The notes under the pieces: model-generated
The model's input: only the letters and a program-made list of their open reading frames with translations
The model's database searches: none
Told to the model about the DNA's origin: nothing
Part shown: positions 1 to 64,000 of the stretch, in pieces
Layout: each line of letters begins with the position of its first letter
How positions within the stretch are numbered: the first letter of the stretch is position 1
Program-made: the position numbers and the translations under genes
Sequence record: OR769032.1
Source: Escherichia phage JoYop
DNA: 64,000 nt
Reading direction: 5' to 3' (one strand)

Positions 1-650
1 ACATAATTCGCATGTTCACCTTCAAATTTAGCAGCACCTTGTTTACCTTTTGCCCAAAGCAGAAGTTTATAATTTCCTGGTTGCATTTTCATATTTGCCA
101 TATTGATAATGAAATTAAATGTATTTTCACCATCATAATCACCAAGAGTCAAAGAATATTTAACACGAGTCAAAGCAGAATCTTCTACTTTATTAAAACC
201 GTTAATTACGATTTTACCTTCTTTTACTGTGATAGCAATTGTATCAATCTGCAGACCACGAGATACACGCAACAGCTGTTGAAGGTCTTCAGCTTTAATT
301 TCAGTAACAACAGATGCTACCGGGAATGGAATTGGTTTATTAGGAGCAACTACTGTACTTGGATCGGCTGCTGGCCAAAAAATTGTTGAGCGGGCATCAG
401 CAATTTTAATATTTCCATCTTCTGACTGGGAAATTTCTGCATCATCATTAACTAAGGACAGAATACCAAGAAAACCGTTCAAATCGTAAATTGCTACATC
501 AAAATCAATAACGTCAGAAATATTTGCTTCCGCATAAGTTGTACCATTAACTGCGCGAGTCATAATAAATTGACCTGATTTAAGCATAATACCGGAGTTA
601 ATAGTAGCGAAATTTTTAAGCAGAGCAGTAGTATCTTTAGACAGTTTCAT
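1..650 (-). CDS. 45: DNA polymerase sliding clamp gp45 (partial; C-terminal end lies beyond window edge)
   Basis: Minus-strand translation from ATG at 648-650 reads MKLSKDTTALLKNFATINSGIMLKSGQFIMTRAV..., recognised as T4 gp45; ORF runs off position 1. Confidence 0.9.
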   Translation of the reverse strand, partial: MKLSKDTTALLKNFATINSGIMLKSGQFIMTRAVNGTTYAEANISDVIDFDVAIYDLNGFLGILSLVNDDAEISQSEDGNIKIADARSTIFWPAADPSTVVAPNKPIPFPVASVVTEIKAEDLQQLLRVSRGLQIDTIAITVKEGKIVINGFNKVEDSALTRVKYSLTLGDYDGENTFNFIINMANMKMQPGNYKLLLWAKGKQGAAKFEGEHANY

Positions 651-705
651 GTAATTTCCTTCAATTCAAATGAGATTTAATTTTATAACTAATTTAATAA
701 AGCAA

Positions 706-1095
706 TTAACGATTAAAATCAGAAGCAATTGTTTCTGCAACAATTTGAGCAGCAACAATTAGACGTTCATCTGCATTACCGCAATAATCATCTTCAAGGC
801 GTTCACCACATGAAGTCATAATAAATTTAGCACCAGCATTTAGGGATTCTGCAGTATGTTTACGCATTAGTTCAATCCATTTATCACTTACTTCACGATC
901 GATAGCTTCATAATACGCATGACGAGCTGGAGCAGATTTAATTTTATCCTGAATAATTTCCATTGCGTTTTCAGAAAGAGACAAAACCCATGCTCGACGA
1001 ATTTTATTTTGGTTTTGCGGATTTGAGTCAGAACGCACGTGTTTTGGCTGAATATCTTTTACATCAACGTTATAATTCACAGTAATTTTAGTCAT
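706..1095 (-). CDS. rpbA: RNA polymerase-binding protein RpbA-like
   Basis: 129-aa ORF with ATG start directly downstream of gene 45, matching size and position of T4 rpbA; assigned by synteny. Confidence 0.55.
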
Positions 1096-1104
1096 AATAC
1101 ACCT

Positions 1105-1293
1105 TTAGTCATAATAATCAGTAACAGTCCAAGCTTCATTTCTGTTGGACATTATTTTTGTATATTCTGATTTAAATGCATTCTTAAGCATAGATTCAGT
1201 AACTATATGCTCTTCATTAGAAAAATTATTTCTCAGAATATATCGTTTTATTTCAGGAAAAGTTAATAAATGCTGTCCAGTTGAATATTCCAT
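1105..1293 (-). CDS. hypothetical small protein (T4 45.2 position)
   Basis: 62-aa ORF, ATG start with GGAGG Shine-Dalgarno upstream. Confidence 0.45.
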   Translation of the reverse strand: MEYSTGQHLLTFPEIKRYILRNNFSNEEHIVTESMLKNAFKSEYTKIMSNRNEAWTVTDYYD

Positions 1294-1348
1294 GTTTTTC
1301 CTCCATAGAGATTATACTCTAATAAATTAAAGCATAATCTCTTGTAAA

Positions 1349-3031
1349 TTAAGCCATTACAGTAAATCGACCAACTTTCTTCATTTGAAGATGCTGACCA
1401 TATTCTTGTGGGTCATGGTCTTTATGCGAAATTATAAAAACATTAGTATTTTTCATTGAATTTATAATATTCGCTACACCTTTAATACCTTCGGCATCAA
1501 ATGACCCATCAAACACTTCATCGAGTATTAATGTACTAATACTAACACCAGATACAATAGAAGCAATATCACGCCAAGTAAATAAAAGAGCAATATCAAT
1601 TCTTGCCTTTTCACCTTCACTAAATGAAGCATAACTAAAATCTTCACGACCGCGGGATTTAATTGTCTCATTAAATTCTTCATCTAATGTAAACACATAA
1701 TCCGCTTCCATTATTTTAAGATAATGGTTAATCTGCTTATTGAATAATGGAATGTACTTTTTAATAATAGCACCTTTAATACCAGAATCTTTGAGCATAT
1801 CAGTCAAAATTCCTCGGTGGTATTTTTCCATTACTAAATTAGTTTTTGTCTTAACAATTTTATCAAGTTCTTCTTGAAGCAGTGCTATTTCATCAGCATG
1901 GTCAATAAACTCAGAAGATGCTTTTTCTATAGCCGCTTTAACCTTTTTAGCTTTATCTACCGTCGTGATTAAAGATTGCTTTTTATTGCGAATATCATTT
2001 GCCAACGACTGCTGGGTTTTAATATTATCTCGATATTCATCAACAAGAACTTTTAAATTATCACGATGTGTTGAAAGCTGTTCAAACGAATGCGTGCATT
2101 CAGAAACTTTATCTTTAATTTTAGAAACAACTTTGTCACCGGAACTTAATTGTGACAAACAGGTTGGACATAATCCACCTTCGTGATACATATTAATGAC
2201 TTTATTATACGAGTCAATTTTTGATTTAATTAAAAATGCTTCTTGACCGATTTTATTAAATGCATCAGTCGGGTCTTCATCTAAAACAATATTAACTAAT
2301 CTTTCATTAGCTTCTTCAATTTCTGATTTTAGCGTTCTAGCTTCTTTTGCTAAATCATCATACATATTCTGCAGACGAGTAAGGTTGTCACCAGTTAATT
2401 TTTTCTGGCGTTCAACGTTATCATTATATATTTTAATTTGTTGGATAATACTATCTTTTTTAACGTCAAGCACTTGGTTTTGTGAATTTAATTCACGTAT
2501 TAGTGCTTTATTAAGCTTATCCATTTCAGCTAATGTTCCTACCTCGAGCAGGTCTTCCACAAGCTTTCTTCGCGCAGGGGTCGACAAACCCATGAAAGGG
2601 GTATACCCTGCTGTACCAAGGACAACAATCTGCTTGAAACTGGCATATGACATTCCGATAAGCTGTTCAAATTCTGCTTGGAAATCTTTACTGCTGGCAG
2701 ATTCATTAAGACGTGTACCGTTAACGGTGATTTCGAAAACGTTTGGTTTTTGTCCTCTTTTGATATAGTACTTTTTCTCATCATATTCCATCCACAGTTC
2801 AACTAAAAGTTCTTTCTTATTTGTGCTGTTTATTAATTGGCCTTTCTTTACATCGCGAAATGGCTTGCCAAAAAGCCCAAATGTGATGGCTTCTAACATA
2901 GTAGACTTACCACCGCCATTTCGTCCAGTAATAAGAGTTTTTTGAACCTTATCTAATTGAATGTCAATAGGATTTTGTCCAACTGACATTATATTTTTAT
3001 ATTTTACTCTGTTAAGTTTAAAATTCTTCAC
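1349..3031 (-). CDS. 46: Recombination endonuclease subunit gp46 (Rad50/SbcC-like ATPase)
   Basis: 560 aa; Walker A GRNGGGKST, CPTC zinc-hook-like motif, long coiled-coil middle; first codon appears to be GTG. Confidence 0.9.
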   Translation of the reverse strand: MKNFKLNRVKYKNIMSVGQNPIDIQLDKVQKTLITGRNGGGKSTMLEAITFGLFGKPFRDVKKGQLINSTNKKELLVELWMEYDEKKYYIKRGQKPNVFEITVNGTRLNESASSKDFQAEFEQLIGMSYASFKQIVVLGTAGYTPFMGLSTPARRKLVEDLLEVGTLAEMDKLNKALIRELNSQNQVLDVKKDSIIQQIKIYNDNVERQKKLTGDNLTRLQNMYDDLAKEARTLKSEIEEANERLVNIVLDEDPTDAFNKIGQEAFLIKSKIDSYNKVINMYHEGGLCPTCLSQLSSGDKVVSKIKDKVSECTHSFEQLSTHRDNLKVLVDEYRDNIKTQQSLANDIRNKKQSLITTVDKAKKVKAAIEKASSEFIDHADEIALLQEELDKIVKTKTNLVMEKYHRGILTDMLKDSGIKGAIIKKYIPLFNKQINHYLKIMEADYVFTLDEEFNETIKSRGREDFSYASFSEGEKARIDIALLFTWRDIASIVSGVSISTLILDEVFDGSFDAEGIKGVANIINSMKNTNVFIISHKDHDPQEYGQHLQMKKVGRFTVMA

Positions 3032-3291
3032 AAAAGATTCCTTTTAATGTATCTTTTAGACCATTCTATCATATCATCATAATCTAAAAAGTATTCATCA
3101 AATTCAGCCATACAAACAACGCCTTGTGCTGCTTTTGATGTGATATAAATTATTCCAACATATCTAGAATCTTCTTCGGTGTAATCAATATTTGCTATGA
3201 ATTCATCATTAATGTCAAATGTCGAAAACTTCACAGTATGCATCCTTAATACAAGATACAGCCATATCTTGTAATGATTTAGGTGTATCAT
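3028..3291 (-). CDS. hypothetical protein (46.1 position); start uncertain, possibly internal ATG at 3243
   Basis: ORF between genes 46 and 47; overlaps the upstream ORF in another frame. Confidence 0.35.
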   Translation of the reverse strand: MIHLNHYKIWLYLVLRMHTVKFSTFDINDEFIANIDYTEEDSRYVGIIYITSKAAQGVVCMAEFDEYFLDYDDMIEWSKRYIKRNLL

Positions 3292-3478
3292 TATCTAAAA
3301 TGTTGAAGTTAAAAGATACAGCCCAGTCAGTGCAGACTGTAACCTTTTTAATACAATTATCTTCAACCTCTAGCGGTTCAAACCAGTATTCAATAATATC
3401 TTTATGACCAATATCATCTTTTACTTCGCATTCAAAATGCTGACTCATCATAACATTTTTAAATTCATCAAAAGTCAT
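3215..3478 (-). CDS. hypothetical protein (46.2 position)
   Basis: 87-aa ORF immediately downstream of gene 47. Confidence 0.4.
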   Translation of the reverse strand: MTFDEFKNVMMSQHFECEVKDDIGHKDIIEYWFEPLEVEDNCIKKVTVCTDWAVSFNFNILDNDTPKSLQDMAVSCIKDAYCEVFDI

Positions 3479-4494
3479 TGTGTTGCCTCTACATATAACT
3501 GATTTGCATATTGAATAAGTGCTTCACGGTCAGAATCAGTGATGTCTGGAATTGCATTAATATACTCTTCCATCAACGTCTGAAGCGATTGAACTTCAAC
3601 TTCTTCACTATCATCTGACTCGACAGAGTTATCAATCTTTGACACAACTCGTAATGAATGCACAACTTTTTCTAGCTCAGATTCGAACTTCGTCAGATTT
3701 TTGTCTACCTCAGTTACTATAACACGTACTGATAGATTTGTAAAATCTTTATAATCAATTTTTCCCTTAAATGGATATTGAATTCGACGATGCCAAGTAG
3801 TATTGTTTGGAATAAATTCCATTCGTTCTGTTTCTGTGTCAAACATCCAGAACCCACGAGGGTCATTCTCGTCACCTGCAGTTAGTGTCCATGGTGTCCC
3901 AATATATTTGACGTTTGCAGCCTCAGAAATAGTATGGAAGTGACCAGACCACACTTCTTTATAAGTCTTAAGGAAATCAGGTTCAAGACCGTGAGATTTC
4001 ATTCCTTTATAAAAATAAAATCCATTCAGTTCCCAGTGACCGACACAAAAAGAAGCAGATGAAGTTTTGATATGCTCAAGAATTTCACCAGTATTTTCTT
4101 CGCACATCCAAGGAATCAAATCAATCAAACATCCGTCAAAATCTACTGTAGTAGGCTTATCATATACTTTAACATTAGGATATTTAGCCAAAAGCTCAGT
4201 AGAGGCATTTGGAGTTAAAGTATTTTTGAAGTGCATATCATGGTTTCCTACAATAGTATGTAGGGTAATACCAGCATCATCAAGCATTTGAACTATTTCA
4301 CGAGCGAACTCCATAGTTTTATGCGTGATTGCTTTTCGCACATCAAAAATATCGCCGTATTGAATCCAGGTAGTAATTCCATTTTTCTTAGAATATTCTA
4401 TAGCTTGCTTAATTCCATCCAGCTGAATGGATTGAACCCACTCATCATCGGCTTTAACGCCTAAATGCCAATCACCTAAATTTAAAATTTTCAT
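3475..4494 (-). CDS. 47: Recombination endonuclease subunit gp47 (Mre11/SbcD-like phosphoesterase)
   Basis: 339 aa; calcineurin-like phosphoesterase motifs GDWHLG, GDIFD, GNHD; ATG start. Confidence 0.9.
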   Translation of the reverse strand: MKILNLGDWHLGVKADDEWVQSIQLDGIKQAIEYSKKNGITTWIQYGDIFDVRKAITHKTMEFAREIVQMLDDAGITLHTIVGNHDMHFKNTLTPNASTELLAKYPNVKVYDKPTTVDFDGCLIDLIPWMCEENTGEILEHIKTSSASFCVGHWELNGFYFYKGMKSHGLEPDFLKTYKEVWSGHFHTISEAANVKYIGTPWTLTAGDENDPRGFWMFDTETERMEFIPNNTTWHRRIQYPFKGKIDYKDFTNLSVRVIVTEVDKNLTKFESELEKVVHSLRVVSKIDNSVESDDSEEVEVQSLQTLMEEYINAIPDITDSDREALIQYANQLYVEATQ

Positions 4495-4629
4495 ATATCA
4501 AGAACCGTCATTGAAATGCAAAATAAAATTATTGAAATAAATCCATCTGGAGTGTTAAAAAACCCAATCCAACATGCTCTAGCGAATAGATAAAATGCAA
4601 GAAAAAGTATCACATATCCAAGAAATATC

Positions 4630-4654
4630 ATTATATCAAACTCCGTATAAAGCT
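4630..4654 (-). promoter_or_regulatory. candidate MotA-dependent middle promoter upstream of genes 47/46
   Basis: Minus strand reads AGCTTTA (MotA-box-like) then 12 nt then TATAAT. Confidence 0.35.
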
Positions 4655-4672
4655 AAAGGGCCGAAGCCCTTT
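4653..4672 (-). terminator. intrinsic terminator hairpin after a-gt
   Basis: AAGGGC-TTCG-GCCCTT stem-loop right after the a-gt stop, followed by U-rich tract. Confidence 0.5.
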
Positions 4673-5873
4673 ATTTTGTAATAATGTCAAACTGTTCTTT
4701 AAAACAGAAGCTTGAATCTTGGTGCTGATACAAAAATTCATAAGCTTTTTCACGTTCACGATCATAAAGAGCTCGGTCAGATGACAGTTCTTTAATTCGT
4801 TCAAATGTTGATTCCATGTCATTTTCATCAAACCAAACGATACCGCTATCATGCGAAATTAACGGAGTATTATCAACACGGAATTTTAAATTTTCGCCAG
4901 TAGATTTCCAAAATACCGGAATTGTTCCGCACGCACCAAGCTCGAGATGAGTATATTCTAAAGAACGTTGTAGATATTTTTTGTCCAACTTACTCAGCTG
5001 ATAACCAAATCCGGATTTACTCATGCGTTCAAGCATTTCGCTATTTACATAACGGTCAAGAATTTGCGTTGGCAAATTAGGAGCAATTTTAATTTGGTCT
5101 ACTTGATGAAGACGATAATACTCGTATGGAATTCCTTTTTCTTTAATAGGAATGAATGCCGGAGAACGTTCCAGACCTTCCATAATAGTACTTAGTCCTG
5201 CAGGTTTAAGATGTTTTTCGTGAAAATCAAACATCTGATAAAAACCTTTCCACGTAGTTGTACGACCAATCCAACGGTTGATATTCATGTTAATTTCAGA
5301 AACATCTTTCCAGTAAGTTGATCGAACCTTCGCAATATCCATAGGAGGCTGAAAGTTATATACGGTCGGTGCTTCTTCAATATCATCAAACAAAGAAACT
5401 GTTTCTGGATACCATTCTTTCATCAAAACTTTATTAAAGTCACCATTATCAGAATGACTAAAAATAACATCAGCTCGACGAACAGTTTCTTCTAATCCCA
5501 AATTTCGGCGTAAAGAAAGAGAAGAATGGTCATGTTGATAAACTACAACACGAACAGAAGGTTTAATGTTATCAATAATTTTTTTATAGTTATTAATTGT
5601 GTCTTCTTCAACTGAAGTAGCAGGAACTGAATTGATAACTAGAATATCACAATCATTTACCAGCTTAAGTGTTTTATCGTATTCTTTTGCCAATAAAACT
5701 GGAATTGAAAATGACTTATAATCATGCGCGCAATTACGAGTAAATGATTTATCTTTAGCATAAACCAAAGTTACTTCATGACCATTTTTAATAAACCAAT
5801 CACGCTGCTCAAGAGAAAATTTAGTTACGCCACAACCTTCAAGACCTCGAGCCATAAAAATGCATACTTTCAT
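4671..5873 (-). CDS. a-gt: DNA alpha-glucosyltransferase
   Basis: 400-aa ORF MKVCIFMARGLEGCGVTKFSLEQRDWFIKNGHEVTLVYAKDK... recognised as T4 alpha-glucosyltransferase; located after gene 47. Confidence 0.8.
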   Translation of the reverse strand: MKVCIFMARGLEGCGVTKFSLEQRDWFIKNGHEVTLVYAKDKSFTRNCAHDYKSFSIPVLLAKEYDKTLKLVNDCDILVINSVPATSVEEDTINNYKKIIDNIKPSVRVVVYQHDHSSLSLRRNLGLEETVRRADVIFSHSDNGDFNKVLMKEWYPETVSLFDDIEEAPTVYNFQPPMDIAKVRSTYWKDVSEINMNINRWIGRTTTWKGFYQMFDFHEKHLKPAGLSTIMEGLERSPAFIPIKEKGIPYEYYRLHQVDQIKIAPNLPTQILDRYVNSEMLERMSKSGFGYQLSKLDKKYLQRSLEYTHLELGACGTIPVFWKSTGENLKFRVDNTPLISHDSGIVWFDENDMESTFERIKELSSDRALYDREREKAYEFLYQHQDSSFCFKEQFDIITK

Positions 5874-5925
5874 TTAATATCCTCATTGTTTTGGTTTATT
5901 TTACCAAAAATTTATAAAGCAATAT

Positions 5926-5939
5926 AGGAGCCGAAGCTC
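5926..5939 (-). terminator. GC-rich hairpin (GGAGC-TTCG-GCTCC) upstream of a-gt; terminator or RNA processing structure
   Basis: Perfect inverted repeat with tetraloop in a 240-bp intergenic region. Confidence 0.3.
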
Positions 5940-6116
5940 CTATCCGCATAATACGCCATACAGAGGCTCATTAGAACTTCTAAATTTTATACGCTTATAT
6001 TTTATAGTTCCTTCTGCTTTAGCTTTATCATGAGACTCTTTAAAGCGTCTCATCATTTCTTCTTTAGAGGAACGAATTTTATTATAATCTATTTCAGAGG
6101 TCTGGGCGTTCATCTT

Positions 6117-6320
6117 TCACAGTTGCCACCATTTTTTGACTTGATAAGAATCAACCCACACTTTCATATTAGGGTCTGCTCTTACAATAGGAGGATTAAC
6201 TTCTTTAATTGAACTATCATGGTATTCTTTTTCAGAAATTTTCACACAAAGATGACCATTCAAAGATTCAGTAAATCCTGCATTAATTTTAAGACGCTTG
6301 AATTTTACGTGTGTAAGCAT
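6117..6320 (-). CDS. hypothetical small protein; weak call
   Basis: ORF track start is TTG; nearest ATG at 6320; overlaps next ORF by about 30 nt. Confidence 0.3.
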   Translation of the reverse strand: MLTHVKFKRLKINAGFTESLNGHLCVKISEKEYHDSSIKEVNPPIVRADPNMKVWVDSYQVKKWWQL

Positions 6321-6606
6321 CAATCATATCCTCAATCTGTGATCTAGTAGTCTTCCAAAGAATACTAATGAGTTCATCGTTATATGGCTGTTTAAGAATA
6401 TCCCGACTTTTCTTGATAGCATATTCGTACTGAGCAAAATTATTATTTTCAGCTGCAATCTGAGCGTGCTTGTAAAGACGGTTCAGTTCGCGTTTGTTTT
6501 TAGACAATAACTTGTTTGCTTTTCTTTCTGCTTCAAGACGGTTCTTTTCTTCAATAGAAGAAATAAGCTTTTCCACTTCATCATTAATTTCGGGTTTATC
6601 AGTCAT
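6289..6606 (-). CDS. hypothetical protein, coiled-coil rich
   Basis: 105-aa ORF, ATG start. Confidence 0.5.
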   Translation of the reverse strand: MTDKPEINDEVEKLISSIEEKNRLEAERKANKLLSKNKRELNRLYKHAQIAAENNNFAQYEYAIKKSRDILKQPYNDELISILWKTTRSQIEDMIDAYTRKIQAS

Positions 6607-6607
6607 A

Positions 6608-6826
6608 TTATTTCTCTAATATAAAATAAAAATCATCATCTGTTAAATGATACCGATAGTTTAATTCTACACCATTAGATTTAAAAGCGGTATCATACGG
6701 ATTTTCTGGGTCAATATCAATGTCAAGAGCTAAAACTTCCCTGAGATACATTTTAAGTAAATAGGGAATAGCTTCAACTTCAGGTATTTCTTCCAAGAAT
6801 CCGGAGAGGTTAATCGTTAGCCTCAT
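6608..6826 (-). CDS. hypothetical protein
   Basis: 72-aa ORF, ATG start, immediately downstream of gene 55. Confidence 0.5.
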
Positions 6827-7367
6827 ATAAAAAATCCAAACTAGGAGAATCGTCTACAACACTTTTCTTTTCAGCCCCCGGTGTTCTATAGGTTGATTCT
6901 TCGTAATGCGTCATTTTATCGTAGATATCTTGAATAAAAGTTTCATCTACTAACGCAACCATATCGTCGTCACGACTGTCATAGACATTGTGAACGAAGT
7001 AACTATATTTCTTTGCAACTTCCTTACGCTCTTTTTTAATACGTTGGACGAATGCATTAAAACAAGCTTGAGTTATATATGCATGTGGGTTTTTATATTT
7101 CGTTTCATCAAAATTATGAAGCCCCTTAATAGAAGCTTCTATACCATCTGCAATCATTTCTTGTTTCCAAGACTGGGTGTATCCTGAAAAGTTGAAACGT
7201 TTAGATAAGCCTTCTGCAATAAGCATAATGGCTAATCCGATAGTATCATTCTGACGAACTACTTTATTTGGGTCTTTATTATTTGCTAATTCTGTTTTCC
7301 AATCAATAATAGCTTGTAAAAGCTCTTTATTGTTTACGTAATTATATTTAGGCTTAGTTTCTGACAT
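6810..7367 (-). CDS. 55: Late-transcription sigma factor gp55
   Basis: Protein [33 protein letters not shown]... recognised as T4 gp55 (185 aa); track start at 7373 is GTG, true start taken as ATG at 7367 with SD. Confidence 0.9.
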
Positions 7368-7404
7368 TTTCACCTCTTAGCTCAATTCATAGATCTATTA
7401 TATC

Positions 7405-7433
7405 ATAATATTTGAAGACCTATCTTAAAGCAT
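7405..7433 (-). promoter_or_regulatory. candidate middle promoter upstream of gene 55
   Basis: Minus strand TATGCTTTA (MotA box) about 15 nt upstream of TATTAT. Confidence 0.3.
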
Positions 7434-7445
7434 AGAGGATATCAG

Positions 7446-7715
7446 TTATCTAAGTAAGCAGTATGCTTGGAACACTTTCTCCATCATCTTTTTAAATTCA
7501 TGAATATCTATATAATGACTAGTTAAATCAGCATGATATAAAAAGTCTAAAAACTTTTCATGTGTGCTAACATATTCACTTTCATTTAATTCAGAAACAT
7601 GACTTTCCCAATATCCAACACCAGTCTTATTTGGGAAAAATGAAATTTTCATGTATTGGTCAACATAGAAAATTCCATAATTTTCAATAGTAATAGAAAT
7701 ATTAATTAATTTCAT
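7446..7715 (-). CDS. hypothetical protein (55.x cluster)
   Basis: 89-aa ORF, ATG start. Confidence 0.45.
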   Translation of the reverse strand: MKLINISITIENYGIFYVDQYMKISFFPNKTGVGYWESHVSELNESEYVSTHEKFLDFLYHADLTSHYIDIHEFKKMMEKVFQAYCLLR

Positions 7716-7927
7716 GCATTCATCAACTTAGCCGCTCCAAGAGCTGCATCTAGTGAATCAAATTGGTCAACATATTCAATCAATTCGCCGTAATTGGCGT
7801 ATAACCACCATTGATTGAATTCATACTCAAGGATGAATCCATTTCCTTCAATTTGAGTTAAACCAATGCCATTTGTATTTACTTCATATCCAGCAAGGCG
7901 TAAATCGTTAATAAGAGCTTCGTTCAT
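7712..7927 (-). CDS. hypothetical protein (55.x cluster)
   Basis: 71-aa ORF, ATG start, 4-nt overlap with neighbour. Confidence 0.45.
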   Translation of the reverse strand: MNEALINDLRLAGYEVNTNGIGLTQIEGNGFILEYEFNQWWLYANYGELIEYVDQFDSLDAALGAAKLMNA

Positions 7928-7929
7928 AA

Positions 7930-8256
7930 TTATGCCTTAGTAATTTTCAGGTCTGCAAATTTTTTCTTGCGTTGATTTTTCATGCGACGAATAGTTTTAT
8001 CAGAAATTTCATGCTTTTGATAAGCTTTCGATTCTACACCAAAGGCTTTAACATCAAATTCTGACAAGATATATTGAACCAGCAATTCACGGACAGTATT
8101 GCGTCCAATCTTCTGATCATTCTGTTTCATCGTCTGATGAAGCTCTTTTTCCCAGTTATCCAAAATTTGAGGAGTTACAATATCGCCTTTTTCTAGCAAA
8201 GAAACTACTTTATCATATGCATAAGAATTAATGGCGTTTTTAATTTGAATAGTCAT
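7930..8256 (-). CDS. hypothetical protein (55.x cluster)
   Basis: 108-aa ORF, ATG start. Confidence 0.45.
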   Translation of the reverse strand: MTIQIKNAINSYAYDKVVSLLEKGDIVTPQILDNWEKELHQTMKQNDQKIGRNTVRELLVQYILSEFDVKAFGVESKAYQKHEISDKTIRRMKNQRKKKFADLKITKA

Positions 8257-8294
8257 ACATTATCCTCAATTGCGTTAAAATTTTATTATCCAAA

Positions 8295-8310
8295 AAGGGC
8301 CGAAGCCCTT
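8295..8310 (-). terminator. intrinsic terminator hairpin
   Basis: AAGGGC-TTCG-GCCCTT followed by TTTTTGG on minus strand. Confidence 0.5.
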
Positions 8311-8509
8311 AGCTAAACTGTTTGGCGCCCTTCCAGCCTTCGTACATCATTGCAGCTGATATTAATATTGCTCCTGCGCATTTTGAATATTTGTGATTCC
8401 AAAACCAGTTCAGAAAAACTTCGTCATCAATACCTTGGGCTATCATATTTTCAAAGAACTGACGACGAGCTTCGGCAATTCGTTGTGATAATTTAGATTC
8501 AGGATTCAT
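8309..8509 (-). CDS. hypothetical protein
   Basis: 66-aa ORF, ATG start. Confidence 0.45.
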   Translation of the reverse strand: MNPESKLSQRIAEARRQFFENMIAQGIDDEVFLNWFWNHKYSKCAGAILISAAMMYEGWKGAKQFS

Positions 8510-8644
8510 TTAAATTTTCCAGTTACCATTTTCATCAATAAATTTAATCCAGTCATTTACTGACCACTTAGTTGTATCACCTTTTGGAGTAACATTTAAA
8601 GTGTATAACCCCTGCTTAAAAAGCATTCGTTTGATATTCATATT
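8510..8644 (-). CDS. hypothetical small protein (44 aa)
   Basis: Track ORF 8510-8725 starts at TTG and overlaps upstream gene; first ATG with GAGGAAAAT SD is at 8644. Confidence 0.35.
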   Translation of the reverse strand, partial: NMNIKRMLFKQGLYTLNVTPKGDTTKWSVNDWIKFIDENGNWKI

Positions 8645-8648
8645 TTCC

Positions 8649-8942
8649 TCAGCTGTAACGATAACACTCGTTTGATTTACGTTTAGCAACTCGTTGAGAA
8701 GTATTATAATCAAAATCATCATCAATGTAAATTGATTTTTTCAACTTTCTTACTTCACCACGTAATTGGCGATTTAGCTCATCTTTAACTTCTGAATCAA
8801 TGCCTTTCATTCTACGCCATTTATCTGAGCGAAAAATGTTTTCAACCATATCTTTATGACTTACACCATCAGGAGCTTTACGCTTTCCGAAATAGTCATA
8901 ATCACGAACTTTCAAGTCTTTACGACGATACGTTTTACCCAT
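8649..8942 (-). CDS. hypothetical basic protein
   Basis: Track start is GTG; ATG at 8942 preceded by AAGGAAA SD. Confidence 0.4.
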   Translation of the reverse strand: MGKTYRRKDLKVRDYDYFGKRKAPDGVSHKDMVENIFRSDKWRRMKGIDSEVKDELNRQLRGEVRKLKKSIYIDDDFDYNTSQRVAKRKSNECYRYS

Positions 8943-9117
8943 GGAGTTTAATTTCCTTAGCAACTGAACTAAATACAGCACGGTCACAAATCATCTGTTT
9001 ATTTAACTTAAGTATAAGATAATAAACTTCAAAACCGTTTACATAAGTAACACGAACAACATTACCATTAATAAGATAATATTGTCCCTTTTTAATTTCT
9101 TTATCAACCACAACCAT
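8935..9117 (-). CDS. hypothetical small protein
   Basis: 60-aa ORF, ATG start, first gene downstream of an early promoter. Confidence 0.4.
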   Translation of the reverse strand: MVVVDKEIKKGQYYLINGNVVRVTYVNGFEVYYLILKLNKQMICDRAVFSSVAKEIKLHG

Positions 9118-9147
9118 ATCAATTCCTCAAAGGCAATTCATATGTTA

Positions 9148-9177
9148 ATAATACCACGGTTTGAACTCGTTGTAAAC
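9148..9177 (-). promoter_or_regulatory. T4-type early promoter
   Basis: Minus strand GTTTACA-(18 nt)-TGG-TATTAT. Confidence 0.55.
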
Positions 9178-9256
9178 AACTTTGTGAAAATTTTTAGGGA
9201 ATGATAAGAAGGGAACGATAGCTTAGAATGGTAATATACAGAATGTGAGAAAGAAA

Positions 9257-9270
9257 GGCCCAGAGGGCCC
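9257..9270 (-). terminator. intrinsic terminator after nrdH
   Basis: GGGCC-TCTG-GGCC hairpin followed by TTTCTTTCT on minus strand. Confidence 0.45.
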
Positions 9271-9273
9271 GTC

Positions 9274-9582
9274 TTAGTCTTCTATGATATCTCTATCATA
9301 TCCAAGTGAAATGAGAGTTTCTTTGAAGTGTTTAATGTTCTTTTGTCTAGAATCATTAATGAAAATGACTGGATAACGAATGTTAAGAGATGTGAATCCA
9401 GCGCGTTTAGCAAGAGATACAATCAGCGGACGATCATACTCAATCTTACCGTTATTTGTAAGAACTTTATAGAAAGTAAAAGGAGCATTAAGCTCCTTTA
9501 GAAGTTTTGTAACTGATTGACATCCAGGACAACGACCTACTTCTTCAGGGATACCATAAATCTCAATTAAGTTTTGACCCAC
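9274..9582 (-). CDS. nrdH: Glutaredoxin-like protein NrdH
   Basis: 102 aa with CPGC redox motif near N-terminus; lies next to nrdG/nrdD; start codon appears to be GTG. Confidence 0.6.
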   Translation of the reverse strand: MGQNLIEIYGIPEEVGRCPGCQSVTKLLKELNAPFTFYKVLTNNGKIEYDRPLIVSLAKRAGFTSLNIRYPVIFINDSRQKNIKHFKETLISLGYDRDIIED

Positions 9583-9874
9583 AGGAAATTACCCCCTGAT
9601 AGTTCCAGGTTTTTAGAACTTCTTCGCAAACAGCTTCTTCATCAACGGTTTCATAAGGAACATAAACCTGGATAAGGAATCCGGTATCGTCGAAGCTGAA
9701 ATAAACTGTAGGCTTAATACCATGAATCTCAGACAATGCATAGATGTCTTTAAGGTCGTCTTCTTTACCCACAAAGAACTCTGGATTCAGGTCACAATCA
9801 TGGAAATACCATTCATCACCGAACTTGTCCCATGCATTCCAGTTTGTTACAACATATTCTTCAAATCTAATCAT
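9563..9874 (-). CDS. hypothetical protein
   Basis: 103-aa ORF, ATG start. Confidence 0.45.
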   Translation of the reverse strand: MIRFEEYVVTNWNAWDKFGDEWYFHDCDLNPEFFVGKEDDLKDIYALSEIHGIKPTVYFSFDDTGFLIQVYVPYETVDEEAVCEEVLKTWNYQGVISCGSKLN

Positions 9875-9876
9875 AA

Positions 9877-10092
9877 TTAAGCCTTTTTATCAAGAACAGA
9901 ATTCAGCTTATTAGTAATTTTATCCAGACGCGCATTGAACTCGCTAGAAGACAGTCCTTTTTCTGGAGAAATCAAACTAATCACGAAAAATATAACAATA
10001 AAAGGAATAAGGAAAATAGCTCCAACTGCCATAAACAGAAAGAATGTTACAGTTGTAAGAAAATCAGCTAAACCTTTACGAAATTTATACAT
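9877..10092 (-). CDS. small hydrophobic membrane protein
   Basis: Track start is TTG; ATG at 10092 with AAGGG SD; strongly hydrophobic segment FLFMAVGAIFLIPFIVIFFVISLI. Confidence 0.4.
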   Translation of the reverse strand: MYKFRKGLADFLTTVTFFLFMAVGAIFLIPFIVIFFVISLISPEKGLSSSEFNARLDKITNKLNSVLDKKA

Positions 10093-10206
10093 ATTTACCC
10101 TTAATTGATTAACCAAGCATTGATAAGCACTAAACTATATTGTGAATAAAATTCTGGACCAAAATGAAAAATCATATCATTTATAGTATCCATAATATAA
10201 TTCAAT

Positions 10207-10677
10207 TTAATCATGTTTCCACACCCCATCGGTATTTGACCAAAGTCGCTGATTATCTGATCCTCGCCACAGCTTTTTGGTAGGAAGATTTTTCTCATAC
10301 TTCCCATCAATAATAACATCAACATATTTAAGCATTTCTAGTTGTTTAATATCTTCAAACTTATACCCTGTCCACAACCAAATGCTTTTATTGGGATAAA
10401 GATTTTTAATAGTTTGTACCACAGAGTGAATCACGTCTCTGTTATCAGGATAGAGAGGGTCTCCTCCAGTTATAGTTAATCCTTCTATATAATCATTATT
10501 CAAACATTCAATTAATTGTTCTAGTGTTTCACCAGTGAATGGAATACCGTTTCTAGCATTCCATGTTGATTTATTATAACACCCTTCGCATTTATGCAAA
10601 CATCCAGTAACAAAAAGAACGGTCCTGCACCCAGGACCATTAACAAAATCACAAGGATAAATTCTATCGTAATTCAT
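10207..10677 (-). CDS. nrdG: Anaerobic ribonucleotide reductase activating protein NrdG (radical SAM)
   Basis: 156 aa; cysteine cluster CDFVNGPGCRTVLFVTGCLHKCEGC; directly downstream of nrdD. Confidence 0.85.
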   Translation of the reverse strand: MNYDRIYPCDFVNGPGCRTVLFVTGCLHKCEGCYNKSTWNARNGIPFTGETLEQLIECLNNDYIEGLTITGGDPLYPDNRDVIHSVVQTIKNLYPNKSIWLWTGYKFEDIKQLEMLKYVDVIIDGKYEKNLPTKKLWRGSDNQRLWSNTDGVWKHD

Positions 10678-12491
10678 TGATGCTTAACCCTATGCATGAT
10701 TTCTTTATTTTTGCCGAGATTAAATCCGCGTTCATTCGGATTTCCCAAATAGCCGCATGTTCTTCTTATGGTATTCATCTTTTTAGGATCAGTTTCTCCA
10801 CAAATAGAACAAACAAATCCATTTTCAGTCGGAGTCATTTCATGGGTACTTCCGCATGTAAAACACTTATCTACTGGCATGTTAACACCAAAATAATCTA
10901 AATGCTGTGCAGCATAATCCCATACAGCCTCAAGACCTTTTAGGTTGTTTTTCATATCAGGAAGTTCAACATAAGAAATGTGACCACCTGTCGCAATGAA
11001 ATGATATGGTGCTTCACGAGAAATCTTTTCAAACGGAGTAATATTTTCTTCTACTGAAACATGGAAACTGTTAGTGTACCATCCTTTATCAGTAACATCC
11101 TTTACACTTCCATATTTTTCGGTATCGAGTTTACAGAAGCGATAACAAAGGTTTTCAGCAGGAGTAGAATACAAGCTAAAAGCAAATCCGGTTCTTTCTG
11201 TCCACTGCTTAAGACGAGCATTCATTTTAGTTAAAATTTCTTGTCCAATATCACGACCAACAAGAATATTCAATTCGTGAATACCAATGTATCCTAGGGA
11301 CACTGAACTTCTACCGTTTTTAAATAACTCAATTATATCGTCATCAGGTTTAAGACGAACCCCGAATGCACCTTCTTGGTAAAGAATAGGAGCAACAGTC
11401 GCTTTAACTCCTTTTAAGGAACTAATTCTACACATCAATGCTTCAAAACACAAATCCATTCGCTCATTGAATAATTCGGCAAATTTCTGTTCATTGAACT
11501 GTGTTCCAATATAAGAATCTAGCGCAATGCGAGGAAGATTCAGTGTTACAACACCAAGATTATTACGTCCATCAAGAATTTCATTACCAGTCGAATCTTT
11601 CCATACACTCAAGAAACTGCGGCAACCCATCGGAGAAACAGGAATAGATGAACCGGTGATAGCTTTATTATTCTTAGCTGAAATAATATCAGGATACATC
11701 CTTTTGCTTGCGCACTCTAGAGCAAGCTGCTTAATATCATAGTTCGGATCGTCTTTGTAAAGATTAACGCCTTCTTCGACGAACATAACAAGCTTAGGAA
11801 AAATAGGAGTTATCCCATCACGACCAAGACCTTTAATACGATTTTTCAGAATTGCTTTCTGAATCATTCGTTCAGTCCAGTCAGTTCCCGTACCAAATGT
11901 AATTGTTACAAAAGGCGTTTGCCCGTTTGAACTAAAGAGAGTATTTACTTCATATTCATAAGCTTGGAATGCATCGTATACGTCTTTTTCTGTTTTAGAT
12001 TGAGCATAATTCAACGCATCAGCGATTTGCCATTTTTCTGCATCCTCGATATGTTTTGCATAGGTGCGTTTAACATAAGGAGAAAGTACTTTATCTACAT
12101 TCGCAAAAGTCGTTCCGCCATATTGATGAGAAGCAACTTGTGCAGTAATTTGTGCCATAATTGCAGTAGCAACGCCAATTGATTTAGGAGTTTCAATCTG
12201 CGCATTACCAAGCTTAAATCCATTCTCAAGCATTCCTTTTAAATCTACTAAACAGCAATTAGTAAATGGAAGAGCAGGTGAATAATCAATATCATGAAAA
12301 TGGATAATTCCGCTTTCATGCGCTTTCATAATAAAAGACGGGACCATATTTTTGGCAATGTGTTTAGACACAATACCAGCCATAAGGTCCCGTTGAGTTG
12401 GAAAAACACGAGAATCTTTATTAGCATTCTCGTTTAAAAGGTCTTTATTAGTTTTATGAATTAATCCTTCAATTTCTTTTTCAATTGTCAT
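10674..12491 (-). CDS. nrdD: Anaerobic ribonucleoside-triphosphate reductase NrdD
   Basis: 605 aa; C-terminal glycyl-radical motif RRTCGYLG and Cys-rich zinc site CFTCGS...CSIC; single uninterrupted ORF. Confidence 0.9.
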   Translation of the reverse strand: MTIEKEIEGLIHKTNKDLLNENANKDSRVFPTQRDLMAGIVSKHIAKNMVPSFIMKAHESGIIHFHDIDYSPALPFTNCCLVDLKGMLENGFKLGNAQIETPKSIGVATAIMAQITAQVASHQYGGTTFANVDKVLSPYVKRTYAKHIEDAEKWQIADALNYAQSKTEKDVYDAFQAYEYEVNTLFSSNGQTPFVTITFGTGTDWTERMIQKAILKNRIKGLGRDGITPIFPKLVMFVEEGVNLYKDDPNYDIKQLALECASKRMYPDIISAKNNKAITGSSIPVSPMGCRSFLSVWKDSTGNEILDGRNNLGVVTLNLPRIALDSYIGTQFNEQKFAELFNERMDLCFEALMCRISSLKGVKATVAPILYQEGAFGVRLKPDDDIIELFKNGRSSVSLGYIGIHELNILVGRDIGQEILTKMNARLKQWTERTGFAFSLYSTPAENLCYRFCKLDTEKYGSVKDVTDKGWYTNSFHVSVEENITPFEKISREAPYHFIATGGHISYVELPDMKNNLKGLEAVWDYAAQHLDYFGVNMPVDKCFTCGSTHEMTPTENGFVCSICGETDPKKMNTIRRTCGYLGNPNERGFNLGKNKEIMHRVKHQ

Positions 12492-12961
12492 TTTAAACTC
12501 TTTCTAAGCTGCTTCTTAAATGAAGCTATTAATTGTGTTTTAGTGTCAGATTCATTATATTCAAATCCTCTTTGAAGCATCTCGGCCATCATTTCCTCTT
12601 TTCCTAAACGAGAAAATTCCTTTGATTTATCTCCAACAAAGTTAGGGTGAATATTATTTTGGGTGTAATCGGATTTTAAATAAGTGAGTAAATTTTCTAA
12701 CCATTCAAGATAATCAACGCCTTGTCCCTTTAAACCAGAACGATTAAATTTGTGCTTCATTTGACCTTCTGCAGCATTACACAGATTACATAACAATCCA
12801 CGTACCTTTCCTGCTTTCGGTCCATTTAATTCATGGTCATGATCGAGGTGATTAGCTTGAACATCAGGATTTAATTCTCGTTGGCAAATTAAGCATTTAC
12901 CATTTTGTGCATTATAAAATTTTTGTTTTTCTTCTTTGTATAATTTGCCAGTCAATAACAT
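12488..12961 (-). CDS. 49: Endonuclease VII (Holliday junction resolvase) gp49
   Basis: 157 aa MLLTGKLYKEEKQKFYNAQNGKCLICQREL... recognised as T4 endo VII. Confidence 0.9.
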   Translation of the reverse strand: MLLTGKLYKEEKQKFYNAQNGKCLICQRELNPDVQANHLDHDHELNGPKAGKVRGLLCNLCNAAEGQMKHKFNRSGLKGQGVDYLEWLENLLTYLKSDYTQNNIHPNFVGDKSKEFSRLGKEEMMAEMLQRGFEYNESDTKTQLIASFKKQLRKSLK

Positions 12962-13010
12962 AATAAAACCCTTACCTTAAATAGATAAGGGTATTTATTA
13001 TTTTCAAGTA

Positions 13011-13457
13011 TTAAAACGCTCGGTCAGAAAAAGAAATTTGAGTTTCAAGCCATTCAATGTACTCTGCAGCAGCTTGCATCAAATTTCCTTCATAGCCATC
13101 GTTATTTTCTTGTGAAGCTAATTTAGCTAATGCATATGAAATACGTTCACCTTGAAAAGCGGCTTTAGGCTTCTGGGCAGCTTGATCAATTCGTTCTACA
13201 ACTTCTTCAATTTCGCCATTTTCTGCGGATTCAGTATTCCACAAGCACCAATACGTAATTGGCTTATCATAGATGTTAATAATCTTTCCATCAGAAAGTT
13301 CAATTTCAATAATTCCAGTATCAGGTTCTATATCATCTTCACATTCTTTTGCAAGTTCACGAACTTTAAAGACAGTACCTGCACTAAGTTCCGGCCAATA
13401 ATTACACAGCCCTTTATCAGCACGATTAATTCTAAACCACTTATCTACTGCAATCAT
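13011..13457 (-). CDS. hypothetical protein; possibly Pin (Lon protease inhibitor) by position
   Basis: Track start is TTG; ATG at 13457; sits between 49 and nrdC where T4 has pin; identity not verified. Confidence 0.4.
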   Translation of the reverse strand: MIAVDKWFRINRADKGLCNYWPELSAGTVFKVRELAKECEDDIEPDTGIIEIELSDGKIINIYDKPITYWCLWNTESAENGEIEEVVERIDQAAQKPKAAFQGERISYALAKLASQENNDGYEGNLMQAAAEYIEWLETQISFSDRAF

Positions 13458-13580
13458 GTCCCATCTCCATATCAATTAAGTCATTTATTGTTGGTTCATT
13501 ATATACTGTTTCTTCATCAGTGTAAACCGGTTCTTCCGGCTCTGGCTCTACAGTTTCCCATCTAGCCGCCCACCAAGGTT

Positions 13581-13901
13581 TTATAGCGTAATCCATTCTC
13601 GTACTGTCTGAGTTACTACACGTTCACGGGGCTCGACTAATTCAACAGTCGGAACTGCATAATACCAGTCAGAATGATAAGAACCTGATCGAGATTCATT
13701 TACCGCTACATGTACATTATGTTTTGGACTAAAGTAAACACACTGACGATATTGGCATTTACCATCTTGCACCCAATCTTCTATTTCGACAGGTTTAAGA
13801 TAATCCGAAAAATCGAAATCATAATTTTCTGAAAATGCATCGTGGTCTTCAATAATTTCACTCAGAACTGCATCAACATCTAATTTATTTTCAATAGTCA
13901 T
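13581..13901 (-). CDS. hypothetical protein
   Basis: 106-aa ORF, ATG start. Confidence 0.45.
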   Translation of the reverse strand: MTIENKLDVDAVLSEIIEDHDAFSENYDFDFSDYLKPVEIEDWVQDGKCQYRQCVYFSPKHNVHVAVNESRSGSYHSDWYYAVPTVELVEPRERVVTQTVREWITL

Positions 13902-13911
13902 TTGTCACCAC

Positions 13912-14082
13912 TTAATTTCGCAATTTATTAAGTTCTTCATAATCAATCCAGGATTCTAATCCTGATGGCAAATCAGATTCAATTTCCCAAAGAAGTTCTT
14001 CAATTTTCTGAAGACGATCCAATTCTTCAGCTGGAATAGTAACCATTGCCGGAGCTCTTGCTGCACTAATATCGTAAATCAT
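13912..14082 (-). CDS. hypothetical small acidic protein
   Basis: Track start GTG; ATG at 14082 with GGGG SD. Confidence 0.35.
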   Translation of the reverse strand: MIYDISAARAPAMVTIPAEELDRLQKIEELLWEIESDLPSGLESWIDYEELNKLRN

Positions 14083-14299
14083 ATTTACCCCAGTTTGACC
14101 ATGCAATCGCCATATTTCCACTTAGAAATAGACTTTTCGTCATTAGAATAATAAACTTCGAGTTTAGCACGGTTATTTTAATTTGAATAACCTTAGCTGT
14201 CATTAAAGTTCCATACCCATAGTAAACTGCAACTTCATCACCTACATATACCGCGCTTCCGCGGTAGTCATGGATATAATCAGTTCCTTCGAGCATCAT
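14066..14299 (-). CDS. hypothetical protein
   Basis: 77-aa ORF with ATG start; ATGA-type overlap with nrdC stop. Confidence 0.35.
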   Translation of the reverse strand: MMLEGTDYIHDYRGSAVYVGDEVAVYYGYGTLMTAKVIQIKITVLNSKFIILMTKSLFLSGNMAIAWSNWGKYDLRY

Positions 14300-14559
14300 T
14301 TAAAGTATTCCCGCAATTGGTCAAATCCACCAATATGACTTCCATCAGGAGCAAATACTTGAGGCATCGTCAAGCCGATTTGAGTATCACGACCTAGTTT
14401 CGTCAGAAGCTCAGCAATTTTCTCATCATCAAAAACACCTTTTTCCGGCATAATGTTGATAAATTCAAACGGCTGCTTCTTCACGGTCAAAAGACGTTTT
14501 GCATTATCGCAATACACACATTTATGGATGTTGCTATCATAACCGTATACTTTAAACAT
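14296..14559 (-). CDS. nrdC: Thioredoxin/glutaredoxin NrdC
   Basis: 87 aa MFKVYGYDSNIHKCVYCDNAKRLL... with CVYC active site; recognised as T4 thioredoxin. Confidence 0.9.
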   Translation of the reverse strand: MFKVYGYDSNIHKCVYCDNAKRLLTVKKQPFEFINIMPEKGVFDDEKIAELLTKLGRDTQIGLTMPQVFAPDGSHIGGFDQLREYFK

Positions 14560-14560
14560 A

Positions 14561-14803
14561 TTATTCCTTAATTCCTAGTACTTGTTTAAAAGTCTCATCG
14601 TAATCAAGACTTTGGCCCGTTTGTTCTTTATGTTTGTATATAATATCACTTACTTCTGATAGCATATTTTTATATGAACGAGTTAAAGCAGATTTAAGAA
14701 CGCTGTATCTATCAGGAAATTTACCATGTTCATTATAATAAGCTATTGCTAATTCACGGACTGCCTTTTCAGCAGCCTCCATATATTCTTTACGCTTGGT
14801 CAT
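14561..14803 (-). CDS. hypothetical protein
   Basis: Track start TTG; ATG at 14803. Confidence 0.4.
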
Positions 14804-15107
14804 TTTCTTCTCGGTCAAATCGGTGTTTACAATGGCGACATTTATAACGAAGATTACTATTCTGCCAATGAACTAATTGTACCTGTTCAGTGCCGCACTT
14901 TGGGCAATTAGGAATATTCTTAGAAGCTCTTTCACGTCGTTCAACCATGGCCATAATAGCATCCCATGCTGGAGGTTTAAAATCTAAATCGTCGCAACCA
15001 TGAATCTTTCCACGCATTTCCATATCATCTTCCTCACCAGCCATAATAATTTTAATTAAACTGGAATTACTTGAAGCTGCGATGTCTTCTAATAAACGCT
15101 TTTTCAT
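14790..15107 (-). CDS. hypothetical zinc-ribbon protein
   Basis: 105 aa with CPKCG...CRHCKH four-cysteine motif. Confidence 0.45.
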
Positions 15108-16033
15108 TTCAATACCTCGATGGCATTACGTAAACCATTTGCTTTGGCGGTTAAAGCCTTAAGAACTTTAGTATGCTCTTCAATTTGTTTTTCAACTTCA
15201 GCCAAACGTATATTGAGATATTCACGTTCTTCGCTCAGATTATCAACCTTTTCTACTTTAGGTTCTTTTATAACTGACTTATATGTATTAGGGTTCTTCA
15301 GTTTAATTAGAATGCGTGAACTATATAACATTGAACCATTATCTTCGGTTTCGTCATACATTTCTACTACGTCCATGATTTTTAACATCATGCGGAGTTT
15401 ATAAGACAACGAACGAATAGTTTTGTTGTGCTTATTAATTTCTCTAGAGTTCATGGTGCCGAGATTACGTGAGTAATAATAAGGAACCTGGATATTAATT
15501 AATACTGATGAACCACCTGGCTTGTGTGTTACTTCATCAGCAATAACCCAGTCCTTAACATGAACTGTATTTGTACGATCATCGCCCGCGGTGAACAGTT
15601 TGCGAGCATGCTTAAAAAGCATATTCACTTGGTCATTGAATTGGCAAGCAAATTTATCAGCAAATTTGGTTTCAGGAATGGTAGAAAACCAATCAGCCAA
15701 ATGAGTCTTTTTAACATCATTAACAATAGTAAATTCAACCAAATCGGTTATAGATGTCTCAGATTTAATGAAGCTCGGCTTCATAAAGTTTTTAATGTTC
15801 TCATGAGCTACAGTAGAAGATAACATACGAGAACGTTTAAACCATTCAAGCAAATTGCCTAACGAATGAGAATAAGCGTTTTGAGTATCTTTACAGATAT
15901 GATTTTCCTGTCCAACATATTGAAGGAAATCACGAAGAATATTATTAACTACTGCTCTGTGTCCTATCTGATAATTGCGATGTTTAGTAATAAGACTGTC
16001 AAAATAATCAATATAATGTTTACGAGTTTTCAT
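15104..16033 (-). CDS. coiled-coil-tailed protein, member A of a four-gene tandem family
   Basis: 309 aa; N-terminus MKTRKHYIDYF; C-terminal approx 50-aa heptad-rich segment ending LRNAIEVLK. Confidence 0.55.
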   Translation of the reverse strand: MKTRKHYIDYFDSLITKHRNYQIGHRAVVNNILRDFLQYVGQENHICKDTQNAYSHSLGNLLEWFKRSRMLSSTVAHENIKNFMKPSFIKSETSITDLVEFTIVNDVKKTHLADWFSTIPETKFADKFACQFNDQVNMLFKHARKLFTAGDDRTNTVHVKDWVIADEVTHKPGGSSVLINIQVPYYYSRNLGTMNSREINKHNKTIRSLSYKLRMMLKIMDVVEMYDETEDNGSMLYSSRILIKLKNPNTYKSVIKEPKVEKVDNLSEEREYLNIRLAEVEKQIEEHTKVLKALTAKANGLRNAIEVLK

Positions 16034-16087
16034 ATTCTTCTCACTTAGTTAATGATTTATGCTCCAAGCCATCCTTGGCTTTAAATT

Positions 16088-17089
16088 TTACTTAATTAAC
16101 TGTAAAGCTTGTTCAAGACGATCAAGACGATTAACAGATTCTTCCCAAATCCTTTTAGCCTGTTCATATTCTTTCTGTGCTTTATTAGAAATTTCTAGAA
16201 CTTCTTTATAAGCTTTTTCTAGTGCAATAACTTCTGGACGAATTTCTACCGGTTCAGGTGAATCATCAAGACATTCTATTAGTTCCTCAAGAGTAGTTTC
16301 TTCTTTAGGAGTATTCACAATTTCCTCGCATTTTTGTTGATAAATTTCTTTATCAGTCGGTGAGTACGCGCATTTCACTTCACGAAGGCTAATTATAATT
16401 TTATATCCTTCCCAACCACATATATTTTTGAAAGGATACGTATGAATACTTTTTACAGTTTCCATACAGCCCAAAGCCGCCTCTAACTGATGGGTTATAG
16501 TACTAGCAATTGAGAAAAATTTATTAATATTCTTTTGGTTAACTTCCGGTGTAAAAAATCCATAATTCACAAAAATAGCTACTTTATTTTTATCAAGCTC
16601 ATATTCTTTTACGATAATCATATCAGAAGCTAAAGGATGAATTTGACGATAATCACCATAACATAATTTAGAAGCTGATTTTAAAATTTGTCCTTTAAAA
16701 AGTCTGAAATTACTAATCCAACGACGAGTAAAAATATTCTCAGGGTCTTCTTTATTATTAAGATGATAAGAATTAACATCACCGAACCAATTATATCCTA
16801 CTACATCTTTGGTTCGTTTAATTTCTTTCCCAAATTTACCAAAAATATCCCGATTAACCAAATATGAAAGAAGACGAGACCCTTTAAAGGTTTCCTTAAT
16901 ATCATCTTTATCTACACGGCTAGAAATTTTACAAACTTCATGAATAAATTTACTTGAAGAAACTATACTTGCATCAATACTATTGAGCCATTGATTGATA
17001 ATAGAAAGAACACCGTGATGACTAGACATGGGTTTAACTTTATCATCAATAACGCTATTGAATGATTTGATATATTCGTTACGAGTCAT
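16088..17089 (-). CDS. coiled-coil-tailed protein, member B
   Basis: Track start TTG lies inside the promoter; ATG at 17089 (MTRNEYIKSF) with GGAGA SD; C-terminal coiled coil ending LEQALQLIK. Confidence 0.55.
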   Translation of the reverse strand: MTRNEYIKSFNSVIDDKVKPMSSHHGVLSIINQWLNSIDASIVSSSKFIHEVCKISSRVDKDDIKETFKGSRLLSYLVNRDIFGKFGKEIKRTKDVVGYNWFGDVNSYHLNNKEDPENIFTRRWISNFRLFKGQILKSASKLCYGDYRQIHPLASDMIIVKEYELDKNKVAIFVNYGFFTPEVNQKNINKFFSIASTITHQLEAALGCMETVKSIHTYPFKNICGWEGYKIIISLREVKCAYSPTDKEIYQQKCEEIVNTPKEETTLEELIECLDDSPEPVEIRPEVIALEKAYKEVLEISNKAQKEYEQAKRIWEESVNRLDRLEQALQLIK

Positions 17090-17117
17090 AATAATCTCCT
17101 CAGTAGAAAGTAAGAAC

Positions 17118-17147
17118 ATTATACCACATTCTTGTGGCAAAGTAAAC
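17118..17147 (-). promoter_or_regulatory. T4-type early promoter between family members C and B
   Basis: Minus strand GTTTAC-(18 nt)-TGG-TATAAT, overlapping the stop codon region of the upstream gene. Confidence 0.55.
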
Positions 17148-18154
17148 TAGTTCAGTGCATTTAGTGCATTGTTCAGTTTAGAACGTTGTTTTGTCAGATT
17201 TTGAACCCTTGACTGTGCTTGTTCTAACACCTTTTCAGCTTCTAACATTTCATTAGTTGCTTTAACAAGTTCATCATCTACTGCTTTAAGAGACTTCTCA
17301 ATCGCATCGGCGTGCCATTTTTCTACAGGTTTAAAATTTGAATTTTCAGTAGGAAGAAAACTCACTTTATTAAGTTTCCATGCATCTGTACTACTTGAAC
17401 TGTACATCCAACATTTAGGATCGTTGGATGAGCGATTAGTTTGAGGTTCAGGTTTTTTCTCTTGCGTAACTTCATCCTTTCTCAAATAATCATATTTAAA
17501 TGAAACGACCATATCAAGTTCATATGTTGTCGTATCTAATTTAAATCGTTCGAAATGCTGCGAAATCTTAGACTGAACAGCGGAAACAACATCCATATAC
17601 TTAAATGCTTCTGTCAATTGTGATTTAAGGCATTCACAGATTGAAAGAGAATTTTTTGTATTAGGTTTAAAGCTAATTCGTGCAGTTCTGTTATTTTCTT
17701 TTAATGGTCTTACTTCCATCTGAAGAGTATAACCATCAAATTTCAGATTCTTTAAGTTAATGTCAGAGCCTTTTAATCGACTAGCTGTGGACAAAATTTG
17801 CTTTAGTTGTTTACGAAATAGAGCAATAAATCTCCATTCAATACGATAATGATTTGGATTGAAAAATCCAGATGATAAATCGACCTTACTTTGACCAACG
17901 CCTTGAACAAATAGAGGATTTTTATAATCAATAGTTTTACAGAAATCAACGAGTTGTTCACGAGCAGTCATTTGTGTAATATACCCCGCTTTACTAAAAT
18001 GACGTAACCATTCACTGCTATTCAGATGCTTAAAGGCATGAATGGAACAATTAACTTTACCAAGGTCTAAATTATTTTCGCACAAAAATGTCATAACATC
18101 ACGAGTATAACTGGCATTACGAACAATATCTTCAATTTGAGAACGAGTTTTCAT
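17147..18154 (-). CDS. coiled-coil-tailed protein, member C
   Basis: 335 aa; N-terminus MKTRSQIEDIV; C-terminal coiled coil ending LNNALNALN. Confidence 0.55.
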   Translation of the reverse strand: MKTRSQIEDIVRNASYTRDVMTFLCENNLDLGKVNCSIHAFKHLNSSEWLRHFSKAGYITQMTAREQLVDFCKTIDYKNPLFVQGVGQSKVDLSSGFFNPNHYRIEWRFIALFRKQLKQILSTASRLKGSDINLKNLKFDGYTLQMEVRPLKENNRTARISFKPNTKNSLSICECLKSQLTEAFKYMDVVSAVQSKISQHFERFKLDTTTYELDMVVSFKYDYLRKDEVTQEKKPEPQTNRSSNDPKCWMYSSSSTDAWKLNKVSFLPTENSNFKPVEKWHADAIEKSLKAVDDELVKATNEMLEAEKVLEQAQSRVQNLTKQRSKLNNALNALN

Positions 18155-18162
18155 AGTATTCC

Positions 18163-19053
18163 TTAAGATTTAAGTAAATCAACAATTTTAATTAACTTTT
18201 CACGCTCAGATTTAGCTTTACTACTCAATCCAGATAGTCTAAAAATTTCATCATCATATTGTTGAATAGAAATATTCAGTTCTTCAATCTGTTTATTAAA
18301 ATAATCAATTTGTTCAGAATGTTTTTCGTTACTACGAACTGGTACAGGTTTTGTAGGCAATTCAATTGAACTGGATTCATCCGGGCGATAAATTAAAATA
18401 CAACTTGAACCAATTGGGCATTTTGCACCAGATGAATATTCTAATGTTCCAGCTTCTTTTAAAACTTCAAAAGCTAAGCAGAGATGATGCCCCATATTAA
18501 CATAATCTGTAGAGCGAGCTCTAATGTAATAATCAATTCCACGAGTACTAAATTTAAAGCATTTAAGGTCTTCTGTATTATTAGTCTTAAAAATCATTTG
18601 TTTATCTAGACCTTTAGCCAATCGAGCGCCTAATGCTAATAATCGTCGTTGATTTTCCCACAAATCTGTAATCATTTGATCGAATGATAATTTCGGCATT
18701 AGTCGACCATAAAGGTCATATCCTTTATTATAATTGCGAAGGATTTCACTCGCGTTAATACGAGACAATGCTCCAATTTTATTAAGGGCTTTCATAATGC
18801 GATTAGATAAACTCATTCCAGACCCATTTGTTCGCTGTAAATGTTTTTCTAATCCAAATCCAATATCAATTTTAAATTTATCTAAAATTTCAGCATGAAC
18901 ATCTCTGTCAATAACATTCAAATCCAAAGTTGGGTTAAATCTATGAAAAAATTTATCTGGCTCTCCACGACGAAATACAGTCCATTCATTCATCATTTTT
19001 TTATTAACTAAAGATTTAATTACTGCATTGACATTATTAATTACTACTGACAT
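18163..19053 (-). CDS. coiled-coil-tailed protein, member D
   Basis: Track start GTG; ATG at 19053 with GAGGAAAAT SD; C-terminal coiled coil ending LIKIVDLLKS. Confidence 0.5.
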   Translation of the reverse strand: MSVVINNVNAVIKSLVNKKMMNEWTVFRRGEPDKFFHRFNPTLDLNVIDRDVHAEILDKFKIDIGFGLEKHLQRTNGSGMSLSNRIMKALNKIGALSRINASEILRNYNKGYDLYGRLMPKLSFDQMITDLWENQRRLLALGARLAKGLDKQMIFKTNNTEDLKCFKFSTRGIDYYIRARSTDYVNMGHHLCLAFEVLKEAGTLEYSSGAKCPIGSSCILIYRPDESSSIELPTKPVPVRSNEKHSEQIDYFNKQIEELNISIQQYDDEIFRLSGLSSKAKSEREKLIKIVDLLKS

Positions 19054-19060
19054 ATTTTCC

Positions 19061-19468
19061 TCACTCAATTTCAATTTTACTAAATACACAGAATATGATT
19101 GAACAGACTACATAAGCACCACACACAGATTGAACTAATACCATCCCAAAGAACCAAACAATATTATCAAACAGTGTCTGTTTTACGTCGAAAGGACGTA
19201 AACTTACAGTAATATTATCACCTTTTTCTATTGAAGAATACATCTCTGGGGAAATATATTCACTAAATCTATAACCGTCTTTGAGTTCATATACGGCAAT
19301 AAACGATAAACTAGACCCTTTTCCTTGTGTTCCTGTAATAGTATTAACTACAGTAACATCATAATCTTTATAATGCATATAATCATTAATAGCATAATAA
19401 CCATATGCAACTACTATACATAAACAACATATCAATAAATTCAATCTTTTAATTATCAACTGTTTCAT
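19061..19468 (-). CDS. membrane protein (N- and C-terminal hydrophobic helices)
   Basis: 135 aa; hydrophobic segments LLICCLCIVVAYGYYAI and VWFFGMVLVQSVCGAYVVCSIIF. Confidence 0.45.
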   Translation of the reverse strand: MKQLIIKRLNLLICCLCIVVAYGYYAINDYMHYKDYDVTVVNTITGTQGKGSSLSFIAVYELKDGYRFSEYISPEMYSSIEKGDNITVSLRPFDVKQTLFDNIVWFFGMVLVQSVCGAYVVCSIIFCVFSKIEIE

Positions 19469-19497
19469 AATAATCTCAATTAAAAGGGCTTAGAACC

Positions 19498-19518
19498 ATT
19501 ATACCATCCTTGGTATAA
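19498..19518 (-). promoter_or_regulatory. early-promoter-like element
   Basis: Minus strand TTTATAC-(spacer)-GATGGTATAAT. Confidence 0.4.
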
Positions 19519-19523
19519 AGCGG

Positions 19524-20051
19524 TTATGCGAGTACCGTCTTTAACCGTTCTTCAAACTTCCGAAGAGTATTTTGGCGTTCAGCTCTTTGCTTTTTGTAAG
19601 TTTCAATACGCTCTGAAATGAGAGTGTATCGTTCATTCACTGATTCTTTCATAAAATCAGGAATTTCACGAGAAGCTTTAATCTCGTCAAATTTATCAAT
19701 AACAGCTTGCTCTTCAGCAATTAAGTTATCATACATTAAAATATCTTTCTTGATGAACTCAATATCTTCTTGAGTTACACGAGATAATTTAGATGCTTTA
19801 TCCTTTTTGTACTGTTCGTTAGTATCACGAGACCAGTGTAATGTACGATTTTTATTCGTATTTTTGTAAATTTCTACAATACCAATCTCATCAATAATAA
19901 CGATCCAATTCCAACGGGATTTGTAAATCTGTCCTCCATCAACCGTAATTTCACCTCCGATTGAGATGTCATTAAAGAACTTGCTTTGTGCTTCTGACTT
20001 AAATTTACCATCGTTGTAATTTACCAGGTTGAAAATATCTTTAGCATTCAT
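19524..20051 (-). CDS. hypothetical protein with C-terminal coiled coil
   Basis: Track start at 20111 lies inside the promoter; ATG at 20051 (MNAKDIFNLV) with GGAGG SD. Confidence 0.45.
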   Translation of the reverse strand: MNAKDIFNLVNYNDGKFKSEAQSKFFNDISIGGEITVDGGQIYKSRWNWIVIIDEIGIVEIYKNTNKNRTLHWSRDTNEQYKKDKASKLSRVTQEDIEFIKKDILMYDNLIAEEQAVIDKFDEIKASREIPDFMKESVNERYTLISERIETYKKQRAERQNTLRKFEERLKTVLA

Positions 20052-20079
20052 TTTCTGTTCCTCCGTAGTTGATAGTTGT

Positions 20080-20109
20080 ATAGTACCACAGAGGAACAGT
20101 CTTGTAAAC
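20080..20109 (-). promoter_or_regulatory. T4-type early promoter
   Basis: Minus strand GTTTACA-(18 nt)-TGG-TACTAT followed by the conserved ACAACTATCAAC initial transcribed region. Confidence 0.55.
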
Positions 20110-20111
20110 AA

Positions 20112-20414
20112 CTAAAAGAAACTTCTTTCACAATTTTTTCCACTGAACCAGGCGCTCACTGCTTTCTTAGTCTCGGGAGCAGTGTTATCCATAAACCATT
20201 CAAAGGCAGCCTTTTTATGATTCTGGAGGGCTTCTCGGGCTTTAATCTGCTCACGGTCTATTAACACTAACATATGAGCCTTTCTTGTCACCATGGGCTT
20301 CTTATGATTTTTTGAATACTCCCAATCATTTGTCCATCGCATTGTCGTTGCGAATTGAAGTACAGCTTCTTTAATTTTAGTTTCGTAAATTTCACGAGCC
20401 TTTGAGTATAACAT
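20112..20414 (-). CDS. hypothetical protein
   Basis: ATG at 20414 preceded by GGAGGTAATA SD. Confidence 0.45.
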   Translation of the reverse strand: MLYSKAREIYETKIKEAVLQFATTMRWTNDWEYSKNHKKPMVTRKAHMLVLIDREQIKAREALQNHKKAAFEWFMDNTAPETKKAVSAWFSGKNCERSFF

Positions 20415-20496
20415 TATTACCTCCATTCACCAGTTTAATTCTAGTCATCTTTTCGATGGCAGTCCATATAATCTATTTCTGAACTGCCTTTTTGTC

Positions 20497-21216
20497 TTAC
20501 GATTCTTCTAAATGTCTTTTCTGAAAAGTTGATACCATACTACGATATGGTTCATTTGGATACCCGTGTTTTATAGCTTCCTTTGTAAATTTTCTCCATC
20601 CATATTTGGTTTCTTTCCAAAGCTCGAATAATTCATCTTCATATTGCCATATAGTTAAATGAGAACGCTTTGCAGCTTTAATTCCATTAATGTGCTTTTC
20701 TTTTACTGTAGGATTGCTTAGTGTCTTTTTAATAATATTACTAACTTTTCTAACAAAAGCTGGGTCCTTATATCGTTGTGAAGTTTTTATTGAAGTGTTT
20801 AATTTAGCTTCCGGCGTGGATGTGACCTCTTTCATCTTTTTCTTCATATGCTGTATATGATTAGGATTTTTCCATAAATTTATAGAATGCTTTTTACATT
20901 TTATCCTAGTTTCATCTGCAACCTTTCCTCCTTCACCCCCATATGACAGGTTAACACAGTTTTTTCCATATTTCAATTTACCTGCCATGATATATAATAT
21001 TTCAGCTTGTACCATTTTATCATAATTATCAAAAACTTCTAAAACCGTTTTTGATAATATGTGGTCATTTGACACTTTTACACGTTCTATATAATTTCCA
21101 CTACCAACATATGAATCATTGATGTTATTAGTTATATGTCGACCATAATAGTATTTCTTAATACCTGTCTTTAAATTTAATATTTCAGTTTTATAGATAG
21201 TAAAATATTTTTTCAT
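20497..21216 (-). CDS. GIY-YIG family homing endonuclease (Seg-like), free-standing
   Basis: 239 aa; N-terminal FTIYKTEILNLKTGIKKYYYG resembles the GIY...YIG motif pair; basic C-terminal half typical of Seg/Tev DNA-binding regions. Confidence 0.55.
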   Translation of the reverse strand: MKKYFTIYKTEILNLKTGIKKYYYGRHITNNINDSYVGSGNYIERVKVSNDHILSKTVLEVFDNYDKMVQAEILYIMAGKLKYGKNCVNLSYGGEGGKVADETRIKCKKHSINLWKNPNHIQHMKKKMKEVTSTPEAKLNTSIKTSQRYKDPAFVRKVSNIIKKTLSNPTVKEKHINGIKAAKRSHLTIWQYEDELFELWKETKYGWRKFTKEAIKHGYPNEPYRSMVSTFQKRHLEES

Positions 21217-22181
21217 TTTAATAATACCGTTTCAGCAATTTCTTCCCAATGGTTTTTGTCGGTCATAATAAAGTCAGCAAGATAAAGAGCAGTACGCAGT
21301 GAAACATTGCGTAAACGATTAACATTAACTTTCATCCATGATAATGCTTTATAAGTTTCTTCATCAGAAAGACCACGTTTTTGCATCATGTCAGTTGAAA
21401 GAATAACATCTTCAACCCTGACCATAATTTCTTCATTAGTGTGAACACCTAAATCTAAATAAACTGAGCGGGACACTAATGCTTGTAAATGTGGAGCAAG
21501 TTTAGTTCCACGGTCTAATTCACGGTCAATGTCAACGTTTGTGATAAAAACAATCGTTCCTTTAAATTCAAACTCACGCTCAATGCCTTTTTCTTCTAAG
21601 TAAGAAGATGCAGTGCTCCAGCAGACTTTACGGGTCTCTCCAGTGTCCAGAGCAGCTTTTAGAAGATTAAGAATGTCCATATCAGAGAAAACATCCACAT
21701 CATCAATTAAAAGGACAGAATTCTCTTCACGATTATTCCAGAGCTGCTCATAAAGACCGATACCAGAGATTTTACCATTAATGCTTTTATATTCAATGTA
21801 TCCAACATCATTTGCTTTATTTAAAGCTTTATCTAAAGAATACGTTTTACCAATACCTGCCGCACCAGAGATAATTAATGAACGAATGTTTCCGTTAATA
21901 ATACCATTCGTCATCATTCCCATAACATTAAATCTTTTATTAATGCGGGTTTTCATATCTTCATATGATTCTTTAACTTCTTCAACTTTTACACCATCAT
22001 ATGAAATATCTGATTTGTAAACCCAAACACCGCGACGCTTACCGTCAATTTCAACAAAAACTTTACCATCTCCTTGTGCATCTACCGGAGCATTATCTGG
22101 GAACCATTCACCTAAGAGCTCAAAAGTTCCAGAGATTTCTTTACCGAAGTAGATACCCTTATTGATAGTTACAGTTTTCAT
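21213..22181 (-). CDS. P-loop NTPase of unknown function
   Basis: Walker A SGAAGIGKT and Walker B VLLIDDVD; track start is TTG, ATG at 22181 with GGAGAA SD. Confidence 0.55.
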   Translation of the reverse strand: MKTVTINKGIYFGKEISGTFELLGEWFPDNAPVDAQGDGKVFVEIDGKRRGVWVYKSDISYDGVKVEEVKESYEDMKTRINKRFNVMGMMTNGIINGNIRSLIISGAAGIGKTYSLDKALNKANDVGYIEYKSINGKISGIGLYEQLWNNREENSVLLIDDVDVFSDMDILNLLKAALDTGETRKVCWSTASSYLEEKGIEREFEFKGTIVFITNVDIDRELDRGTKLAPHLQALVSRSVYLDLGVHTNEEIMVRVEDVILSTDMMQKRGLSDEETYKALSWMKVNVNRLRNVSLRTALYLADFIMTDKNHWEEIAETVLLK

Positions 22182-22215
22182 TTTGTTCTCCAAATCCGTA
22201 TCAGTTGATAGTTGT

Positions 22216-22245
22216 ATAGTACCATAAAGCTTTATGCTTGTAAAC
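22216..22245 (-). promoter_or_regulatory. T4-type early promoter
   Basis: Minus strand GTTTACA-(18 nt)-TGG-TACTAT-ACAACTATCAAC. Confidence 0.55.
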
Positions 22246-22276
22246 TGTTTTGTGAAAAATTTTTAAAAATAAAAAA

Positions 22277-22294
22277 GGGAGCCCGAAGGCTCCC
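22277..22294 (-). terminator. intrinsic terminator
   Basis: GGGAGCC-TTCG-GGCTCCC followed by TTTTTTATTTTT on minus strand. Confidence 0.6.
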
Positions 22295-22296
22295 TA

Positions 22297-23310
22297 TCAT
22301 TTATAATAACTTCGGTGGTTTTCAAGATAAACCTTCTCAAGGAAGTCATCCCAGAAACTCATGTCTACTTTTTGCTGCATACCGTTCTTAGAAGCTTCAG
22401 TAGATGCTGCTTCTACTTGATCGACCACATCTTCCAAAAACTCTTGAACCGTTTTAAACGGATGCTTACCCAACTTCACGTCGAGAATAAATGGAGCATC
22501 TTTGAGTGGATAGACCAAGTCACCAGTTTTGTAAATTTCCAATAGTTGGAGTCCACCACGACAAGCATGACTTAGTGCTTTCCAGTCAATACCTTCATTG
22601 GCTTCAGCCTTACGAGCACGTTCACCGTATTCAGCATCTAATTTGTTCAGTGACTGCTTAAGCTCAATAAGAGAAAGCGTTGTCTGATATTTACGACCCA
22701 ACACAGTGTAGAACGTTTGAGGGCCTGTTTTCTCATGATTATGGAATACCCATTCACAGAATTCGTTTTCTGGAAGACGATGCTTAATATCTTCAACCTT
22801 GGTACGACGCTGCTTAATATAACCATCTTCTTGATAGTCAACCCACTGATCAGGGATTTGATTAACTACTTTCAATACATCACGTAATGCAGCCAAACGA
22901 GAACCCTTAACGCCATATTTAGAAGCTTGCTTACGAACATATCCTAAATAGGATTTCATGTTAGTCGTATAAAAACGAGAACGGTTGTCTTGAATAAACT
23001 TCCATACGTCAGGCAAATCAGATTTAACCACTAGTTCAGGTGGAGTGTGAAGCATATCTAATGCTACAGTTTCACCATCTGCTGCTAATTTAAAGAAATA
23101 CTTAAGACTATACAATTCGTGGTCAATATCATCTTTAGTGTTTTTAGATGATGTGTTGTTAGTGTTTTTACTCATGTGCTCTTTAACGTTTCCGATAAGA
23201 ATATCACGAGCAGGAGGAACAAAAATTTCTTTAAAATCTACATCAGATTCTGGAGTAGAAGTTCCATAAAGATGACTACCAAAATAGCTTTTCATTACTG
23301 TTTTCATCAT
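22297..23310 (-). CDS. nucleotidyltransferase-fold protein of unknown function
   Basis: 337 aa; N-terminal FGSHLYGTSTPESDVDF matches the G-S...D-x-D polymerase-beta-type NTase signature. Confidence 0.5.
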   Translation of the reverse strand: MMKTVMKSYFGSHLYGTSTPESDVDFKEIFVPPARDILIGNVKEHMSKNTNNTSSKNTKDDIDHELYSLKYFFKLAADGETVALDMLHTPPELVVKSDLPDVWKFIQDNRSRFYTTNMKSYLGYVRKQASKYGVKGSRLAALRDVLKVVNQIPDQWVDYQEDGYIKQRRTKVEDIKHRLPENEFCEWVFHNHEKTGPQTFYTVLGRKYQTTLSLIELKQSLNKLDAEYGERARKAEANEGIDWKALSHACRGGLQLLEIYKTGDLVYPLKDAPFILDVKLGKHPFKTVQEFLEDVVDQVEAASTEASKNGMQQKVDMSFWDDFLEKVYLENHRSYYK

Positions 23311-23768
23311 TCAGCCTTATATTCAATAACAGGACATACTTTAGCTTTACGCGCTTTTAAAAATTCGATAATAAGAGATTTCTTGGGTTGAATAGGAGGT
23401 AAATCTTTATACGCTCTATTAATATTTTCTACGTGTAAAGCATAATCCTTTTTCCATTTATAATTTTTATATTTTTCACGCAAATGCGCAGGAATAACAA
23501 ATGAACCGATAATAAGTAAAACAACCAAAAGAGCAAGTATAAATGCCGATGGAAGAAGAGTCCATAAACTACCGAAAATAAGCCAACGTTGTAGACTTTC
23601 TGCACAAATAATTGTTAGCCCTACGAGTATAGCACACCCAAAAATAGAAACGAAAAATGTAGGGATAGCAATAGACCAAAAGTATGCACATAGTGTCTTA
23701 GGTCGTTGCCATTCGTCGTTAAACAATTTGAACAATTTATAGTGCCAGGAGTTTTCATTAATAATCAT
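23307..23768 (-). CDS. integral membrane protein (about 3 TM helices)
   Basis: 153 aa; long hydrophobic stretches (IAIPTFFVSIFGCAILVGLTIICA; LLALLVVLLIIGSFVIPA). Confidence 0.45.
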   Translation of the reverse strand: MIINENSWHYKLFKLFNDEWQRPKTLCAYFWSIAIPTFFVSIFGCAILVGLTIICAESLQRWLIFGSLWTLLPSAFILALLVVLLIIGSFVIPAHLREKYKNYKWKKDYALHVENINRAYKDLPPIQPKKSLIIEFLKARKAKVCPVIEYKAE

Positions 23769-23770
23769 AA

Positions 23771-24292
23771 TTATCCTTTCATTGAAGGTGTAACAGTTGT
23801 TAAATACTTAATCATAGCTTCAGCTTCTGATTTTGATAATGAAATTTCTCCATTGTTTTGACGAATAGAAATAAAATCCGGATGACGGTCACCACCAGCT
23901 TTTAAAACACACATATAAGTATCAGTTTCATCTTCAATATCTGAAATGATTGAAGCAGTTCCGCATGAATGCGGTTTTTGATAAATCAATACAGCTTTTC
24001 TTCCACCGTTTGACTGTTCATAAACTTTTAATACATCAAACAAATCAGTTCTTTTATCAATAGCTAAAATGTTATTTTCATCTTCAATGTTAAATCCTTC
24101 GGATACTTCATAAAGCGTTACCCATAAATCGCCAATATCAATAACAGCATTTACGTTTCCACGACTTTCAAGAGTATGACAAATTTTCTTGATTTCATCA
24201 TAACTCATTTTAATAATATCATCTCCTTGAATAAGGAAAATATCATTTTTAAATTCAACACGAATTAAACCACTTTCACTTGAAATATACAT
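23771..24292 (-). CDS. hypothetical protein, paralog 1 of a tandem pair
   Basis: 173 aa; shares GFNIE(D/S)E and C-terminal (A/E)(M/L)(I/K)(K/T)YL..V.P(S/T)M motifs with next ORF. Confidence 0.45.
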   Translation of the reverse strand: MYISSESGLIRVEFKNDIFLIQGDDIIKMSYDEIKKICHTLESRGNVNAVIDIGDLWVTLYEVSEGFNIEDENNILAIDKRTDLFDVLKVYEQSNGGRKAVLIYQKPHSCGTASIISDIEDETDTYMCVLKAGGDRHPDFISIRQNNGEISLSKSEAEAMIKYLTTVTPSMKG

Positions 24293-24298
24293 ATTTCC

Positions 24299-24844
24299 TC
24301 ACTTTGAAATCATAGTTGGAATGACAGAATCAAGATAAGTCTTTAGCGCAATAGCTTCGTCTTTGTTTAATGTAATGATATGTGATCGAAAATCGTCAAT
24401 TTGACGAATAGATACTACATCTCCCTCTTCATAGCATTTTGACACATTTAAAATAGTTTCATCATTCTGATTACAGGAGTTAGTAATAATAGCATTACAT
24501 TTTTTAAACCATTTTAAATTATGTTTTCTTTTAGTAGAATCATAAAAATATTTAATCTTAGTTATAAAATTATCCCAATTATTAATTGATAAGCATATTG
24601 ACTCGCTTTCAATGTTAAATCCTGGGCATAAAGAATAAAAATGAATTTTATGCTCATCATTAATGCTTACAATTTTATCAGTATAAGGATTTTCAATTTG
24701 GGTTAAATGAATGATTTCACTAGGCGTAAAATATAGCATATCGTCTTCTTGCGTCAAACGATACATATTATTTACTTTTTCTATAGCCAATTCACCAAAA
24801 AGTGAACTAACTTCTAATACTAATCGTTTCGCCTCTCCCATCAT
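24299..24844 (-). CDS. hypothetical protein, paralog 2 of a tandem pair
   Basis: 181 aa; motif sharing with 23771-24292. Confidence 0.45.
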   Translation of the reverse strand: MMGEAKRLVLEVSSLFGELAIEKVNNMYRLTQEDDMLYFTPSEIIHLTQIENPYTDKIVSINDEHKIHFYSLCPGFNIESESICLSINNWDNFITKIKYFYDSTKRKHNLKWFKKCNAIITNSCNQNDETILNVSKCYEEGDVVSIRQIDDFRSHIITLNKDEAIALKTYLDSVIPTMISK

Positions 24845-24976
24845 TACATACTCCTCTGAATCATATCAATAATGTTGTTCACCAAATTATAAGTAAACAT
24901 TGGGTAATTATATTGAATCATCACATACACAACAAGCAAAACTTTCATTCTCTTCTCCTTGGCAGTTGACAAGATT

Positions 24977-25006
24977 ACTATACCATAACCTTGCCAACTT
25001 GTAAAC
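24977..25006 (-). promoter_or_regulatory. T4-type early promoter
   Basis: Minus strand GTTTACA-(18 nt)-TGG-TATAGT. Confidence 0.5.
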
Positions 25007-25008
25007 CA

Positions 25009-25182
25009 TTAAATGACGTTTTCGATAAAATTCTGAAGCTTTGTGTGAGCATCAACCATGATTTTCATTTCTTCTTTGGCGAAAGCTGTACCTCTTTCCC
25101 GAGAAGAATATTCATAGTCAGAAACTGCATTAGCATATTCTTCAATTAGCTTCATTAAAAACATCTGCTTTTCAGTTTTCAT
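25009..25182 (-). CDS. hypothetical small protein (57 aa), not in ORF track
   Basis: Hand-translated MKTEKQMFLMKLIEEYANAVSDYEYSSRERGTAFAKEEMKIMVDAHTKLQNFIENVI; ATG with GGTGGAATA SD; fills an otherwise empty 330-bp gap. Confidence 0.35.
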   Translation of the reverse strand: MKTEKQMFLMKLIEEYANAVSDYEYSSRERGTAFAKEEMKIMVDAHTKLQNFIENVI

Positions 25183-25366
25183 TATTCCACCTAATCATTT
25201 CAAGATATTGAACTAACTTAGCTTTGGATTTATCCAAATCCTTTTTAGCTGCTTCTATACCGTCGTATGAATATCCTTCACAATGCTCAACTGCTAATTG
25301 GTATGAATCTATTTCAATATCACGTGCTAATTTAATGATTTTTTCAAACTGTTCACGTGTCAGCAT
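25172..25366 (-). CDS. hypothetical small protein
   Basis: 64-aa ORF, ATG start. Confidence 0.4.
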   Translation of the reverse strand: MLTREQFEKIIKLARDIEIDSYQLAVEHCEGYSYDGIEAAKKDLDKSKAKLVQYLEMIRWNNEN

Positions 25367-25368
25367 AC

Positions 25369-25572
25369 TTAAACTCTCGTATTATGATCGATAATTTCAT
25401 CAAGAAACATATCTAAAGCTTCTACAGCATTATCAACTTTAGCTTCAAATTCATCAATACCTTTATTTGCAATACCAGATGAAGCCCAAGCAAAGTCGCT
25501 AAGTTCCTCATCTGCTTTACGAATTAAAGCTACTAATTCTTTAATCTTATCCGCTTGTTCGATACTAATCAT
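25369..25572 (-). CDS. hypothetical small acidic protein
   Basis: Track start GTG; ATG at 25572 with GGTGGAATA SD. Confidence 0.4.
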   Translation of the reverse strand: MISIEQADKIKELVALIRKADEELSDFAWASSGIANKGIDEFEAKVDNAVEALDMFLDEIIDHNTRV

Positions 25573-25760
25573 TATTCCACCACATATGAAAGAGAGAATA
25601 TTGCACACGCCATGTGAGTTGCAACTTCATCACACATATTATAGCGTTTCTTAAGAAGTTCTACAAGTTCTTCACTAGTAACTTCATCCATGTCGACGAA
25701 AAAATCACCATTAATGATGACGTAGATATTTCCTTCTTGATTGAGTGCTTCAATTTTCAT
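25572..25760 (-). CDS. hypothetical small protein
   Basis: Track start lies inside promoter; ATG at 25760 with AGAGGAGAA SD. Confidence 0.4.
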
Positions 25761-25789
25761 GATGTTCTCCTCTTTATCTGATAGTTGTA

Positions 25790-25819
25790 TAGTACCACAG
25801 CTCAAACGGAAAGTAAACC
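25790..25819 (-). promoter_or_regulatory. T4-type early promoter
   Basis: Minus strand GTTTACT-(18 nt)-TGG-TACTAT-ACAACTATCAGAT. Confidence 0.55.
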
Positions 25820-25835
25820 GGTAAAATGAAAAAAG

Positions 25836-25851
25836 TCTCCCGAAGGAGACT
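25836..25851 (-). terminator. intrinsic terminator
   Basis: GTCTCC-TTCG-GGAGAC followed by TTTTTTCATTTT. Confidence 0.55.
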
Positions 25852-25855
25852 AATG

Positions 25856-26242
25856 TTATTCGAGGGAAAGAAGATATTTACTTTGATAAAACATTCCAGT
25901 AATATCATCTATCGTGCTTTGAATGGCTGGAGGCATTTCTTTATAAATGCTGTTAGATTGGTCTAGTATGTGATCAATCATTTTAATTGTATCGGTAGGA
26001 AGTTTACTAGCATCTGGAATTGAAGGAGTGTATTTTCTACCAGAATACCCCAAATACTGCTCACCAAATTTGTCAATCAAATCTGGTAACTCAGAAAAAA
26101 TAAAATCGTATGCTTTGTGTCTAGCATAGCTTTTAGTTTCAAAATGTGCAGAATGAAAATAAGCTTGTGCAGCCATTAATAAACCTAAGTATTCATCTGC
26201 CTTTGAAGGTTTTCCACTTTGTGAAAAGTCGCTGAATTTCAT
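25856..26242 (-). CDS. hypothetical protein (T4 rI.-1 position)
   Basis: 128-aa ORF immediately downstream of rI. Confidence 0.45.
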
Positions 26243-26532
26243 TCAGTCTCCAATTTAATGTTCATAATTCTAGCGTATGATTGTGCCATCTCCGCGCCTC
26301 GTTCTATACATTCAAAATCAGAAGAGCACGGGTCATTTTTATAGGTCGTTCTCATAAAACTATAGAATTGTTCAGACGATTCTACGCTTTTGTTTTCAAA
26401 AAGTGTATAAACATGTCTAATACCAGATTCCATAAATTTATCAAAATGAGGATCGACATTCGCTTCAATAGATGGAGATAAAACAAATGACAATCCTAGC
26501 ATGGCAAATAGTGCCGTTGCTTTTAAGGCCAT
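26239..26532 (-). CDS. rI: Lysis inhibition regulator rI (periplasmic, signal peptide)
   Basis: 97 aa MALKATALFAMLGLSFVLSPSIEANVDPHFDKFMESGIRHVY... recognised as T4 rI. Confidence 0.85.
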   Translation of the reverse strand: MALKATALFAMLGLSFVLSPSIEANVDPHFDKFMESGIRHVYTLFENKSVESSEQFYSFMRTTYKNDPCSSDFECIERGAEMAQSYARIMNIKLETE

Positions 26533-26544
26533 AAAGGCCTCCTA

Positions 26545-26757
26545 TCATTTTTGTCCTGTATTTACTTTATGCCGATGCACGGCCTTAACTTTATCAAGGT
26601 ATTTTTCAAAATTTCGCAATCTGGTATAGTCTGCCGGAGATTGGTTGATTGATACTTCTCGACGCAAAGCTGAAATAACATTTCCAACTTCTCTACGAAT
26701 TTCATCTAATTGAAGCACAGTAAGATTGCGAAGTTGCTTTTCAGTTAATTGTAGCAT
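26545..26757 (-). CDS. hypothetical protein (rI.1 position)
   Basis: 70-aa ORF, ATG start. Confidence 0.45.
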
Positions 26758-26799
26758 ATATACCCCTTTAGTTAGATAAACCTATTTATAACTTTTGCG

Positions 26800-27381
26800 C
26801 TAATCTAGCTTTTTAGTTAATTCGTTCCAATGTTTTCTACATAAAGATACGTAAATTTCATCACCAATACAAATTTGATCGCCTTCTTTAACTGGGGTTC
26901 CATCTTCCATTAATCGAGCGGTCATAATAGCTTTTTTACCACAGTGACAAACCGCTTTAAGCTCAATAAGTTTATCAGCAATCGCCAAAAGTTCTTTAGA
27001 ACCTTCAAATAACTTTCCTGCGAAATCAGTTCTTAATCCATAAGCCATAACAGGAACATTATATGTATCAACAATTCGGCTTAATTGGTGTACTTGTTCA
27101 GTTTTTAAAAACTGAGCTTCATCTACAAATACGCAATGAATATCTTTTTGTGCTTCAGCCCATTTATAGAACTCGAAAATATCCATATCATCCGTAATAA
27201 TATTCGCTTCCTGTTTAATTCCAATGCGAGAAACAACTTCACAAACAGAATCGCGAGTATCAATAGCAGGTTTAAGAACTAATACACCCATTCCACGTTC
27301 TTTATAATTATGCGCAGCAGTCAAAAGAGAAGCAGATTTTCCAGCATTCATTGCTGCATAAGTAAAAATTAAACTCGCCAT
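26800..27381 (-). CDS. tk: Thymidine kinase
   Basis: 193 aa; P-loop AAMNAGKS and C-terminal zinc-ribbon cysteines CHCGK...C; recognised as T4 Tk. Confidence 0.9.
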   Translation of the reverse strand: MASLIFTYAAMNAGKSASLLTAAHNYKERGMGVLVLKPAIDTRDSVCEVVSRIGIKQEANIITDDMDIFEFYKWAEAQKDIHCVFVDEAQFLKTEQVHQLSRIVDTYNVPVMAYGLRTDFAGKLFEGSKELLAIADKLIELKAVCHCGKKAIMTARLMEDGTPVKEGDQICIGDEIYVSLCRKHWNELTKKLD

Positions 27382-27390
27382 ATCACCTTC

Positions 27391-27576
27391 TTAAAGCGTA
27401 TTCACATAAGCTATTAATTCATTTTCTTTCTTATCAAACCGATCAGCAAATTCTTCCTGCTGTTCGGGAGATAGCGGGCCGTATTCATCATAAAAGGTGT
27501 TTGCTTCTGTATGCTCATCTAGAAGTTCATGGATAAGCTCAAACAATTTATCTTTTTGTTCTTTACTTAGGCTCAT
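27391..27576 (-). CDS. hypothetical small acidic protein
   Basis: 61-aa ORF, ATG start. Confidence 0.4.
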   Translation of the reverse strand: MSLSKEQKDKLFELIHELLDEHTEANTFYDEYGPLSPEQQEEFADRFDKKENELIAYVNTL

Positions 27577-27742
27577 ATATTAATTTCCAAAAGTTTTAAA
27601 ATAATTCGCTTTTGCTTAAATATTTCCATAGTTAAATGATCAGTATCTTTTTGACCAATTCCAATAGCAAAACCTTTATTAACAGCGAGTTCAATCAAAT
27701 TATCAATTTCACGCAACACTTCATATTGCATCTCAGAATTAT

Positions 27743-27949
27743 TCATTTCGGTTTGCCTTCTTTAACGAAATCTGGATAAGGATAAAACCCCGAATAAAAT
27801 CCTTCACCTTTATGATTGATGCATCCTTTATTAGAACAATAGCACCAATAATCAAAATCACAAGCCATTTCATCATTACATAAAGCAAAGACAACTGGCC
27901 ATTTACACTTTCCACAATGGGCATTTTTAAGAATACTAGTTTGGCTCAT
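27743..27949 (-). CDS. small cysteine-rich protein (possible zinc binding)
   Basis: ATG at 27949 in ATGA overlap with upstream stop; 9 Cys in 68 aa. Confidence 0.4.
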   Translation of the reverse strand: MSQTSILKNAHCGKCKWPVVFALCNDEMACDFDYWCYCSNKGCINHKGEGFYSGFYPYPDFVKEGKPK

Positions 27950-28158
27950 AACCATGTAACCTTTAAGCAATATTCTTCTACGTGTTGTTTACGACCTTTC
28001 TTATCAATAAAAGTATATTCAACGAATGTTCCAATATAGTCTTTATCTACATCATGTGGACTATTAATTGGGCATTTAGTACGGCAAATGCGTTCCCATT
28101 GACGAATAATTTCCACTTTGTTTTTAGGGTCAAATGGATGCGGGTAATGTGCTTTCAT
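27946..28158 (-). CDS. hypothetical protein
   Basis: 70-aa ORF, ATG start. Confidence 0.4.
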   Translation of the reverse strand: MKAHYPHPFDPKNKVEIIRQWERICRTKCPINSPHDVDKDYIGTFVEYTFIDKKGRKQHVEEYCLKVTWL

Positions 28159-28609
28159 AATCTACCACTATTAAATCAATATCAGGAGTAAACATGTCGA
28201 TTAATTTAGAAACCTTATCCCAATCACCGCCAGCAATACCACAACCTATACGTGGAATGTAAATTACCGGTTTAAACAAAAGGGTTTCTGCCTGCAGATT
28301 TAATTCTATCATACAGTTTACTAAAGCACCATAATCAAGATTAGGACCTGGTTCATATTGCGTATACAGGTTGTAACATATGCCAAAACCATTAGGTTTA
28401 TGTTTAAAAACTATAGACATATCACCGAGTTTTTCACGCGAACCATATTCAGTTGTAGTCTTATCTATTTCTAAAATTTTAGGATAAGCCCTTGCTAATT
28501 GACCAGCTACACCACTGCCCATCGTATGAAAACAGTTGCACCCGTGCGCAATAATATTACCTTCAAGAAAGAGGGCGACAATATCGCCCTTGATATATTT
28601 TACAATCAT
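28130..28609 (-). CDS. macro-domain-like protein (possible ADP-ribose binding or hydrolysis)
   Basis: 159 aa; GDIV...IIAHGCNC...MGSGVAG...IGCGIAGG mirrors the macro-domain GDIT / NAAN / GGGV / G-I-Y-G layout. Confidence 0.45.
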   Translation of the reverse strand: MIVKYIKGDIVALFLEGNIIAHGCNCFHTMGSGVAGQLARAYPKILEIDKTTTEYGSREKLGDMSIVFKHKPNGFGICYNLYTQYEPGPNLDYGALVNCMIELNLQAETLLFKPVIYIPRIGCGIAGGDWDKVSKLIDMFTPDIDLIVVDYESTLPASI

Positions 28610-28953
28610 CTAGTACTCAATCCTCGATTATAAGAATCTACTAAACGGTCAACCATTGAACGACAAGCGGCTTTGTCTTTTTCCTCCGCAACTGAACATT
28701 CTAAGGTATTCCACTTTTTAGCATATCGTTTTAATAATGTATCGTTTTTGTATCTACTTGTTTTATCTCTTTCTCCGTCTTTATATGCATATATTAATTT
28801 CTGCGCAAACTCAGATTGACATGCTTTATTTTTCCCACAATAATCTGCCGCAGTGCGGTTCACATACTCCCTAATTTCAGTATATGATGTATCTGCTGAC
28901 GCATAAGCAGAAAATGAAATTAATCCTATACATAAAACCAAAATTTTAGTCAT
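28606..28953 (-). CDS. secreted or periplasmic small protein
   Basis: 115 aa; N-terminal signal peptide MTKILVLCIGLISFSAYASA; 4 Cys in mature part. Confidence 0.45.
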   Translation of the reverse strand: MTKILVLCIGLISFSAYASADTSYTEIREYVNRTAADYCGKNKACQSEFAQKLIYAYKDGERDKTSRYKNDTLLKRYAKKWNTLECSVAEEKDKAACRSMVDRLVDSYNRGLSTR

Positions 28954-29491
28954 TTACTATTTCCAAAAGTTTATTATTTTTAAGGTAATTAGCCTTTTCT
29001 AGGACTTCAGAAGCATATTTAGAACCTGCTTTAACATTCCATCCCGAATTATAAGAGGATATTGCTTTTCTTATATCGCCCTTATGTATATTTAACCAAT
29101 AAGAAAGTTCAATGTACGCCCATGAAGCTGAATTGGATCGTTTATTCAACATTCTTTTTATTTCAGCATCGGTCATATTATAACCAAGTTCCTTAACTCT
29201 TGCTCTCATAGTAGGCAAATAATTTTGGAACATTCCATAAGCGTGATGCTTTGGTTTAGATTTTAAATTAACTCCGCCAGAGCTTTCTTGCCATAAAATG
29301 GCTGCCATTATATGACCTAATCCACTCTTATGAACATTTTGGTGTGTTTTATATTTTCCATCCTTAGAAAACTGTTCCCCGAATTGATACGCGTAACGCA
29401 TGTTATCGAGTTGGACATTACTGAAAGTATGCTCGGAGCTATGTGCCATCATTGAAATGGCCAATAGACCAGCGAGTAGTGCTTTTCTCAT
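28946..29491 (-). CDS. secreted lytic transglycosylase-like protein (SLT/GH23-like)
   Basis: 181 aa; signal peptide MRKALLAGLLAISMMAHS; SLT-type motifs WQESSGG and AYGMFQ, later SYNSG. Confidence 0.55.
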   Translation of the reverse strand: MRKALLAGLLAISMMAHSSEHTFSNVQLDNMRYAYQFGEQFSKDGKYKTHQNVHKSGLGHIMAAILWQESSGGVNLKSKPKHHAYGMFQNYLPTMRARVKELGYNMTDAEIKRMLNKRSNSASWAYIELSYWLNIHKGDIRKAISSYNSGWNVKAGSKYASEVLEKANYLKNNKLLEIVND

Positions 29492-29498
29492 GTTTGCC

Positions 29499-29960
29499 TC
29501 ATTGAGTTTTAATTACTGCTTTAGAAGCCTTTCCTGGTAAACGACGACTGTTGATAATTGCCATCCTGCATTGAAGTGACGGGTCTTTGAACTTCTCATT
29601 AGGTTTACAAACCGTAAATCCAAGCCAAAGATTTCCATCAGTGATTTCTAAACGTCCAGGGCGATATTCAATTCCATCGATAAAATCTTCATCAATATCA
29701 GGACGCGGAGGCATACTCAGGAATTCATTAACTTCTAAAACATGGTCTTTTATTTTATGGAATAATTCAAAAACATATGTCTCATCAATCTCCCGTTGAA
29801 TTGCACGATCAAGAAGATGCTGAGAATATTTTAGATGAAACGATGAGACCCCTGCTGCTTTTGATGCCTCACGAATCTCATTGTTAATTTGACGAAACTC
29901 CGACTCAAAGTGACGACGAAGCTTATTTCGACGGATAAAAACTTCTGTGTTGATAGTCAT
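29499..29960 (-). CDS. regB: Site-specific endoribonuclease RegB
   Basis: 153 aa MTINTEVFIRRNKLRRHFESEFRQ... recognised as T4 RegB. Confidence 0.85.
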   Translation of the reverse strand: MTINTEVFIRRNKLRRHFESEFRQINNEIREASKAAGVSSFHLKYSQHLLDRAIQREIDETYVFELFHKIKDHVLEVNEFLSMPPRPDIDEDFIDGIEYRPGRLEITDGNLWLGFTVCKPNEKFKDPSLQCRMAIINSRRLPGKASKAVIKTQ

Positions 29961-29987
29961 GTTATTCTCCTCTTAACTGATAGAAAA

Positions 29988-30017
29988 ATTATACCACAGT
30001 CAAGAGGAAAAGTAAAC
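29988..30017 (-). promoter_or_regulatory. T4-type early promoter
   Basis: Minus strand GTTTACT-(18 nt)-TGG-TATAAT. Confidence 0.55.
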
Positions 30018-30019
30018 AG

Positions 30020-30298
30020 TTATTCTTTAAATCTGATCAATTTATTCATAGACTTTGAAACTTCTGCACGAACCTCATGCAGATTTTTGAGCTGTTCAAG
30101 ACGCTGCGTATAGTAAGCAATTTCATCTTCTTCAAGACAGTCCTGCGAATCTTCTTTAAGATAGCGTGCATAATCCTGGAAAGCATTACGAATTACTTCT
30201 TGGAAGTCATCAAGACTTTGAATTTTCTTAGGAGCGGCAGATACACGACGAGGTGCAGTATAATACTCATAACCAAACCCTGCGCTTAATTGAGCCAT
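30020..30298 (-). CDS. hypothetical protein
   Basis: Track start GTG; ATG at 30298 in TAATG overlap with upstream gene. Confidence 0.4.
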
Positions 30299-30564
30299 TA
30301 GTATTTTTCCTCTGGTTGGAACACAGCACGGCAAGCCCACATACTTGCTTCTTTGAGTTTCGTTTTAGCAATAGTTAACTGATCGAGGCTTTCGGCGTAA
30401 TTCTTCGCGAGTTCATCATCTTCACAGCTATCAAATGCTTCCCAAAATTCATCGTATAAAGCATCAAAGATAAGTCCTAAACGAACTTCAGCGTCTTTGA
30501 TAGCATTTACTTTACCGATTTTTTCGTCGGTATGTGGCTTATAACCTTTAATATCTTCAATCAT
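30298..30564 (-). CDS. hypothetical acidic protein
   Basis: Track start TTG; ATG at 30564 with GAGGAAG SD. Confidence 0.4.
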
Positions 30565-30778
30565 ATTTGACTTCCTCACCAGTGCATAAATCGTATTCAA
30601 CTAAACGAATAGGTTCATGAATGCCATATCCTTGAACAGATATTTCTGTCGTAGGATAAATTCCATCAATATCACCCATATTCCACGCTTCATTAAATTG
30701 CTGTTCGCCTGAATTACTAAACCACTCGGCGAAAGCATTTAGCACATCTTTAGAACCTTCAATAATTATCTTTGCCAT
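30557..30778 (-). CDS. hypothetical protein
   Basis: 73-aa ORF, ATG start. Confidence 0.4.
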   Translation of the reverse strand: MAKIIIEGSKDVLNAFAEWFSNSGEQQFNEAWNMGDIDGIYPTTEISVQGYGIHEPIRLVEYDLCTGEEVKYD

Positions 30779-31140
30779 TACAGACTCTCGGTAAAGGTAC
30801 GAGCGATAACGTCGCGCTGCTGTTCCGGAGTCAGAGAGTTAAAGCGAACTGCATAACCTGATACACGGATGGTCAGCTGCGGATATTTTTCCGGATGCTT
30901 AACTGCATCTTCCAGAGTTTCACGACGCAGAACGTTAACGTTCAGGTGCTGACCACCTTCAATTTTAACTGTAGGCTGTGGCTCAATTTCAATTTCACGG
31001 GCATGCAAACCATAGAAAATTTCTGGGTCTACAAAAGAGTCCTCTTTAAAGGTTTTAGAAACGATAATTCGTGCTTGAATACCATCTTCAAAATAAATAG
31101 TACCTTTGTGCGTGCCTTCAAGAATTTGATATGCTTTCAT
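30778..31140 (-). CDS. Autonomous glycyl radical cofactor GrcA/YfiD-like protein
   Basis: 120 aa; C-terminal half [61 protein letters not shown] is the pyruvate formate-lyase glycyl-radical domain signature (RVSGY). Confidence 0.8.
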
Positions 31141-31147
31141 ATAAACC

Positions 31148-31477
31148 TCAATTAGAAAATAAATTTATCCAAGATTGTTCTTTAATTAAAAATGGCTCAG
31201 AATCATATGCCATTAAACTCTGGGTAATTAATCCTTTAAATGGTCCATCAATAAATTCCATTGTAAAATATGGAATTTTATTCATTAACCGTGCATTAGG
31301 AGCAGTGCACAAAACTCTGCATCCTTTGAATACGCCTTTCTGCAATTTATACTGCTTAGGATAAAATTCGCTCAAAATGTTGTTATTTGCCAAAATTTCA
31401 AAATGATTCACCAATTTATTTTTAATAGTTTTTGGCGAAAAATAAAGATATTCGAAAAGCTGTGCATCTGTCATCAT
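31148..31477 (-). CDS. hypothetical protein
   Basis: ATG at 31477 in overlapping ATGATGA junction. Confidence 0.4.
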
Positions 31478-32061
31478 TGCATTCCGATTACGAAAAACTG
31501 TGGACGAGTAATACCACCAATGCAGCATTTACTTTTACAGCAATGTTGCACAGTGTCAATATGAATGTCGTAAATCTTATCCATATCAGGAGATTTAACG
31601 GGCTCATCAATTATATACAAAATTCGTGAAAGCGATAAACCTCTGAACTTGCTTCCTTTATTACCAATAAAACTGCGCACAGAATCAGTAAATAAACGAA
31701 AACGTATATCATCGTTAGAATAACGCGAAAATTCCTTTTTAATGTTATTTGCAGAAATTTTAGCGTAAGCTGAAGTATTAGAAAGAACAATAACTGTTCC
31801 GCCATCATACAACCAATTGGCAGCAAAATTAGTCACAGCAATTGATTTACCGGATTGACGTCCACCGTCAAGTCGAAGTGTGCAGTACTGTTTAAGTAAG
31901 TCTTCAAATGGCGGGATATATTCGTTTTTACAAATTTCTTCTACTCTAGCATCAGAATGGTGTGTAAAAGCATTCATCAGGGATAGATAAGGACCAGTCA
32001 AAAATGTTCTCATTTTGTTCTCTCTAGATTTGGGCCATTCCATGGCGCATGAATTGTCCAT
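31474..32061 (-). CDS. hypothetical protein with P-loop-like motif
   Basis: 195 aa; GGRQSGKS resembles a Walker A; ATG start. Confidence 0.45.
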   Translation of the reverse strand: MDNSCAMEWPKSRENKMRTFLTGPYLSLMNAFTHHSDARVEEICKNEYIPPFEDLLKQYCTLRLDGGRQSGKSIAVTNFAANWLYDGGTVIVLSNTSAYAKISANNIKKEFSRYSNDDIRFRLFTDSVRSFIGNKGSKFRGLSLSRILYIIDEPVKSPDMDKIYDIHIDTVQHCCKSKCCIGGITRPQFFVIGMQ

Positions 32062-32093
32062 TCCTGTATTTACCCCTCCAAGTAATTATGAAT

Positions 32094-32123
32094 ATACTAT
32101 CACAATTCTAGGAGAAAGTAAAC
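32094..32123 (-). promoter_or_regulatory. T4-type early promoter
   Basis: Minus strand GTTTACT-(18 nt)-TGA-TAGTAT. Confidence 0.45.
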
Positions 32124-32125
32124 TG

Positions 32126-32428
32126 TTATTTACCTTTAATTACTTTAGCTGCTTCGATAGCCGCTTGCTGAAGGTCATCCATAGACATACCGAATTTAGA
32201 AGCAAAGTTATCAATTTTCTTTTCGACAGCATTCAAAGGCTTGGCCTGTTTACCTTCATTAGCGCCAGGAAGAGCGAGAATACGCTCTTTGTCAATATAA
32301 AGGCTTACAAGTTTCTTACGGTCTTTATCGGACAAATCATGAAATGAATGGGCCTTTTTATTTATAGCGGCTTCTAATTTACCTGCACTCACTCGCGCTT
32401 CAGTAATAAATTCTTGATAGGTTTTCAT
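32126..32428 (-). CDS. ipII: Internal protein II (capsid-targeted)
   Basis: 100 aa starting MKTYQEFITEARVSAGKLEAA, the capsid targeting sequence shared by T4 internal proteins. Confidence 0.7.
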   Translation of the reverse strand: MKTYQEFITEARVSAGKLEAAINKKAHSFHDLSDKDRKKLVSLYIDKERILALPGANEGKQAKPLNAVEKKIDNFASKFGMSMDDLQQAAIEAAKVIKGK

Positions 32429-32468
32429 ATGTTTCCTTTAATGTAAATAGATTTGAGTATTCGTTTTA

Positions 32469-33047
32469 TTAGGAATTACGGGCTGCATTAGCAACGGCGT
32501 AAGCGTACTGAATATTGACGTCTTTAAACGTACCTTTGGAGGTATCTATTTCTGCCTTAAAGCCGCCTTTAGTCATAACATCGGCAAATTCTTTACGGAA
32601 AGCCATTGCATCAAGACCTTTCCATGATGATTTATGCTTAGCAAATTCAAGACCAGCGTAGTTGACAGCCTTAGCTAATTTATTATCAATAACCCATTTA
32701 CCGGCTTTAGGTACAAACACTGGGCCTTTCTGTTTAGAGAATAGTTTTAAATTCCAACGACGAAGGTCACCGTCAGCTTTAACAAAAGCTGCGTCCAAGT
32801 TACTAGCAACAACATCTTGAATATGGCCAAATTTAAGCCCATCAACTTCAATATTTAGATCAGTACGCCAGCGAAGTCCTTCCCAAGCGAAAGCTTTAAA
32901 GTCAGAAGCTTTTGTAGCTAAGTACCGTTCAATAGGAGCCGTTTTAGGGTCAAAGCCGTTTCCCGATCGATAGGTCCACTCATCTTTATTAATGCCTTTG
33001 GCCTTTTCCACAGAAGCTTCAGCGATAAATTCTTTATACGTTTTCAT
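32469..33047 (-). CDS. ipIII: Internal protein III (capsid-targeted)
   Basis: 192 aa starting MKTYKEFIAEASVEKAK; size matches T4 IPIII. Confidence 0.65.
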   Translation of the reverse strand: MKTYKEFIAEASVEKAKGINKDEWTYRSGNGFDPKTAPIERYLATKASDFKAFAWEGLRWRTDLNIEVDGLKFGHIQDVVASNLDAAFVKADGDLRRWNLKLFSKQKGPVFVPKAGKWVIDNKLAKAVNYAGLEFAKHKSSWKGLDAMAFRKEFADVMTKGGFKAEIDTSKGTFKDVNIQYAYAVANAARNS

Positions 33048-33075
33048 GTGTTTCCTTGTTTGTTTTGATAGAGTA

Positions 33076-33105
33076 ATTATACCATATTAATACTTAAGCG
33101 TAAAC
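33076..33105 (-). promoter_or_regulatory. T4-type early promoter
   Basis: Minus strand GTTTAC-(18 nt)-TGG-TATAAT. Confidence 0.55.
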
Positions 33106-33108
33106 TGT

Positions 33109-33369
33109 TTAAGCTTTACCGCCAGAAATAATTCCGAAGTTGTTAAAATCGTATCCAATATCGTCAACATCTACTTTAGGGCTTGCTACAACATAAGCAA
33201 TTTCACTACGTTTTGCATAGGTGTTTATTTCTTTACCATCACCGCCTAGGAAAGAATACCCATTACGTTTTAATGAGCCAAAGTCTTCCGCATCACCAAT
33301 GAAAGCTTTAACTTTAAATTTAGGACCTTTGGCATCTGCTTCAGTGATAAATTCTTGATACATTTTCAT
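33109..33369 (-). CDS. additional internal-protein-like gene with CTS
   Basis: 86 aa starting MKMYQEFITEADAKG. Confidence 0.5.
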   Translation of the reverse strand: MKMYQEFITEADAKGPKFKVKAFIGDAEDFGSLKRNGYSFLGGDGKEINTYAKRSEIAYVVASPKVDVDDIGYDFNNFGIISGGKA

Positions 33370-33375
33370 TTTTCC

Positions 33376-33789
33376 TTAGTAAATTGATTTACCATAGTAT
33401 TTGTACCAAGTAGGACGTTGAGCAATTTTTTCGTCTAAGCGTGCTTGACTTATCGCAATGGACGCTTCGGACGGGACATAATTATTACGAAATTCGGCAG
33501 GGATGTCAGAAATATCCTGGACAGATGTGTCCTTGATTTTGAAACCACGTTTCAAGCATTCGGCGATTAGCTCGATTTGACGTAAACGTAAAAATTCAAG
33601 TTTGTCGTAAAAGAATGTTACATGACCTGTGCCTAAGATAAATGTTGGAGAGATTTTAAAATCCTTTACACGTTTACCGTTTTGAACATGTTTACGGACT
33701 GCACCAAATACGCGTGGTAATTCACGATACTCAGCCATAAGATGTTGGTCGGTCAGTTCAGAAACAAGTGTTAAATTGATACGAGTCAT
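33376..33789 (-). CDS. denV: Endonuclease V (pyrimidine dimer DNA glycosylase) DenV
   Basis: Track start is TTG; from ATG at 33789 the protein reads [35 protein letters not shown]..., recognised as T4 endo V. Confidence 0.9.
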
Positions 33790-33816
33790 AATTTCCTCCA
33801 AGTAGTTGATGAATGT

Positions 33817-33846
33817 ATAGTATCAAAGTCCTTGGAGGAAGTAAAC
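33817..33846 (-). promoter_or_regulatory. T4-type early promoter
   Basis: Minus strand GTTTACT-(18 nt)-TGA-TACTAT. Confidence 0.5.
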
Positions 33847-33847
33847 A

Positions 33848-34129
33848 CTATTTTTCTGAAGCGCCTGAAATATATTTTTCAAGACGTTGTTTCATCAGCG
33901 AGCCGTTCTTAGCGATTTCTTCCGGTTTATCGCACATACGCAACAAAGCTTCAAGCTTAACGATATCACTGGTACGTTCAAATTTGCGAGTATCTATCTT
34001 ACTAGCAAGTTCAGAAATACGTGCTAATAGACTTTCGGCTTCAACCAAAGCTGCACCTAGCTTAGTTGCAAATGTGTCAGTAGCTTCGTTAAGAATAGAT
34101 TCTGATAAAAATTCACTATATGTTTTCAT
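33848..34129 (-). CDS. additional internal-protein-like gene with CTS
   Basis: Track start TTG; ATG at 34129 in ATGA overlap with lysozyme stop; protein starts [16 protein letters not shown]. Confidence 0.5.
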
Positions 34130-34614
34130 ATATACGCTTTCCAAGTTCCTGTTTTAAATGTTGAGATTACGCGTTTCGCGCGATTAGGTGTCTGACGGTA
34201 CCATTTAGATTGGGCTAGATTTACTGCCGCTTCATCCCAACGTTTCTGTTGAAGCATACGAAGAGAATTAGTAAAACCAGCGACGCCTGCTACACCCATT
34301 TGGAAGACCATATTGACCAACGCACATCGACGAACTGCATCTAAAGAATCATATACCGGTTTAAGTTTAGCATTACCCAAGATTCCGCGAACGGCTTTAT
34401 CAACGTCTTCATTAAATAGCTTTTCAGCCTCATCAAGGGTAATTGTACCGTTGCATTTACGTCCGATCATTCTGTCAAGTTCAGCTTTAGCTACGGCTAA
34501 AGACGGGTTCTTTGTTACTAAATGGCCTATGCCAATCGTCCAAAAGCCTTCAGTGTCTTTGTATAAAGTCAGTCTAAGACCTTCATCTATACGTAACATT
34601 TCAAATATATTCAT
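34126..34614 (-). CDS. e: Endolysin (T4 lysozyme family)
   Basis: 162 aa [32 protein letters not shown]...; catalytic E11/D20/T26 context conserved; about 85 percent identical to recalled T4 lysozyme. Confidence 0.95.
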
Positions 34615-34627
34615 AATACCTCCTAAG

Positions 34628-34648
34628 TATTTATAGAAGGTATTTATA
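34628..34648 (-). promoter_or_regulatory. two tandem late promoters (TATAAATA) upstream of e
   Basis: Minus strand contains TATAAATA twice (plus-strand TATTTATA at about 34628-34635 and 34641-34648). Confidence 0.5.
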
Positions 34649-34650
34649 AA

Positions 34651-35091
34651 TTAAAAGAGGCTGTTCATTATTCGGTAAAGTGAAGGACCCATCACATATT
34701 GCCACTGAGTACGAGGAATAAGAGCAAAAGCGTCCATCTCTGGAATCATAACGCCATCTTTATTTTCAAAATAAGACTCACAATGGCAATTTCTGAACAT
34801 CTCATGCTCTACTGGAATCATATAATAAAATAGCTGTAAGTCTTTATTACTAGAATATTTAAATACACCTAGGTCTTCTAGAAGGTCTGGATTATAATTA
34901 CTAAAACCAGTCTCTTCTAAGCATTCTCTTCGTGCTGCATCTAGTGCGTTTAAATCAGAATTTTCTACACGGCCCTTTGGAATATCCCAACGATGTGCCA
35001 TCATTCCAGGCTTACGAGAACCAGTAACCCGACCCATAAATAAATCTTTATCTTCTGTCATAAAGATAATACCAGCTGATAATGTTTTCAT
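34651..35091 (-). CDS. nudE: Nudix hydrolase NudE-like
   Basis: Nudix box ...GRVENSDLNALDAARRECLEETGF; ATG at 35091 in ATGA overlap with upstream stop. Confidence 0.7.
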   Translation of the reverse strand: MKTLSAGIIFMTEDKDLFMGRVTGSRKPGMMAHRWDIPKGRVENSDLNALDAARRECLEETGFSNYNPDLLEDLGVFKYSSNKDLQLFYYMIPVEHEMFRNCHCESYFENKDGVMIPEMDAFALIPRTQWQYVMGPSLYRIMNSLF

Positions 35092-35576
35092 TTTAATTTC
35101 CTGCATTCAGTGATAAAGTTATTTAAATTTTGAGTATATTTCTTTTCATCAAAAATCTTTTGCTGCCTACGTAAACGCCATGGCATTTCAATGAACACGC
35201 ACCATATTCCTGATAATATTGCTGCAGTAAAAATATTAACAAATATAGTACAAAGAGCCCAATCTCCTATTCTGTCCATTGGATTTTTTCCAAAGAAGTA
35301 AAATACGAATGATGACACAGGAAGACTGATAATATACCACAGAAGCATATTCTTGTCTGTAAACCAATCAGCGTTCGTTAACTTAGCGCGACCATTATGA
35401 ATACACACGAATTTATCATCTGTTACAGTAGATGGCTTAACTGGTTGATATCCCATTCTAAACTCCCTAATTAAACAGTTTTTCATATCTTCGGAACAGC
35501 CATTCCAGTCAACTCTATCAACTGAAATGCCATCATCCCCATCATCTAAATCATACCAACGAGTTTTTAAAATCAT
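35088..35576 (-). CDS. membrane protein with soluble N-terminal domain (member of tandem C-motif family)
   Basis: Track start is ATT; ATG at 35576; hydrophobic helices then C-terminus NFITECRKLK. Confidence 0.45.
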   Translation of the reverse strand: MILKTRWYDLDDGDDGISVDRVDWNGCSEDMKNCLIREFRMGYQPVKPSTVTDDKFVCIHNGRAKLTNADWFTDKNMLLWYIISLPVSSFVFYFFGKNPMDRIGDWALCTIFVNIFTAAILSGIWCVFIEMPWRLRRQQKIFDEKKYTQNLNNFITECRKLK

Positions 35577-35935
35577 CTGATTTTCCTGCAATCACTCACA
35601 AACTCTTTCATTGATTCATTTTCAATATAAGACATGTAGCTGTTATATTCTTTTAATTGTATTTTGTAATCCTTTTTTCTTTGCCAATTTATTTTAAAAT
35701 TATCATAATGAAAATATAACATGATACCAAAGAATGAAAATGATGAAATCGCTATAGTATAATGAAGTTCACTCCAAACTTCTGTTATAATTACTGTGCC
35801 ATCGATGTTTAAAATAAAACAGTCAATTAACAATCCAATAAGACTACCCGCAAGAGCTGCAGCCAACGCCACAGCAAAAATTAAAAATGACTCAGGAAAC
35901 GAATATTTGACTTTATTTAGTTTTGGCTTTTGCAT
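35573..35935 (-). CDS. two-TM membrane protein (tandem C-motif family)
   Basis: 120 aa; hydrophobic helices; C-terminus KEFVSDCRKIR; ATG start. Confidence 0.45.
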   Translation of the reverse strand: MQKPKLNKVKYSFPESFLIFAVALAAALAGSLIGLLIDCFILNIDGTVIITEVWSELHYTIAISSFSFFGIMLYFHYDNFKINWQRKKDYKIQLKEYNSYMSYIENESMKEFVSDCRKIR

Positions 35936-36309
35936 CGTGATTCCTTAACAAATTTCATAATTTCATCAAATTCATACGCAGCAAGTTTAAGCTGGTGTTC
36001 CTTTTTAATCTTTTTACACTGTGCTTTCCAATCGCGTATGCGTTTACGATAATGTCTTCCTTGATACCAGTATCCTACCCAATTTACAGGTACTAATAAA
36101 AATGGAACTATCATTGGAAGAATTAATGTTGACGCAAATATTATATTAGATTCAATATCAGTCATAACATCTATAACTATTCCAACCCCCAGTAGAATTA
36201 CAAATGATACAGCTATTACAGGACCTATTAATACATCAGTAGAAATTAGCTGGCGCTTTAATTCATACTTCAACGGTTTACTTGGAAGATACATTGATGG
36301 CTTTGACAT
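35917..36309 (-). CDS. two-TM membrane protein (tandem C-motif family)
   Basis: Track start TTG; ATG at 36309; C-terminus KFVKESRCKSQN. Confidence 0.45.
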   Translation of the reverse strand: MSKPSMYLPSKPLKYELKRQLISTDVLIGPVIAVSFVILLGVGIVIDVMTDIESNIIFASTLILPMIVPFLLVPVNWVGYWYQGRHYRKRIRDWKAQCKKIKKEHQLKLAAYEFDEIMKFVKESRCKSQN

Positions 36310-36886
36310 ATTCTCTACATTCCTTAACAAATTTTTCTAATAATAAATCGCTTTCAAAATTAGGATTTTCCACGAATTTATCAAAAAGATCATCAACAAT
36401 GGTTAAAATATTCTTTTTGCTAAGAATACGTTTATTTTCATGCTTCGTTTCAGAATCAACTATAAGAGTAAAGAAATATTTCTTGCCACGAAATTTTACA
36501 GTAGTATCAATATAAAATAAATTTGACTTTTGTAAATTACGTTTAAACCATGCGTCACTTAAACTATAAATGCCAAGATAATCATAATCGTCATTTAAAT
36601 AACAAACTGTCCATTCAGGAGAAATGAAATCAGTAAATTCAACATCAAAATCGCATGTCAATGAATGAATTGATTCAATACTTTTAATGAGTATTCCAGG
36701 ACGTATTAAAGACTTTTTACCTCTACAAAATCTTCCAGAAAGGCTTTCATCAGTTTCATATGAAGACCCCCAATAGTAATTACGTCCTTCTGCCATGCGT
36801 TTAAGAGCATTTAGTAATTGGTCTGGAACATCAACCTGTCTTTGGAACTCTTCAAACATTGAATTGAAATCACTTTGCATTTTCAT
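36278..36886 (-). CDS. hypothetical soluble protein sharing C-terminal motif with the downstream membrane proteins
   Basis: 202 aa; C-terminal LEKFVKECREYVKAIN. Confidence 0.45.
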   Translation of the reverse strand: MKMQSDFNSMFEEFQRQVDVPDQLLNALKRMAEGRNYYWGSSYETDESLSGRFCRGKKSLIRPGILIKSIESIHSLTCDFDVEFTDFISPEWTVCYLNDDYDYLGIYSLSDAWFKRNLQKSNLFYIDTTVKFRGKKYFFTLIVDSETKHENKRILSKKNILTIVDDLFDKFVENPNFESDLLLEKFVKECREYVKAINVSSK

Positions 36887-36906
36887 TCCTATTTACTCCA
36901 AGTAAT

Positions 36907-36922
36907 AGGGGCCGAAGCCCCT
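36907..36922 (-). terminator. GC hairpin (AGGGGC-TTCG-GCCCCT), terminator or RNA structure
   Basis: Perfect inverted repeat in short intergenic gap; no clear U-tract. Confidence 0.3.
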
Positions 36923-36927
36923 TATCA

Positions 36928-37521
36928 TTATTTCAGAGAATTAATGTATTCCTGAACATCGGCAGAGGTGGTTTCAACCCCAGAAATATTACCGTTAAAG
37001 GTTTCAACTCGAGCAAGAGTATCTTCAATATCAACCTTAGTCAGTGCTGCAATTTCAACTACATCATCAGCAGTACTAATTCCAAGGGCATTCGCTGCAC
37101 GAGTTTCACGGATATATTCCAATTTAACTGCAAGTTCTTGGCGAGCATCATCTAACTCAACTACTTTCTTGGCGATTTCAATTCGCATTTCAGCATAACC
37201 ATCAGCTTTAGTAGTTAACTGTTCAGCTGTTCGACGATATAACAAGCCGAGTTTAGCATGCATTGTTACATCTTGACCTTCGGAAAGAAGCTTACGAATT
37301 TCACGCTCTTTTGATTCGGCCTGCTTATTCTTTTCGACAATAAGTTCACGAATACGTTTTTCTTCATTAATAGATTTAACAGAAGCAGTTTTTAGGTCTT
37401 TAATTTTATCAAGTAGTTTTGCTGCTGCAGCAGTATACTGTTCTTCAACAGATAGATTTTTAGCCATAGCAGAACCAAGTTTAGTGCGAATAAACTCAAC
37501 AATTTTCTTCAGTGTGTTCAT
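36928..37521 (-). CDS. PspA/IM30-like coiled-coil protein (tentative)
   Basis: 197 aa, almost entirely heptad-like with A/E/K/R-rich segments reminiscent of phage-shock protein A. Confidence 0.4.
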
Positions 37522-37564
37522 AGTATTTCCTTAGGTTAATTAAGATTTAAAATCCATGAGAGTA

Positions 37565-37741
37565 TTATACTCCGGATAGTTTGTAAACTATTTTAACATC
37601 GCCTTTTGCTGCTTTATAACCTTCAGCCCAAGATACAACCGAGTTTTTATCTGAAGATTCAAATTCTGGCATTGGGCTTTCACCAATGTTCACACAATAT
37701 GTTTCTTCATTTTCGTCGAACCAAATAGTTAAAGTAGTCAT
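37565..37741 (-). CDS. hypothetical small protein (58 aa), not in ORF track
   Basis: Hand-translated MTTLTIWFDENEETYCVNIGESPMPEFESSDKNSVVSWAEGYKAAKGDVKIVYKLSGV; ATG with GGAG SD. Confidence 0.35.
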   Translation of the reverse strand: MTTLTIWFDENEETYCVNIGESPMPEFESSDKNSVVSWAEGYKAAKGDVKIVYKLSGV

Positions 37742-37777
37742 TTATTTCTCCGTTTCTATATTTGTTTTGATAAGTCT

Positions 37778-37807
37778 ATAATAACACCGTCCTTGGTGTT
37801 TGTACAC
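37778..37807 (-). promoter_or_regulatory. early-promoter-like element
   Basis: Minus strand GTGTAC-(18 nt)-TATTAT. Confidence 0.35.
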
Positions 37808-37809
37808 AA

Positions 37810-38073
37810 TTATTTCATATTATTGAAATATTCTTCTGCGATTTCGTCGTTATCATGGTAAACTTTAGAAGACAGCTTAACATAACCTTCAGCAGTGAAC
37901 ATGTTAATCACAACCTTTACAGTATACCACTGACCGTCTTCATTACCCATTACTGCATAGGTTTCAAACATCGGATGGTCAGGACCGATAACTTTAATAT
38001 CATTCACCGTACGACCAAAATCTTCTGAAACACATTTCATAAAGAAGTTGAACAGTTCACCGTAATTATCCAT
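37810..38073 (-). CDS. hypothetical protein
   Basis: Track start TTG; ATG at 38073 (MDNYGELFNFF...). Confidence 0.45.
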   Translation of the reverse strand: MDNYGELFNFFMKCVSEDFGRTVNDIKVIGPDHPMFETYAVMGNEDGQWYTVKVVINMFTAEGYVKLSSKVYHDNDEIAEEYFNNMK

Positions 38074-38116
38074 TTCGTTCTCCAAGTTGTTTTCTGTATC
38101 AGTAGTTGATAGTTGT

Positions 38117-38146
38117 ATAGTACCACAGAAGAACAGGGATGTAAAC
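38117..38146 (-). promoter_or_regulatory. T4-type early promoter
   Basis: Minus strand GTTTACA-(18 nt)-TGG-TACTAT-ACAACTATCAAC with A/T-rich upstream element. Confidence 0.55.
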
Positions 38147-38284
38147 AGTTTTGTGAAAAAATTTTTAAAAAGTTTTGGGGAATTCTAGGGCAGGGAGGGG
38201 CAATTAAAGGATAGGATAATATATTATAAAGGGTAGAAACTAAATGATGCCTAGAGAGGCCCGGAAAGGCCTAGATATCAAAAA

Positions 38285-38304
38285 CCCCAACCTTTCGGCT
38301 GAGG
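38285..38304 (-). terminator. intrinsic terminator after internal-protein-like gene
   Basis: CCTCAGCC-GAAA-GGTTGGGG hairpin then TTTTTG on minus strand; a second GGCC...GGCC hairpin follows. Confidence 0.5.
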
Positions 38305-38313
38305 CTAAGAATG

Positions 38314-38787
38314 TTATTTGATTTGTTTAGCAGACCAAATGCGGTCTTTAATAATTTTTTGGATGTCTTCAACATACTCAAGAGAGTGAACATGCGGGTT
38401 ATCTTTGAAACTATAAGCACGAGCTAGCTTTTGGCCTTCAGTTTTGATTACTAAAAGCTCTTTAAGGATAGCTTCATATTTGGAAATAATTCCTTTAACA
38501 ATATTTTTCTCTTGTGCGACTTTAGGATCTGCTTTAGGAGCAGGTTTACCTGAAGCTTTTGCAAAAGCAGCTCCAGTAGCAACTAAACTTTTCCAAGCCA
38601 TACTAACTGCATTTCCCGTAAATCCTTCTGCTTTCATATCGCGAGCAAATTGGAATCGCGATTCATCAGAAGCATCTTTATAGGAATATTTACCCGCGGC
38701 AATGGCAGCTTTTGCGACAGCTTGAATTTCGGTGCTAGATGCTTCATTTAACACCGCTTCATTTAAAAATTGAGCATATGATTTCAT
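38314..38787 (-). CDS. additional internal-protein-like gene with CTS
   Basis: 157 aa starting MKSYAQFLNEAVLNEA; Ala/Lys-rich. Confidence 0.5.
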   Translation of the reverse strand: MKSYAQFLNEAVLNEASSTEIQAVAKAAIAAGKYSYKDASDESRFQFARDMKAEGFTGNAVSMAWKSLVATGAAFAKASGKPAPKADPKVAQEKNIVKGIISKYEAILKELLVIKTEGQKLARAYSFKDNPHVHSLEYVEDIQKIIKDRIWSAKQIK

Positions 38788-38838
38788 CTTATTTCCTGTT
38801 TTAATTCGGGGTTTTAATATACTTATTTATACTAAAAA

Positions 38839-38860
38839 GCCCCAACCTTTCGGTTGGGGC
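38839..38860 (-). terminator. intrinsic terminator closing the tRNA/stable RNA transcription unit
   Basis: GCCCCAACC-GAAA-GGTTGGGGC followed by TTTTTAG on minus strand. Confidence 0.6.
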
Positions 38861-38864
38861 TAAG

Positions 38865-39190
38865 CCTTGCGGCAACCTTGTCGGGGTTCCACCTGCTAAG
38901 GCAAGTGTTTGTACGAAACGCCGGGATTCGAACCCGGTTATCAAGCAGTTGACGCTACTCAATATTTTTAAAAGGCCATATCTCGACCATATCCGAACGT
39001 TCCGTCAAAAACGCTACTCGGCTTACGGCAAAGATATTTCCTCGAATCGATAATTCGGTGCGCCGTTTCTGCTGTGATATAAGGGAACATTAACAGATCG
39101 TAAAGATTTGTTAATGCCGGTCCTTAAACAGGGAGCATCAGTCCGACGACTTACCGGTAGCGACCCGGTTTCTTAATATTCTTTTAAAGC
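38865..39190 (-). ncRNA. candidate structured stable RNA(s), tRNA-like (cf. T4 rnaC/rnaD position)
   Basis: 326-bp ORF-free region downstream of tRNA-Arg; contains a tRNA T-arm-like CCGGG-TTCGAAT-CCCGG element and a distant complementary acceptor-like segment about 150 nt apart. Confidence 0.3.
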
Positions 39191-39196
39191 ATCAAT

Positions 39197-39523
39197 TTAT
39201 TCACAGCGTTTACGCCATAAATCAATTGCTTCATAAGCGGATTCAGCATTTCGAATTAGCCGGCATTTATGTAAAGACTTATGATTTTGATATTGTGTAG
39301 ATAATGGAATTGTATCTAAAAGGTCTTTACGATCAAAGTATTCGTAACCATCTAAACCAAATGAACGATTTTTGAGAAATTGCCAATGGCCAAATTCATT
39401 TTCAACATAAACATAATCTGCATGCTGATAAAGCAAATTAATTACGCGTTCAGAAATAACAGTATCATTATGATTAAAATAAAATGTTAAATCATGAACT
39501 ACTAAATAAACATTACCTTTCAT
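39197..39523 (-). CDS. hypothetical protein between tRNA-Arg and the stable-RNA region
   Basis: ATG at 39523 with GAGGAAAAT SD; the longer track ORF overlaps tRNA-Arg. Confidence 0.4.
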   Translation of the reverse strand: MKGNVYLVVHDLTFYFNHNDTVISERVINLLYQHADYVYVENEFGHWQFLKNRSFGLDGYEYFDRKDLLDTIPLSTQYQNHKSLHKCRLIRNAESAYEAIDLWRKRCE

Positions 39524-39541
39524 ATTTTCCTCACTTATAAT

Positions 39542-39618
<77 letters not shown>

Positions 39619-39622
39619 TATT

Positions 39623-39697
39623 TGGCGGACATGCATGGATTCGAACCATGGACCAATTGATTAACAGTCAACTGCTCTACCACTGAGCTACACATCC
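39623..39697 (-). tRNA. tRNA-Asn (anticodon GUU)
   Basis: Hand-folded: GGATGTG acceptor, D-arm GCTCAGTGGTAGAGC, anticodon loop CUGUUAA, T-loop TTCGAAT, CCA encoded. Confidence 0.65.
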
Positions 39698-39701
39698 AAA
39701 T

Positions 39702-39788
39702 TGGTGGGGAGTGATGGAGTCGAACCACCCGAGTCGCAATGACAATGGATTTACAGTCCACACCGCTACCTCTACGGGATAACTCCCC
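39702..39788 (-). tRNA. tRNA-Tyr (anticodon GUA), long variable arm
   Basis: 87 nt; anticodon stem-loop GTGGA-CUGUAAA-TCCAT; variable arm resembles bacterial tRNA-Tyr; D-arm fold less clean. Confidence 0.55.
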
Positions 39789-39801
39789 TTAATTCTTAAT
39801 T

Positions 39802-39876
39802 TGGTGGCCCTGGGTGGAATTGAACCACCATCTGGCGATTATGAGTCGCTTGCTTGAACCTTCCAGCTACAGGGCC
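39802..39876 (-). tRNA. tRNA with CAU anticodon (Ile2/lysidine-type or Met)
   Basis: Hand-folded: acceptor GGCCCTG, anticodon loop CUCAUAA; T4 has a CAU tRNA read as Ile. Confidence 0.6.
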
Positions 39877-39877
39877 T

Positions 39878-39953
39878 TGGTGCTGATTGACGGAATCGAA
39901 CCGCCGACCTTCTCATTACAAGTGAGTTGCTCTACCTACTGAGCTAAATCAGC
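39878..39953 (-). tRNA. tRNA-Thr (anticodon UGU)
   Basis: Hand-folded: D-arm GCTCAGTAGGTAGAGC, anticodon loop CUUGUAA. Confidence 0.65.
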
Positions 39954-39958
39954 AAAAC

Positions 39959-40048
39959 TGGCGGAGGCGATAGGATTTGAACCTATGAGTCGCCGGAGCG
40001 ACTGCCGGTTTTCAAGACCGGTGCATTAAACCACTCTGCCACGCCTCC
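39959..40048 (-). tRNA. tRNA-Ser (anticodon UGA), long variable arm
   Basis: 90 nt; anticodon stem-loop CCGGT-CUUGAAA-ACCGG. Confidence 0.65.
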
Positions 40049-40050
40049 AG

Positions 40051-40124
40051 TCTCCATACAAGGATTTGAACCTTGGACCTCCTGATCCCAAATCAGGCGC
40101 TCTACCAAACTGAGCTACACGGAG
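40051..40124 (-). tRNA. tRNA-Pro (anticodon UGG)
   Basis: Hand-folded: anticodon stem-loop CCTGA-UUUGGGA-TCAGG; CCA not encoded. Confidence 0.65.
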
Positions 40125-40134
40125 TAAATTAAAT

Positions 40135-40208
<74 letters not shown>

Positions 40209-40213
40209 AAATT

Positions 40214-40300
40214 TGGTGCGAGAAGTGGGACTCGAACCCACAAGGAAATCATTCCGCAGCATTTTAAGTGCTGTGCCTTTACCAATTTGACCATTCTCGC
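40214..40300 (-). tRNA. tRNA-Leu (anticodon UAA), long variable arm
   Basis: 87 nt; anticodon stem-loop CAGCA-CUUAAAA-TGCTG; T-arm GTGGG-TTCGAGT-CCCAC. Confidence 0.65.
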
Positions 40301-40306
40301 GCTATA

Positions 40307-40915
40307 TTATTTATTACGTGAAAAAGACTGTTCTATCAATTCTGGACACTTTCGTTCTATCCATTTTCTAGCTTTTTGTGGGCTTATACCTATTATTTTA
40401 GCAGCTTTACTAACCCATCCAAATTTAGAATAATCGATTTTAACTAATTCTTCGTAAATTTCATCAGTTAAAATCTTTTCATTAATATTTACCAGTAAAT
40501 GATATAATTTATTATCATTAGCAATTTTAATGAATCTTTTATAGTTTCCGCCTTTACTTAAACCTAATGAAGTAATTGCAGATGATATAGTAGCCGAATT
40601 TAATAGTGCGTTTAAAATTTCTTCATCACTAACATTATAACGCTTTTTATTATTTTTAATATTTTTACCAGCAAAAGTATCAGTTTGCGAATGGCAATTT
40701 GGACATAATAATCTTAAATTTGATTTAAGATGATTTTTGTTATTTCCATCAATATGATCTAATTGCAGAACAATATGCTTATTTTGCCATTTTGAAATTT
40801 TACAAATTGCACACTCATATGGAAAAATATTTTCTTTTATTATTTTGTCTTTCAGCTTTCCTGTACTAAAATTTGGATGTTTTCCTTCAAAAATTTCAGC
40901 TAATTTAGTATCCAT
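40307..40915 (-). CDS. HNH family homing endonuclease, free-standing, abutting the tRNA cluster
   Basis: HNH core CAICK...LQLDHIDGNNKNHLKSNLRLLCPNCHSQTD; C-terminal helix-turn-helix-like region; track start TTG, ATG at 40915. Confidence 0.65.
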   Translation of the reverse strand: MDTKLAEIFEGKHPNFSTGKLKDKIIKENIFPYECAICKISKWQNKHIVLQLDHIDGNNKNHLKSNLRLLCPNCHSQTDTFAGKNIKNNKKRYNVSDEEILNALLNSATISSAITSLGLSKGGNYKRFIKIANDNKLYHLLVNINEKILTDEIYEELVKIDYSKFGWVSKAAKIIGISPQKARKWIERKCPELIEQSFSRNK

Positions 40916-41025
40916 AATATAATTCCCAATTATTAACAAAGGCTCTCAAGCAAGAACCCTTGATGATAGAGGGTATTAATCAGTGCGATATGAGTTAATA
41001 ATAACAAATAATTCTTAAAGCATAT

Positions 41026-41313
41026 TTACCATTTATGCCGATACGTATTTACGATACATTCAAGACCCAAAGGATTCTTGAAAACATCATATTCAAGAGG
41101 ACCTTTTTCTGTTTCAATAAAGAAATCAAAATTTACTATATTAAATTTACGGTCTTCCTTTACTAATTTAACTTGAGAAGATGAACGGTCAATGTAAACC
41201 TTTTCAACTTCAAAACATGTTAAAATGCCATAATCATCAATCAAGGCTTTAGCTGCTTCTTGATCATATTTATATCCATTTTCAACGGATGATACTTTCG
41301 CATAAAGAATCAT
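41026..41313 (-). CDS. hypothetical protein
   Basis: 95-aa ORF, ATG start. Confidence 0.45.
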   Translation of the reverse strand: MILYAKVSSVENGYKYDQEAAKALIDDYGILTCFEVEKVYIDRSSSQVKLVKEDRKFNIVNFDFFIETEKGPLEYDVFKNPLGLECIVNTYRHKW

Positions 41314-41315
41314 TA

Positions 41316-41696
41316 TCAGCCTTCATCAACAATAGTGTGCGTATTGGCATTTACAATTTGCCACCAATCAAAGCGATTAGAACCATACATTGGTTTGTTC
41401 TCATTTTCTTTAATGATATCACGGAGTTCATCTTCGGTAGCAGCTTTCGCGATTAAATCGGCATATCCACCACGAGGATAATAATTATCACCTGCAAAAA
41501 GTAAAAAATTTGGTGTAATATTATTAAACTCTTCAAGAGTAATAACTGTTCCACCAGGTTGAACAATTTCTACATATTTATATCCTAATTTTTGAGCAGC
41601 ATCTACTGCTTCAAGCAGGGTATCATGGGCCCATCCAATTTGGCAATCTGGCTTTTCAGATGGATTAGCCTGATAATCCGCGTACACTTTATACAT
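41316..41696 (-). CDS. hypothetical protein
   Basis: Track start TTG; ATG at 41696 with AAGGTGAA SD. Confidence 0.45.
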   Translation of the reverse strand: MYKVYADYQANPSEKPDCQIGWAHDTLLEAVDAAQKLGYKYVEIVQPGGTVITLEEFNNITPNFLLFAGDNYYPRGGYADLIAKAATEDELRDIIKENENKPMYGSNRFDWWQIVNANTHTIVDEG

Positions 41697-41697
41697 T

Positions 41698-41883
41698 CTA
41701 TTCACCTTTAGAAATTTTATCCATAACAATAGCGATTAAACCAATTAAAAATGCTACTACAAGTGAAAAAACATTTTCTGCTGTAGTTAATAATCCGCAT
41801 ATAAATCCAACAAACATTGAAAAACTAAAAGCAGAAGCAGAAATTGCAATAGCAACATTTCGAATTAATTCACAACGTTTCAT
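41698..41883 (-). CDS. small membrane protein
   Basis: 61 aa, largely hydrophobic (AIAISASAFSFSMFVGFICGLL...VVAFLIGLIAIV). Confidence 0.4.
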   Translation of the reverse strand: MKRCELIRNVAIAISASAFSFSMFVGFICGLLTTAENVFSLVVAFLIGLIAIVMDKISKGE

Positions 41884-41911
41884 TTTATTCTCCTCGGTAG
41901 TTGATAGGGTA

Positions 41912-41941
41912 ATAGTATCACTACCCCATCTAAAAGTAAAC
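41912..41941 (-). promoter_or_regulatory. T4-type early promoter
   Basis: Minus strand GTTTACT-(18 nt)-TGA-TACTAT. Confidence 0.5.
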
Positions 41942-41951
41942 AGTTTATAAA

Positions 41952-42260
41952 CTATTTTATTCCGCGTGATGCAATTGTATTCTGTCGTTTAACACTAGTT
42001 TGTTTAAAGTCATGATTGTCGATTTGATCGGTACGAGCAACCCCGAATGATGATTTAATCTTAGCTTTAGATCCTTTAGTTATAGAAATAAACATCTCGG
42101 AAGCCCCTTTCTTAAAGTCAGAAGCGATTACTTCAACACCGTTCTTAGCAAGTGACCCCAGAATTGCCTCCGCATACTCATCGTCAAGACTAGCCTGAGT
42201 ATTAATAACGAATGTCTTTGGTGCAACTGCTTCATTGATAAATTCTTTGAAAGTTTTCAT
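41952..42260 (-). CDS. ipI: Internal protein I-like (capsid-targeted)
   Basis: 102 aa starting MKTFKEFINEAVAPK; located just upstream of 57B as T4 ipI. Confidence 0.6.
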   Translation of the reverse strand: MKTFKEFINEAVAPKTFVINTQASLDDEYAEAILGSLAKNGVEVIASDFKKGASEMFISITKGSKAKIKSSFGVARTDQIDNHDFKQTSVKRQNTIASRGIK

Positions 42261-42290
42261 TTTATTTTCCTAATTAATTTTGATGAGATA

Positions 42291-42320
42291 ATAGTATCAC
42301 TACCTCATCAGTATGTAAAC
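42291..42320 (-). promoter_or_regulatory. T4-type early promoter
   Basis: Minus strand GTTTACA-(18 nt)-TGA-TACTAT. Confidence 0.5.
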
Positions 42321-42332
42321 AACTTTGTGAAA

Positions 42333-43029
<697 letters not shown>

Positions 43030-43030
<1 letters not shown>

Positions 43031-43743
43031 TATAGTACCTTTAGTGTATTTTTAATTTTAGAAAAAAGTTCTTCAAGAGAACCATCGTTTGTAATTACTA
43101 AATCGCCATCACGAATTGGCAATCCAGCTTCTGTAATATGTGTATCATTGGATTTTTGACCAGGACGAACTACATGAATTACTGTAGCACCCATCGCCCT
43201 AGCCGCATCCATTTCATGATCTTGACGAGTATCAGGAACGATATAATAATCATAACCTGAGTTAAATTTATCAAGATAATCTAAAGCAAATAATTTTACC
43301 CAATACATGCGATCGAAGTTATTAACAATCAAATCCGTACCTAGGGCTTGCATCAGACGACGGACTGACCATTGATCTTCAATAGTATTTATAACGTCAG
43401 CAATCTTGTTAAATGCTACGAAATTAACTGCGTCATCAAAAACAAACACACCTTTAATCGGGCTTTTACTATTAAGATAGCAAAATGCTTGTTCCATAAT
43501 CGTGATTACTTCTAATTTAGTCAGATTTAAATTAGTCTCACGATCATAGTCAATTCCTTCAAACTCTTTACGAGTTAAGCAAGGATAGCCAGTGTTTGCT
43601 GCAAATACACCCCATGCATAAGCTAATGCGTCCTTAATAGGACCAGCAAGTTGGTATTTAACTGCAGAATAATTGCTCATTATAAAATCAGCAGTAGTAT
43701 CTTTTCCACTGCGCTTTACACCGCTTAAAAAGATTAGTTTCAT
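43030..43743 (-). CDS. 1: Deoxynucleoside monophosphate kinase gp1
   Basis: From ATG at 43743: MKLIFLSGVKRSGKDTTADFIMSNYS... with P-loop GVKRSGKDT; recognised as T4 gp1. Confidence 0.9.
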
Positions 43744-43792
43744 GTGTTTCTCCTCAAATTTAATTAAGATTATAACACACAAAACTGAAGCA

Positions 43793-44323
43793 TTAAACTT
43801 CTGCTATAATTTTACCATCTTTTTCTACTTGAAAATAGGTGTAAGGAATCGTTGCAGTACATACTAAAGCCGGGTCTGAATCTTCTGTGTAGCTAAATTC
43901 TACTTCAGATAGGTCAGAAACCCAAGGCTTATAAAAATTTATTGACATCACGATTTCGGTTTTGCTATTATCTAAGATGTAAAGCGTAATGTACTCAGGA
44001 CCAGTTTTTTGAGCAGTATTTTCACCTGTAAGATAGTTGCTAGTTCCTAGCATCCATTCATACATTCCTATCCATGACTTAAGTTCTTCATCAACTATAA
44101 ATCTCACGATGAGTGGATCGTATTCAAATGTAACACCTGGACGTTGTGCTCGGCCTAGTCCAAACGGCCCAGTCACGGTATCAGTAACAGGTATTCTAAT
44201 TCCTGGAATAGGAACTGACTGAGCATTTAAAGTAAAAGCAGATGTAGTATTACTATGTGGTATTGATATTACAAAGTTAGTTGTATTTGCTTGGTTAAAA
44301 ATTTGTTGCAGAGCTTGCGACAT
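43793..44323 (-). CDS. 3: Tail completion / sheath stabilizer gp3
   Basis: ATG at 44323 with GAGGAATAT SD gives 176 aa, matching T4 gp3 size and position. Confidence 0.75.
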   Translation of the reverse strand: MSQALQQIFNQANTTNFVISIPHSNTTSAFTLNAQSVPIPGIRIPVTDTVTGPFGLGRAQRPGVTFEYDPLIVRFIVDEELKSWIGMYEWMLGTSNYLTGENTAQKTGPEYITLYILDNSKTEIVMSINFYKPWVSDLSEVEFSYTEDSDPALVCTATIPYTYFQVEKDGKIIAEV

Positions 44324-44429
44324 ATATTCCTCATAATGCTTTATAACTGTTGGTGGTATAATGGGTCTAAGTCCCTTCCATTCAATTCCATTTAGAACAA
44401 ACAACAGAAAAGAATGGAAGATAATAGAA

Positions 44430-45254
44430 TTAAATATTTGACCAGACTTTGTTTGCAGAGAAACGTTTTCCTTTTGAAACGAACTGCTGAAGTGGCATCA
44501 ACACAACGTTCGCCCAGTCTTTCGGGGCGATTTCAACAAGGCTACCCATAATATTACCAGGTATATATGCCTTAATCATTTGGTCTGCACCCCTAAATCC
44601 TTTCACTTGACTCCAATCAATTTTTAATCTTGTTTTGTTAGTAATAGTAGGTGTATTTGAATATTGCTTTAAAAGCTCTTCTAGAAACTGTTGACGAGCT
44701 TTAGGTGGAATATAGTGCAAGTTCAATCCATACATTAAATTATGTTTACCTAAACCAAGGTAAATTATCAAAGGAAATTTATCCCAGTAAGGAAGAGTTT
44801 CCTTGTGTTTAGCATCATAAGCAAAAGCATATATTCGTCCCGGCTGCGGGCGAACAACTTTATGTCCTTTTACTTGCTTAATAGTTTCAGCAAACCACTT
44901 TCTGGTTTTATTATTAATTGCTGCGCCTTCATTACGAATTTTATCGCGTAATGATTGTCTGAATGAATTTATCATAAGCAGTTGTCTTTCTTGCTTATTG
45001 AGTTTATTCATTGGTTTTGATTCAAGCTTTTGAATCTTTTCGGCAGTTTTAATTCCTGAAGCATATTTTGACATTGCTGAAGTAAATGTAGAGTATTTGA
45101 TTCCTCTTTCTTCGGCAAATTGCTTTCCTGTCATTCCTTTTGCTTTGGCCTTTTTATATTCAAGACCTATCTGAATCCATTTCTTTTCGTTTAATGATTG
45201 CTTAACCTTTGGAACTTGGGGAGTGCTTTCATTAATTATCTGAAAAATAGCCAT
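44430..45254 (-). CDS. 2: DNA end protector gp2
   Basis: 274-aa basic protein [19 protein letters not shown]...; size and position match T4 gp2. Confidence 0.8.
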
Positions 45255-45706
45255 TATGCCCCCTTAAAGCCAAGAGCTCGTAATCCATCTTCTGTTAGAA
45301 TTCTAAATTTTATTCCACGCTTTTCAGCTAACGATTGTGCTGCTTTCCATTTGTCAGTGTTAACAGAATATGTATAAATTTCATTCATAAATCTTTTCTT
45401 CGCTGCGGTTGTTAGATGTGCTGGTTTAACTGGTGGTTGTGTTTCTTTTTTAGGTTTTATTTCAATAAAAAATTCTTGTCCAGAAGAATCTTTCATCCAA
45501 ATATCCATGAAGTATCTACGTTTTTTCCCTTCTGCATTACAAAAATAAGGAATTACTGCTGTTTCACTACCCCACGCAATAATTTCTGGATTTTTATCTA
45601 ACCATTCAAAAAAGAATTTTTCCCAATTTGATCTATACGTAATTTTTTTAGGGTCACCTCTATATTTTGATATATTTTTAGGAACCCATTTTCCAGAATA
45701 TGCCAT
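45254..45706 (-). CDS. 4: Head completion protein gp4
   Basis: 150 aa; size and position match T4 gp4; overlapping stop/start with gene 2. Confidence 0.8.
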
Positions 45707-45717
45707 TGGATTCTCCT

Positions 45718-45725
45718 TATAAATA
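45718..45725 (+). promoter_or_regulatory. late promoter (TATAAATA) for gene 53 and downstream baseplate genes
   Basis: TATAAATA about 29 nt upstream of gene 53 ATG. Confidence 0.55.
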
Positions 45726-45732
45726 GATAATA

Positions 45733-45740
45733 TATTTATA
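45733..45740 (-). promoter_or_regulatory. late promoter (TATAAATA) for gene 4, divergent from the gene 53 promoter
   Basis: Plus-strand TATTTATA = minus-strand TATAAATA, about 27 nt upstream of gene 4 start. Confidence 0.5.
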
Positions 45741-45753
45741 AACAGGAGGGCCC

Positions 45754-46344
45754 ATGCTCTTTACATTTTTTGACCCGATTGAATATGCGGCCAAAACGGT
45801 GAATAAAAACGCGCCGACTATTCCTATGACAGATATTTTTAGAAACTATAAAGACTATTTTAAGCGTGCTCTTGCGGGATATCGCTTACGTACTTATTAC
45901 ATTAAAGGTTCACCACGCCCGGAAGAATTAGCAAATGCTATATATGGAAATCCACAACTGTATTGGGTTTTATTGATGTGTAATGATAATTATGACCCGT
46001 ATTATGGATGGATTACTTCACAAGAAGCTGCTTATCAAGCATCTATACAAAAATACAAAAATGTAGGTGGAGACCAAATAGTATACCATGTGAATGAGAA
46101 TGGTGAAAAATTTTATAATTTAGTATCATACGATGATAATCCATATGTTTGGTATGATAAAGGTGATAAAGCAAGAAAATATCCTCAATATGAAGGAGTG
46201 CTTGCTGCGGTCGATACGTATGAAGCTGCTGTTCTTGAAAATGAAAAACTTCGTCAAATAAAAATAATAGCAAAATCAGACATCAATTCATTTATGAACG
46301 ACCTTATACGTATAATGGAGAAATCTTATGGAAATGATAAGTAA
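45754..46344 (+). CDS. 53: Baseplate wedge protein gp53
   Basis: 196 aa; position and size as T4 gp53; GGAGG SD. Confidence 0.8.
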   Translation: MLFTFFDPIEYAAKTVNKNAPTIPMTDIFRNYKDYFKRALAGYRLRTYYIKGSPRPEELANAIYGNPQLYWVLLMCNDNYDPYYGWITSQEAAYQASIQKYKNVGGDQIVYHVNENGEKFYNLVSYDDNPYVWYDKGDKARKYPQYEGVLAAVDTYEAAVLENEKLRQIKIIAKSDINSFMNDLIRIMEKSYGNDK

Positions 46345-48055
46345 TAACCTTAATTGGTTTGTTGGTGTTGTTGAAGATAGAATGGACCCATTAAAATTAG
46401 GCCGTGTTCGTGTTCGTGTAGTTGGTTTGCATCCACCTCAACGAGCGCAAGGTGATGTAATGGGTATTCCAACCGATAAATTACCATGGATGTCAGTTAT
46501 TCAACCTATAACTTCGGCAGCTATGTCTGGAATTGGAGGTTCTGTTACTGGACCAGTAGAAGGAACTAGAGTTTATGGTCATTTTTTAGACAAATGGAAA
46601 ACTAACGGAATTGTCCTTGGCACGTATGGTGGAATAGTTCGTGAGAAACCTAATAAACTTGAAGGATTTTCTGATCCAACTGGGCAATATCCTAGACGTT
46701 TAGGAAATGATACGAACGTATTAAACCAAGGCGGAGAAGTAGGATATGATTCCTCTTCTAACATTATCCAAGATAGCAACTTAGACACTGCAATAAATCC
46801 AGATGATAGACCACTATCAGAGATTCCAACTGATGATAATCCAAATATGTCAATGGCTGAAATGCTTCGCCGTGATGAAGGATTAAGACTAAAAGTTTAC
46901 TGGGATACTGAAGGATATCCAACAATTGGTATTGGTCATCTTATCATGAAGCAACCAGTTCGTGATATGACTCAAATTAATAAAGTTTTATCAAAACAAG
47001 TTGGTCGTGAAATTACTGGAAATCCTGGTTCCATTACAATGGAAGAAGCGGTAGCTTTATTTGAACGTGATTTGGCTGATATGCAACGCGACATTAAATC
47101 ACATTCTAAAGTAGGACCGGTTTGGAAAGCTGTCAACCGTTCTCGCCAAATGGCATTAGAAAATATGGCATTTCAAATGGGTGTTGGCGGTGTAGCTAAA
47201 TTTAACACAATGCTAACTGCCATGTTAGCAGGGGATTGGGAAAAAGCATATAAAGCCGGTCGTGATTCATTGTGGTATCAACAAACAAAGGGTCGTGCAT
47301 CCCGTGTTACTATGATTATTCTTACGGGAAATTTGGAATCATACGGTATTGAAGTTAAAACTCCAGCTAGGTCTTTGTCGGCAATGGCTGCTACTGTGGC
47401 GAAGTCTTCTGATCCAGCTGACCCTCCTATTCCAAATGACTCGAGAATTTTATTCAAAGAACCAGTTTCTTCGTATAAAGGCGAATATCCTTATGTGCAT
47501 ACAATGGAAACTGAGAGCGGTCATATCCAAGAATTTGATGATACTCCCGGGCAAGAACGATATAGATTAGTTCATCCTACGGGAACTTATGAAGAAGTAT
47601 CACCGTCAGGAAGAAGAACAAGAAAAACTGTCGATAATTTGTATGACATAACAAATGCTGATGGTAACTTTTTGGTAGCCGGTGATAAAAAGACTAACGT
47701 CGGTGGTTCAGAAATTTATTACAACATGGATAATCGTCTTCACCAAATAGATGGAAGCAATACAATATTTGTGCGTGGCGATGAAACTAAGACGGTTGAA
47801 GGTAATGGAACTATCCTAGTTAAAGGTAATGTTACTATTGTAGTTGAAGGTAATGCTGACATTACAGTTAAAGGAGATGCTACCACTTTAGTTGAAGGAA
47901 ATCAAACTAATACAGTAAATGGAAATCTTTCTTGGAAAGTTGCTGGGACAGTTGATTGGGATGTTGGTGGCGATTGGACAGAAAAAATGGCATCTATGAG
48001 TTCTATTTCATCTGGTCAATACACAATTGATGGATCGAGGATTGACATTGGCTAA
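46328..48055 (+). CDS. 5: Baseplate central spike / tail lysozyme gp5
   Basis: 575 aa; MEMISNNLNWFVGVVEDRMDPLKLGRVRVRVVGLHPPQRAQG N-terminus, central lysozyme domain (EGLRLKVYWDTEGYPTIGIGHL), C-terminal VxGxxxxx beta-helix repeats. Confidence 0.95.
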   Translation: MEMISNNLNWFVGVVEDRMDPLKLGRVRVRVVGLHPPQRAQGDVMGIPTDKLPWMSVIQPITSAAMSGIGGSVTGPVEGTRVYGHFLDKWKTNGIVLGTYGGIVREKPNKLEGFSDPTGQYPRRLGNDTNVLNQGGEVGYDSSSNIIQDSNLDTAINPDDRPLSEIPTDDNPNMSMAEMLRRDEGLRLKVYWDTEGYPTIGIGHLIMKQPVRDMTQINKVLSKQVGREITGNPGSITMEEAVALFERDLADMQRDIKSHSKVGPVWKAVNRSRQMALENMAFQMGVGGVAKFNTMLTAMLAGDWEKAYKAGRDSLWYQQTKGRASRVTMIILTGNLESYGIEVKTPARSLSAMAATVAKSSDPADPPIPNDSRILFKEPVSSYKGEYPYVHTMETESGHIQEFDDTPGQERYRLVHPTGTYEEVSPSGRRTRKTVDNLYDITNADGNFLVAGDKKTNVGGSEIYYNMDNRLHQIDGSNTIFVRGDETKTVEGNGTILVKGNVTIVVEGNADITVKGDATTLVEGNQTNTVNGNLSWKVAGTVDWDVGGDWTEKMASMSSISSGQYTIDGSRIDIG

Positions 48056-48065
48056 TATAATTCCA

Positions 48066-48584
48066 ATGAGCACTGATTTAGGGGAATCCATGGAAGGTTC
48101 TTCTATCGACGTCACCTTTACTGCTCAATTAGAAACAGGTGAAACGTTAGTATCTATAAATATAACTAGTTACGAAGAAACTCCGGGAGTTTCAGTAGAA
48201 GAAAACCGCTTATATGGAACGTATGAATCTGTATTTGGTTTTGGAAGTGACGCATTAAAATATCGTTTAGGCGATGAATTTAAAACTGCTTCTTCATGGG
48301 AAGAACTTCCAACTGATTCTAATACTCAGTTGTATTTATGGAAAGCTCCCCAAAACCTCCAGAAGACATTCACATATGAAGTAACATTAATATATGACTA
48401 TCAAGAACAAAGTGAATCTGGAGGTTCTGGCAGTAATTCTAGGTCATCTTCTGATACTACTGAACCGACAGACCCTCCTGCTCCAGTAAGAAAAACTCTT
48501 GTTAAAAATTATACTAAAACTATAGTTGGAAATTGGAGTCGTTGGGCTAATAAATTAAGAAGCTATGTGTATGAGAGGCCATAA
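48066..48584 (+). CDS. 5.1: hypothetical protein gp5.1-like
   Basis: ORF after gene 5; start moved to first ATG after gene 5 stop. Confidence 0.55.
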
Positions 48585-48878
48585 ATGTCAGGATTAAGTT
48601 ATGATAAATGTGTTACTGCTGGTCATGAAGCATGGCCTCCAACAGTTGTGAATGCTACACAGAGTAAAGTATTCACTGGAGGAATTGCTGTTCTCGTAGC
48701 AGGCGATCCAATTACAGAACATACAGAAATCAAAAAGCCATATGAAACACATGGCGGAGTGACACAACCTAGAACATCTAAGGTATATGTCACGGGAAAG
48801 AAAGCTGTTCAAATGGCTGATCCAATATCATGCGGCGATACTGTGGCTCAGGCATCATCTAAAGTATTCATTAAATAG
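48585..48878 (+). CDS. 5.4: PAAR-repeat spike tip protein gp5.4
   Basis: 97 aa, Gly/Val-rich with Cys/His pairs; size and position of T4 gp5.4. Confidence 0.75.
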
Positions 48879-48886
48879 GATTTAAA

Positions 48887-50869
48887 ATGGCAAATACCCC
48901 TGTAAATTATCAATTAACAAGAACAGCAAATGCTATTCCCGAGATATTCGTCGGGGGTACATTTGCTGAAATAAAACAAAACCTGATTGAATGGCTTAAT
49001 GGCCAAAATGAGTTTTTGGATTATGATTTTGAAGGCTCAAGATTAAACGTTCTGTGTGACCTTTTGGCTTATAATACATTATACATTCAGCAGTTTGGTA
49101 ATGCTGCTGTGTATGAAAGCTTCATGCGTACTGCTAACTTACGAAGTTCAGTTGTTCAGGCTGCACAAGATAACGGATATTTACCTACTTCAAAATCAGC
49201 TGCACAGACTGAAATTATGTTAACATGTACAGACGCATTGAATAGAAACTATATCACCATTCCACGTGGCACTCGTTTTTTAGCATATGCAAAAGACACT
49301 TCCGTTAATCCATATAACTTCGTTTCTACCGAAGACGTTATTGCTATTCGTGATAAAAATAACCAATATTTTCCACGTTTAAAACTTGCTCAGGGACGTA
49401 TAGTAAGAACCGAAATCATTTATGATAAATTGACACCTATTATCATTTATGATAAAAATATTGATAGAAACCAAGTTAAATTATATGTTGATGGAGCGGA
49501 ATGGATCAACTGGACAAGAAAATCAATGGTTCATGCTGGTTCTACATCAACAATTTACTACATGCGTGAAACTATTGATGGAAATACTGAATTTTATTTT
49601 GGTGAAGGTGAGATTTCCGTTAATGCGGCAGAAGGAGCTCTAACTGCTAACTATATTGGAGGTCTTAAACCTACTCAGAACTCAACTATCGTTATTGAAT
49701 ATATCAGTACTAATGGTGCAGATGCGAATGGCGCAGTCGGATTTTCATATGCAGATACATTGACAAATATAACTGTCATCAATATTAATGAAAATCCAAA
49801 TGATGACCCAGATTTTGTTGGTGCTGATGGCGGTGGTGATCCAGAAGATATTGAACGTATTCGTGAATTGGGTACTATTAAGCGTGAAACTCAGCAGCGA
49901 TGCGTAACTGCGACAGATTATGATACATTTGTCTCAGAAAGATTTGGTTCTATTATTCAAGCTGTCCAGACTTTCACTGATTCTACTAAACCTGGTTATG
50001 CATTTATTGCTGCTAAACCAAAATCAGGACTGTATTTGACTACTGTACAACGTGAAGATATTAAAAATTATCTCAAAGATTATAATTTAGCACCTATTAC
50101 ACCATCAATTATTTCTCCTAATTATCTTTTCATTAAGACTAATTTAAAAGTCACATATGCTTTAAATAAGCTGCAAGAATCTGAACAGTGGCTTGAAGGT
50201 CAAATAATTGATAAAATTGATCGCTATTATACTGAAGATGTAGAAATTTTTAACTCATCTTTCGCTAAGTCTAAGATGTTAACTTATGTAGATGATGCAG
50301 ATCATTCTATCATTGGTTCATCAGCGACTATTCAAATGGTTCGTGAAGTACAAAACTTCTATAAAACGCCTGAAGCTGGTATTAAATACAATAATCAAAT
50401 AAAAGACCGTTCTATGGAATCTAATACGTTTTCATTTAATTCTGGACGAAAAGTTGTAAATCCTGATACTGGTTTAGAAGAAGATGTATTATACGATGTT
50501 CGTATAGTATCAACAGACCGAGATTCTAAAGGAATTGGTAAAGTTATTATCGGTCCATTTGCTTCTGGCGATGTTACAGAAAATGAAAATATTCAGCCAT
50601 ACACAGGAAATGATTTTAACAAATTAGCAAACTCCACAGGACGCGACAAATACTATGTTATTGGTGAAATAAACTATCCAGCTGACACAATTTACTGGAA
50701 TATCGCTAAAATTAATTTAACATCTGAAAAATTTGAAGTTCAGACTATTGAATTATATTCTGACCCAACAGATGATGTTATCTTTACTCGCGATGGTTCA
50801 CTGATTGTATTTGAAAATGACTTACGTCCACAATACTTAACTATCGATTTGGAGCCTATATCACAATGA
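48887..50869 (+). CDS. 6: Baseplate wedge protein gp6
   Basis: 660 aa; size and order match T4 gp6. Confidence 0.85.
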   Translation: MANTPVNYQLTRTANAIPEIFVGGTFAEIKQNLIEWLNGQNEFLDYDFEGSRLNVLCDLLAYNTLYIQQFGNAAVYESFMRTANLRSSVVQAAQDNGYLPTSKSAAQTEIMLTCTDALNRNYITIPRGTRFLAYAKDTSVNPYNFVSTEDVIAIRDKNNQYFPRLKLAQGRIVRTEIIYDKLTPIIIYDKNIDRNQVKLYVDGAEWINWTRKSMVHAGSTSTIYYMRETIDGNTEFYFGEGEISVNAAEGALTANYIGGLKPTQNSTIVIEYISTNGADANGAVGFSYADTLTNITVININENPNDDPDFVGADGGGDPEDIERIRELGTIKRETQQRCVTATDYDTFVSERFGSIIQAVQTFTDSTKPGYAFIAAKPKSGLYLTTVQREDIKNYLKDYNLAPITPSIISPNYLFIKTNLKVTYALNKLQESEQWLEGQIIDKIDRYYTEDVEIFNSSFAKSKMLTYVDDADHSIIGSSATIQMVREVQNFYKTPEAGIKYNNQIKDRSMESNTFSFNSGRKVVNPDTGLEEDVLYDVRIVSTDRDSKGIGKVIIGPFASGDVTENENIQPYTGNDFNKLANSTGRDKYYVIGEINYPADTIYWNIAKINLTSEKFEVQTIELYSDPTDDVIFTRDGSLIVFENDLRPQYLTIDLEPISQ

Positions 50870-53800
50870 CAGTAAAAGCACCTTCAGTCACTAGTCTCAG
50901 AATTTCCAAGTTATCCGCAAATCAGGTGCAAGTACGCTGGGATGACGTTGGTGCTAATTTCTACTATTTTGTAGAAATCGCTGAGACAAAAACAGACTCG
51001 GGGGAAAATCTCCCGAGCGATCAATATCGTTGGATTAATTTAGGATATACAGCAAATAATAGTTTCTTTTTTGATGACGCTGATCCACTTACATCGTATG
51101 TTATTAGAGTAGCTACGGCGGCTCAAGATTTTGAGCAGTCTGACTGGATTTATACTGAAGAGTTTGAAACTTTTGCTACGAATGCTTACACATTTCAAAA
51201 TATGATTGAAATGCAATTAGCTAATAAATTCATTCAGGAAAAGTTCACTCTTAATAATTCTGATTATGTTAATTTTAATAATGACACCATAATGGCTGCA
51301 TTGATGAATGAATCGTTCCAATTCAGCCCATCGTATGTTGATGTCTCATCAATCAGTAATTTTATTATTGGCGAAAATGAGTATCATGAAATACAAGGTT
51401 CTATTCAGCAAGTATGTAAGGATATTAACCGAGTTTATTTGATGGAATCGGAAGGTATTCTATATCTTTTTGAGCGCTATCAACCCGTAGTTAAAGTATC
51501 TAATGATAAAGGACAAACCTGGAAAGCTGTAAAGCTCTTCAATGACCGTGTAGGGTATCCTTTATCTAAGACTGTATATTACCAATCTGCAAACACAACA
51601 TACGTTCTAGGATACGACAAGATTTTCTATGGCCGTAAATCGACTGACGTTAGATGGTCAGCAGATGATGTCAGATTCAGTTCACAGGATATAACATTTG
51701 CTAAATTAGGAGACCAACTTCATTTAGGATTCGATGTTGAAATCTTCGCTACTTATGCTACTTTACCAGCGAATGTATATCGTATAGCTGAGGCTATTAC
51801 TTGCACGGATGATTATATCTATGTTGTTGCCAGAGATAAAGTTAGATACATAAAAACGAGTAATGCACCCATAGATTCTGATCCATTATCTCCAACATAC
51901 TCGGAAAGACTTTTTGAACCTGACACAATGACTATAACCGGAAATCCTAAAGCAGTATGCTATAAAATGGATTCTGTCGGTGATAAAGTTTTTGCTCTTA
52001 TTATTGGTGAAGTTGAAACATTAAATGCCAATCCTAGAACATCAAAAATAATTGATTCCGCTGATAAAGGAATATATGTTTTAAACCATGATACGAAAAC
52101 ATGGAAAAGAGTTTTTGGTAATACCGAAGAAGAGAGAAGACGTATTCAACCTGGATATGCGAATATGTCAACTGATGGTAAATTAGTTTCTCTGTCTTCA
52201 AGTAATTTTAAATTTTTAAGTGATAACGTTGTTAATGACCCTGAAACTGCGGCAAAATATCAGTTAATTGGTGCTGTTAAATATGAATTTCCTCGCGAAT
52301 GGTTAGCTGATAAACATTATCACATGATGGCGTTTATAGCGGATGAAAAATCTGATTGGGAGACTTTTACTCCTCAGCCGATGAAATACTACGCAGAACC
52401 ATTCTTTAACTGGTCTAAAAAATCTAACACACGCTGTTGGATAAACAACTCTGATAGAGCTGTAGTAGTTTATGCGGATTTAAAATACACCAAAGTTATA
52501 GAAAATATTCCGGAAACATCACCAGATAGATTAGTACATGAATACTGGGATGATGGCGATTGCACTATAGTAATGCCAAATGTTAAATTCACTGGATTTA
52601 AAAAATATGCATCTGGGATGCTTTTCTATAAAGCCTCTGGCGAAATAATTTCTTATTATGATTTTAACTATCGTGTGAGAGATACAGTAGAAATTATTTG
52701 GAAGCCAACCGGGGTATTTTTAAAAGCGTTTTTACAAAATCAGGAGCATGAAACTCCTTGGTCACCGGAAGAAGAGCATGGATTAGCTGACCCTGATTTA
52801 AGACCATTAATTGGCACAATGATGCCTGATTCTTATTTGTTACAGGATTCGAATTTTGAGGCATTTTGCGAAGCATATATTCAATATCTTTCTGATGGAT
52901 ACGGAACTCAGTATAATAATTTGCGAAATTTAATTCGTAATCAGTATCCACGAGAAGAGCATGCATGGGAATATTTGTGGTCAGAGATATATAAAAGAAA
53001 CATTTATTTAAATGCTGACAAACGCGATGCTGTTGCAAGATTCTTTGAATCACGTAGTTATGATTTTTATTCTACTAAAGGAATTGAAGCATCATACAAA
53101 TTTCTTTTTAAAGTTCTTTATAATGAAGAAGTTGAAATTGAAATTGAATCGGGAGCAGGTACTGAATATGATGTAATCATTCAATCTGATTCTCTTACAG
53201 AAGATTTAGTAGGACAGACTATCTATACTGCAACCGGAAGATGCAATGTTACTTATATAGAAAGAAGTTATTCTAATGGTAAATTGCAATGGACTGTGAC
53301 TATACATAATCTTTTGGGGCGTTTAATAGCAGGACAAGAAGTTAAAGCAGAAAGACTTCCGGGATTTGAAGGCGAAATTATTCGTGGTGTTAAAGGAAAG
53401 GATTTGCTTCAAAATAATATAGACTATATTAATAGAAGTCGGTCATACTACGTAATGAAAATTAAATCCAATTTACCTTCTTCCCGCTGGAAATCTGACG
53501 TTATTCGTTTTGTTCACCCAGTAGGATTTGGATTTATAGCAATTACACTTTTAACTATGTTTATTAATGTCGGTTTAACTCTTAAACATACAGAGACAAT
53601 AATTAATAAATATAAAAACTACAAATGGGATTCTGGATTGCCTACTGAATATGCTGATAGAGTAGCTAAATTAACTCCTACCGGTGAAATTGAACACGAT
53701 TCAGTAACAGGCGAAGCAATTTATGAACCTGGTCCAATGGCTGGTGTAAAATATCCTCTTCCTGATGACTATAATGCTGAAAATAATAATTCAATGTTTC

Positions 53801-53964
53801 AAGGTCAATTGCCGTCTGAACGACGTAAATTAATGAGTCCTCTATTTGATGCATCTGGAACAACATTTGCGCAATTTAGAGATTTAGTTAATAAACGTCT
53901 AAAAGATAATATAGGAAATCCAAGAGACCCTGAAAATCCAACACAGGTTAAAATAGATGAATGA
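50866..53964 (+). CDS. 7: Baseplate wedge protein gp7
   Basis: 1032 aa; size and order match T4 gp7. Confidence 0.85.
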   Translation: MTVKAPSVTSLRISKLSANQVQVRWDDVGANFYYFVEIAETKTDSGENLPSDQYRWINLGYTANNSFFFDDADPLTSYVIRVATAAQDFEQSDWIYTEEFETFATNAYTFQNMIEMQLANKFIQEKFTLNNSDYVNFNNDTIMAALMNESFQFSPSYVDVSSISNFIIGENEYHEIQGSIQQVCKDINRVYLMESEGILYLFERYQPVVKVSNDKGQTWKAVKLFNDRVGYPLSKTVYYQSANTTYVLGYDKIFYGRKSTDVRWSADDVRFSSQDITFAKLGDQLHLGFDVEIFATYATLPANVYRIAEAITCTDDYIYVVARDKVRYIKTSNAPIDSDPLSPTYSERLFEPDTMTITGNPKAVCYKMDSVGDKVFALIIGEVETLNANPRTSKIIDSADKGIYVLNHDTKTWKRVFGNTEEERRRIQPGYANMSTDGKLVSLSSSNFKFLSDNVVNDPETAAKYQLIGAVKYEFPREWLADKHYHMMAFIADEKSDWETFTPQPMKYYAEPFFNWSKKSNTRCWINNSDRAVVVYADLKYTKVIENIPETSPDRLVHEYWDDGDCTIVMPNVKFTGFKKYASGMLFYKASGEIISYYDFNYRVRDTVEIIWKPTGVFLKAFLQNQEHETPWSPEEEHGLADPDLRPLIGTMMPDSYLLQDSNFEAFCEAYIQYLSDGYGTQYNNLRNLIRNQYPREEHAWEYLWSEIYKRNIYLNADKRDAVARFFESRSYDFYSTKGIEASYKFLFKVLYNEEVEIEIESGAGTEYDVIIQSDSLTEDLVGQTIYTATGRCNVTYIERSYSNGKLQWTVTIHNLLGRLIAGQEVKAERLPGFEGEIIRGVKGKDLLQNNIDYINRSRSYYVMKIKSNLPSSRWKSDVIRFVHPVGFGFIAITLLTMFINVGLTLKHTETIINKYKNYKWDSGLPTEYADRVAKLTPTGEIEHDSVTGEAIYEPGPMAGVKYPLPDDYNAENNNSMFQGQLPSERRKLMSPLFDASGTTFAQFRDLVNKRLKDNIGNPRDPENPTQVKIDE

Positions 53965-54961
53965 TTCAAGTGTTATCTATCGTGCGATAGTTACTTCAAA
54001 ATTTAGAACAGAAAAAATGTTGAATTTTTATAATTCAATTGGAAGTGGTCCGGATAAAAACACTATCTTTATCACATTTGGAAGATCAGAACCGTGGTCA
54101 TCAAATGAAAATGAGGCGGGCTTTGCCCCGCCTTATCCCACTGATTCTGTATTAGGTGTAACTGATATGTGGACGCATATGATGGGAACTGTAAAGGTTC
54201 TTCCATCGATGCTCGATGCAGTTATTCCTCGTCGAGATTGGGGAGATACTAGATATCCGGATCCATACACGTTTAGAATTAATGATATTGTAGTGTGTAA
54301 CTCAGCTCCTTACAATGCTACTGAATCAGGCGCGGGTTGGTTAGTGTATCGCTGTTTAGATGTTCCTGATACTGGAATGTGCTCAATAGCATCTTTAACT
54401 AATAAGGATGAATGTCTTAAATTAGGTGGAAAATGGACACCTTCTGTTAGGTCAATGACTCCTCCTGAAGGTCGAGGAGATGCTGAAGGAACAATTGAAC
54501 CCGGAGACGGATATGTGTGGGAATATCTTTTTGAGATTCCGCCTGATGTATCTATAAATAGATGCACGAATGAATATATCGTGGTTCCTTGGCCTGAGGA
54601 ATTAAAAGAAAACCCGACTAGATGGGGATATGAAGATAATCTCACTTGGCAACAAGACGATTTTGGATTAATTTATCGTGTTAAAGCTAATACAATTCGC
54701 TTTAAAGCATATTTAGACTCAGTTTATTTTCCTGAAGCTGCACTGCCAGGAAATAAAGGGTTTAGACAAATATCGATAATTACAAATCCTCTTGAAGCCA
54801 AAGCTCATCCAAATGATCCAAACGTTAAAGCTGAAAAGGACTATTATGATCCGGAAGATTTAATGAGGCATTCCGGCGAAATGATTTATATGGAAAATAG
54901 GCCACCTATTATTATGGCAATGGATCAAACAGAAGAAATCAATATTCTGTTTACATTTTAA
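53957..54961 (+). CDS. 8: Baseplate wedge protein gp8
   Basis: 334 aa MNDSSVIYRAIVTSKFRTEKMLNFYNSIGSG... recognised as T4 gp8. Confidence 0.9.
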   Translation: MNDSSVIYRAIVTSKFRTEKMLNFYNSIGSGPDKNTIFITFGRSEPWSSNENEAGFAPPYPTDSVLGVTDMWTHMMGTVKVLPSMLDAVIPRRDWGDTRYPDPYTFRINDIVVCNSAPYNATESGAGWLVYRCLDVPDTGMCSIASLTNKDECLKLGGKWTPSVRSMTPPEGRGDAEGTIEPGDGYVWEYLFEIPPDVSINRCTNEYIVVPWPEELKENPTRWGYEDNLTWQQDDFGLIYRVKANTIRFKAYLDSVYFPEAALPGNKGFRQISIITNPLEAKAHPNDPNVKAEKDYYDPEDLMRHSGEMIYMENRPPIIMAMDQTEEINILFTF

Positions 54962-54966
54962 ATTGA

Positions 54967-54984
54967 GGGAGCCCATGGGCTCCC
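54967..54984 (+). terminator. intrinsic terminator after gene 8
   Basis: GGGAGCCC-ATGGGCTCCC hairpin followed by TTTTTC. Confidence 0.55.
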
Positions 54985-54992
54985 TTTTTCTT

Positions 54993-55000
54993 TATAAATA
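54993..55000 (+). promoter_or_regulatory. late promoter (TATAAATA) for gene 9
   Basis: TATAAATA about 25 nt upstream of gene 9 ATG. Confidence 0.55.
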
Positions 55001-55024
55001 CTATAAACTCATAAGGAAACCGCT

Positions 55025-55891
55025 ATGTTCATTCAAGAACCAAAGAAATTGATTGATACCGGCGAAATTGGTAACGCTTCTACTGGTGATATCTTATTCG
55101 ACGGTGGTAATAAAATTAATAGTGATTTTAACGCAATTTATAATGCGTTTGGCGATCAACGCAAAATGGCAGTAGCAAACGGTACTGGCGCTGATGGCCA
55201 AATTATCCATGCTACTGGATATTATCAAAAACACACTATCGCAGAGTATGCAACTCCTGTAAAAGTTGGTACTAGGCATGATATTGATACTTCTACCGTA
55301 GGCGTAAAAGTTATTATTGAAAGAGGAGAACTTGGTGATTGTGTTGAATTTATTAACTCTAATGGATCAATATCAGTTACTAATCCTTTAACTATTCAAG
55401 CCATTGATTCAATTAAAGGCGTTTCAGGTAATTTAGTAGTAACTAGTCCATATAGTAAAGTTACTTTGCGTTGTATTTCATCTGATAATTCAACTTCAGT
55501 TTGGAATTATTCTATTGAAAGCATGTTTGGTCAAAAGGAATCACCAGCTGAAGGTACATGGAATATTTCTACATCTGGATCAGTTGACATTCCATTATTT
55601 CACCGTACTGAATACAATATGGCTAAATTGTTAGTTACGTGCCAATCAGTAGATGGAAGAAAAATTAAAACGGCAGAAATAAATATTCTTGTGGATACTG
55701 TTAATTCAGAAGTTATTTCTTCTGAGTATGCTGTCATGCGGGTTGGGAATGAAACAGAAGAAGACGAAATCGCTAATATTGCATTTAGTATTAAAGAAAA
55801 TTATGTAACGGCGACTATAAGTTCTTCAACTGTCGGTATGAGAGCAGCAGTTAAAGTTATCGCTACGCAGAAAATCGGGGTGGCTCAATAA
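55025..55891 (+). CDS. 9: Baseplate long-tail-fiber attachment protein gp9
   Basis: 288 aa; size and order match T4 gp9. Confidence 0.85.
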   Translation: MFIQEPKKLIDTGEIGNASTGDILFDGGNKINSDFNAIYNAFGDQRKMAVANGTGADGQIIHATGYYQKHTIAEYATPVKVGTRHDIDTSTVGVKVIIERGELGDCVEFINSNGSISVTNPLTIQAIDSIKGVSGNLVVTSPYSKVTLRCISSDNSTSVWNYSIESMFGQKESPAEGTWNISTSGSVDIPLFHRTEYNMAKLLVTCQSVDGRKIKTAEINILVDTVNSEVISSEYAVMRVGNETEEDEIANIAFSIKENYVTATISSSTVGMRAAVKVIATQKIGVAQ

Positions 55892-57699
55892 TGAAACAAA
55901 ATATTAATATCGGTAATGTTGTAGATGATGGTACCGGTGACTACCTGCGTAAAGGTGGTATAAAAATAAATGAAAACTTTGATGAGCTTTATTACGAGCT
56001 CGGTGATGGAGATGTTCCATATTCAGCTGGTGCCTGGAAAACTTATGATGCTTCATCTGGGCAAACACTAAAAGCTGAATGGGGAAAATCATACGCTATT
56101 AATACCTCTTCTGGAAGAGTGACTATAAATCTTCCAAAAGGAACAGTTAATGATTACAACAAGGTAATTAGAGCTAGAGACGTATTTGCTACATGGAACA
56201 TCAACCCAGTTACTTTAGTAGCTGCTTCCGGTGATACGATTAAAGGGTCTGCAGTACCAGTTGAAATTAATGTTCAATTTAGTGATTTAGAACTGGTGTA
56301 TTGTGCTCCAGGTCGTTGGGAATATGTCAAAAATAAGCAAATTGATAAAATTACTAGTTCAGACATTAGTAATGTAGCTCGTAAAGAATTTTTAGTCGAA
56401 GTTCAAGGACAAACAGACTTTTTAGATGTTTTCCGTGGAACTAGCTATAATGTAAATAACATCAGAGTAAAACATCGTGGTAACGAATTGTATTACGGCG
56501 ATGTATTTAGTGAAAATAGTGATTTTGGCTCTCCTGGCGAAAATGAAGGCGAATTAGTTCCTCTCGATGGATTTAATATTCGATTAAGACAGCCTTGTAA
56601 TATTGGTGACACCGTTCAAATTGAAACATTTATGGATGGTGTATCGCAGTGGAGAAGTTCATATACAAGACGTCAAATTAGATTGTTAGATTCAAAATTG
56701 ACGTCAAAAACTTCTTTAGAAGGAAGTATTTACGTTACTGATTTATCAACAATGAAATCAATTCCATTTTCAGCTTTTGGACTAATTCCAGGTGAACCTA
56801 TTAATCCTAACTCTCTTGAGGTTCGTTTTAATGGAATTTTACAAGAATTGGCTGGAACAGTTGGAATGCCGTTATTTCATTGTGTTGGTGCCGATTCAGA
56901 CGATGAAGTAGAATGTTCTGTTTTAGGTGGAACTTGGGAACAATCTCATACCGATTATTCAATTGAAACTGATGAAAACGGCATACCAGAAACATTGCAC
57001 TTCGATAGAGTATTTGAGCATGGTGACATTATCAATATCACCTGGTTTAATAATGATTTAGGTACATTATTAACAAAAGACGAGATTATTGATGAAACTG
57101 ATAATCTTTATGTATCTCAAGGACCGGGAGTAGACATTTCTGGTGACGTAAATTTAACGGACTTCGATAAAATTGGTTGGCCAAATGTAGAAGCAGTTCA
57201 ATCTTATCAACGTGAATTTAATGCTGTTTCAAATATTTTCGATACGATTTATCCTATCGGAACTATATATGAAAATGCTGTTAATCCAAATAACCCTGTT
57301 ACATATATGGGATTCGGCTCGTGGAAATTATTTGGGCAAGGAAAAGTTTTAGTTGGATGGAATGAAGATATTTCGGATCCTAACTTTGCTTTAAATAACA
57401 ATGATTTAGATTCGGGTGGAAATCCTTCGCATACTGCAGGCGGAACAGGCGGTTCTACTTCTGTTACATTGGAAAATGCTAATCTTCCTGCAACTGAGAC
57501 AGATGAAGAAGTTCTAATAGTTGATGAAAATGGATCAGTCATTGTTGGTGGATGTCAATACGATCCAGATGAGTCTGGTCCAGTTTACACGAAATATCGT
57601 GAAGCTAAAGCATCTACTAACTCTACTCACACTCCGCCAACATCAATAACTAACATTCAACCATATATTACAGTTTATCGTTGGATAAGGATTGCATAA
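55891..57699 (+). CDS. 10: Baseplate wedge / short tail fiber attachment protein gp10
   Basis: 602 aa; size and order match T4 gp10. Confidence 0.85.
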
Positions 57700-58358
57700 T
57701 GAGTTTACTTAATAACAAAGCGGGAGTTATTTCCCGCTTAGCCGATTTTCTTGGTTTTAGACCTAAAACTGGTGATATTGATGTAATGAATCGTCAATCA
57801 GTTGGGTCAGTGACAATTTCTCAATTAGCGAAAGGATTCTATGAACCGAACGTAGAATCAGCTATTAATGATGTTCATAATTTTTCTATAAAAGACGTTG
57901 GTACAATTATTACTAATAAAACCGGTGTTTCGCCTGAGGGTGTTTCTCAAACTGATTATTGGGCATTTTCGGGAACGGTAACAGACGATTCGCTTCCTCC
58001 TGGTTCTCCTGTTACTGTATTAGTATTTGGACTTCCAGTTTCAGCTACAACCGGAATGACAGCAATTGAGTTTGTTGCTAAAGTCCGTGTTGCATTACAA
58101 GAAGCTATTGCGTCATTTACTGCTATCAATTCATATAAAGACCATCCAACAGATGGTAGTAAATTAGAAGTTACTTATTTAGATAATCAAAAACATGTAT
58201 TAAGCACATATTCTACATATGGAATAACTATTTCGCAGGAAATTATTTCTGAGTCTAAGCCTGGATATGGCACGTGGAATTTGCTTGGTGCGCAAACTGT
58301 AACTTTAGATAATCAGCAGACTCCTACAGTATTTTATCATTTTGAGAGAACAGCATGA
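57699..58358 (+). CDS. 11: Baseplate wedge protein gp11
   Basis: From ATG at 57699: [29 protein letters not shown]... recognised as T4 gp11. Confidence 0.9.
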
Positions 58359-59938
58359 GTAATAATACATATCAACACGTTTCTAATGAATCTCGTTATG
58401 TAAAATTTGATCCAACCGGTACAAATTTTCCAGAAGAGATTACTAATGTTCAGGCTGCTATAGCAGCCATTTCTCCTGCTGGTGTAAATGGAGTTCCTGA
58501 TGCATCGTCAACAACAAAGGGAATTTTATTTCTTGCCACTGAACAGGAAGTTATCGATGGAACCGATAATACCAAAGCAGTTACACCAGCAACGCTGGCA
58601 ACAAGATTATCTTATCCAAACGCAACTGAAACTGTTTATGGATTAACACGATATTCAACTGACGAAGAAGCAATTGCTGGAGCTAATAATGAATCTTCTA
58701 TAACTCCTGCTAAATTTACCGTCGCCCTTAATAATGCCTTTGAAACTCGTGTTTCAACTGAATCATCAAATGGAGTTATTAAAATTTCATCTTTACCGCA
58801 AGCATTAGCTGGCGCAGATGATACGACTGCAATGACTCCATTAAAAACTCAACAGTTAGCTATTAAACTAATTGCGCAAATTGCTCCTTCTGAAACTGCA
58901 GCTACCGAATCGGCCCAAGGCGTTGTTCAATTAGCAACAGTAGCGCAAGTTCGTCAAGGAACTTTAAGAGAAGGCTATGCGATTTCTCCTTATACGTTTA
59001 TGAATTCTACTGCTACTGAAGAGTATAAAGGTGTAATTAAATTAGGAACACAGTCAGAAGTTAACTCGAATAATGCTTCAGTTGCAGTTACTGGCGCAAC
59101 TCTTAATGGCCGTGGTTCTACAACGTCAATGAGAGGCGTAGTTAAATTAACTACAACTGCCGGTTCACAAAGCGGAGGTGATGCTTCATCAGCACTAGCT
59201 TGGAATGCTGACGTTATTCACCAAAGAGGTGGTCAAACGATTAATGGAACACTCCGCATTAATAATACGCTCACAATAGCTTCAGGTGGAGCAAATATTA
59301 CCGGCACAGTTAATATGACTGGTGGTTATATTCAAGGTAAGCGTGTTGTAACGCAAAATGAAATTGATAGAACTATTCCTGTCGGAGCTATTATGATGTG
59401 GGCGGCCGATAGCCTTCCTAGTGATGCTTGGCGATTCTGTCATGGTGGAACTGTTTCAGCTTCAGATTGTCCATTATATGCTTCTAGAATTGGAACAAGA
59501 TATGGCGGAAGTTCATCAAATCCCGGATTGCCTGACATGCGTGGTCTTTTTGTTCGTGGCTCTGGTCGTGGCTCTCACTTAACGAATCCAAATGTTAATG
59601 GTAATGACCAATTTGGTAAGCCTAGATTAGGTGTAGGTTGTACCGGTGGATATGTCGGTGAAGTACAAAAACAGCAGATGTCTTATCATAAACATGCGGG
59701 CGGGTTTGGCGAGCATGATGATGCAGGAGCATTCGGTAATACTCGTAGATCAAATTTTGTTGGTACACGTAAAGGACTTGACTGGGATAACCGTTCATAC
59801 TTCACCAATGATGGATATGAAATTGACCCAGCATCACAACGAAATTCCAAATATACATTAAATCGTCCCGAATTAATTGGAAATGAAACACGTCCATGGA
59901 ACATTTCTTTAAACTACATTATTAAGGTAAAAGAATGA
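58355..59938 (+). CDS. 12: Short tail fiber protein gp12
   Basis: 527 aa; size and order match T4 gp12. Confidence 0.85.
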
Positions 59939-61398
59939 CAGATATTGTACTGAATGACTTACCATTCGTTGACGGCCCTCCTGCAGAGGGCCAGAGCCGC
60001 ATTTCCTGGATTAAAAACGGCGAAGAAATTTTAGGAGCTGACACACAGTATGGAAGTGAAGGTTCAATGAATAGACCTACAGTTTCCGTACTAAGAAATG
60101 TTGAAGTTCTCGATAAAAACATTGGAATACTTAAAACATCTTTAGAAACCGCAAATAGTGATATTAAAACAATTCAGGGCGTCTTAGATGTATCTGGTGA
60201 TATTGAAGCTTTGGCTCAAATAAGTATCAATAAAAAGGATATTTCTGACCTTAAAACGCTAACCAGTGAACATACGGAAATATTAAATGGAACTAATAGT
60301 ACGGTTGACAGCATTCTTGCTGATATTGGTCCATTTAACTCCGAAGCCAACTCTGTATATAGAACGATCAGAAATGATTTATTGTGGATTAAACGTGAAT
60401 TAGGTCAATATACAGGTCAAGATATTAATGGTCTTCCTGTTGTAGGAAATCCTAGCACAGGAATGAAGCATCGCATTATTAATAATACCGATGTCATTAC
60501 TTCACAGGGAATACGTTTAAGCGAATTAGAAACAAAATTTATTGAATCTGATGTAGGTTCTTTAACTATTGAAGTCGGTAATCTTCGCGAAGAACTTGGA
60601 CCTAGACCTCCATCATTTTCCCAAACTGTTTATAGTCGTTTAAATGAAATTGACACTAAACAGACAACAGTTGAGTCTGACATTAGTGCTATTAAGACCT
60701 CAATAGGATATCCAGGAAATAATTCGATTATCACAAGCGTTAATACAAACACTGATAATATTGCATCTATTAATTTAGAGTTAAATCAAAGTGGAGGTAT
60801 TAAACAACGTTTAACCGCTATTGAAACATCTATTGGTTCAGATGATATTCCTTCGAGTATTAAAGGCCAAATCAAAGATAATACAACTTCAATCGAAGCT
60901 CTAAACGGAATTGTAGGTGAAAACACTTCATCTGGTTTAAGAGCGAATGTTTCATGGTTAAACCAAATTGTTGGAACTGATTCTAGTGGTGGACAACCGT
61001 CTCCTCCTGGGTCTCTTTTAAACCGAGTTTCTACAATTGAAACTTCTGTTTCAAGCTTGAATAACGATGTTCAAAACCTACAGGTAGAAATTGGTAATAA
61101 TAGCACAGGAATTAAAGGGCAAGTTGTAGCGTTAAATACTTTAGTAAATGGAACTAACCCAAATGGTTCAACTGTCGAAGAACGCGGATTAACCAATTCA
61201 ATAAAAGCTAATGAAACCAACATTGCATCAGTTACACAAGAAGTGAATACCGCTAAAGGTAGTATATCTTCTCTGCAAGGTGATGTTCAAGCTCTCCAAG
61301 AAGCAGGTTATATTCCTGAAGCTCCAAAAGATGGTCAAGCTTACGTTCGTAAAGACGGCGAATGGGTATTACTTTCTACCTTTTTATCACCAGCATAA
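59935..61398 (+). CDS. wac: Fibritin (whisker antigen control)
   Basis: 487 aa coiled-coil protein ending in the foldon [30 protein letters not shown]. Confidence 0.95.
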
Positions 61399-61401
61399 CA
61401 T

Positions 61402-61417
61402 GGGGCCGCAAGGCCCC
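61402..61417 (+). terminator. terminator-like hairpin after wac
   Basis: GGGGCC-GCAA-GGCCCC immediately after wac stop. Confidence 0.45.
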
Positions 61418-61430
61418 AAAGGATTTTTAA

Positions 61431-63132
<1,702 letters not shown>

Positions 63133-63173
63133 TAAATATTATAAACTAATTAAAGCCCAGATTAGGAGAAATC

Positions 63174-63992
63174 ATGTTTGGTTATTTTTATAATTCGTCT
63201 TTTAGACGATATGCTACCTTGATGGGCGATTTGTTTTCAAATATCCAAATCAAGCGTCAGTTAGAATCTGGTGATAAGTTTATACGTGTTCCTATTACAT
63301 ATGCATCAAAGGAACACTTTATGATGAAATTAAATAAATGGACATCAATAAACTCGCAAGAAGACGTAGCCAAGGTTGAAACTATTCTACCTCGTATAAA
63401 TTTGCATTTAGTTGATTTTAGCTATAACGCTCCATTTAAAACTAACATTTTAAATCAGAATTTACTGCAAAAAGGCGCAACTTCTGTAGTATCACAGTAT
63501 AATCCATCTCCTATTAAAATGATTTATGAATTGAGTATTTTTACTCGCTATGAAGATGATATGTTTCAAATAGTTGAACAGATTCTTCCATATTTTCAAC
63601 CTCATTTTAATACGACAATGTATGAACAATTTGGAAATGATATTCCATTTAAAAGGGATATCAAAATTGTACTGATGTCTGCTGCTATAGATGAAACTAT
63701 AGATGGGGACAATTTATCTCGTCGTCGAATTGAATGGTCATTAACATTTGAAGTAAATGGCTGGATGTATCCTCCAGTAGATGATGCAGAAGGATTAATT
63801 CGTACTACTTATACAGATTTTCATGCTAACACCAGAGATTTACCCAATGGTGAAGGTGTTTTTGAATCTGTTGATAATGAAGTTGTTCCTCGAGATATTG
63901 ACCCAGAAGACTGGGATGGAACAGTAAAACAAACTTTCACTAGTAATGTAAATAGACCAACACCGCCAGAACCTCCTGGCCCAAGAACATAG
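63174..63992 (+). CDS. 15: Tail sheath stabilizer / tail terminator gp15
   Basis: 272 aa; size and order match T4 gp15. Confidence 0.85.
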   Translation: MFGYFYNSSFRRYATLMGDLFSNIQIKRQLESGDKFIRVPITYASKEHFMMKLNKWTSINSQEDVAKVETILPRINLHLVDFSYNAPFKTNILNQNLLQKGATSVVSQYNPSPIKMIYELSIFTRYEDDMFQIVEQILPYFQPHFNTTMYEQFGNDIPFKRDIKIVLMSAAIDETIDGDNLSRRRIEWSLTFEVNGWMYPPVDDAEGLIRTTYTDFHANTRDLPNGEGVFESVDNEVVPRDIDPEDWDGTVKQTFTSNVNRPTPPEPPGPRT

Positions 63993-64000
63993 AGGTTATT

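What the first reader, a model, noticed from the sequence alone, without database searches (positions are those of the whole stretch)
36928..37521. PspA/IM30-like all-coiled-coil protein next to the membrane-protein cluster
The 197-aa protein is almost entirely heptad-patterned, rich in A/E/K/R, with segments reminiscent of phage-shock protein A family members. A phage-encoded membrane-stress-type scaffold beside small membrane proteins could help manage envelope integrity during infection. Similarity is judged by eye only.
Basis: inference. Interest (0 to 1): 0.4.

Follow-up and report, generated by a model that had tools for sequence, protein, structure and literature searches.

The report
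T4 e.6: a phage-encoded PspA homologue
This early gene of a T4-like phage (the counterpart of T4 gene e.6, so far listed as "function unknown") encodes a very diverged relative of the bacterial membrane-repair protein PspA/Vipp1, so the phage probably brings its own "phage shock protein" to keep the host's inner membrane intact during infection.

Summary
The ORF is real: 36928-37521, minus strand, 197 aa. It is the ortholog of T4 gene e.6 in a Tequatrovirus genome.

- **Direct scans are blank.** Pfam, NCBIfam and PDB sequence searches with the single protein give no PspA hit.
- **Profile against PDB.** A 44-sequence family profile puts Vipp1/PspA chains in eight of the nine best places (best E 6e-5), aligned residue 1 to residue 1.
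- **Profile against profile.** hhalign against PspA alignments gives 92-94% probability (P 4.7e-7 local, 2e-8 global over 203 columns). Reversed and shuffled controls score 22 or less, against 50.5 for the real alignment.
- **Bridging relatives.** Family members from Vi1-like (Ackermannviridae) phages pass Pfam's PspA_IM30 cut-off. One of them matches the window protein by BLASTP at 1e-13.
- **T4 data.** Published work shows e.6 is made early and is dispensable in the laboratory.

Homology is well supported. Membrane binding, polymerisation and membrane protection are inferred. This is a new, diverged member of a known kind. Moderate interest.

The parts
36928..37521 (-). e.6 coding sequence (197 aa), a diverged PspA/IM30-family protein
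   Evidence: ORF. Annotated e.6 in RB14/T2. PHROG 1203, unknown function. PspA homology.
37456..37515 (-). residues 3-22: predicted N-terminal amphipathic helix (equivalent of PspA/Vipp1 helix a0, the membrane-binding helix)
   Evidence: AF2 helix 3-22, low confidence (pLDDT ~52). Hydrophobic moment 0.45 here, family mean 0.51, against 0.61 for Vipp1 a0. Aligns to PspA residues 1-22 in hhalign and carries much of the score.
37282..37449 (-). residues 25-80: helix a1, first arm of the long hairpin
   Evidence: AF2 helix 25-80, mostly pLDDT 88-98 (about 78 at its first residues). Heptad periodicity p~0.009. Aligned to PspA a1.
37267..37281 (-). residues 81-85: hairpin tip (EGQDV), variable in length across the family
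   Evidence: AF2 loop 81-85. Indel-prone columns in the family alignment. Aligns to the PspA hairpin tip.
37087..37266 (-). residues 86-145: helix a2/a3, second arm of the hairpin, containing the most conserved family block ([17 protein letters not shown])
   Evidence: AF2 helix 86-145, pLDDT 83-95. Invariant columns K90 L91 L94 R96 K133 L134 I137 R138.
37000..37071 (-). residues 151-174: short helices after the conserved Gly147 elbow (shortened equivalent of a4)
   Evidence: AF2 helices 151-160 and 166-174, pLDDT 59-66. G147 nearly invariant.
36934..36966 (-). residues 186-196: C-terminal helix (equivalent of a5), conserved motif Y-x-x-S-L-K
   Evidence: AF2 helix 186-196, pLDDT ~89. Aligns to the PspA/Vipp1 C-terminal 'LaaLKak' in the global hhalign. 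Y192 S195 L196 K197 nearly invariant.
37528..37532 (-). Shine-Dalgarno AAGGA, 6 nt before the ATG
   Evidence: Read directly from the sequence.
36907..36922 (-). GC-rich UUCG-tetraloop hairpin directly after the e.6 stop codon (RNA stabiliser or weak terminator)
38117..38145 (-). T4-early-type promoter-like site (GTTTACA, 17 nt, TGgTACTAT) upstream of e.8; likely start of the e.8-orf58-e.6 transcript
   Evidence: Consensus scan and sequence. A consensus match only. T4 e.6 RNA is classed 'early'.
37778..37806 (-). second early-type promoter-like site (TGTACA, 17 nt, TGtTATTAT) upstream of orf58 and e.6
   Evidence: A consensus match only.
35088..36330 (-). e.4, e.3 and e.2: three small predicted inner-membrane proteins downstream of e.6 and e.5 (candidate partners; association inferred from adjacency only)
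   Evidence: Predicted TM segments. PHROGs 2604, 2330 and 2203, the last annotated 'membrane protein'. Vi1-like phages also place small TM proteins directly after their PspA-like gene.
36278..36886 (-). e.5 (202 aa, no TM, unknown function), between e.6 and the membrane-protein genes

Best explanation
The gene is the ortholog of phage T4 e.6. It encodes a strongly diverged member of the PspA/IM30(Vipp1) family, the bacterial branch of the ESCRT-III superfamily.

**Shown here**
- Common ancestry with PspA/Vipp1.
- Predicted helices laid out as in PspA: an N-terminal amphipathic helix a0, a long a1/a2-3 helical hairpin, an elbow at Gly147, a short a4, a flexible linker and a conserved C-terminal a5.
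- From published T4 data: early transcription, protein present by mid-infection, and no fitness cost when knocked down in the laboratory.

**Inferred**
- Like PspA/Vipp1, the protein binds the cytoplasmic face of the inner membrane through a0.
- It self-assembles by hairpin stacking, with a5 packing onto neighbouring subunits, into carpets, rings or rods.
- These seal or stabilise stressed membrane and preserve the proton-motive force.

**Rationale for a phage copy (inference)**
- T4 shuts off host transcription and degrades host DNA (textbook T4 biology, from my own knowledge).
- In one published transcriptome, T4 gave only weak or partial psp induction.
- A premature loss of membrane potential would trigger the holin or abort the infection.

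The small membrane proteins encoded just downstream (e.4, e.3, e.2) may act as anchors or clients, as LiaI does for LiaH or PspB/C for PspA. This last point is the weakest step.
For: **Identity**
- 96-98% DNA identity to RB14, T2 and other Tequatroviruses, where the ORF is annotated e.6.
- The family is narrow: 45 cluster representatives in 1.8 billion proteins, almost all ~200 aa and full length.

**Homology to PspA**
1. hmmsearch of the 44-sequence family profile A2 against all PDB sequences puts Vipp1/PspA chains in eight of the nine best places (the top six are Vipp1; a prefoldin subunit ranks seventh). E values run from 6.1e-5 to 2e-3, aligned 1-146 to 1-147.
2. hhalign against three independently built PspA alignments gives probability 92-94% and P 4.3e-7 to 7e-7 locally. 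The global alignment gives P 2.1e-8 over 203 columns and joins both termini.
3. Controls: reversed profile scores 17.9 (P 0.08). The best of 40 column shuffles scores 20.2. The best of 40 heptad-block shuffles scores 22.1. The real score is 50.5. Circular shifts always recover the same N-terminus-to-N-terminus register.
4. Distant family members P0188 (39.0 bits, E 8.9e-10) and P0186 (35.1 bits) exceed Pfam PF04012's gathering score of 33.9 over residues 6-146. They match the e.6 profile at E ~3e-20 full length. P0188 matches the window protein by BLASTP at 1e-13, 25% identity over 194 residues with one gap.
5. The Kuttervirus homolog is deposited in GenBank as 'PspA/IM30 family protein'.
6. 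A PspA HMM ranks this ORF first among 552 ORFs of the window, though weakly (E 0.008).

**Structure**
- AF2 with A2 gives pLDDT 81.7 and helices 3-22, 25-80, 86-145, 151-160, 166-174 and 186-196.
- Foldseek against PDB: ranks 1-8 are all Vipp1 (E 2e-3 to 1.6e-2), and archaeal ESCRT-III CdvB2 is at ranks 10-12.
- Foldseek against BFVD, after the family's own members, lists 'PspA/IM30 family protein' of Acinetobacter phage ME3 and a giant-virus Snf7 protein.

**Expression and dispensability**
- T4 e.6 is classed 'early RNA, middle protein' (PMC9697503 supplement).
- CRISPRi-ART knock-down is 'Not Fit', meaning no fitness defect (PMC11879866 supplement).

**Context**
- Predicted membrane proteins follow the gene here and in two Vi1-like phage lineages.
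- T4 infection gives only weak or partial induction of the host psp operon (PMC12795941).
Against: - **Direct scans miss it.** The window protein gives no PspA hit in Pfam, NCBIfam or PDB single-sequence searches, even at E<=10. All evidence for this particular protein goes through profiles or intermediates.
- **Low identity.** Identity to PspA is only 11-14% in the profile alignments. Coiled-coil sequences inflate such scores: HMMER bias terms are large (16.5 of 25 bits).
- **Weakest regions.** a0 and the a4 region are the least confident parts of the model (pLDDT 52-66). a4 is much shorter than in PspA.
- **No recognisable partners.** No PspB, PspC or PspF homologs are nearby.
- **Neighbours are not conserved.** The T4-type neighbours e.2-e.5 share no detectable similarity with the membrane proteins that follow the Vi1-like homologs. 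In RB43 the gene sits elsewhere, without membrane-protein neighbours, and looks frameshifted.
- **No functional test.** Nothing here addresses membrane binding, oligomerisation or any phenotype. The knock-down has no phenotype in standard conditions.
Confidence: 0.6

Rival explanations
1. Counter-defence variant of the same biochemistry. e.6 is a PspA-type membrane sealer whose selected role is to neutralise host abortive-infection effectors that kill by depolarising or perforating the inner membrane. It would not be for general housekeeping of the infected cell's membrane.
For: - Same homology evidence as the main explanation.
- The gene is accessory: non-essential in a laboratory strain, early-expressed, and located in a variable region of T4-like genomes.
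- It sits at different genomic places in different lineages. This is typical of host-interaction genes (general knowledge).
Against: - No defence system is known to be countered by it.
- PADLOC and anti-defence resources were not informative or not searched.
- The family is strongly conserved across many host genera. That fits a general physiological role at least as well.
Confidence: 0.15
2. Unrelated or convergent coiled-coil protein. The PspA resemblance would be a by-product of long amphipathic helices. The protein would act as something else, such as a BAR-like curvature protein, an assembly scaffold, or the 'host specificity' or 'tail completion' protein that some database records call it.
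For: - Single-sequence Pfam hits are a scatter of coiled-coil families.
- Some UniRef and GenBank records name homologs 'host specificity protein' or 'tail completion protein'.
Against: - Reversal, column-shuffle and heptad-block-shuffle controls remove the PspA signal.
- Among 177,635 PDB sequences, which include many coiled coils, Vipp1/PspA take eight of the nine best places.
- Bridging members pass Pfam's curated PspA_IM30 cut-off.
- The alignment is end-to-end collinear.
- An early RNA and mid-infection protein does not fit a virion or tail protein.
- No profile evidence supports the tail or host-range names, and PHROG 1203 is 'unknown function'.
Confidence: 0.1
3. Regulatory mimic. e.6 imitates PspA to bind host Psp components (the activator PspF or the sensors PspB/C). 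It would thereby silence or hijack the host membrane-stress response rather than act on the membrane itself.
For: - E. coli PspA is both effector and negative regulator of PspF (established knowledge; PMC3128695 is listed).
- e.6 aligns to the a1-a3 hairpin region of PspA.
- T4 induces psp only weakly.
Against: - Identity to E. coli PspA is ~12%, so conservation of a specific PspF-binding surface is unlikely.
- Homologs occur in phages of hosts as different as Aeromonas, Klebsiella, Serratia and Erwinia.
- T4 already shuts off host transcription globally (general knowledge), which makes a dedicated PspF inhibitor largely redundant.
Confidence: 0.05

Closest known systems
PspA (E. coli) and Vipp1/IM30 (Synechocystis sll0617, Nostoc): Pfam PF04012, bacterial ESCRT-III superfamily
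   Same: - Collinear profile alignment from Met1 to the C-terminal helix.
- Same predicted order of helices: a0 amphipathic helix, a1/a2-3 hairpin with breaks at residues ~23 and ~81-85, then a4 and a5.
- Vipp1 is the best Foldseek PDB match.
   Different: - Only 11-14% identity in the profile alignments, and the window protein is invisible to the Pfam model.
- About 25 residues shorter, mostly through a truncated a4.
- The PspA signature 'KAEDP' between a0 and a1 is replaced by 'KN-S-E(D/E)'.
- Phage-encoded early gene with no PspF/B/C partners.
- No Vipp1-type a6.
'PspA/IM30 family protein' of Vi1-like phages (Ackermannviridae), e.g. Salmonella phage vB_SentM_sal1 QMV34086.1; clusters P0186 and P0188
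   Same: - Same protein family as e.6: BLASTP 1e-13 to the window protein and E ~3e-20 to the e.6 profile.
- Same length (~202 aa).
- Also followed by small predicted membrane proteins.
   Different: - These members retain enough PspA signal to pass Pfam's cut-off, and one is already named accordingly in GenBank.
- They lie between the helicase and ligase genes rather than between e and the tRNA cluster.
- Their neighbouring genes are not homologous to e.2-e.5.
Canonical pspA genes carried by large phages (IMG/VR contigs L002-L009; pspA-like gene next to terD in 'Jug' jumbo phages, PMC12880540; Acinetobacter phage ME3)
   Same: Phage-borne members of the same superfamily. This shows that carrying a PspA is a recurrent phage strategy.
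   Different: - Those are close to bacterial PspA: 24-33% identity to E. coli PspA, the KAEDP motif intact, 219-238 aa. They look like recent host acquisitions.
- e.6 is a long-resident, much more diverged lineage specific to T4-like and Vi1-like phages.
LiaH-LiaI (Bacillus subtilis) and PspA-PspB/C: PspA homolog plus small membrane anchor or sensor
   Same: By analogy only. A soluble PspA-type protein is encoded beside small integral membrane proteins (LiaIH and PspBC from established knowledge).
   Different: - No sequence similarity of e.2, e.3, e.4 or e.5 to LiaI, PspB or PspC.
- The interaction is untested.
Eukaryotic and archaeal ESCRT-III (Snf7/CHMP, CdvB)
   Different: - Weaker than the PspA/Vipp1 signal and without sequence support.
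- No MIM-type tail or Vps4 partner.
- ESCRT-III proper lacks the PspA-type a0 arrangement.
BAR, F-BAR and I-BAR domains
   Different: - No profile or sequence support. Pfam BAR_3 appears only at E 0.0026 in one distant member, below PspA_IM30 in the same protein.
- The match reflects generic long antiparallel helices.

Membership tests
PspA/IM30 (Pfam PF04012) | The protein itself scores above the curated Pfam gathering threshold (33.9 bits) | tested here: not met
   No PF04012 hit for the window protein even at E<=10. The closer T4-type members also miss it.
PspA/IM30 (Pfam PF04012) | Demonstrable homology to family members (profile-profile, profile-sequence, or transitive through intermediates that pass the curated threshold) | tested here: met
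   - hhalign probability 92-94%, P 4.7e-7 local and 2e-8 global, with reversed and shuffled controls at score <=22 against 50.5.
- Vipp1/PspA take eight of the nine best places in the PDB profile search, best E 6e-5.
- P0188 and P0186 pass PF04012 and link to e.6 at 1e-13 and 3e-20.
PspA/IM30 (Pfam PF04012) | N-terminal amphipathic helix a0 (~residues 1-22) that mediates membrane binding | tested here: met
   By prediction only. AF2 helix 3-22 at low confidence. Hydrophobic moment 0.45, family mean 0.51, Vipp1 a0 0.61. Aligned to PspA a0. Actual membrane binding was not tested.
PspA/IM30 (Pfam PF04012) | Long a1/a2-3 coiled-coil hairpin | tested here: met
   AF2 helices 25-80 and 86-145, pLDDT mostly 83-98 (about 78 at the start of a1). 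Heptad periodicity.
PspA/IM30 (Pfam PF04012) | Helices a4 and a5 after a hinge, with a5 used for inter-subunit packing | tested here: inconclusive
   A confident C-terminal helix 186-196 aligns to the PspA a5 end. The a4 equivalent is short, split (151-160, 166-174) and low-confidence. Inter-subunit packing cannot be assessed from a monomer model.
PspA/IM30 (Pfam PF04012) | Self-assembly into rings, rods or carpets, and membrane stabilisation or remodelling | not testable with these tools
   Needs purified protein (EM, liposome assays) or multimer modelling. Only monomer prediction is available here.
Psp system (PspF-ABC type) | Genomic and functional association with PspB, PspC or PspF | tested here: not met
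   Neighbours match only PHROGs of unknown function or 'membrane protein', and no Pfam family. This feature defines the enterobacterial Psp system, not the PspA/IM30 family as a whole (Vipp1 and LiaH lack it).
ESCRT-III proper (Snf7/CHMP/CdvB) | Specific fold or sequence match to the Snf7 family | tested here: inconclusive
BAR domain superfamily | Sequence or profile match to a BAR family, and a crescent dimer | tested here: not met

The most novel reading that the evidence does not exclude
T4-like and Vi1-like phages carry a self-contained, phage-specific ESCRT-III-type membrane-maintenance module. It would consist of the PspA-like e.6 and lineage-specific small membrane proteins (e.2-e.4 in T4) that recruit or regulate it. 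The module would replace the host Psp response after host shut-off. It would set how long the infected cell keeps its membrane potential, and so influence lysis timing, lysis inhibition, or resistance to membrane-targeting abortive-infection systems.
Probability: 0.25. Interest if true: 0.7.

Novelty: new member of a known kind. Interest (0 to 1): 0.5.

Why it matters
T4 is the reference virulent phage, yet roughly half of its genes have no known function. As recently as 2025 a genome-wide functional study listed e.6 as 'unknown function' (PMC11879866 supplement).

Placing e.6 in the PspA/Vipp1 branch of the ESCRT-III superfamily turns an anonymous but widely conserved gene into a concrete hypothesis. 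It matches more than 500 phage records infecting Escherichia, Klebsiella, Salmonella, Aeromonas, Serratia and other hosts. The hypothesis is that these phages supply their own membrane-repair protein.

That bears on three things:
- how infected cells keep their membrane potential until programmed lysis;
- how phages might resist membrane-attacking defences;
- how far the ESCRT-III superfamily reaches into viruses.

The gain is limited. Phage-borne pspA genes are already annotated elsewhere, and the function is inferred rather than shown.

Tried and rejected
**Searches that gave nothing or could not run**
- Single-sequence scans of the window protein gave no PspA signal: Pfam, NCBIfam, PDB phmmer, and Pfam on the 31 closer family members. 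They returned only scattered coiled-coil families.
- The first, shallow family profile (A1) gave only non-significant Vipp1 hits (E 1-2.4). More diverged members from the exhaustive search were needed.
- The 'afdb50' fold library was not available.
- The search for related loci with the diverse alignment failed for lack of a conserved stretch.

**Uninformative comparisons**
- The E. coli PspA homolog search and the genome scan returned mostly close gammaproteobacterial PspAs. Diversity for the PspA profile came from PDB Vipp1 and IMG/VR viral pspA genes.

**Literature**
- Searches found no paper linking T4 e.6 to PspA.
- The ESCRT-III and PSP evolution papers I searched for phage and virus terms do not discuss phage homologs.

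**Ideas considered and rejected or left untested**
- Homology between T4-type e.2-e.5 and the membrane proteins that follow the Vi1-like homologs: none found.
- A capsid-targeting (internal protein) role for e.6: rejected by reasoning, not by a test. Its N-terminus does not fit the MK-x-Y-x-E-F motif seen in neighbouring internal-protein genes, and it is an early gene.
- The database names 'host specificity protein' and 'tail completion protein': no supporting evidence found.
Full report
**What is at the coordinates**

The window is part of a T4-like (Tequatrovirus) genome. A 2-kb stretch around the finding is 96-98% identical to Escherichia phages PaulHMueller, RB14, RB3 and T2, and it matches 680 phage records.

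The ORF at 36928..37521 on the minus strand (197 aa, ATG start) corresponds to the gene annotated e.6 in RB14 and T2. It has an AAGGA ribosome-binding site 6 nt upstream, and a GC-rich UUCG hairpin follows its stop codon.

The local gene order on the minus strand is:
- an internal-protein-like ORF (38314-38787);
- e.8;
- a 58-aa ORF;
- e.6;
- e.5;
- e.4, e.3 and e.2;
- nudE;
- e (lysozyme).

The tRNA cluster lies upstream at 39542-40300.

The composition claim holds: A+E+K+R make up 40% of residues. AlphaFold2 predicts about 85% helix. Heptad periodicity is significant over residues 25-145, reached by 7 of 1000 shuffles. The last quarter of the protein is not coiled coil.

e.4, e.3 and e.2 each have one or two predicted transmembrane segments. 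e.5, which lies between them and e.6, has none.

**Direct searches say nothing**

- Pfam, NCBIfam and PDB sequence searches with the protein itself give no PspA hit even at E<=10.
- PHROGs places it in phrog_1203, 'unknown function'.
- A word-indexed search of 5.8 billion proteins finds 49 relatives, all from T4-like phages or metagenomes, none with a Pfam domain spanning the protein.
- An exhaustive HMMER search of 1.8 billion cluster representatives with the family profile finds only 45 proteins, almost all ~200 aa and matched end to end.

This is a narrow, phage-restricted family.

**Profile evidence for PspA/Vipp1**

I added the most diverged members to make a 44-sequence alignment, A2, which goes down to 18% identity.

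Its profile, searched against all 177,635 distinct PDB sequences, puts Vipp1/PspA chains in eight of the nine best places. The top six are Vipp1, and a prefoldin subunit ranks seventh. E values run from 6.1e-5 to 2e-3. The alignment runs residue 1 to residue 1 and through position ~146. The shallower alignment A1 had shown the same collinear match only at E ~1-2.

Profile-profile comparison (hhalign) was run against three PspA alignments:
- enterobacterial PspA plus Synechocystis Vipp1;
- a set including PspA genes recovered from viral contigs;
- a 22-sequence set that adds gammaproteobacterial diversity.

These gave 91.9-92.7% probability and P = 4.3e-7 to 7e-7 over 131-143 columns. The global alignment covers 203 columns at 94% probability and P 2.1e-8. 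It pairs the conserved C-terminal 'Y-x-x-S-L-K' of e.6 with the 'L-a-a-L-K-a-k' end of PspA/Vipp1.

**Controls for coiled-coil bias**

| Comparison | hhalign score |
|---|---|
| Real alignment | 50.5 |
| Either profile reversed | ~18 (P ~0.08) |
| Best of 40 column shuffles | 20.2 |
| Best of 40 shuffles of 7-column blocks (keeps local heptad character) | 22.1 |

Circular permutations always re-found the same N-terminus-to-N-terminus register. A PspA HMM also ranks this ORF first among all 552 stop-to-stop ORFs of the window, though weakly (E 0.008). The signal depends on residue order and is not a composition artefact.

**Bridging relatives pass the curated threshold**

Two diverged family members reach Pfam PspA_IM30 (PF04012) above its gathering score of 33.9 bits, over residues 6-146 against model positions 2-143:
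- P0188: 39.0 bits, E 8.9e-10;
- P0186: 35.1 bits.

The same two proteins match the e.6 profile full length at E ~3e-20 in the 1.8-billion-protein search. P0188 aligns with the window protein by plain BLASTP at 1e-13, with 25% identity over 194 residues and one gap.

P0186 lies on a 156-kb contig with UvsX, a gp41-type helicase and a DNA ligase. Relatives of P0188 sit in ~157-160 kb Klebsiella and Salmonella phages, the one checked being a Kuttervirus (Ackermannviridae). One GenBank record, Salmonella phage vB_SentM_sal1, already calls the protein 'PspA/IM30 family protein'.

This closes a transitive chain: window e.6, to the Vi1-like homologs, to PspA_IM30.

**Structure**

With A2, AlphaFold2 gives mean pLDDT 81.7 and pTM 0.67. 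The predicted helices are:

| Residues | Element | pLDDT |
|---|---|---|
| 3-22 | a0 | ~52 |
| 25-80 | a1, hairpin arm | 88-98 (about 78 at its first residues) |
| 86-145 | a2/a3, hairpin arm | 83-95 |
| 151-160, 166-174 | short a4 equivalent | 59-66 |
| 186-196 | a5 | ~89 |

This is the a0-a5 order of PspA/Vipp1, with helix breaks at the same places (~23 and ~81-85) as in the hhalign alignment.

- Foldseek against PDB lists Vipp1 structures at ranks 1-8 (E 2.3e-3 to 1.6e-2, probability 1.0) and archaeal ESCRT-III CdvB2 at ranks 10-12.
- Against viral predicted structures, after the family's own members come a 'PspA/IM30 family protein' of Acinetobacter phage ME3 and a giant-virus Snf7 protein.

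The structural evidence is consistent with the sequence evidence, but it would not stand alone.

**Expression, dispensability and context**

An early-type promoter-like site (GTTTACA, 17 nt, TGgTACTAT) lies upstream of e.8. Another lies upstream of the 58-aa ORF. These are consensus matches only.

For T4 itself:
- e.6 (UniProt P39224) is classed 'early RNA, middle protein' in time-resolved omics (PMC9697503 supplement).
- Its knock-down by CRISPRi-ART is scored 'Not Fit', meaning no fitness defect, and its function is listed as unknown (PMC11879866 supplement).

In one transcriptome study, T4 infection induces the host psp operon only weakly, unlike PhiX174 (PMC12795941).

In the Vi1-like phages the PspA-like gene is again followed directly by small predicted membrane proteins. 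These are not detectably related to e.2-e.5. In RB43 the gene sits between nrdD and nrdG, has no such neighbours, and appears frameshifted.

**Most likely mechanism**

Shown here:
- homology to PspA/Vipp1;
- a predicted a0-a5 helix layout matching PspA.

Taken from published T4 data:
- early expression;
- dispensability in the laboratory.

Inferred from what the family does (PspA and Vipp1 bind membranes through a0, polymerise through the hairpin and a5, and protect membrane integrity and the proton gradient; titles and abstracts listed, e.g. PMC8281802, PMC4556811, PMC12358876; reference to Kobayashi et al. 2007 seen):
- e.6 binds the inner membrane and forms protective assemblies in the infected cell.

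A phage copy makes sense because T4 blocks host gene expression (textbook knowledge). The host therefore cannot mount its own Psp response, and an early loss of membrane potential would trigger lysis or abort the infection.

Whether e.2-e.4 are partners is speculation based on adjacency.

**Rivals**
- The same biochemistry used specifically against membrane-attacking host defences.
- A PspA mimic that acts on host PspF, PspB or PspC.
- A convergent coiled coil with another role.

**Novelty**

Phage-borne pspA genes are not new:
- Canonical ones occur on IMG/VR contigs, including 260-360 kb phages.
- A pspA-like gene next to terD is mentioned for 'Jug' jumbo phages (PMC12880540).
- Acinetobacter phage ME3 carries one.
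- One Vi1-like member of this very family carries the name in GenBank.

What I did not find anywhere is recognition that T4 e.6 and its orthologs across T4-like phages belong to this family. The places checked were five literature searches, two reviews or surveys of the family, and PHROGs, Pfam and NCBIfam.

I therefore rate it a new, strongly diverged member of a known kind. Interest is moderate: a model-phage gene gains a testable function, and the ESCRT-III superfamily gains a long-resident viral lineage. The function itself remains to be shown.

Noticed in passing
window 35088-35115, 35573-35600, 35917-35950, 36290-36330 (minus strand): The 3' ends of four consecutive genes (e.5, e.4, e.3, e.2) share a ~25-nt junction motif, AAnTTTGTnAnnGAnTGYAGRAAA...ATG. 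It encodes a common C-terminal peptide (K/E/N)-F-(V/I)-x-(E/D)-(C/S)-R-(K/C/E). It also overlaps the ribosome-binding site and start codon of the next gene. It could be a relic of serial duplication, a translational-coupling cassette, or a shared interaction motif.
   Followed up: partly
window 32469-33047, 33109-33369, 33848-34144, 38314-38787, 41952-42260 (minus strand): Five ORFs begin with the same N-terminal pattern, MK(T/S/M)(Y/F)x(E/Q)F(I/L)xE(A/S). This resembles the capsid-targeting sequence of T4 internal proteins (resemblance from my own knowledge). The 157-aa ORF just upstream of e.8, a PHROG of unknown function, would then be another internal head protein.
   Followed up: no
window 38838-38861 and 38283-38306 (minus strand): Two near-identical GC-rich GAAA-tetraloop hairpins, AGCC(C/T)CA(A/G)CCGAAAGGTTGGGG(C/T)T followed by T runs, flank the 157-aa ORF. 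This suggests a terminator-bounded mobile or exchangeable gene cassette.
   Followed up: no
window 39542-40300 and 40307-40939 (minus strand): A cluster of nine tRNA genes (Arg, Asn, Tyr, Met/Ile-CAU, Thr, Ser, Pro, Gly, Leu). Directly upstream of it (the preceding gene in the direction of transcription) is a 210-aa ORF with an HNH-like motif (HIDGNNKNH...CPNCH), at the place where T4 carries the GIY-YIG homing endonuclease segB (the T4 comparison is from my own knowledge).
   Followed up: no
L093 (Escherichia phage RB43, NC_007023.1) 3390-3986: The RB43 gene annotated e.6 covers only the C-terminal 97 aa. The N-terminal part (MIKKIFSFLNNKVETVIEQNTSPED...) is present upstream in another reading frame. 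The gene is therefore frameshifted there, either a pseudogene or a sequencing error. It also lies between nrdD and nrdG rather than near gene e.
   Followed up: partly
database records of e.6 homologs (P0003, P0034, P0037; hits H39, H44, H51, H53; BFVD A0A5Q2F7S5): Several UniRef and GenBank records name e.6 homologs 'host specificity protein' or 'tail completion protein'. Nothing found here supports either name, and they look like propagated mis-annotations.
   Followed up: partly
L002-L009 (IMG/VR viral contigs): Canonical PspA genes (219-238 aa, KAEDP motif intact, 24-33% identical to E. coli PspA) occur on viral contigs of 7 to 360 kb, including four contigs above 260 kb. Their gene neighbourhoods were fetched but not examined.
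   Followed up: no

What the first reader, a model, noticed from the sequence alone, without database searches (positions are those of the whole stretch)
38314..38787. Isolated CTS-bearing gene bracketed by terminators next to the tRNA/stable-RNA region
This 157-aa Ala/Lys-rich protein starts with MKSYAQFLNEAVLNEA (CTS-like) and has strong hairpin terminators on both sides, making it a separate transcription unit. It is larger than the small IP-like genes and unlike ipIII in sequence, suggesting a distinct injected cargo protein.
Basis: partly seen in the sequence, partly recalled or inferred. Interest (0 to 1): 0.45.

Follow-up and report, generated by a model that had tools for sequence, protein, structure and literature searches.

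The report
Unnamed T4-type internal head protein gene
This is a real, conserved gene of T4-like phages that carries the signal used to load "internal proteins" into the phage head for injection with the DNA; it is an unnamed extra member of that known class, and its target in the host is still unknown.

Summary
The window is a Tequatrovirus (T4-like) genome. On the minus strand, 38314-38787 encodes a 157-aa Ala/Lys-rich basic protein. It begins MKSYAQFLNE|AVLNE|A, matching the T4 capsid-targeting sequence at all four experimentally critical positions (Y4, F7, L8, E10). The L-x-E motif cut by the prohead protease occurs twice. Two GAAA-loop hairpin terminators flank the gene as a 30-nt direct repeat 555 bp apart. 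A T4 late-promoter box (TATAAATA) directly follows the upstream terminator, and this layout is conserved in three genera. T4 lacks the cassette and keeps one hybrid terminator; phage Bas37 has two such cassettes. The family ("RB32ORF132c", phrog_2280) occurs in more than 500 phage records, always as "hypothetical protein". It is under strong purifying selection (dN/dS 0.03-0.14) and is confined to T4-like phages. Every full-length member starts with a CTS-like leader. The mature part matches no IPI, IPII, IPIII, Pfam family or solved structure. A 98%-identical homologue was detected by mass spectrometry in purified Yersinia phage fD1 particles, though that list is unspecific. The Bas37 homologue is dispensable. 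Best reading: an undescribed internal, injected protein, probably anti-defence. It is a new member of a known kind.

The parts
38833..38861 (-). Upstream intrinsic terminator (10-bp stem, GAAA loop, T-run). It ends the tRNA/rnaD/rnaC transcription unit and is copy 1 of the flanking direct repeat (38835-38864).
   Evidence: -20.6 kcal/mol, z -3.75; family D6; annotated as a terminator in Kha5h.
38824..38831 (-). T4-type late promoter box TATAAATA, 36 nt before the ATG and directly after the terminator T-run.
   Evidence: The same hairpin, T-run, TATAAATA layout is conserved upstream of homologues in Tequatrovirus, Dhakavirus and Jiaodavirus while the surrounding sequence diverges.
38792..38797 (-). 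Ribosome-binding site AGGAAA, at -10 to -5 from the ATG.
   Evidence: Read from the sequence. The other CTS genes of the window have the same AGGAAA-type site (D1).
38314..38787 (-). Coding sequence: 157 aa plus stop, 17.3-kDa precursor. Family RB32ORF132c / phrog_2280.
   Evidence: dN/dS 0.03-0.14 in this frame.
38743..38787 (-). Codons 1-15: capsid-targeting leader MKSYAQFLNE|AVLNE| with two L-x-E prohead-protease (gp21) motifs. Predicted disordered.
   Evidence: pLDDT below 50 for residues 1-15; CTS rules from PMC9026906.
38563..38742 (-). Codons 16-75: conserved helical N-domain (core motif AGKYSYKDASDESRFQFARDMKAEGF). It is shared by all family members across genera.
   Evidence: pLDDT 80-90, helices 18-30, 41-53 and 59-71.
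38506..38562 (-). Codons 76-94: basic Ala/Lys/Pro-rich flexible linker. Its composition, not its sequence, is conserved in distant homologues.
38317..38505 (-). Codons 95-157: C-terminal helical hairpin ('type A' domain, ...IIKDRIWSAKQIK). It is almost invariant in Tequatrovirus and Dhakavirus and is replaced by an unrelated 'type B' domain in Klebsiella and Yersinia phage homologues.
38278..38306 (-). Downstream intrinsic terminator, starting 8 nt after the stop codon. It is copy 2 of the flanking direct repeat (38280-38309).
   Evidence: -15.2 kcal/mol; D6.
38309..38863 (-). The 555-bp present/absent cassette: one repeat copy, the late promoter and the ORF. T4 lacks it and keeps a single hybrid terminator.
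   Evidence: RB51 annotators' note: 'flanked by 34 bp imperfect direct repeat'.
38912..39175 (-). Context: stable RNAs rnaC and rnaD, immediately upstream in transcription order.
   Evidence: 92% alignment to T4 rnaC/rnaD; Kha5h rnaC annotation. No Rfam family matched.
37810..38145 (-). Context: the next gene downstream, e.8, with its own early-type promoter (GTTTACA ... TACTAT).

Best explanation
The gene encodes an additional, so far unnamed internal head protein of the T-even type.

Proposed course of events:
1. Late in infection the gene is transcribed from its own TATAAATA late promoter. Hairpin terminators on both sides insulate it from the tRNA/stable-RNA unit upstream and from the early gene e.8 downstream. 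This step is inferred from conserved motifs.
2. The 17.3-kDa precursor is carried into the assembling prohead core by its N-terminal capsid-targeting sequence. This is inferred from sequence identity at the positions shown experimentally to matter in IPIII.
3. The prohead protease gp21 removes the leader after Glu10 and/or Glu15 (L-N-E|A occurs twice). This would leave a basic, Lys/Ala-rich mature protein of 15.5-16 kDa made of a helical N-domain, a flexible basic linker and a helical hairpin. This step is inferred.
4. The protein stays in the DNA-filled head. A near-identical homologue was found in purified fD1 particles, which supports but does not prove this.
5. It is ejected with the DNA into the next host, where it can act before any phage gene is expressed. 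This is inferred by analogy with the other internal proteins.

Its most likely job is to neutralise a host defence that attacks the incoming modified DNA. T4 Ip1, Ip2 and Ip3 each block a distinct GmrSD type IV restriction enzyme, and Bas37_0260 blocks McrBC. The conserved N-domain and the swappable C-domain suggest one part is generic and the other gives target specificity.

I put about 0.8 on 'CTS-targeted, head-packaged protein' and about 0.4 on 'anti-restriction or anti-defence effector'.
For: CTS and cleavage motif:
- Y4, F7, L8 and E10 match the positions that control targeting (4, 7) and processing (8, 10) in IPIII. gp21 cuts after L/I-x-E.
- Every full-length family member, down to about 30% identity, starts with the same kind of leader. 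Examples: MKTYNEFLTE, MKFKEFLAE, MLKFNEFLAE, MINFSDFLNE, MKSFSSFLNE.
- The CTS-coding 5' end is one of six copies of a repeat family whose other five copies start the window's other CTS-bearing ORFs, among them ipII, ipIII and the ipI-locus protein.

Composition:
- A 16.6%, K 13.4%, pI 9.5, compared with processed T4 IPI, IPII and IPIII at A 13-17%, K 13-16%, pI 9.0-9.65.

Expression signals:
- A late promoter box follows the terminator and is conserved in three genera.

Real gene:
- dN/dS is 0.03-0.14 with dS up to more than 1.
- There are 511 phage records with a match.

Particle association:
- The fD1 homologue g140 (98% identical) is 'PPAP' at the strict LC-MS/MS threshold in purified particles.

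Accessory status, as for other internal proteins:
- It is absent from T4 and from Klebsiella phage ValerieMcCarty03.
- It is dispensable in Bas37: 29 of 34 transposon sites were hit, with no fitness change in strains CFT073 or CFE299.
- The same intergenic site holds 0, 1 or 2 CTS genes in different phages.

Functional precedent:
- PMC12373910 and the HIDEN-SEQ preprint.
Against: - No experiment shows processing, internal location or ejection for this protein.
- The fD1 particle list also contains MotA, Ndd, DenV, NudE, topoisomerase and 672 host proteins. Detection there therefore proves expression and co-purification only.
- Transposon mutants of the Bas37 homologue showed no host-specific defect in the two clinical strains I checked, so no target is known.
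- The protein is much more conserved (very low dN/dS, syntenic across genera) than expected for an arms-race inhibitor, and more so than IPI, IPII or IPIII. That fits a generic role at least as well.
- Fold searches gave only generic helical hairpins.
- TATAAATA is not enriched in the window as a whole (13 found against 10.5 expected). The promoter call rests on position and conservation.
Confidence: 0.62

Rival explanations
1. The protein is packaged but has no specific host target. It would be a generic DNA-associated 'filler' that neutralises charge, helps DNA condensation or ejection, or shields DNA ends inside the head and on entry.
For: - The mature protein is basic (net +8), with 20 Lys against 4 Arg, and has an AKP-rich linker.
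- Solid-state NMR of T4 found only the Lys residues of internal proteins contacting DNA phosphates (review PMC3012670).
- Purifying selection is very strong and the gene is syntenic across genera.
- No host-specific phenotype was seen in HIDEN-SEQ.
Against: - The gene is dispensable and absent from T4 and from some Jiaodaviruses.
- The folded domains, with an almost invariant C-terminal hairpin and a precisely conserved N-domain motif, suggest specific binding rather than bulk charge.
- Every internal protein with a known function so far is a specific inhibitor.
Confidence: 0.18
2. The protein is not packaged. It would be a late cytoplasmic protein whose CTS-like N-terminus came from recombination with ip genes, and its detection in fD1 particles would be contamination.
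For: - The 5' end is mosaic. RB27 and LYE-01 differ almost only in the leader, so leaders are exchanged by recombination.
- The fD1 list is unspecific.
- At DNA level this CTS copy is the most divergent of the six (67% to the reference).
Against: - The leader is kept, with the four critical residues, in all family members across at least five genera despite about 30% identity elsewhere. A passively acquired, functionless leader would decay.
- In T4 the 10-residue CTS alone is sufficient to package foreign proteins (PMC9026906).
- The late promoter fits prohead assembly timing.
Confidence: 0.1
3. The protein is a prohead core or scaffold accessory that helps head assembly and is then degraded by gp21 and expelled, like gp67 and gp68, rather than being delivered to the host.
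For: - It has a CTS-type leader, late expression signals and a helical, coiled-coil-like C-terminal hairpin.
- There is one further internal L-x-E motif (L-K-E at residues 108-110).
Against: - It is non-essential, with no fitness cost on K-12.
- Peptides were found in mature fD1 particles.
- It has only one internal L-x-E site, and that lies inside a predicted helix, whereas core proteins are cut into many fragments.
Confidence: 0.06

Closest known systems
T4 internal proteins IPI, IPII and IPIII (Ip1-3)
   Same: All share an N-terminal capsid-targeting leader of the MK(T/S)(Y/F)xxF(I/L)xE|A type with a gp21 L/I-x-E site. All are small, basic, Ala/Lys-rich proteins, are non-essential, and sit in hypervariable accessory loci. 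The RBS-plus-CTS DNA segment is a shared repeat.
   Different: - The mature part has no detectable sequence similarity to them.
- It sits at a third locus (the e.8/rnaC gap), not at the ipI or ipII-ipIII loci.
- The only promoter-like signal I found directly upstream of it is the late box. The ipIII and ipI-locus genes of the window have early-type promoters upstream, while ipII and the 86-aa and 93-aa CTS genes do not.
- It has a duplicated cleavage motif.
- It is far more widely conserved: Tequatrovirus, Dhakavirus, Jiaodavirus, Muldoonvirus and others.
- Its target is unknown, whereas Ip1-3 inhibit distinct GmrSD enzymes.
Bas37_0260 and the alternative internal proteins of T-even phages (Ip4 onward; Repoila et al. 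1994, which I could not read here)
   Same: These are CTS-bearing proteins that share only the leader with IPI-III and were recognised by that leader. Bas37_0260 is a McrBC inhibitor.
   Different: They lie at the ipI locus. The present family lies next to rnaC and, in the literature I could search, has never been called an internal protein. It is annotated only as 'hypothetical protein' in every record listed out of the 511 with a match.
bas37_0243, the second CTS gene at the same site in phage KarlGJung/Bas37
   Same: It occupies the same intergenic hotspot, has a CTS leader (MKTYAEFLTE|A), lies between the target homologue's terminator and a terminator of its own, and is helical and basic.
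   Different: It is unrelated beyond the first 11 residues. It was scored 'essential' in HIDEN-SEQ, while the target homologue bas37_0244 is dispensable. It is not present in the window.
PeSL-type mobile regulatory cassettes of T4-type phages (Arbiol et al. 2010; recalled from memory, not read here)
   Same: In both, a small accessory gene is bracketed by repeated regulatory stem-loop sequences that can mediate gain or loss by recombination. Here T4 has the exact one-repeat 'empty site'.
   Different: Here the repeats are intrinsic terminators and the promoter is a late one, not an early promoter plus stem-loop. The repeat occurs only at this site in the window.

Membership tests
T-even internal (injected) head proteins, IP class | N-terminal capsid-targeting sequence. 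In the IPIII CTS, residues 4 and 7 govern targeting. | tested here: met
   The protein starts MKSYAQF, with Y4 and F7. The rule comes from PMC9026906. These positions are conserved as Y/F4 and F7 across the whole family.
T-even internal (injected) head proteins, IP class | A gp21 prohead-protease site L/I-x-E at the end of the leader (residues 8 and 10). | tested here: met
   L8-N-E10|A is followed by a second L13-N-E15|A. The motif is present in all homologues. Actual cleavage has not been shown.
T-even internal (injected) head proteins, IP class | A small, basic, Lys/Ala-rich mature protein. | tested here: met
   The mature protein is 15.5-16 kDa with pI 9.5-9.6, A 16.6% and K 13.4%. It has the highest Ala+Lys of 94 ORFs in the window. 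T4 IPI*, IPII* and IPIII* have the same profile.
T-even internal (injected) head proteins, IP class | Synthesis at the time of prohead assembly (late transcription). | tested here: inconclusive
   A TATAAATA box lies 36 nt upstream and is conserved in three genera. This is a motif only; no transcript data exist, and the motif is not enriched window-wide.
T-even internal (injected) head proteins, IP class | Physical presence in mature virions. | tested here: inconclusive
   The fD1 homologue g140 (98% identical) is listed as a particle-associated protein at the strict LC-MS/MS threshold. The same list includes many non-structural phage proteins and 672 host proteins. The Jiaodavirus proteome (ValerieMcCarty03) is uninformative because that phage lacks the gene.
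T-even internal (injected) head proteins, IP class | Removal of the leader in the virion and ejection into the host with the DNA. | not testable with these tools
   This needs N-terminal or semi-tryptic mass spectrometry of purified heads and an injection assay.
T-even internal (injected) head proteins, IP class | A non-essential accessory gene in a variable locus. | tested here: met
   The gene is absent from T4 and from ValerieMcCarty03. The site holds 0, 1 or 2 CTS cassettes in different phages. bas37_0244 is non-essential in HIDEN-SEQ.
IPIII / IPII / IPI protein families (homology) | Sequence similarity of the mature domain. | tested here: not met
   With the leader removed, BLASTP gives nothing better than E = 0.15. 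The PHROG family (phrog_2280) differs from the internal-head-protein PHROG.
Injected inhibitors of type IV (GmrSD/McrBC) restriction | Binding and inhibition of a modification-dependent nuclease, with rescue of restricted T-even phage. | not testable with these tools
   This rests only on analogy with Ip1-3 and Bas37_0260. Mutants of the homologue showed no fitness effect in K-12, CFT073 or CFE299. No structural similarity to IPI* or any inhibitor was found.
Repeat-bounded mobile gene cassette (PeSL-like) | Flanking direct repeats of a regulatory stem-loop, with an 'empty site' carrying one repeat in relatives. | tested here: met
   There is a 30-nt repeat, 90% identical, 555 bp apart. The single T4 terminator is a hybrid of the two flanks.
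Repeat-bounded mobile gene cassette (PeSL-like) | An early promoter as part of the repeated element, and multiple dispersed copies in the genome. | tested here: not met
   The promoter is of the late type and lies inside the cassette, not in the repeat. The repeat sequence occurs nowhere else in the 64-kb window.

The most novel reading that the evidence does not exclude
The e.8/rnaC gap is a third, previously unrecognised internal-protein locus of T-even phages. Terminator-bounded, late-promoter-driven CTS cassettes are gained and lost there by recombination. The family found here would be the most widely conserved injected protein of the Tevenvirinae: a modular effector with a constant N-domain and interchangeable C-terminal domains. 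It would disarm a conserved enterobacterial defence or host factor of a kind not yet linked to internal proteins, that is, not a GmrSD or McrBC nuclease.
Probability: 0.25. Interest if true: 0.65.

Novelty: new member of a known kind. Interest (0 to 1): 0.42.

Why it matters
Every T-even internal protein whose function has been solved so far (Ip1, Ip2, Ip3, Bas37_0260) is a pre-made, injected inhibitor of a host nuclease that attacks modified phage DNA. An uncharacterised protein with the same delivery signal is therefore a ready candidate for a new anti-defence activity. This one is present in hundreds of therapeutic-type coliphages and in Klebsiella, Yersinia, Serratia and Cronobacter phages. 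It is also a natural example of how the CTS 'address label' is spread among unrelated cargo genes. In practice, the gene should be annotated as a putative internal head protein instead of 'hypothetical protein' (it is not even called in the Kha5h record). The dispensable 555-bp cassette is also a convenient site for engineering packaged cargo.

Tried and rejected
- Pfam, NCBIfam and PDB sequence searches gave nothing significant. PHROGs gave only an unknown-function family.
- The AlphaFold2 model (pLDDT 73.6, pTM 0.45) was searched against BFVD and PDB. It returned only its own homologues and generic helical hairpins such as CHMP4B, seryl-tRNA synthetase arm and designed bundles. I do not read any function from these. 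The afdb50 library was unavailable.
- The profile search of 1.84 billion representatives found only 13 relatives, all of which look phage-derived by sequence and leader (seven were traced to T4-like phage genomes), with no bacterial or functionally annotated ones. Two short hits (P0012, P0014) look like chimeric contigs and were ignored.
- Homology of the mature part to IPI, IPII, IPIII, the other CTS proteins of the window or bas37_0243 was rejected.
- Literature searches by gene names and accessions (RB32ORF132c, RB51ORF140, YP_002854093, ar1_137) found nothing relevant. Repoila et al. 1994 is not held. The supplements of Silas et al. 2025 contain no protein sequences to match.
- The fPS-65 paper contains no proteomics. 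The Jiaodavirus virion proteome (ValerieMcCarty03/04) was a dead end because ValerieMcCarty03, the genome I checked, has the cassette deleted.
- The plus-strand ORFs overlapping the gene (38444-38683 and 38311-38427) were rejected as coding. Selection acts on the minus-strand frame, and the published proteomic and annotation evidence refers to that frame.
- Window-wide enrichment of TATAAATA was rejected as an argument (13 found against 10.5 expected). Only position and cross-genus conservation are used.

Full report
**1. What is in the sequence**

The window is a T4-like (Tequatrovirus) genome. The 2.1 kb around the finding is 96.6% identical to phage Kha5h and matches 785 phage records. The ORF is on the minus strand at 38314..38787. 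It has an ATG start and encodes 157 aa beginning MKSYAQFLNEAVLNEASS.

The protein has 16.6% Ala and 13.4% Lys, with pI 9.5. That is the highest Ala+Lys content of 94 non-overlapping ORFs in the window. The ipIII homologue is second and the ipI-locus internal protein third.

Two minus-strand hairpin terminators bracket the gene:
- 38861..38838: -20.6 kcal/mol, GAAA loop, T-run.
- 38306..38283: -15.2 kcal/mol.

**2. The leader is a genuine capsid-targeting sequence**

The review PMC9026906 summarises the experimental work on IPIII:
- The first 10 residues suffice for packaging.
- Residues 4 and 7 carry the targeting information.
- Residues 8 and 10 control processing.
- gp21 cleaves after L/I-x-E.

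The protein here has Y4, F7, L8 and E10, followed by Ala. A second L-N-E|A lies five residues later.

A strict CTS pattern scanned across all six reading frames hits five places and a looser pattern adds a sixth. All six are ORF starts:
- ipII (32126-32428)
- ipIII (32469-33047)
- an 86-aa ORF (33109-33369)
- a 93-aa ORF (33848-34129), which also has a double motif ([10 protein letters not shown])
- the target
- the ipI-locus protein (41952-42260; phrog_2667, 'internal head protein')

The repeat finder independently groups the six ribosome-site-plus-CTS DNA segments into one repeat family. The target copy is among the most divergent, at 67% identity to the reference (D1).

**3. Transcription signals**

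Between the upstream terminator and the ATG, the minus strand reads GGGGCTTTTTAG-TATAAATA-(36 nt, including AGGAAA)-ATG. From established knowledge of T4, TATAAATA is the late-promoter consensus.

The motif is not enriched in the window as a whole (13 found against 10.5 expected). At this locus, however, the layout hairpin, T-run, TATAAATA is invariant upstream of homologues in:
- RB51, fD1, Bas37, RB27 and LYE-01 (Tequatrovirus)
- PSD2002 (Dhakavirus)
- phiKp_22 (Jiaodavirus)

In these phages the hairpin stems and the spacers differ. The ipIII and ipI-locus genes and e.8 have early-type GTTTAC...TAnnAT promoters instead.

The gene is therefore predicted to be a separate, late transcription unit. 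It lies between the tRNA/rnaD/rnaC unit and the early gene e.8.

**4. A present/absent cassette at a hotspot**

T4 has e.8, then 285 bp, then rnaC, with no gene in between. T4 aligns to window 37810-38308 and 38829-39173. A 35-bp stretch of T4 matches both places.

The single T4 terminator has the 5' flank of the window's upstream copy and the 3' flank of the downstream copy. The two window copies are a 30-nt repeat, 90% identical, 555 bp apart. The RB51 annotators had noted a '34 bp imperfect direct repeat'.

Other phages show more states of the same site:
- Bas37/KarlGJung carries a second, unrelated CTS gene (bas37_0243, MKTYAEFLTEA...). It lies between the target homologue's downstream terminator and a terminator of its own, upstream of e.8.
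- In Jiaodavirus, phiKp_22 has the gene in the same syntenic place.
- ValerieMcCarty03 has it deleted, with end points at the late promoter and the downstream hairpin.

Synteny (after the tRNA/stable-RNA cluster, before e.8) holds in RB27, PSD2002, LYE-01 and Serratia phage PS2. An ancestral gene repeatedly lost by recombination between the repeats, as in T4, fits better than a recent insertion.

**5. The protein family**

tblastn finds the protein in 511 phage records. It is labelled 'hypothetical protein' or equivalent in every record listed there, and in Kha5h it is not called at all. It belongs to phrog_2280, of unknown function. It has no Pfam, NCBIfam or PDB match.

A profile search of 1.84 billion representative proteins finds only 13 relatives. 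None carries a functional annotation, and those I could trace come from T4-like phages. All full-length ones begin with a CTS-like leader, even at about 30% identity.

The architecture is modular:
- Leader.
- Conserved helical N-domain (AGKYSYKDASDESRFQFARDMKAEGF).
- Basic AKP-rich linker.
- One of at least two unrelated C-terminal domains. Type A is found in the E. coli phages. Type B is found in the Klebsiella and Yersinia phage homologues and in a distant relative of untraced origin (P0017).

AlphaFold2 gives a disordered leader, a helical N-domain at pLDDT 80-90, a floppy linker and a long helical hairpin. Fold searches are uninformative.

dN/dS is 0.03-0.14 within Tequatrovirus and Dhakavirus, with dS up to saturation. 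The gene is therefore real and strongly constrained, the C-terminal half above all.

RB27 and LYE-01 are nearly identical (dS 0.07) except in the leader (MKTYAQFL----MTEA against MKSYAQFLNEVVLNEA). This shows the 5' end is exchanged by recombination.

**6. Experimental evidence from the literature**

Yersinia phage fD1 g140 is 98% identical to the target. Table S3 of PMC8309999 lists it as a particle-associated protein at the strict threshold, and notes that T4 expresses no similar protein. That list also contains MotA, Ndd, DenV, topoisomerase and 672 host proteins. It therefore shows expression and co-purification, not internal location.

In the HIDEN-SEQ preprint on Bas37 (10.1101/2025.11.20.689424):
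- The homologue bas37_0244 is non-essential, with 29 of 34 TA sites hit.
- It shows no fitness change in CFT073 (log2FC -0.11) or CFE299 (-0.30, p = 0.51).
- Bas37_0260, a CTS protein at the ipI locus, inhibits McrBC.

Silas et al. 2025 (PMC12373910) showed that T4 Ip1, Ip2 and Ip3 each block a different GmrSD type IV restriction enzyme.

**7. Interpretation**

The best-supported reading is an additional internal head protein. It would be made late, targeted to the prohead core by its CTS and trimmed by gp21 after Glu10 and/or Glu15. It would then be kept with the DNA and ejected into the next host.

What supports each step:
- Shown by sequence: the leader, the cleavage motif, the composition and the late-promoter signals.
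- Supported only weakly by published proteomics: particle association.
- Inferred: processing and ejection.

By analogy with all solved internal proteins, an anti-defence role against a nuclease that attacks incoming modified DNA is the most likely function. I hold this at about 0.4. The unusually strong conservation and the lack of a host-specific phenotype so far fit a more generic DNA-associated role almost as well.

Three rivals are listed with their tests: a generic DNA-binding filler, a protein that is not packaged, and a transient core component.

**8. Comparison and novelty**

By the defining leader, cleavage motif, composition, accessory status and locus behaviour, the protein belongs to the T-even internal-protein class. 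It is not a homologue of IPI, IPII or IPIII.

Neither the family nor the locus is described as an internal protein in anything I could search. The kind of thing is well known, so this is a new member of a known kind.

It is of moderate interest, mainly as a ready candidate for a new injected anti-defence activity. It is also evidence for a third ip locus built from terminator-bounded cassettes.

Noticed in passing
window 32126-34129 (minus strand): The window carries six CTS-bearing genes against three in T4. The order is e, a 93-aa CTS ORF (33848-34129, whose start overlaps the stop of e by 4 nt), denV, an 86-aa CTS ORF (33109-33369), ipIII, ipII. The ipIII-ipII pair therefore lies on the other side of denV compared with T4 (e, ipIII, ipII, denV). 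The Kha5h record calls the 93-aa protein 'hypothetical'. The 93-aa ORF has the same doubled cleavage motif ([10 protein letters not shown]) as the target.
   Followed up: partly
L007 1315-1878 (phage KarlGJung/Bas37, bas37_0243), next to the target homologue: A second, unrelated 187-aa CTS gene occupies the same e.8/rnaC gap. HIDEN-SEQ scores it 'Essential' (1 of 48 TA sites hit, mean counts about 0.2). That is odd for an accessory gene missing from T4 and from this window. It may counter something present in all strains used, or insertions there may be toxic or polar.
   Followed up: partly
window 36278-37521 (e.5 and e.6 homologues); Bas37 bas37_0239/0240: In HIDEN-SEQ the e.5 and e.6 homologues are strongly required in uropathogenic strain CFT073 (log2FC -3.6 and -6.5) but not in CFE299. 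Several records label e.6 'host specificity protein'. These two genes of unknown function lie 0.8-2 kb from the finding.
   Followed up: no
window 40307-40939 (minus strand): A 210-aa ORF with an HNH-type motif (…LDHIDGNNKNH…CPNCH…) starts immediately after tRNA-Leu. Kha5h has tRNA-Gln at this position, and ARAGORN finds no tRNA-Gln in the window. It is probably a homing endonuclease inserted at the edge of the tRNA cluster.
   Followed up: no
window 39197-39571 (minus strand): A 124-aa ORF (phrog_3355, unknown function; 'RB51ncORF141c' in RB51) sits between rnaD and tRNA-Arg, where T4 has no gene. Its listed TTG start overlaps tRNA-Arg, so the true start is probably further downstream.
   Followed up: no
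L012 4410-4768 (Klebsiella phage ValerieMcCarty03) compared with L005 3900-4600 (phiKp_22); protein P0013: Jiaodaviruses show the same present/absent polymorphism, with deletion end points at the late promoter and the downstream hairpin. P0013 looks like an internal-deletion derivative that fuses the N-domain to the downstream intergenic region and the next gene.
   Followed up: partly
window 38245-38280 (minus strand): A second stem-loop (CUAGGCCUUUCCGGGCCUCUCUAG) directly follows the downstream terminator. It is conserved in RB51, fD1, RB27 and LYE-01 and is present in a weaker form in T4. Its role is unknown.
   Followed up: no
window 39702-39788: ARAGORN calls tRNA-Tyr here, but it scores only 30.2 bits against the Rfam tRNA model (threshold 29). 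The other eight tRNAs score 59-73 bits.
   Followed up: no

What the first reader, a model, noticed from the sequence alone, without database searches (positions are those of the whole stretch)
38861..39196. ORF-free structured RNA region downstream of tRNA-Arg with tRNA-like elements
About 330 bp between a terminator and the nearest ORF contains no minus-strand reading frame of size. It does contain a perfect tRNA T-arm (CCGGG-TTCGAAT-CCCGG on the RNA) with an acceptor-like segment whose complement lies about 150 nt away, plus several other hairpins. This matches the position where T4 encodes small stable RNAs of unknown function, and could be a tRNA-like ncRNA or a disrupted tRNA.
Basis: partly seen in the sequence, partly recalled or inferred. 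Interest (0 to 1): 0.35.

Follow-up and report, generated by a model that had tools for sequence, protein, structure and literature searches.

The report
T4 small stable RNAs rnaD/rnaC
The ORF-free stretch holds this T4-like phage's copies of two small stable RNAs known since the 1970s (species 2/rnaD and species 1/rnaC); rnaC is a tRNA look-alike, and the function of both is still unknown.

Summary
Window 39176..39057 (minus strand) is the orthologue of T4 rnaD (species 2 RNA). Window 39050..38912 is the orthologue of T4 rnaC (species 1 RNA), identical at 136 of 139 positions. A conserved trailer and an intrinsic terminator (38861..38838) follow. Both genes are annotated in T4, RB68 and Kha5h. 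Rfam has no family for them.

Comparing 23 distinct rnaC sequences from about ten genera of T4-like phages gives a four-arm, tRNA-like fold supported by covariation. It has a 7-position acceptor stem formed by the 5' and 3' ends, a canonical T arm, a long irregular arm and a 10-bp arm. In most other genera rnaC sits in a tRNA-sized slot between tRNA-Trp and tRNA-Gly. The real partner is the rnaC 5' end, about 129 nt away.

One point I could not find in the literature available here. The apical loops of the two non-tRNA arms (UUGACG and CGUCAA) are perfectly complementary in all 23 aligned sequences. They change together once (UUGGCG/CGCCAA), which suggests a kissing-loop contact.

Function remains unknown. 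My best guess is a tRNA mimic matured by tRNA-processing enzymes. Novelty: already known.

The parts
39057..39176 (-). rnaD orthologue (T4 species 2 RNA, about 120 nt). It has a 5' hairpin P1 (39169..39153, loop GUCGCUA). A closing stem P2 pairs 39150..39144 with 39065..39058. A conserved internal-loop/P3 region follows, then a variable central hairpin (about 39131..39077).
   Evidence: It aligns to T4 rnaD with 100 identical columns of 121, and the segment is annotated rnaD in RB68 and T4. Fold z = -2.8. P1 and P2 are invariant in 11 distinct sequences. One P3 pair changes U-A to A-U in Dhakavirus. The central hairpin exists in three sequence versions that do not align with one another, and each folds as a hairpin.
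39051..39056 (-). 6-nt spacer (GAAUUA) between rnaD and rnaC; the 5' leader of rnaC.
   Evidence: Alignment to T4, where the annotated rnaD and rnaC are separated by AAAUUA.
38912..39050 (-). rnaC orthologue (T4 species 1 RNA, 139 nt), a four-arm tRNA-like RNA.
   Evidence: It is identical to T4 rnaC at 136 of 139 positions and is annotated rnaC in T4, RB68 and Kha5h. All three differences from T4 are neutral for the structure: one lies in a bulge and two turn U-A into U-G. In the structure model, 89.5% of cells are paired against 36-46% in slid controls, and 27 of 53 pairs change on both sides. De novo RNAalifold recovers the same fold.
39043..39049 (-). rnaC acceptor stem, 5' strand (RNA positions 2-8, CGAUUCG). 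It pairs with 38920..38914 and includes two invariant U-U mismatches.
   Evidence: Pair 4:135 is A-U in 8 sequences and G-C in 15. The other four standard pairs are invariant.
38973..39042 (-). rnaC long irregular arm (positions 9-78). Its apical 5-bp stem closes the 6-nt loop UUGACG at 39008..39003.
   Evidence: All 5 apical-stem pairs covary. The arm exists in two very different sequence types (T4 type and EnC15/PEi20 type) that keep the same architecture, and the loop is invariant apart from the paired change in the Klebsiella-phage group.
38939..38964 (-). rnaC second arm (positions 87-112): a 10-bp stem with the 6-nt loop CGUCAA at 38954..38949.
   Evidence: 8 of 10 stem pairs change on both sides. 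The loop is perfectly complementary to the UUGACG loop in all 23 aligned sequences, and the two loops change together to UUGGCG/CGCCAA in L054, L059, L143 and L154.
38921..38937 (-). rnaC T arm: 5-bp stem CCGGG/CCCGG with the canonical T loop UUCGAAU.
   Evidence: Read directly from the sequence. The third stem pair is G-C, U-A or A-U in different phages.
38914..38920 (-). rnaC acceptor stem, 3' strand (positions 131-137, CGUUUCG). It is followed by U138 A139 and the genomic CAA.
   Evidence: The Klebsiella-phage group encodes ...CCGUCCAA here, that is U followed by CCA.
38862..38911 (-). 3' trailer of the operon with small hairpins (CACUUGC-CUUA-GCAGGUG and GCC-GCAA-GGC).
   Evidence: It is conserved in Tequatrovirus and also in Dhakavirus, where it follows rnaD directly because rnaC is absent. 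From memory, an RNase III processing site 3' of species 1 was reported for T4. I did not test this.
38832..38861 (-). Intrinsic terminator that ends the tRNA/stable-RNA transcription unit.
   Evidence: 10-bp stem with 7 G-C pairs, GAAA loop and UUUUU tail. Kha5h annotates a terminator at the matching place.

Best explanation
The region carries the orthologues of bacteriophage T4 rnaD (species 2 RNA) and rnaC (species 1 RNA).

Shown here:
- The window comes from a Tequatrovirus. The two genes lie on the same strand as the nine-tRNA array, after tRNA-Arg and a small ORF, and before a trailer and an intrinsic terminator.
- rnaC folds as a four-arm tRNA mimic. Its 5' and 3' ends form a 7-position acceptor stem with two conserved U-U mismatches. 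That stem abuts a canonical 5-bp T arm with the loop UUCGAAU.
- The D and anticodon arms are replaced by a roughly 70-nt irregular hairpin and a 10-bp hairpin.
- In most other genera rnaC occupies a tRNA-sized slot between tRNA-Trp and tRNA-Gly.
- rnaD is a separate module: a 5' hairpin, a closing stem formed with the 3' end, and a replaceable central hairpin.

Inferred:
- Both RNAs are cut out of the tRNA operon transcript by host tRNA-processing enzymes. I expect RNase P at the rnaC 5' end, because an acceptor plus T-arm stack of 12 positions is the RNase P recognition unit. I expect endonuclease and exonuclease trimming at the other ends.
- The tRNA-like module makes rnaC stable and recognisable to tRNA-binding proteins.
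- The two non-tRNA loops of rnaC (UUGACG and CGUCAA) probably pair with each other, either as a 6-bp kissing contact within one molecule or between two molecules.

The biological role is unknown. My guess, at about 25-30%, is a tRNA mimic that binds or titrates a tRNA-binding host or phage factor, for example a tRNA-directed defence nuclease. I give lower odds to a base-pairing regulator that uses the conserved loops.
For: Identity:
- The region is found in about 800 T4-like phage records.
- rnaC/rnaD features are annotated at the aligned positions in T4, RB68 and Kha5h.
- rnaC is identical to T4 rnaC at 136 of 139 positions, and rnaD matches in 100 of 121 aligned columns.

Structure:
- Fold z-scores are -3.8 for rnaC, -2.8 for rnaD and -5.1 for the whole region.
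- In 23 distinct rnaC sequences, 89.5% of cells are paired against 36-46% in slid controls. 27 pairs change on both sides, and 0 of 500 shuffles reach the observed score.
- RNAalifold finds the same fold de novo, with compensatory changes in 20 of 36 predicted pairs.

tRNA-slot context:
- rnaC lies between tRNA-Trp and tRNA-Gly in Melville and the Proteus phage (Gelderlandvirus), in Karamvirus, in KM16 (Moonvirus) and in Erwinia COW86c. In EcS1 it lies between tRNA-Phe and tRNA-Trp.

Kissing loops:
- All 6 positions are complementary in all 23 aligned sequences, with one A-U to G-C double change.
- The matched loop pairs are predicted at -5.5 and -7.6 kcal/mol. One mismatched combination gives -0.4 and the other -4.9.
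- CIP9-type sequences keep both loops although their T loop has diverged.

Expression in T4:
- A northern blot detects RNAC, and RNA-seq classes RNAC and RNAD as late RNAs of unknown function (PMC9697503).
- A review states that their roles are unknown (PMC3014915).

Genetic hint:
- A single SNP in rnaD became fixed in three independent lines of a T4-like phage evolved on host ECOR34 (PMC12685909).
Against: - No expression or RNA-end data exist for this particular phage.
- The processing enzymes are inferred from structure and from my memory of the 1970s-80s T4 literature, which the paper library does not hold.
- The kissing-loop covariation is one evolutionary event in one clade. The two arms differ greatly in length (about 25 bp against 10 bp), so a contact within one molecule would need sharp bends.
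- The annotated T4 ends (U1 and A139) do not match a textbook RNase P product or a CCA end.
- From memory, T4 mutants deleted for the tRNA region are viable on laboratory hosts, so any function is conditional.
- Nothing here identifies a binding partner.
Confidence: 0.9

Rival explanations
1. It is a decayed or disrupted tRNA gene: a pseudogene left after an insertion into a tRNA, with no function of its own.
For: It has a perfect T arm and an acceptor-like stem. The tRNA-Sec model gives a weak hit of 16.4 bits, E = 1.9. ARAGORN calls a 96-nt 'tRNA-Phe' over the Entb_43 homologue. Some GenBank records label the locus tRNA-Phe or tRNA-Met.
Against: The non-tRNA arms are conserved in architecture, with many compensatory changes, across about ten genera. 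Loop sequences and the 5' segment UCGRUUCGAGGA are nearly invariant. No D arm or 7-nt anticodon loop is present in any homologue. Neither ARAGORN nor the Rfam tRNA model calls it in the window. In T4 the RNA accumulates as a discrete stable species (PMC9697503).
Confidence: 0.03
2. The stretch encodes one or more small proteins. The 40-aa and 53-aa minus-strand ORFs are candidates, and many GenBank records annotate 'hypothetical protein' here.
For: ORFs 38968..39090 (40 aa, ATG) and 38801..38962 (53 aa, TTG) exist. Many phage records annotate hypothetical proteins over the match.
Against: The 40-aa frame is truncated in T4, has no start codon in T2, and is gone in Dhakavirus. Substitutions follow base-pairing rather than codon positions. 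In other genera the segment is flanked directly by tRNAs, with no room for translation signals.
Confidence: 0.02
3. rnaC and/or rnaD act as trans-acting base-pairing regulators, in the manner of the RNase P-processed C4 antisense RNA of phages P1 and P7. They would use their invariant loops (CGUCAA, UUGACG, GUCGCUA) to pair with phage or host mRNAs.
For: The loop sequences stay invariant while the neighbouring stems vary freely. The rnaC loops are predicted to be unpaired in the ensemble. An adaptive SNP in rnaD has been reported (PMC12685909).
Against: The two rnaC loops are complementary to each other and covary, which points to self-pairing rather than two independent targets. Six-nucleotide seeds are too short to predict targets, and none was sought. 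[quoted passage not shown]
Confidence: 0.12
4. One reading: the acceptor 3' strand of rnaC pairs with GAAACG about 150 nt upstream in the 3' part of rnaD, making one large tRNA-like RNA of about 260 nt.
For: CGUUUC (38920..38915) and GAAACG (39068..39063) are perfect complements. The minimum-free-energy fold of the whole 371-nt region uses this pairing. Phages that have both genes carry the U135 variant that fits it.
Against: rnaC occurs without rnaD in most genera, and rnaD occurs without rnaC in Dhakavirus. The A4-U135 to G4-C135 covariation supports pairing with the rnaC 5' end. GAAACG is invariant and partly used in rnaD stem P2. T4 annotates two separate mature RNAs. At most it could be a transient structure of the precursor.
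Confidence: 0.05

Closest known systems
Bacteriophage T4 rnaC (species 1 RNA; misc_RNA T4s001, NC_000866 70908-71046)
   Same: The sequence is identical at 136 of 139 positions. The strand is the same, the position at the end of the tRNA operon before the same trailer and terminator is the same, and the predicted fold is the same.
   Different: Three substitutions, all neutral for the structure.
Bacteriophage T4 rnaD (species 2 RNA; T4s002, NC_000866 71053-71171)
   Same: The 5' 45 nt and the 3' 20 nt are invariant, the architecture is the same, and it sits directly upstream of rnaC.
   Different: The central hairpin differs at many positions and by small indels. In T4, rnaD starts 1 nt after tRNA-Arg, whereas here a 108-aa ORF (phrog_3355) lies between them. 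T4 encodes ...CACCA at the 3' end, and the window encodes ...CACCG.
Canonical tRNA (Rfam RF00005)
   Same: It has an acceptor stem made by the two ends, directly adjacent to a 5-bp T stem with the loop UUCGAAU. It is placed inside tRNA arrays with tRNA-like spacers.
   Different: There is no D arm and no 7-nt anticodon loop. It is 139 nt long, the acceptor has two U-U mismatches, and the 3' end is ...UACAA rather than NCCA in most members. ARAGORN and RF00005 do not detect it.
tRNA-like domain of tmRNA
   Same: Both are tRNA mimics in which the 5' and 3' ends form the acceptor next to a T arm, while the rest of the molecule is non-tRNA. From general knowledge, both are matured by RNase P.
   Different: There is no tag reading frame and no pseudoknot ring, it is less than half the size, and there is no G-U third pair. 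ARAGORN and Rfam find no tmRNA.
C4 antisense RNA of phages P1/P7 (recalled from memory; cited among RNase P substrates in PMC11143913)
   Same: It is a small phage RNA released from a longer transcript by host RNase P, with functional hairpin loops.
   Different: No sequence or Rfam similarity. The C4 loops pair with an mRNA, whereas the rnaC loops are complementary to each other.

Membership tests
T4 rnaC (species 1 RNA) | Full-length sequence homology to the T4 gene | tested here: met
   139 of 139 positions aligned and 136 identical. rnaC features lie under the BLAST match in Kha5h, RB68 and T4.
T4 rnaC (species 1 RNA) | Location in the tRNA operon, on the same strand as the tRNAs, before the operon terminator | tested here: met
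   The tRNA array is at 40300..39542 on the minus strand, rnaC is at 39050..38912, and the terminator is at 38861..38838.
T4 rnaC (species 1 RNA) | Conserved four-arm tRNA-like secondary structure | tested here: met
   The window sequence forms every helix of the model. The model is supported by covariation in 23 sequences.
T4 rnaC (species 1 RNA) | Accumulates as a stable RNA of about 140 nt in infected cells | not testable with these tools
   Shown for T4 by northern blot (PMC9697503). There are no RNA data for this phage.
T4 rnaD (species 2 RNA) | Sequence homology, including the invariant 5' and 3' blocks | tested here: met
   100 identical columns of 121 against T4. The blocks AAGAAACCGGGTCGCTACCGGTAAGTCGTCGGACTGA and TCACAGCAGAAACGGCGCACC are present.
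T4 rnaD (species 2 RNA) | Position directly upstream of rnaC (or of the trailer) in the tRNA operon | tested here: met
   A 6-nt spacer separates it from rnaC, as in T4.
Canonical tRNA | Cloverleaf with a D arm and a 7-nt anticodon loop, detectable by tRNA models | tested here: not met
   ARAGORN finds nothing at 38861-39196. RF00005 does not hit, and tRNA-Sec scores 16.4 bits against a gathering score of 47.
Canonical tRNA | Acceptor stem stacked on a T arm with a UUCRANY T loop | tested here: met
tmRNA | tRNA-like domain plus a tag-peptide reading frame and pseudoknots | tested here: not met
   ARAGORN reports no tmRNA in the window. No tmRNA family appears in Rfam even at E up to 10.
Any other Rfam 15 family (Y RNA-like YrlA, 6S RNA, C4 antisense RNA, hammerhead and others) | Covariance-model score at or near the gathering threshold | tested here: not met
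   The best hits are 12-18 bits against thresholds of 42-88, and all are partial or low-complexity.

The most novel reading that the evidence does not exclude
rnaC is a portable cassette that fits a tRNA slot. Its tRNA-like half recruits host tRNA-processing and tRNA-binding proteins. Its two other arms are locked together, or join two molecules, through a conserved 6-bp kissing-loop contact. The RNA acts as a decoy or inhibitor of a tRNA-directed host function such as an anticodon-nuclease defence. This would explain why it is kept in about ten genera of T4-like phages yet is dispensable on laboratory strains. The convergent rnaD SNP selected on host ECOR34 (PMC12685909) would then be a first sign that these RNAs set host range.
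Probability: 0.15. Interest if true: 0.7.

Novelty: already known. Interest (0 to 1): 0.28.

Why it matters
Species 1 and species 2 RNAs are among the oldest phage RNAs still lacking a function. They have been sequenced since the 1970s, and reviews still list them as 'function unknown'.

The finding itself only re-identifies them in another Tequatrovirus. The comparison made here does sharpen the problem in several ways:
- It gives a fold for rnaC that is backed by covariation.
- It shows that rnaC and rnaD are independent modules with different phylogenetic ranges.
- It shows that rnaC is treated by genomes like a tRNA gene.
- It points to a specific tertiary contact, the UUGACG-CGUCAA loop pairing, that can be tested by mutation.

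It also shows that many GenBank records mis-annotate the locus as hypothetical proteins or as tRNA-Phe/tRNA-Met, and that Rfam lacks both families.

Tried and rejected
- Rfam. Neither the gathering threshold on the whole window nor E up to 10 on 38750-39300 gave a family beyond the nine tRNAs.
- Old primary literature. I tried the Miller 2003 genome review, Mazzara 1981 and McClain 1972 by id. The library holds none of them. A full-text search for 'p2Sp1' returned only unrelated papers. Statements about RNase P, RNase III and deletion viability therefore rest on memory.
- Pattern scans.
  - TTCGAGGA...GGTTCGANTCC was too loose.
  - The genome-contig scan gave 120 random hits, mostly in high-GC genomes.
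  - The metagenome scan gave a single locus of the Klebsiella-phage type.
- Internal acceptor partner ACGGAACG (RNA positions 46-53, the tRNA-Sec-like 8+5 fold that Rfam and ARAGORN pick up). I rejected it because G49-U135 becomes an A-C mismatch in non-Tequatrovirus sequences.
- Hammerhead or k-turn reading of the CUGAUG...GAAAC motif in rnaD. I rejected it by inspection: A9 of the hammerhead core is not conserved, there is no stem I, the spacing does not fit a k-turn, and there is no Rfam hit.
- A sigma-70 promoter reading of TTGACG inside rnaC. There is no suitably spaced -10 element, and the scan reports nothing there.
- Mapping the BW1 adaptive SNP onto the rnaD structure. This was not possible because the paper gives no accession or sequence context, and its position statements are ambiguous.
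- More distant T4-like phages (Aeromonas, Vibrio, Acinetobacter, Slopekvirus, Jiaodavirus) were not searched with a covariance model.

Full report
**What is in the sequence**

On the minus strand the window carries nine tRNA genes (40300..39542), ending with tRNA-Arg (confirmed by Rfam). The following elements come next, in order:
- a 108-aa ORF at 39523..39197;
- an intrinsic terminator with its stem at 38861..38838, followed by UUUUU;
- a TATAAATA motif at 38831..38824;
- the next ORF.

The T-arm 11-mer, allowing one mismatch, occurs eight times in the window. Seven are in tRNAs and one is here, against 0.6 expected from shuffles. Each RNA and the whole region fold better than shuffled sequence, with z = -3.8, -2.8 and -5.1.

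**Identity**

A blastn search of 50,697 phage records finds the stretch in about 800 records, nearly all T4-like phages of Escherichia, Shigella, Yersinia and Salmonella. The best match is Shigella phage SH7 at 97-98.6%.

Careful annotators mark the matching segments as rnaD and rnaC. RB68 calls them 'species II RNA' and rnaC. Kha5h calls the second one 'small stable RNA; species 1 RNA'. T4 itself lists misc_RNA rnaC at 70908-71046 and rnaD at 71053-71171, directly after tRNA-Arg.

Mapping the T4 features onto the window gives the following:
- rnaD at 39176..39057, with 100 identical columns of 121;
- a 6-nt spacer;
- rnaC at 39050..38912, identical at 136 of 139 positions.

The three rnaC differences are one base in a bulge and two U-A to U-G changes in a stem. 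The window is therefore a Tequatrovirus, and the finding is its rnaD-rnaC pair. Rfam 15 has no family for either RNA: nothing exceeds 18 bits even at E up to 10.

**Structure of rnaC**

Homologues too divergent to be trivial were collected from GenBank phages and from IMG/VR. They come from Tequatrovirus, Gaprivervirus, Mosigvirus, Kagamiyamavirus, Moonvirus, Karamvirus, Kanagawavirus, Gelderlandvirus, a Klebsiella-phage group that includes phage Marfa, and Erwinia phage COW86c.

An alignment of 23 distinct sequences (A4) was scored against a model derived from the T4 fold:
- 89.5% of cells form standard pairs, against 36-46% when the 3' partners are slid by 1-3 columns.
- 27 of 53 pairs show changes on both sides.
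- 0 of 500 shuffles reach the observed covariation score.

RNAalifold predicts the same cloverleaf-like fold de novo on that alignment, with compensatory changes in 20 of 36 pairs.

The fold has four arms (RNA positions, with window coordinates in brackets):
- **Acceptor stem.** Positions 2-8 pair with 131-137 (39049..39043 with 38920..38914). It contains two invariant U-U mismatches. Its third pair switches between A-U and G-C.
- **Long irregular arm.** Positions 9-78. It exists in two very different sequence versions that keep the same architecture. All five pairs of its apical stem covary.
- **Second arm.** Positions 87-112, with a 10-bp stem in which 8 of 10 pairs covary.
- **T arm.** Positions 114-130, canonical. 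Its third pair is G-C, U-A or A-U.

The acceptor covariation settles the question of the pairing partner. It is the 5' end of rnaC, about 129 nt away. Two other candidates fail:
- The internal ACGGAACG segment, which the tRNA-Sec model and ARAGORN pick up, becomes an A-C mismatch in other genera.

**Genomic behaviour**

In Karamvirus, Gelderlandvirus, Moonvirus (KM16) and Erwinia COW86c, rnaC lies between tRNA-Trp and tRNA-Gly with tRNA-like spacers of 5-8 nt. In EcS1 it lies between tRNA-Phe and tRNA-Trp. Genomes therefore treat it like one more tRNA gene.

Dhakaviruses (JS10, AnYang, MX01) have rnaD followed directly by the conserved trailer and terminator. rnaC is cleanly absent there.

rnaD was found only in Tequatrovirus, Dhakavirus, Gaprivervirus and Mosigvirus. 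The two RNAs are thus independent modules.

**Structure of rnaD**

Eleven distinct sequences share these features:
- an invariant 5' hairpin (ACCGG-GUCGCUA-CCGGU);
- an invariant closing stem between GUCGUCG and the 3' end CGGCG(C)AC;
- a short helix with one U-A to A-U double change in Dhakavirus;
- a central hairpin that occurs in three sequence versions (T4, T2 and JS10 types) that do not align with one another, each folding as a hairpin.

T4 encodes ...CACCA at the 3' end, and the window encodes ...CACCG.

**A candidate tertiary contact**

The apical loop of the long rnaC arm is UUGACG (39008..39003). The loop of the second arm is CGUCAA (38954..38949). The evidence that they pair is as follows:
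- They are perfect complements in all 23 aligned sequences, although the stems that close them vary freely.
- In the Klebsiella-phage group (L054, L059, L143 and Marfa L154) both loops change together, to UUGGCG and CGCCAA.
- Predicted duplex energies are -5.5 and -7.6 kcal/mol for the matched pairs. The mismatched combinations give -0.4 and -4.9.
- CIP9-type sequences have lost the canonical T loop (UGCAUGC instead) but keep both loops.

I read this as a 6-bp kissing-loop contact, either within one molecule or between two. The support is one compensatory event plus a complementarity whose chance is roughly 1 in 4096 for one pair of loops. It is therefore suggestive, not proven. The unequal arm lengths make a contact within one molecule geometrically demanding.

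**How it most likely works**

Shown: the genes are co-oriented with the tRNA operon and end at its terminator, and rnaC has the acceptor plus T-arm stack of 12 positions.

Inferred from established knowledge of RNase P substrate recognition, and from my memory of the T4 literature on the dimeric species 2 + species 1 precursor: RNase P makes the rnaC 5' end, and other host RNases trim the remaining ends. I recall reports that RNase III cuts the trailer. I could not check any of this here, because the old papers are not held.

Published evidence I could read shows the following:
- RNAC and RNAD accumulate late in T4 infection, with a northern blot for RNAC (PMC9697503).
- Their roles are unknown (PMC3014915).
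- A single SNP in rnaD was fixed in three independent lines of a T4-like phage that gained virulence on host ECOR34 (PMC12685909).

My best guess for function, at about 25-30%, is a tRNA mimic that engages a tRNA-binding factor. A loop-mediated base-pairing regulator is less likely, at about 12%.

**Rivals**

A decayed tRNA is contradicted by purifying selection and covariation in the non-tRNA arms. Small-protein coding is contradicted by non-conserved frames and by substitutions that follow pairing.

**Verdict**

The element is already known as T4 species 1 and species 2 RNAs. The added value is a comparative structure model, the modular distribution of the two genes, and a testable kissing-loop hypothesis.

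Noticed in passing
window 39197-39523 (-): A 108-aa ORF (phrog_3355, unknown function, no Pfam hit) sits between tRNA-Arg and rnaD. T4 has no such gene, and rnaD starts 1 nt after tRNA-Arg there. RB68 and T2 do have it.
   Followed up: partly
window 38824-38831 (-) and ORF 38314-38787 (-): A T4 late-promoter-like TATAAATA lies immediately after the operon terminator and before a 157-aa ORF of unknown function (phrog_2280).
   Followed up: partly
L024, L025, L026 (Dhakavirus JS10, AnYang, MX01), about 700-900: These phages have rnaD followed directly by the ACACUUGCC...GGUGGAACCCCGACAAGG trailer and terminator. rnaC is precisely absent, as if it were a cassette inserted or deleted between GAA and ACACUU.
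   Followed up: partly
L150, L156, L162, L164 (Enterobacter phage CIP9 type): These rnaC homologues have the T loop replaced by UGCAUGC (stem CCGGG/CCCGG kept), while the two complementary loops UUGACG/CGUCAA are unchanged.
   Followed up: partly
L054, L059, L143, L154 (Klebsiella phages of the Marfa/F48 type): The rnaC 3' end reads ...CCGUCCAAUC, an encoded U followed by CCA. Most other members, including the window, read ...CGUACAA. This raises the question of whether rnaC ever carries a CCA end.
   Followed up: no
GenBank records under the BLAST hits: Many records annotate 'hypothetical protein' CDSs over rnaC/rnaD, or call rnaC a tRNA. Examples are tRNA-Phe in KKP_3262 and tRNA-Met in PG7 and SonariX. 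ARAGORN calls a 96-nt tRNA-Phe in Entb_43. These look like mis-annotations of the tRNA-like RNA.
   Followed up: partly
window 39135 (-), rnaD alignment column 43: The window is the only one of 11 rnaD sequences with C instead of U in GAUG(C/U)UCCC, which turns a U-G pair of helix P3 into C-G. A T-to-C SNP in rnaD was reported as adaptive in phage BW1 (PMC12685909), but I could not establish whether it is the same position.
   Followed up: partly
window 39063-39068 and 38915-38920 (-): GAAACG in the 3' part of rnaD is a perfect complement of the rnaC 3' acceptor strand CGUUUC, but only in phages that have both genes. rnaC in phages without rnaD has CGUUCC. This could be a transient pairing in the precursor, or simply shared ancestry.
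   Followed up: no
window 40301-40420 (-): T4 and Kha5h have tRNA-Gln directly upstream of tRNA-Leu. The window has no tRNA-Gln there, and the sequence upstream of tRNA-Leu looks protein-coding.
   Followed up: no
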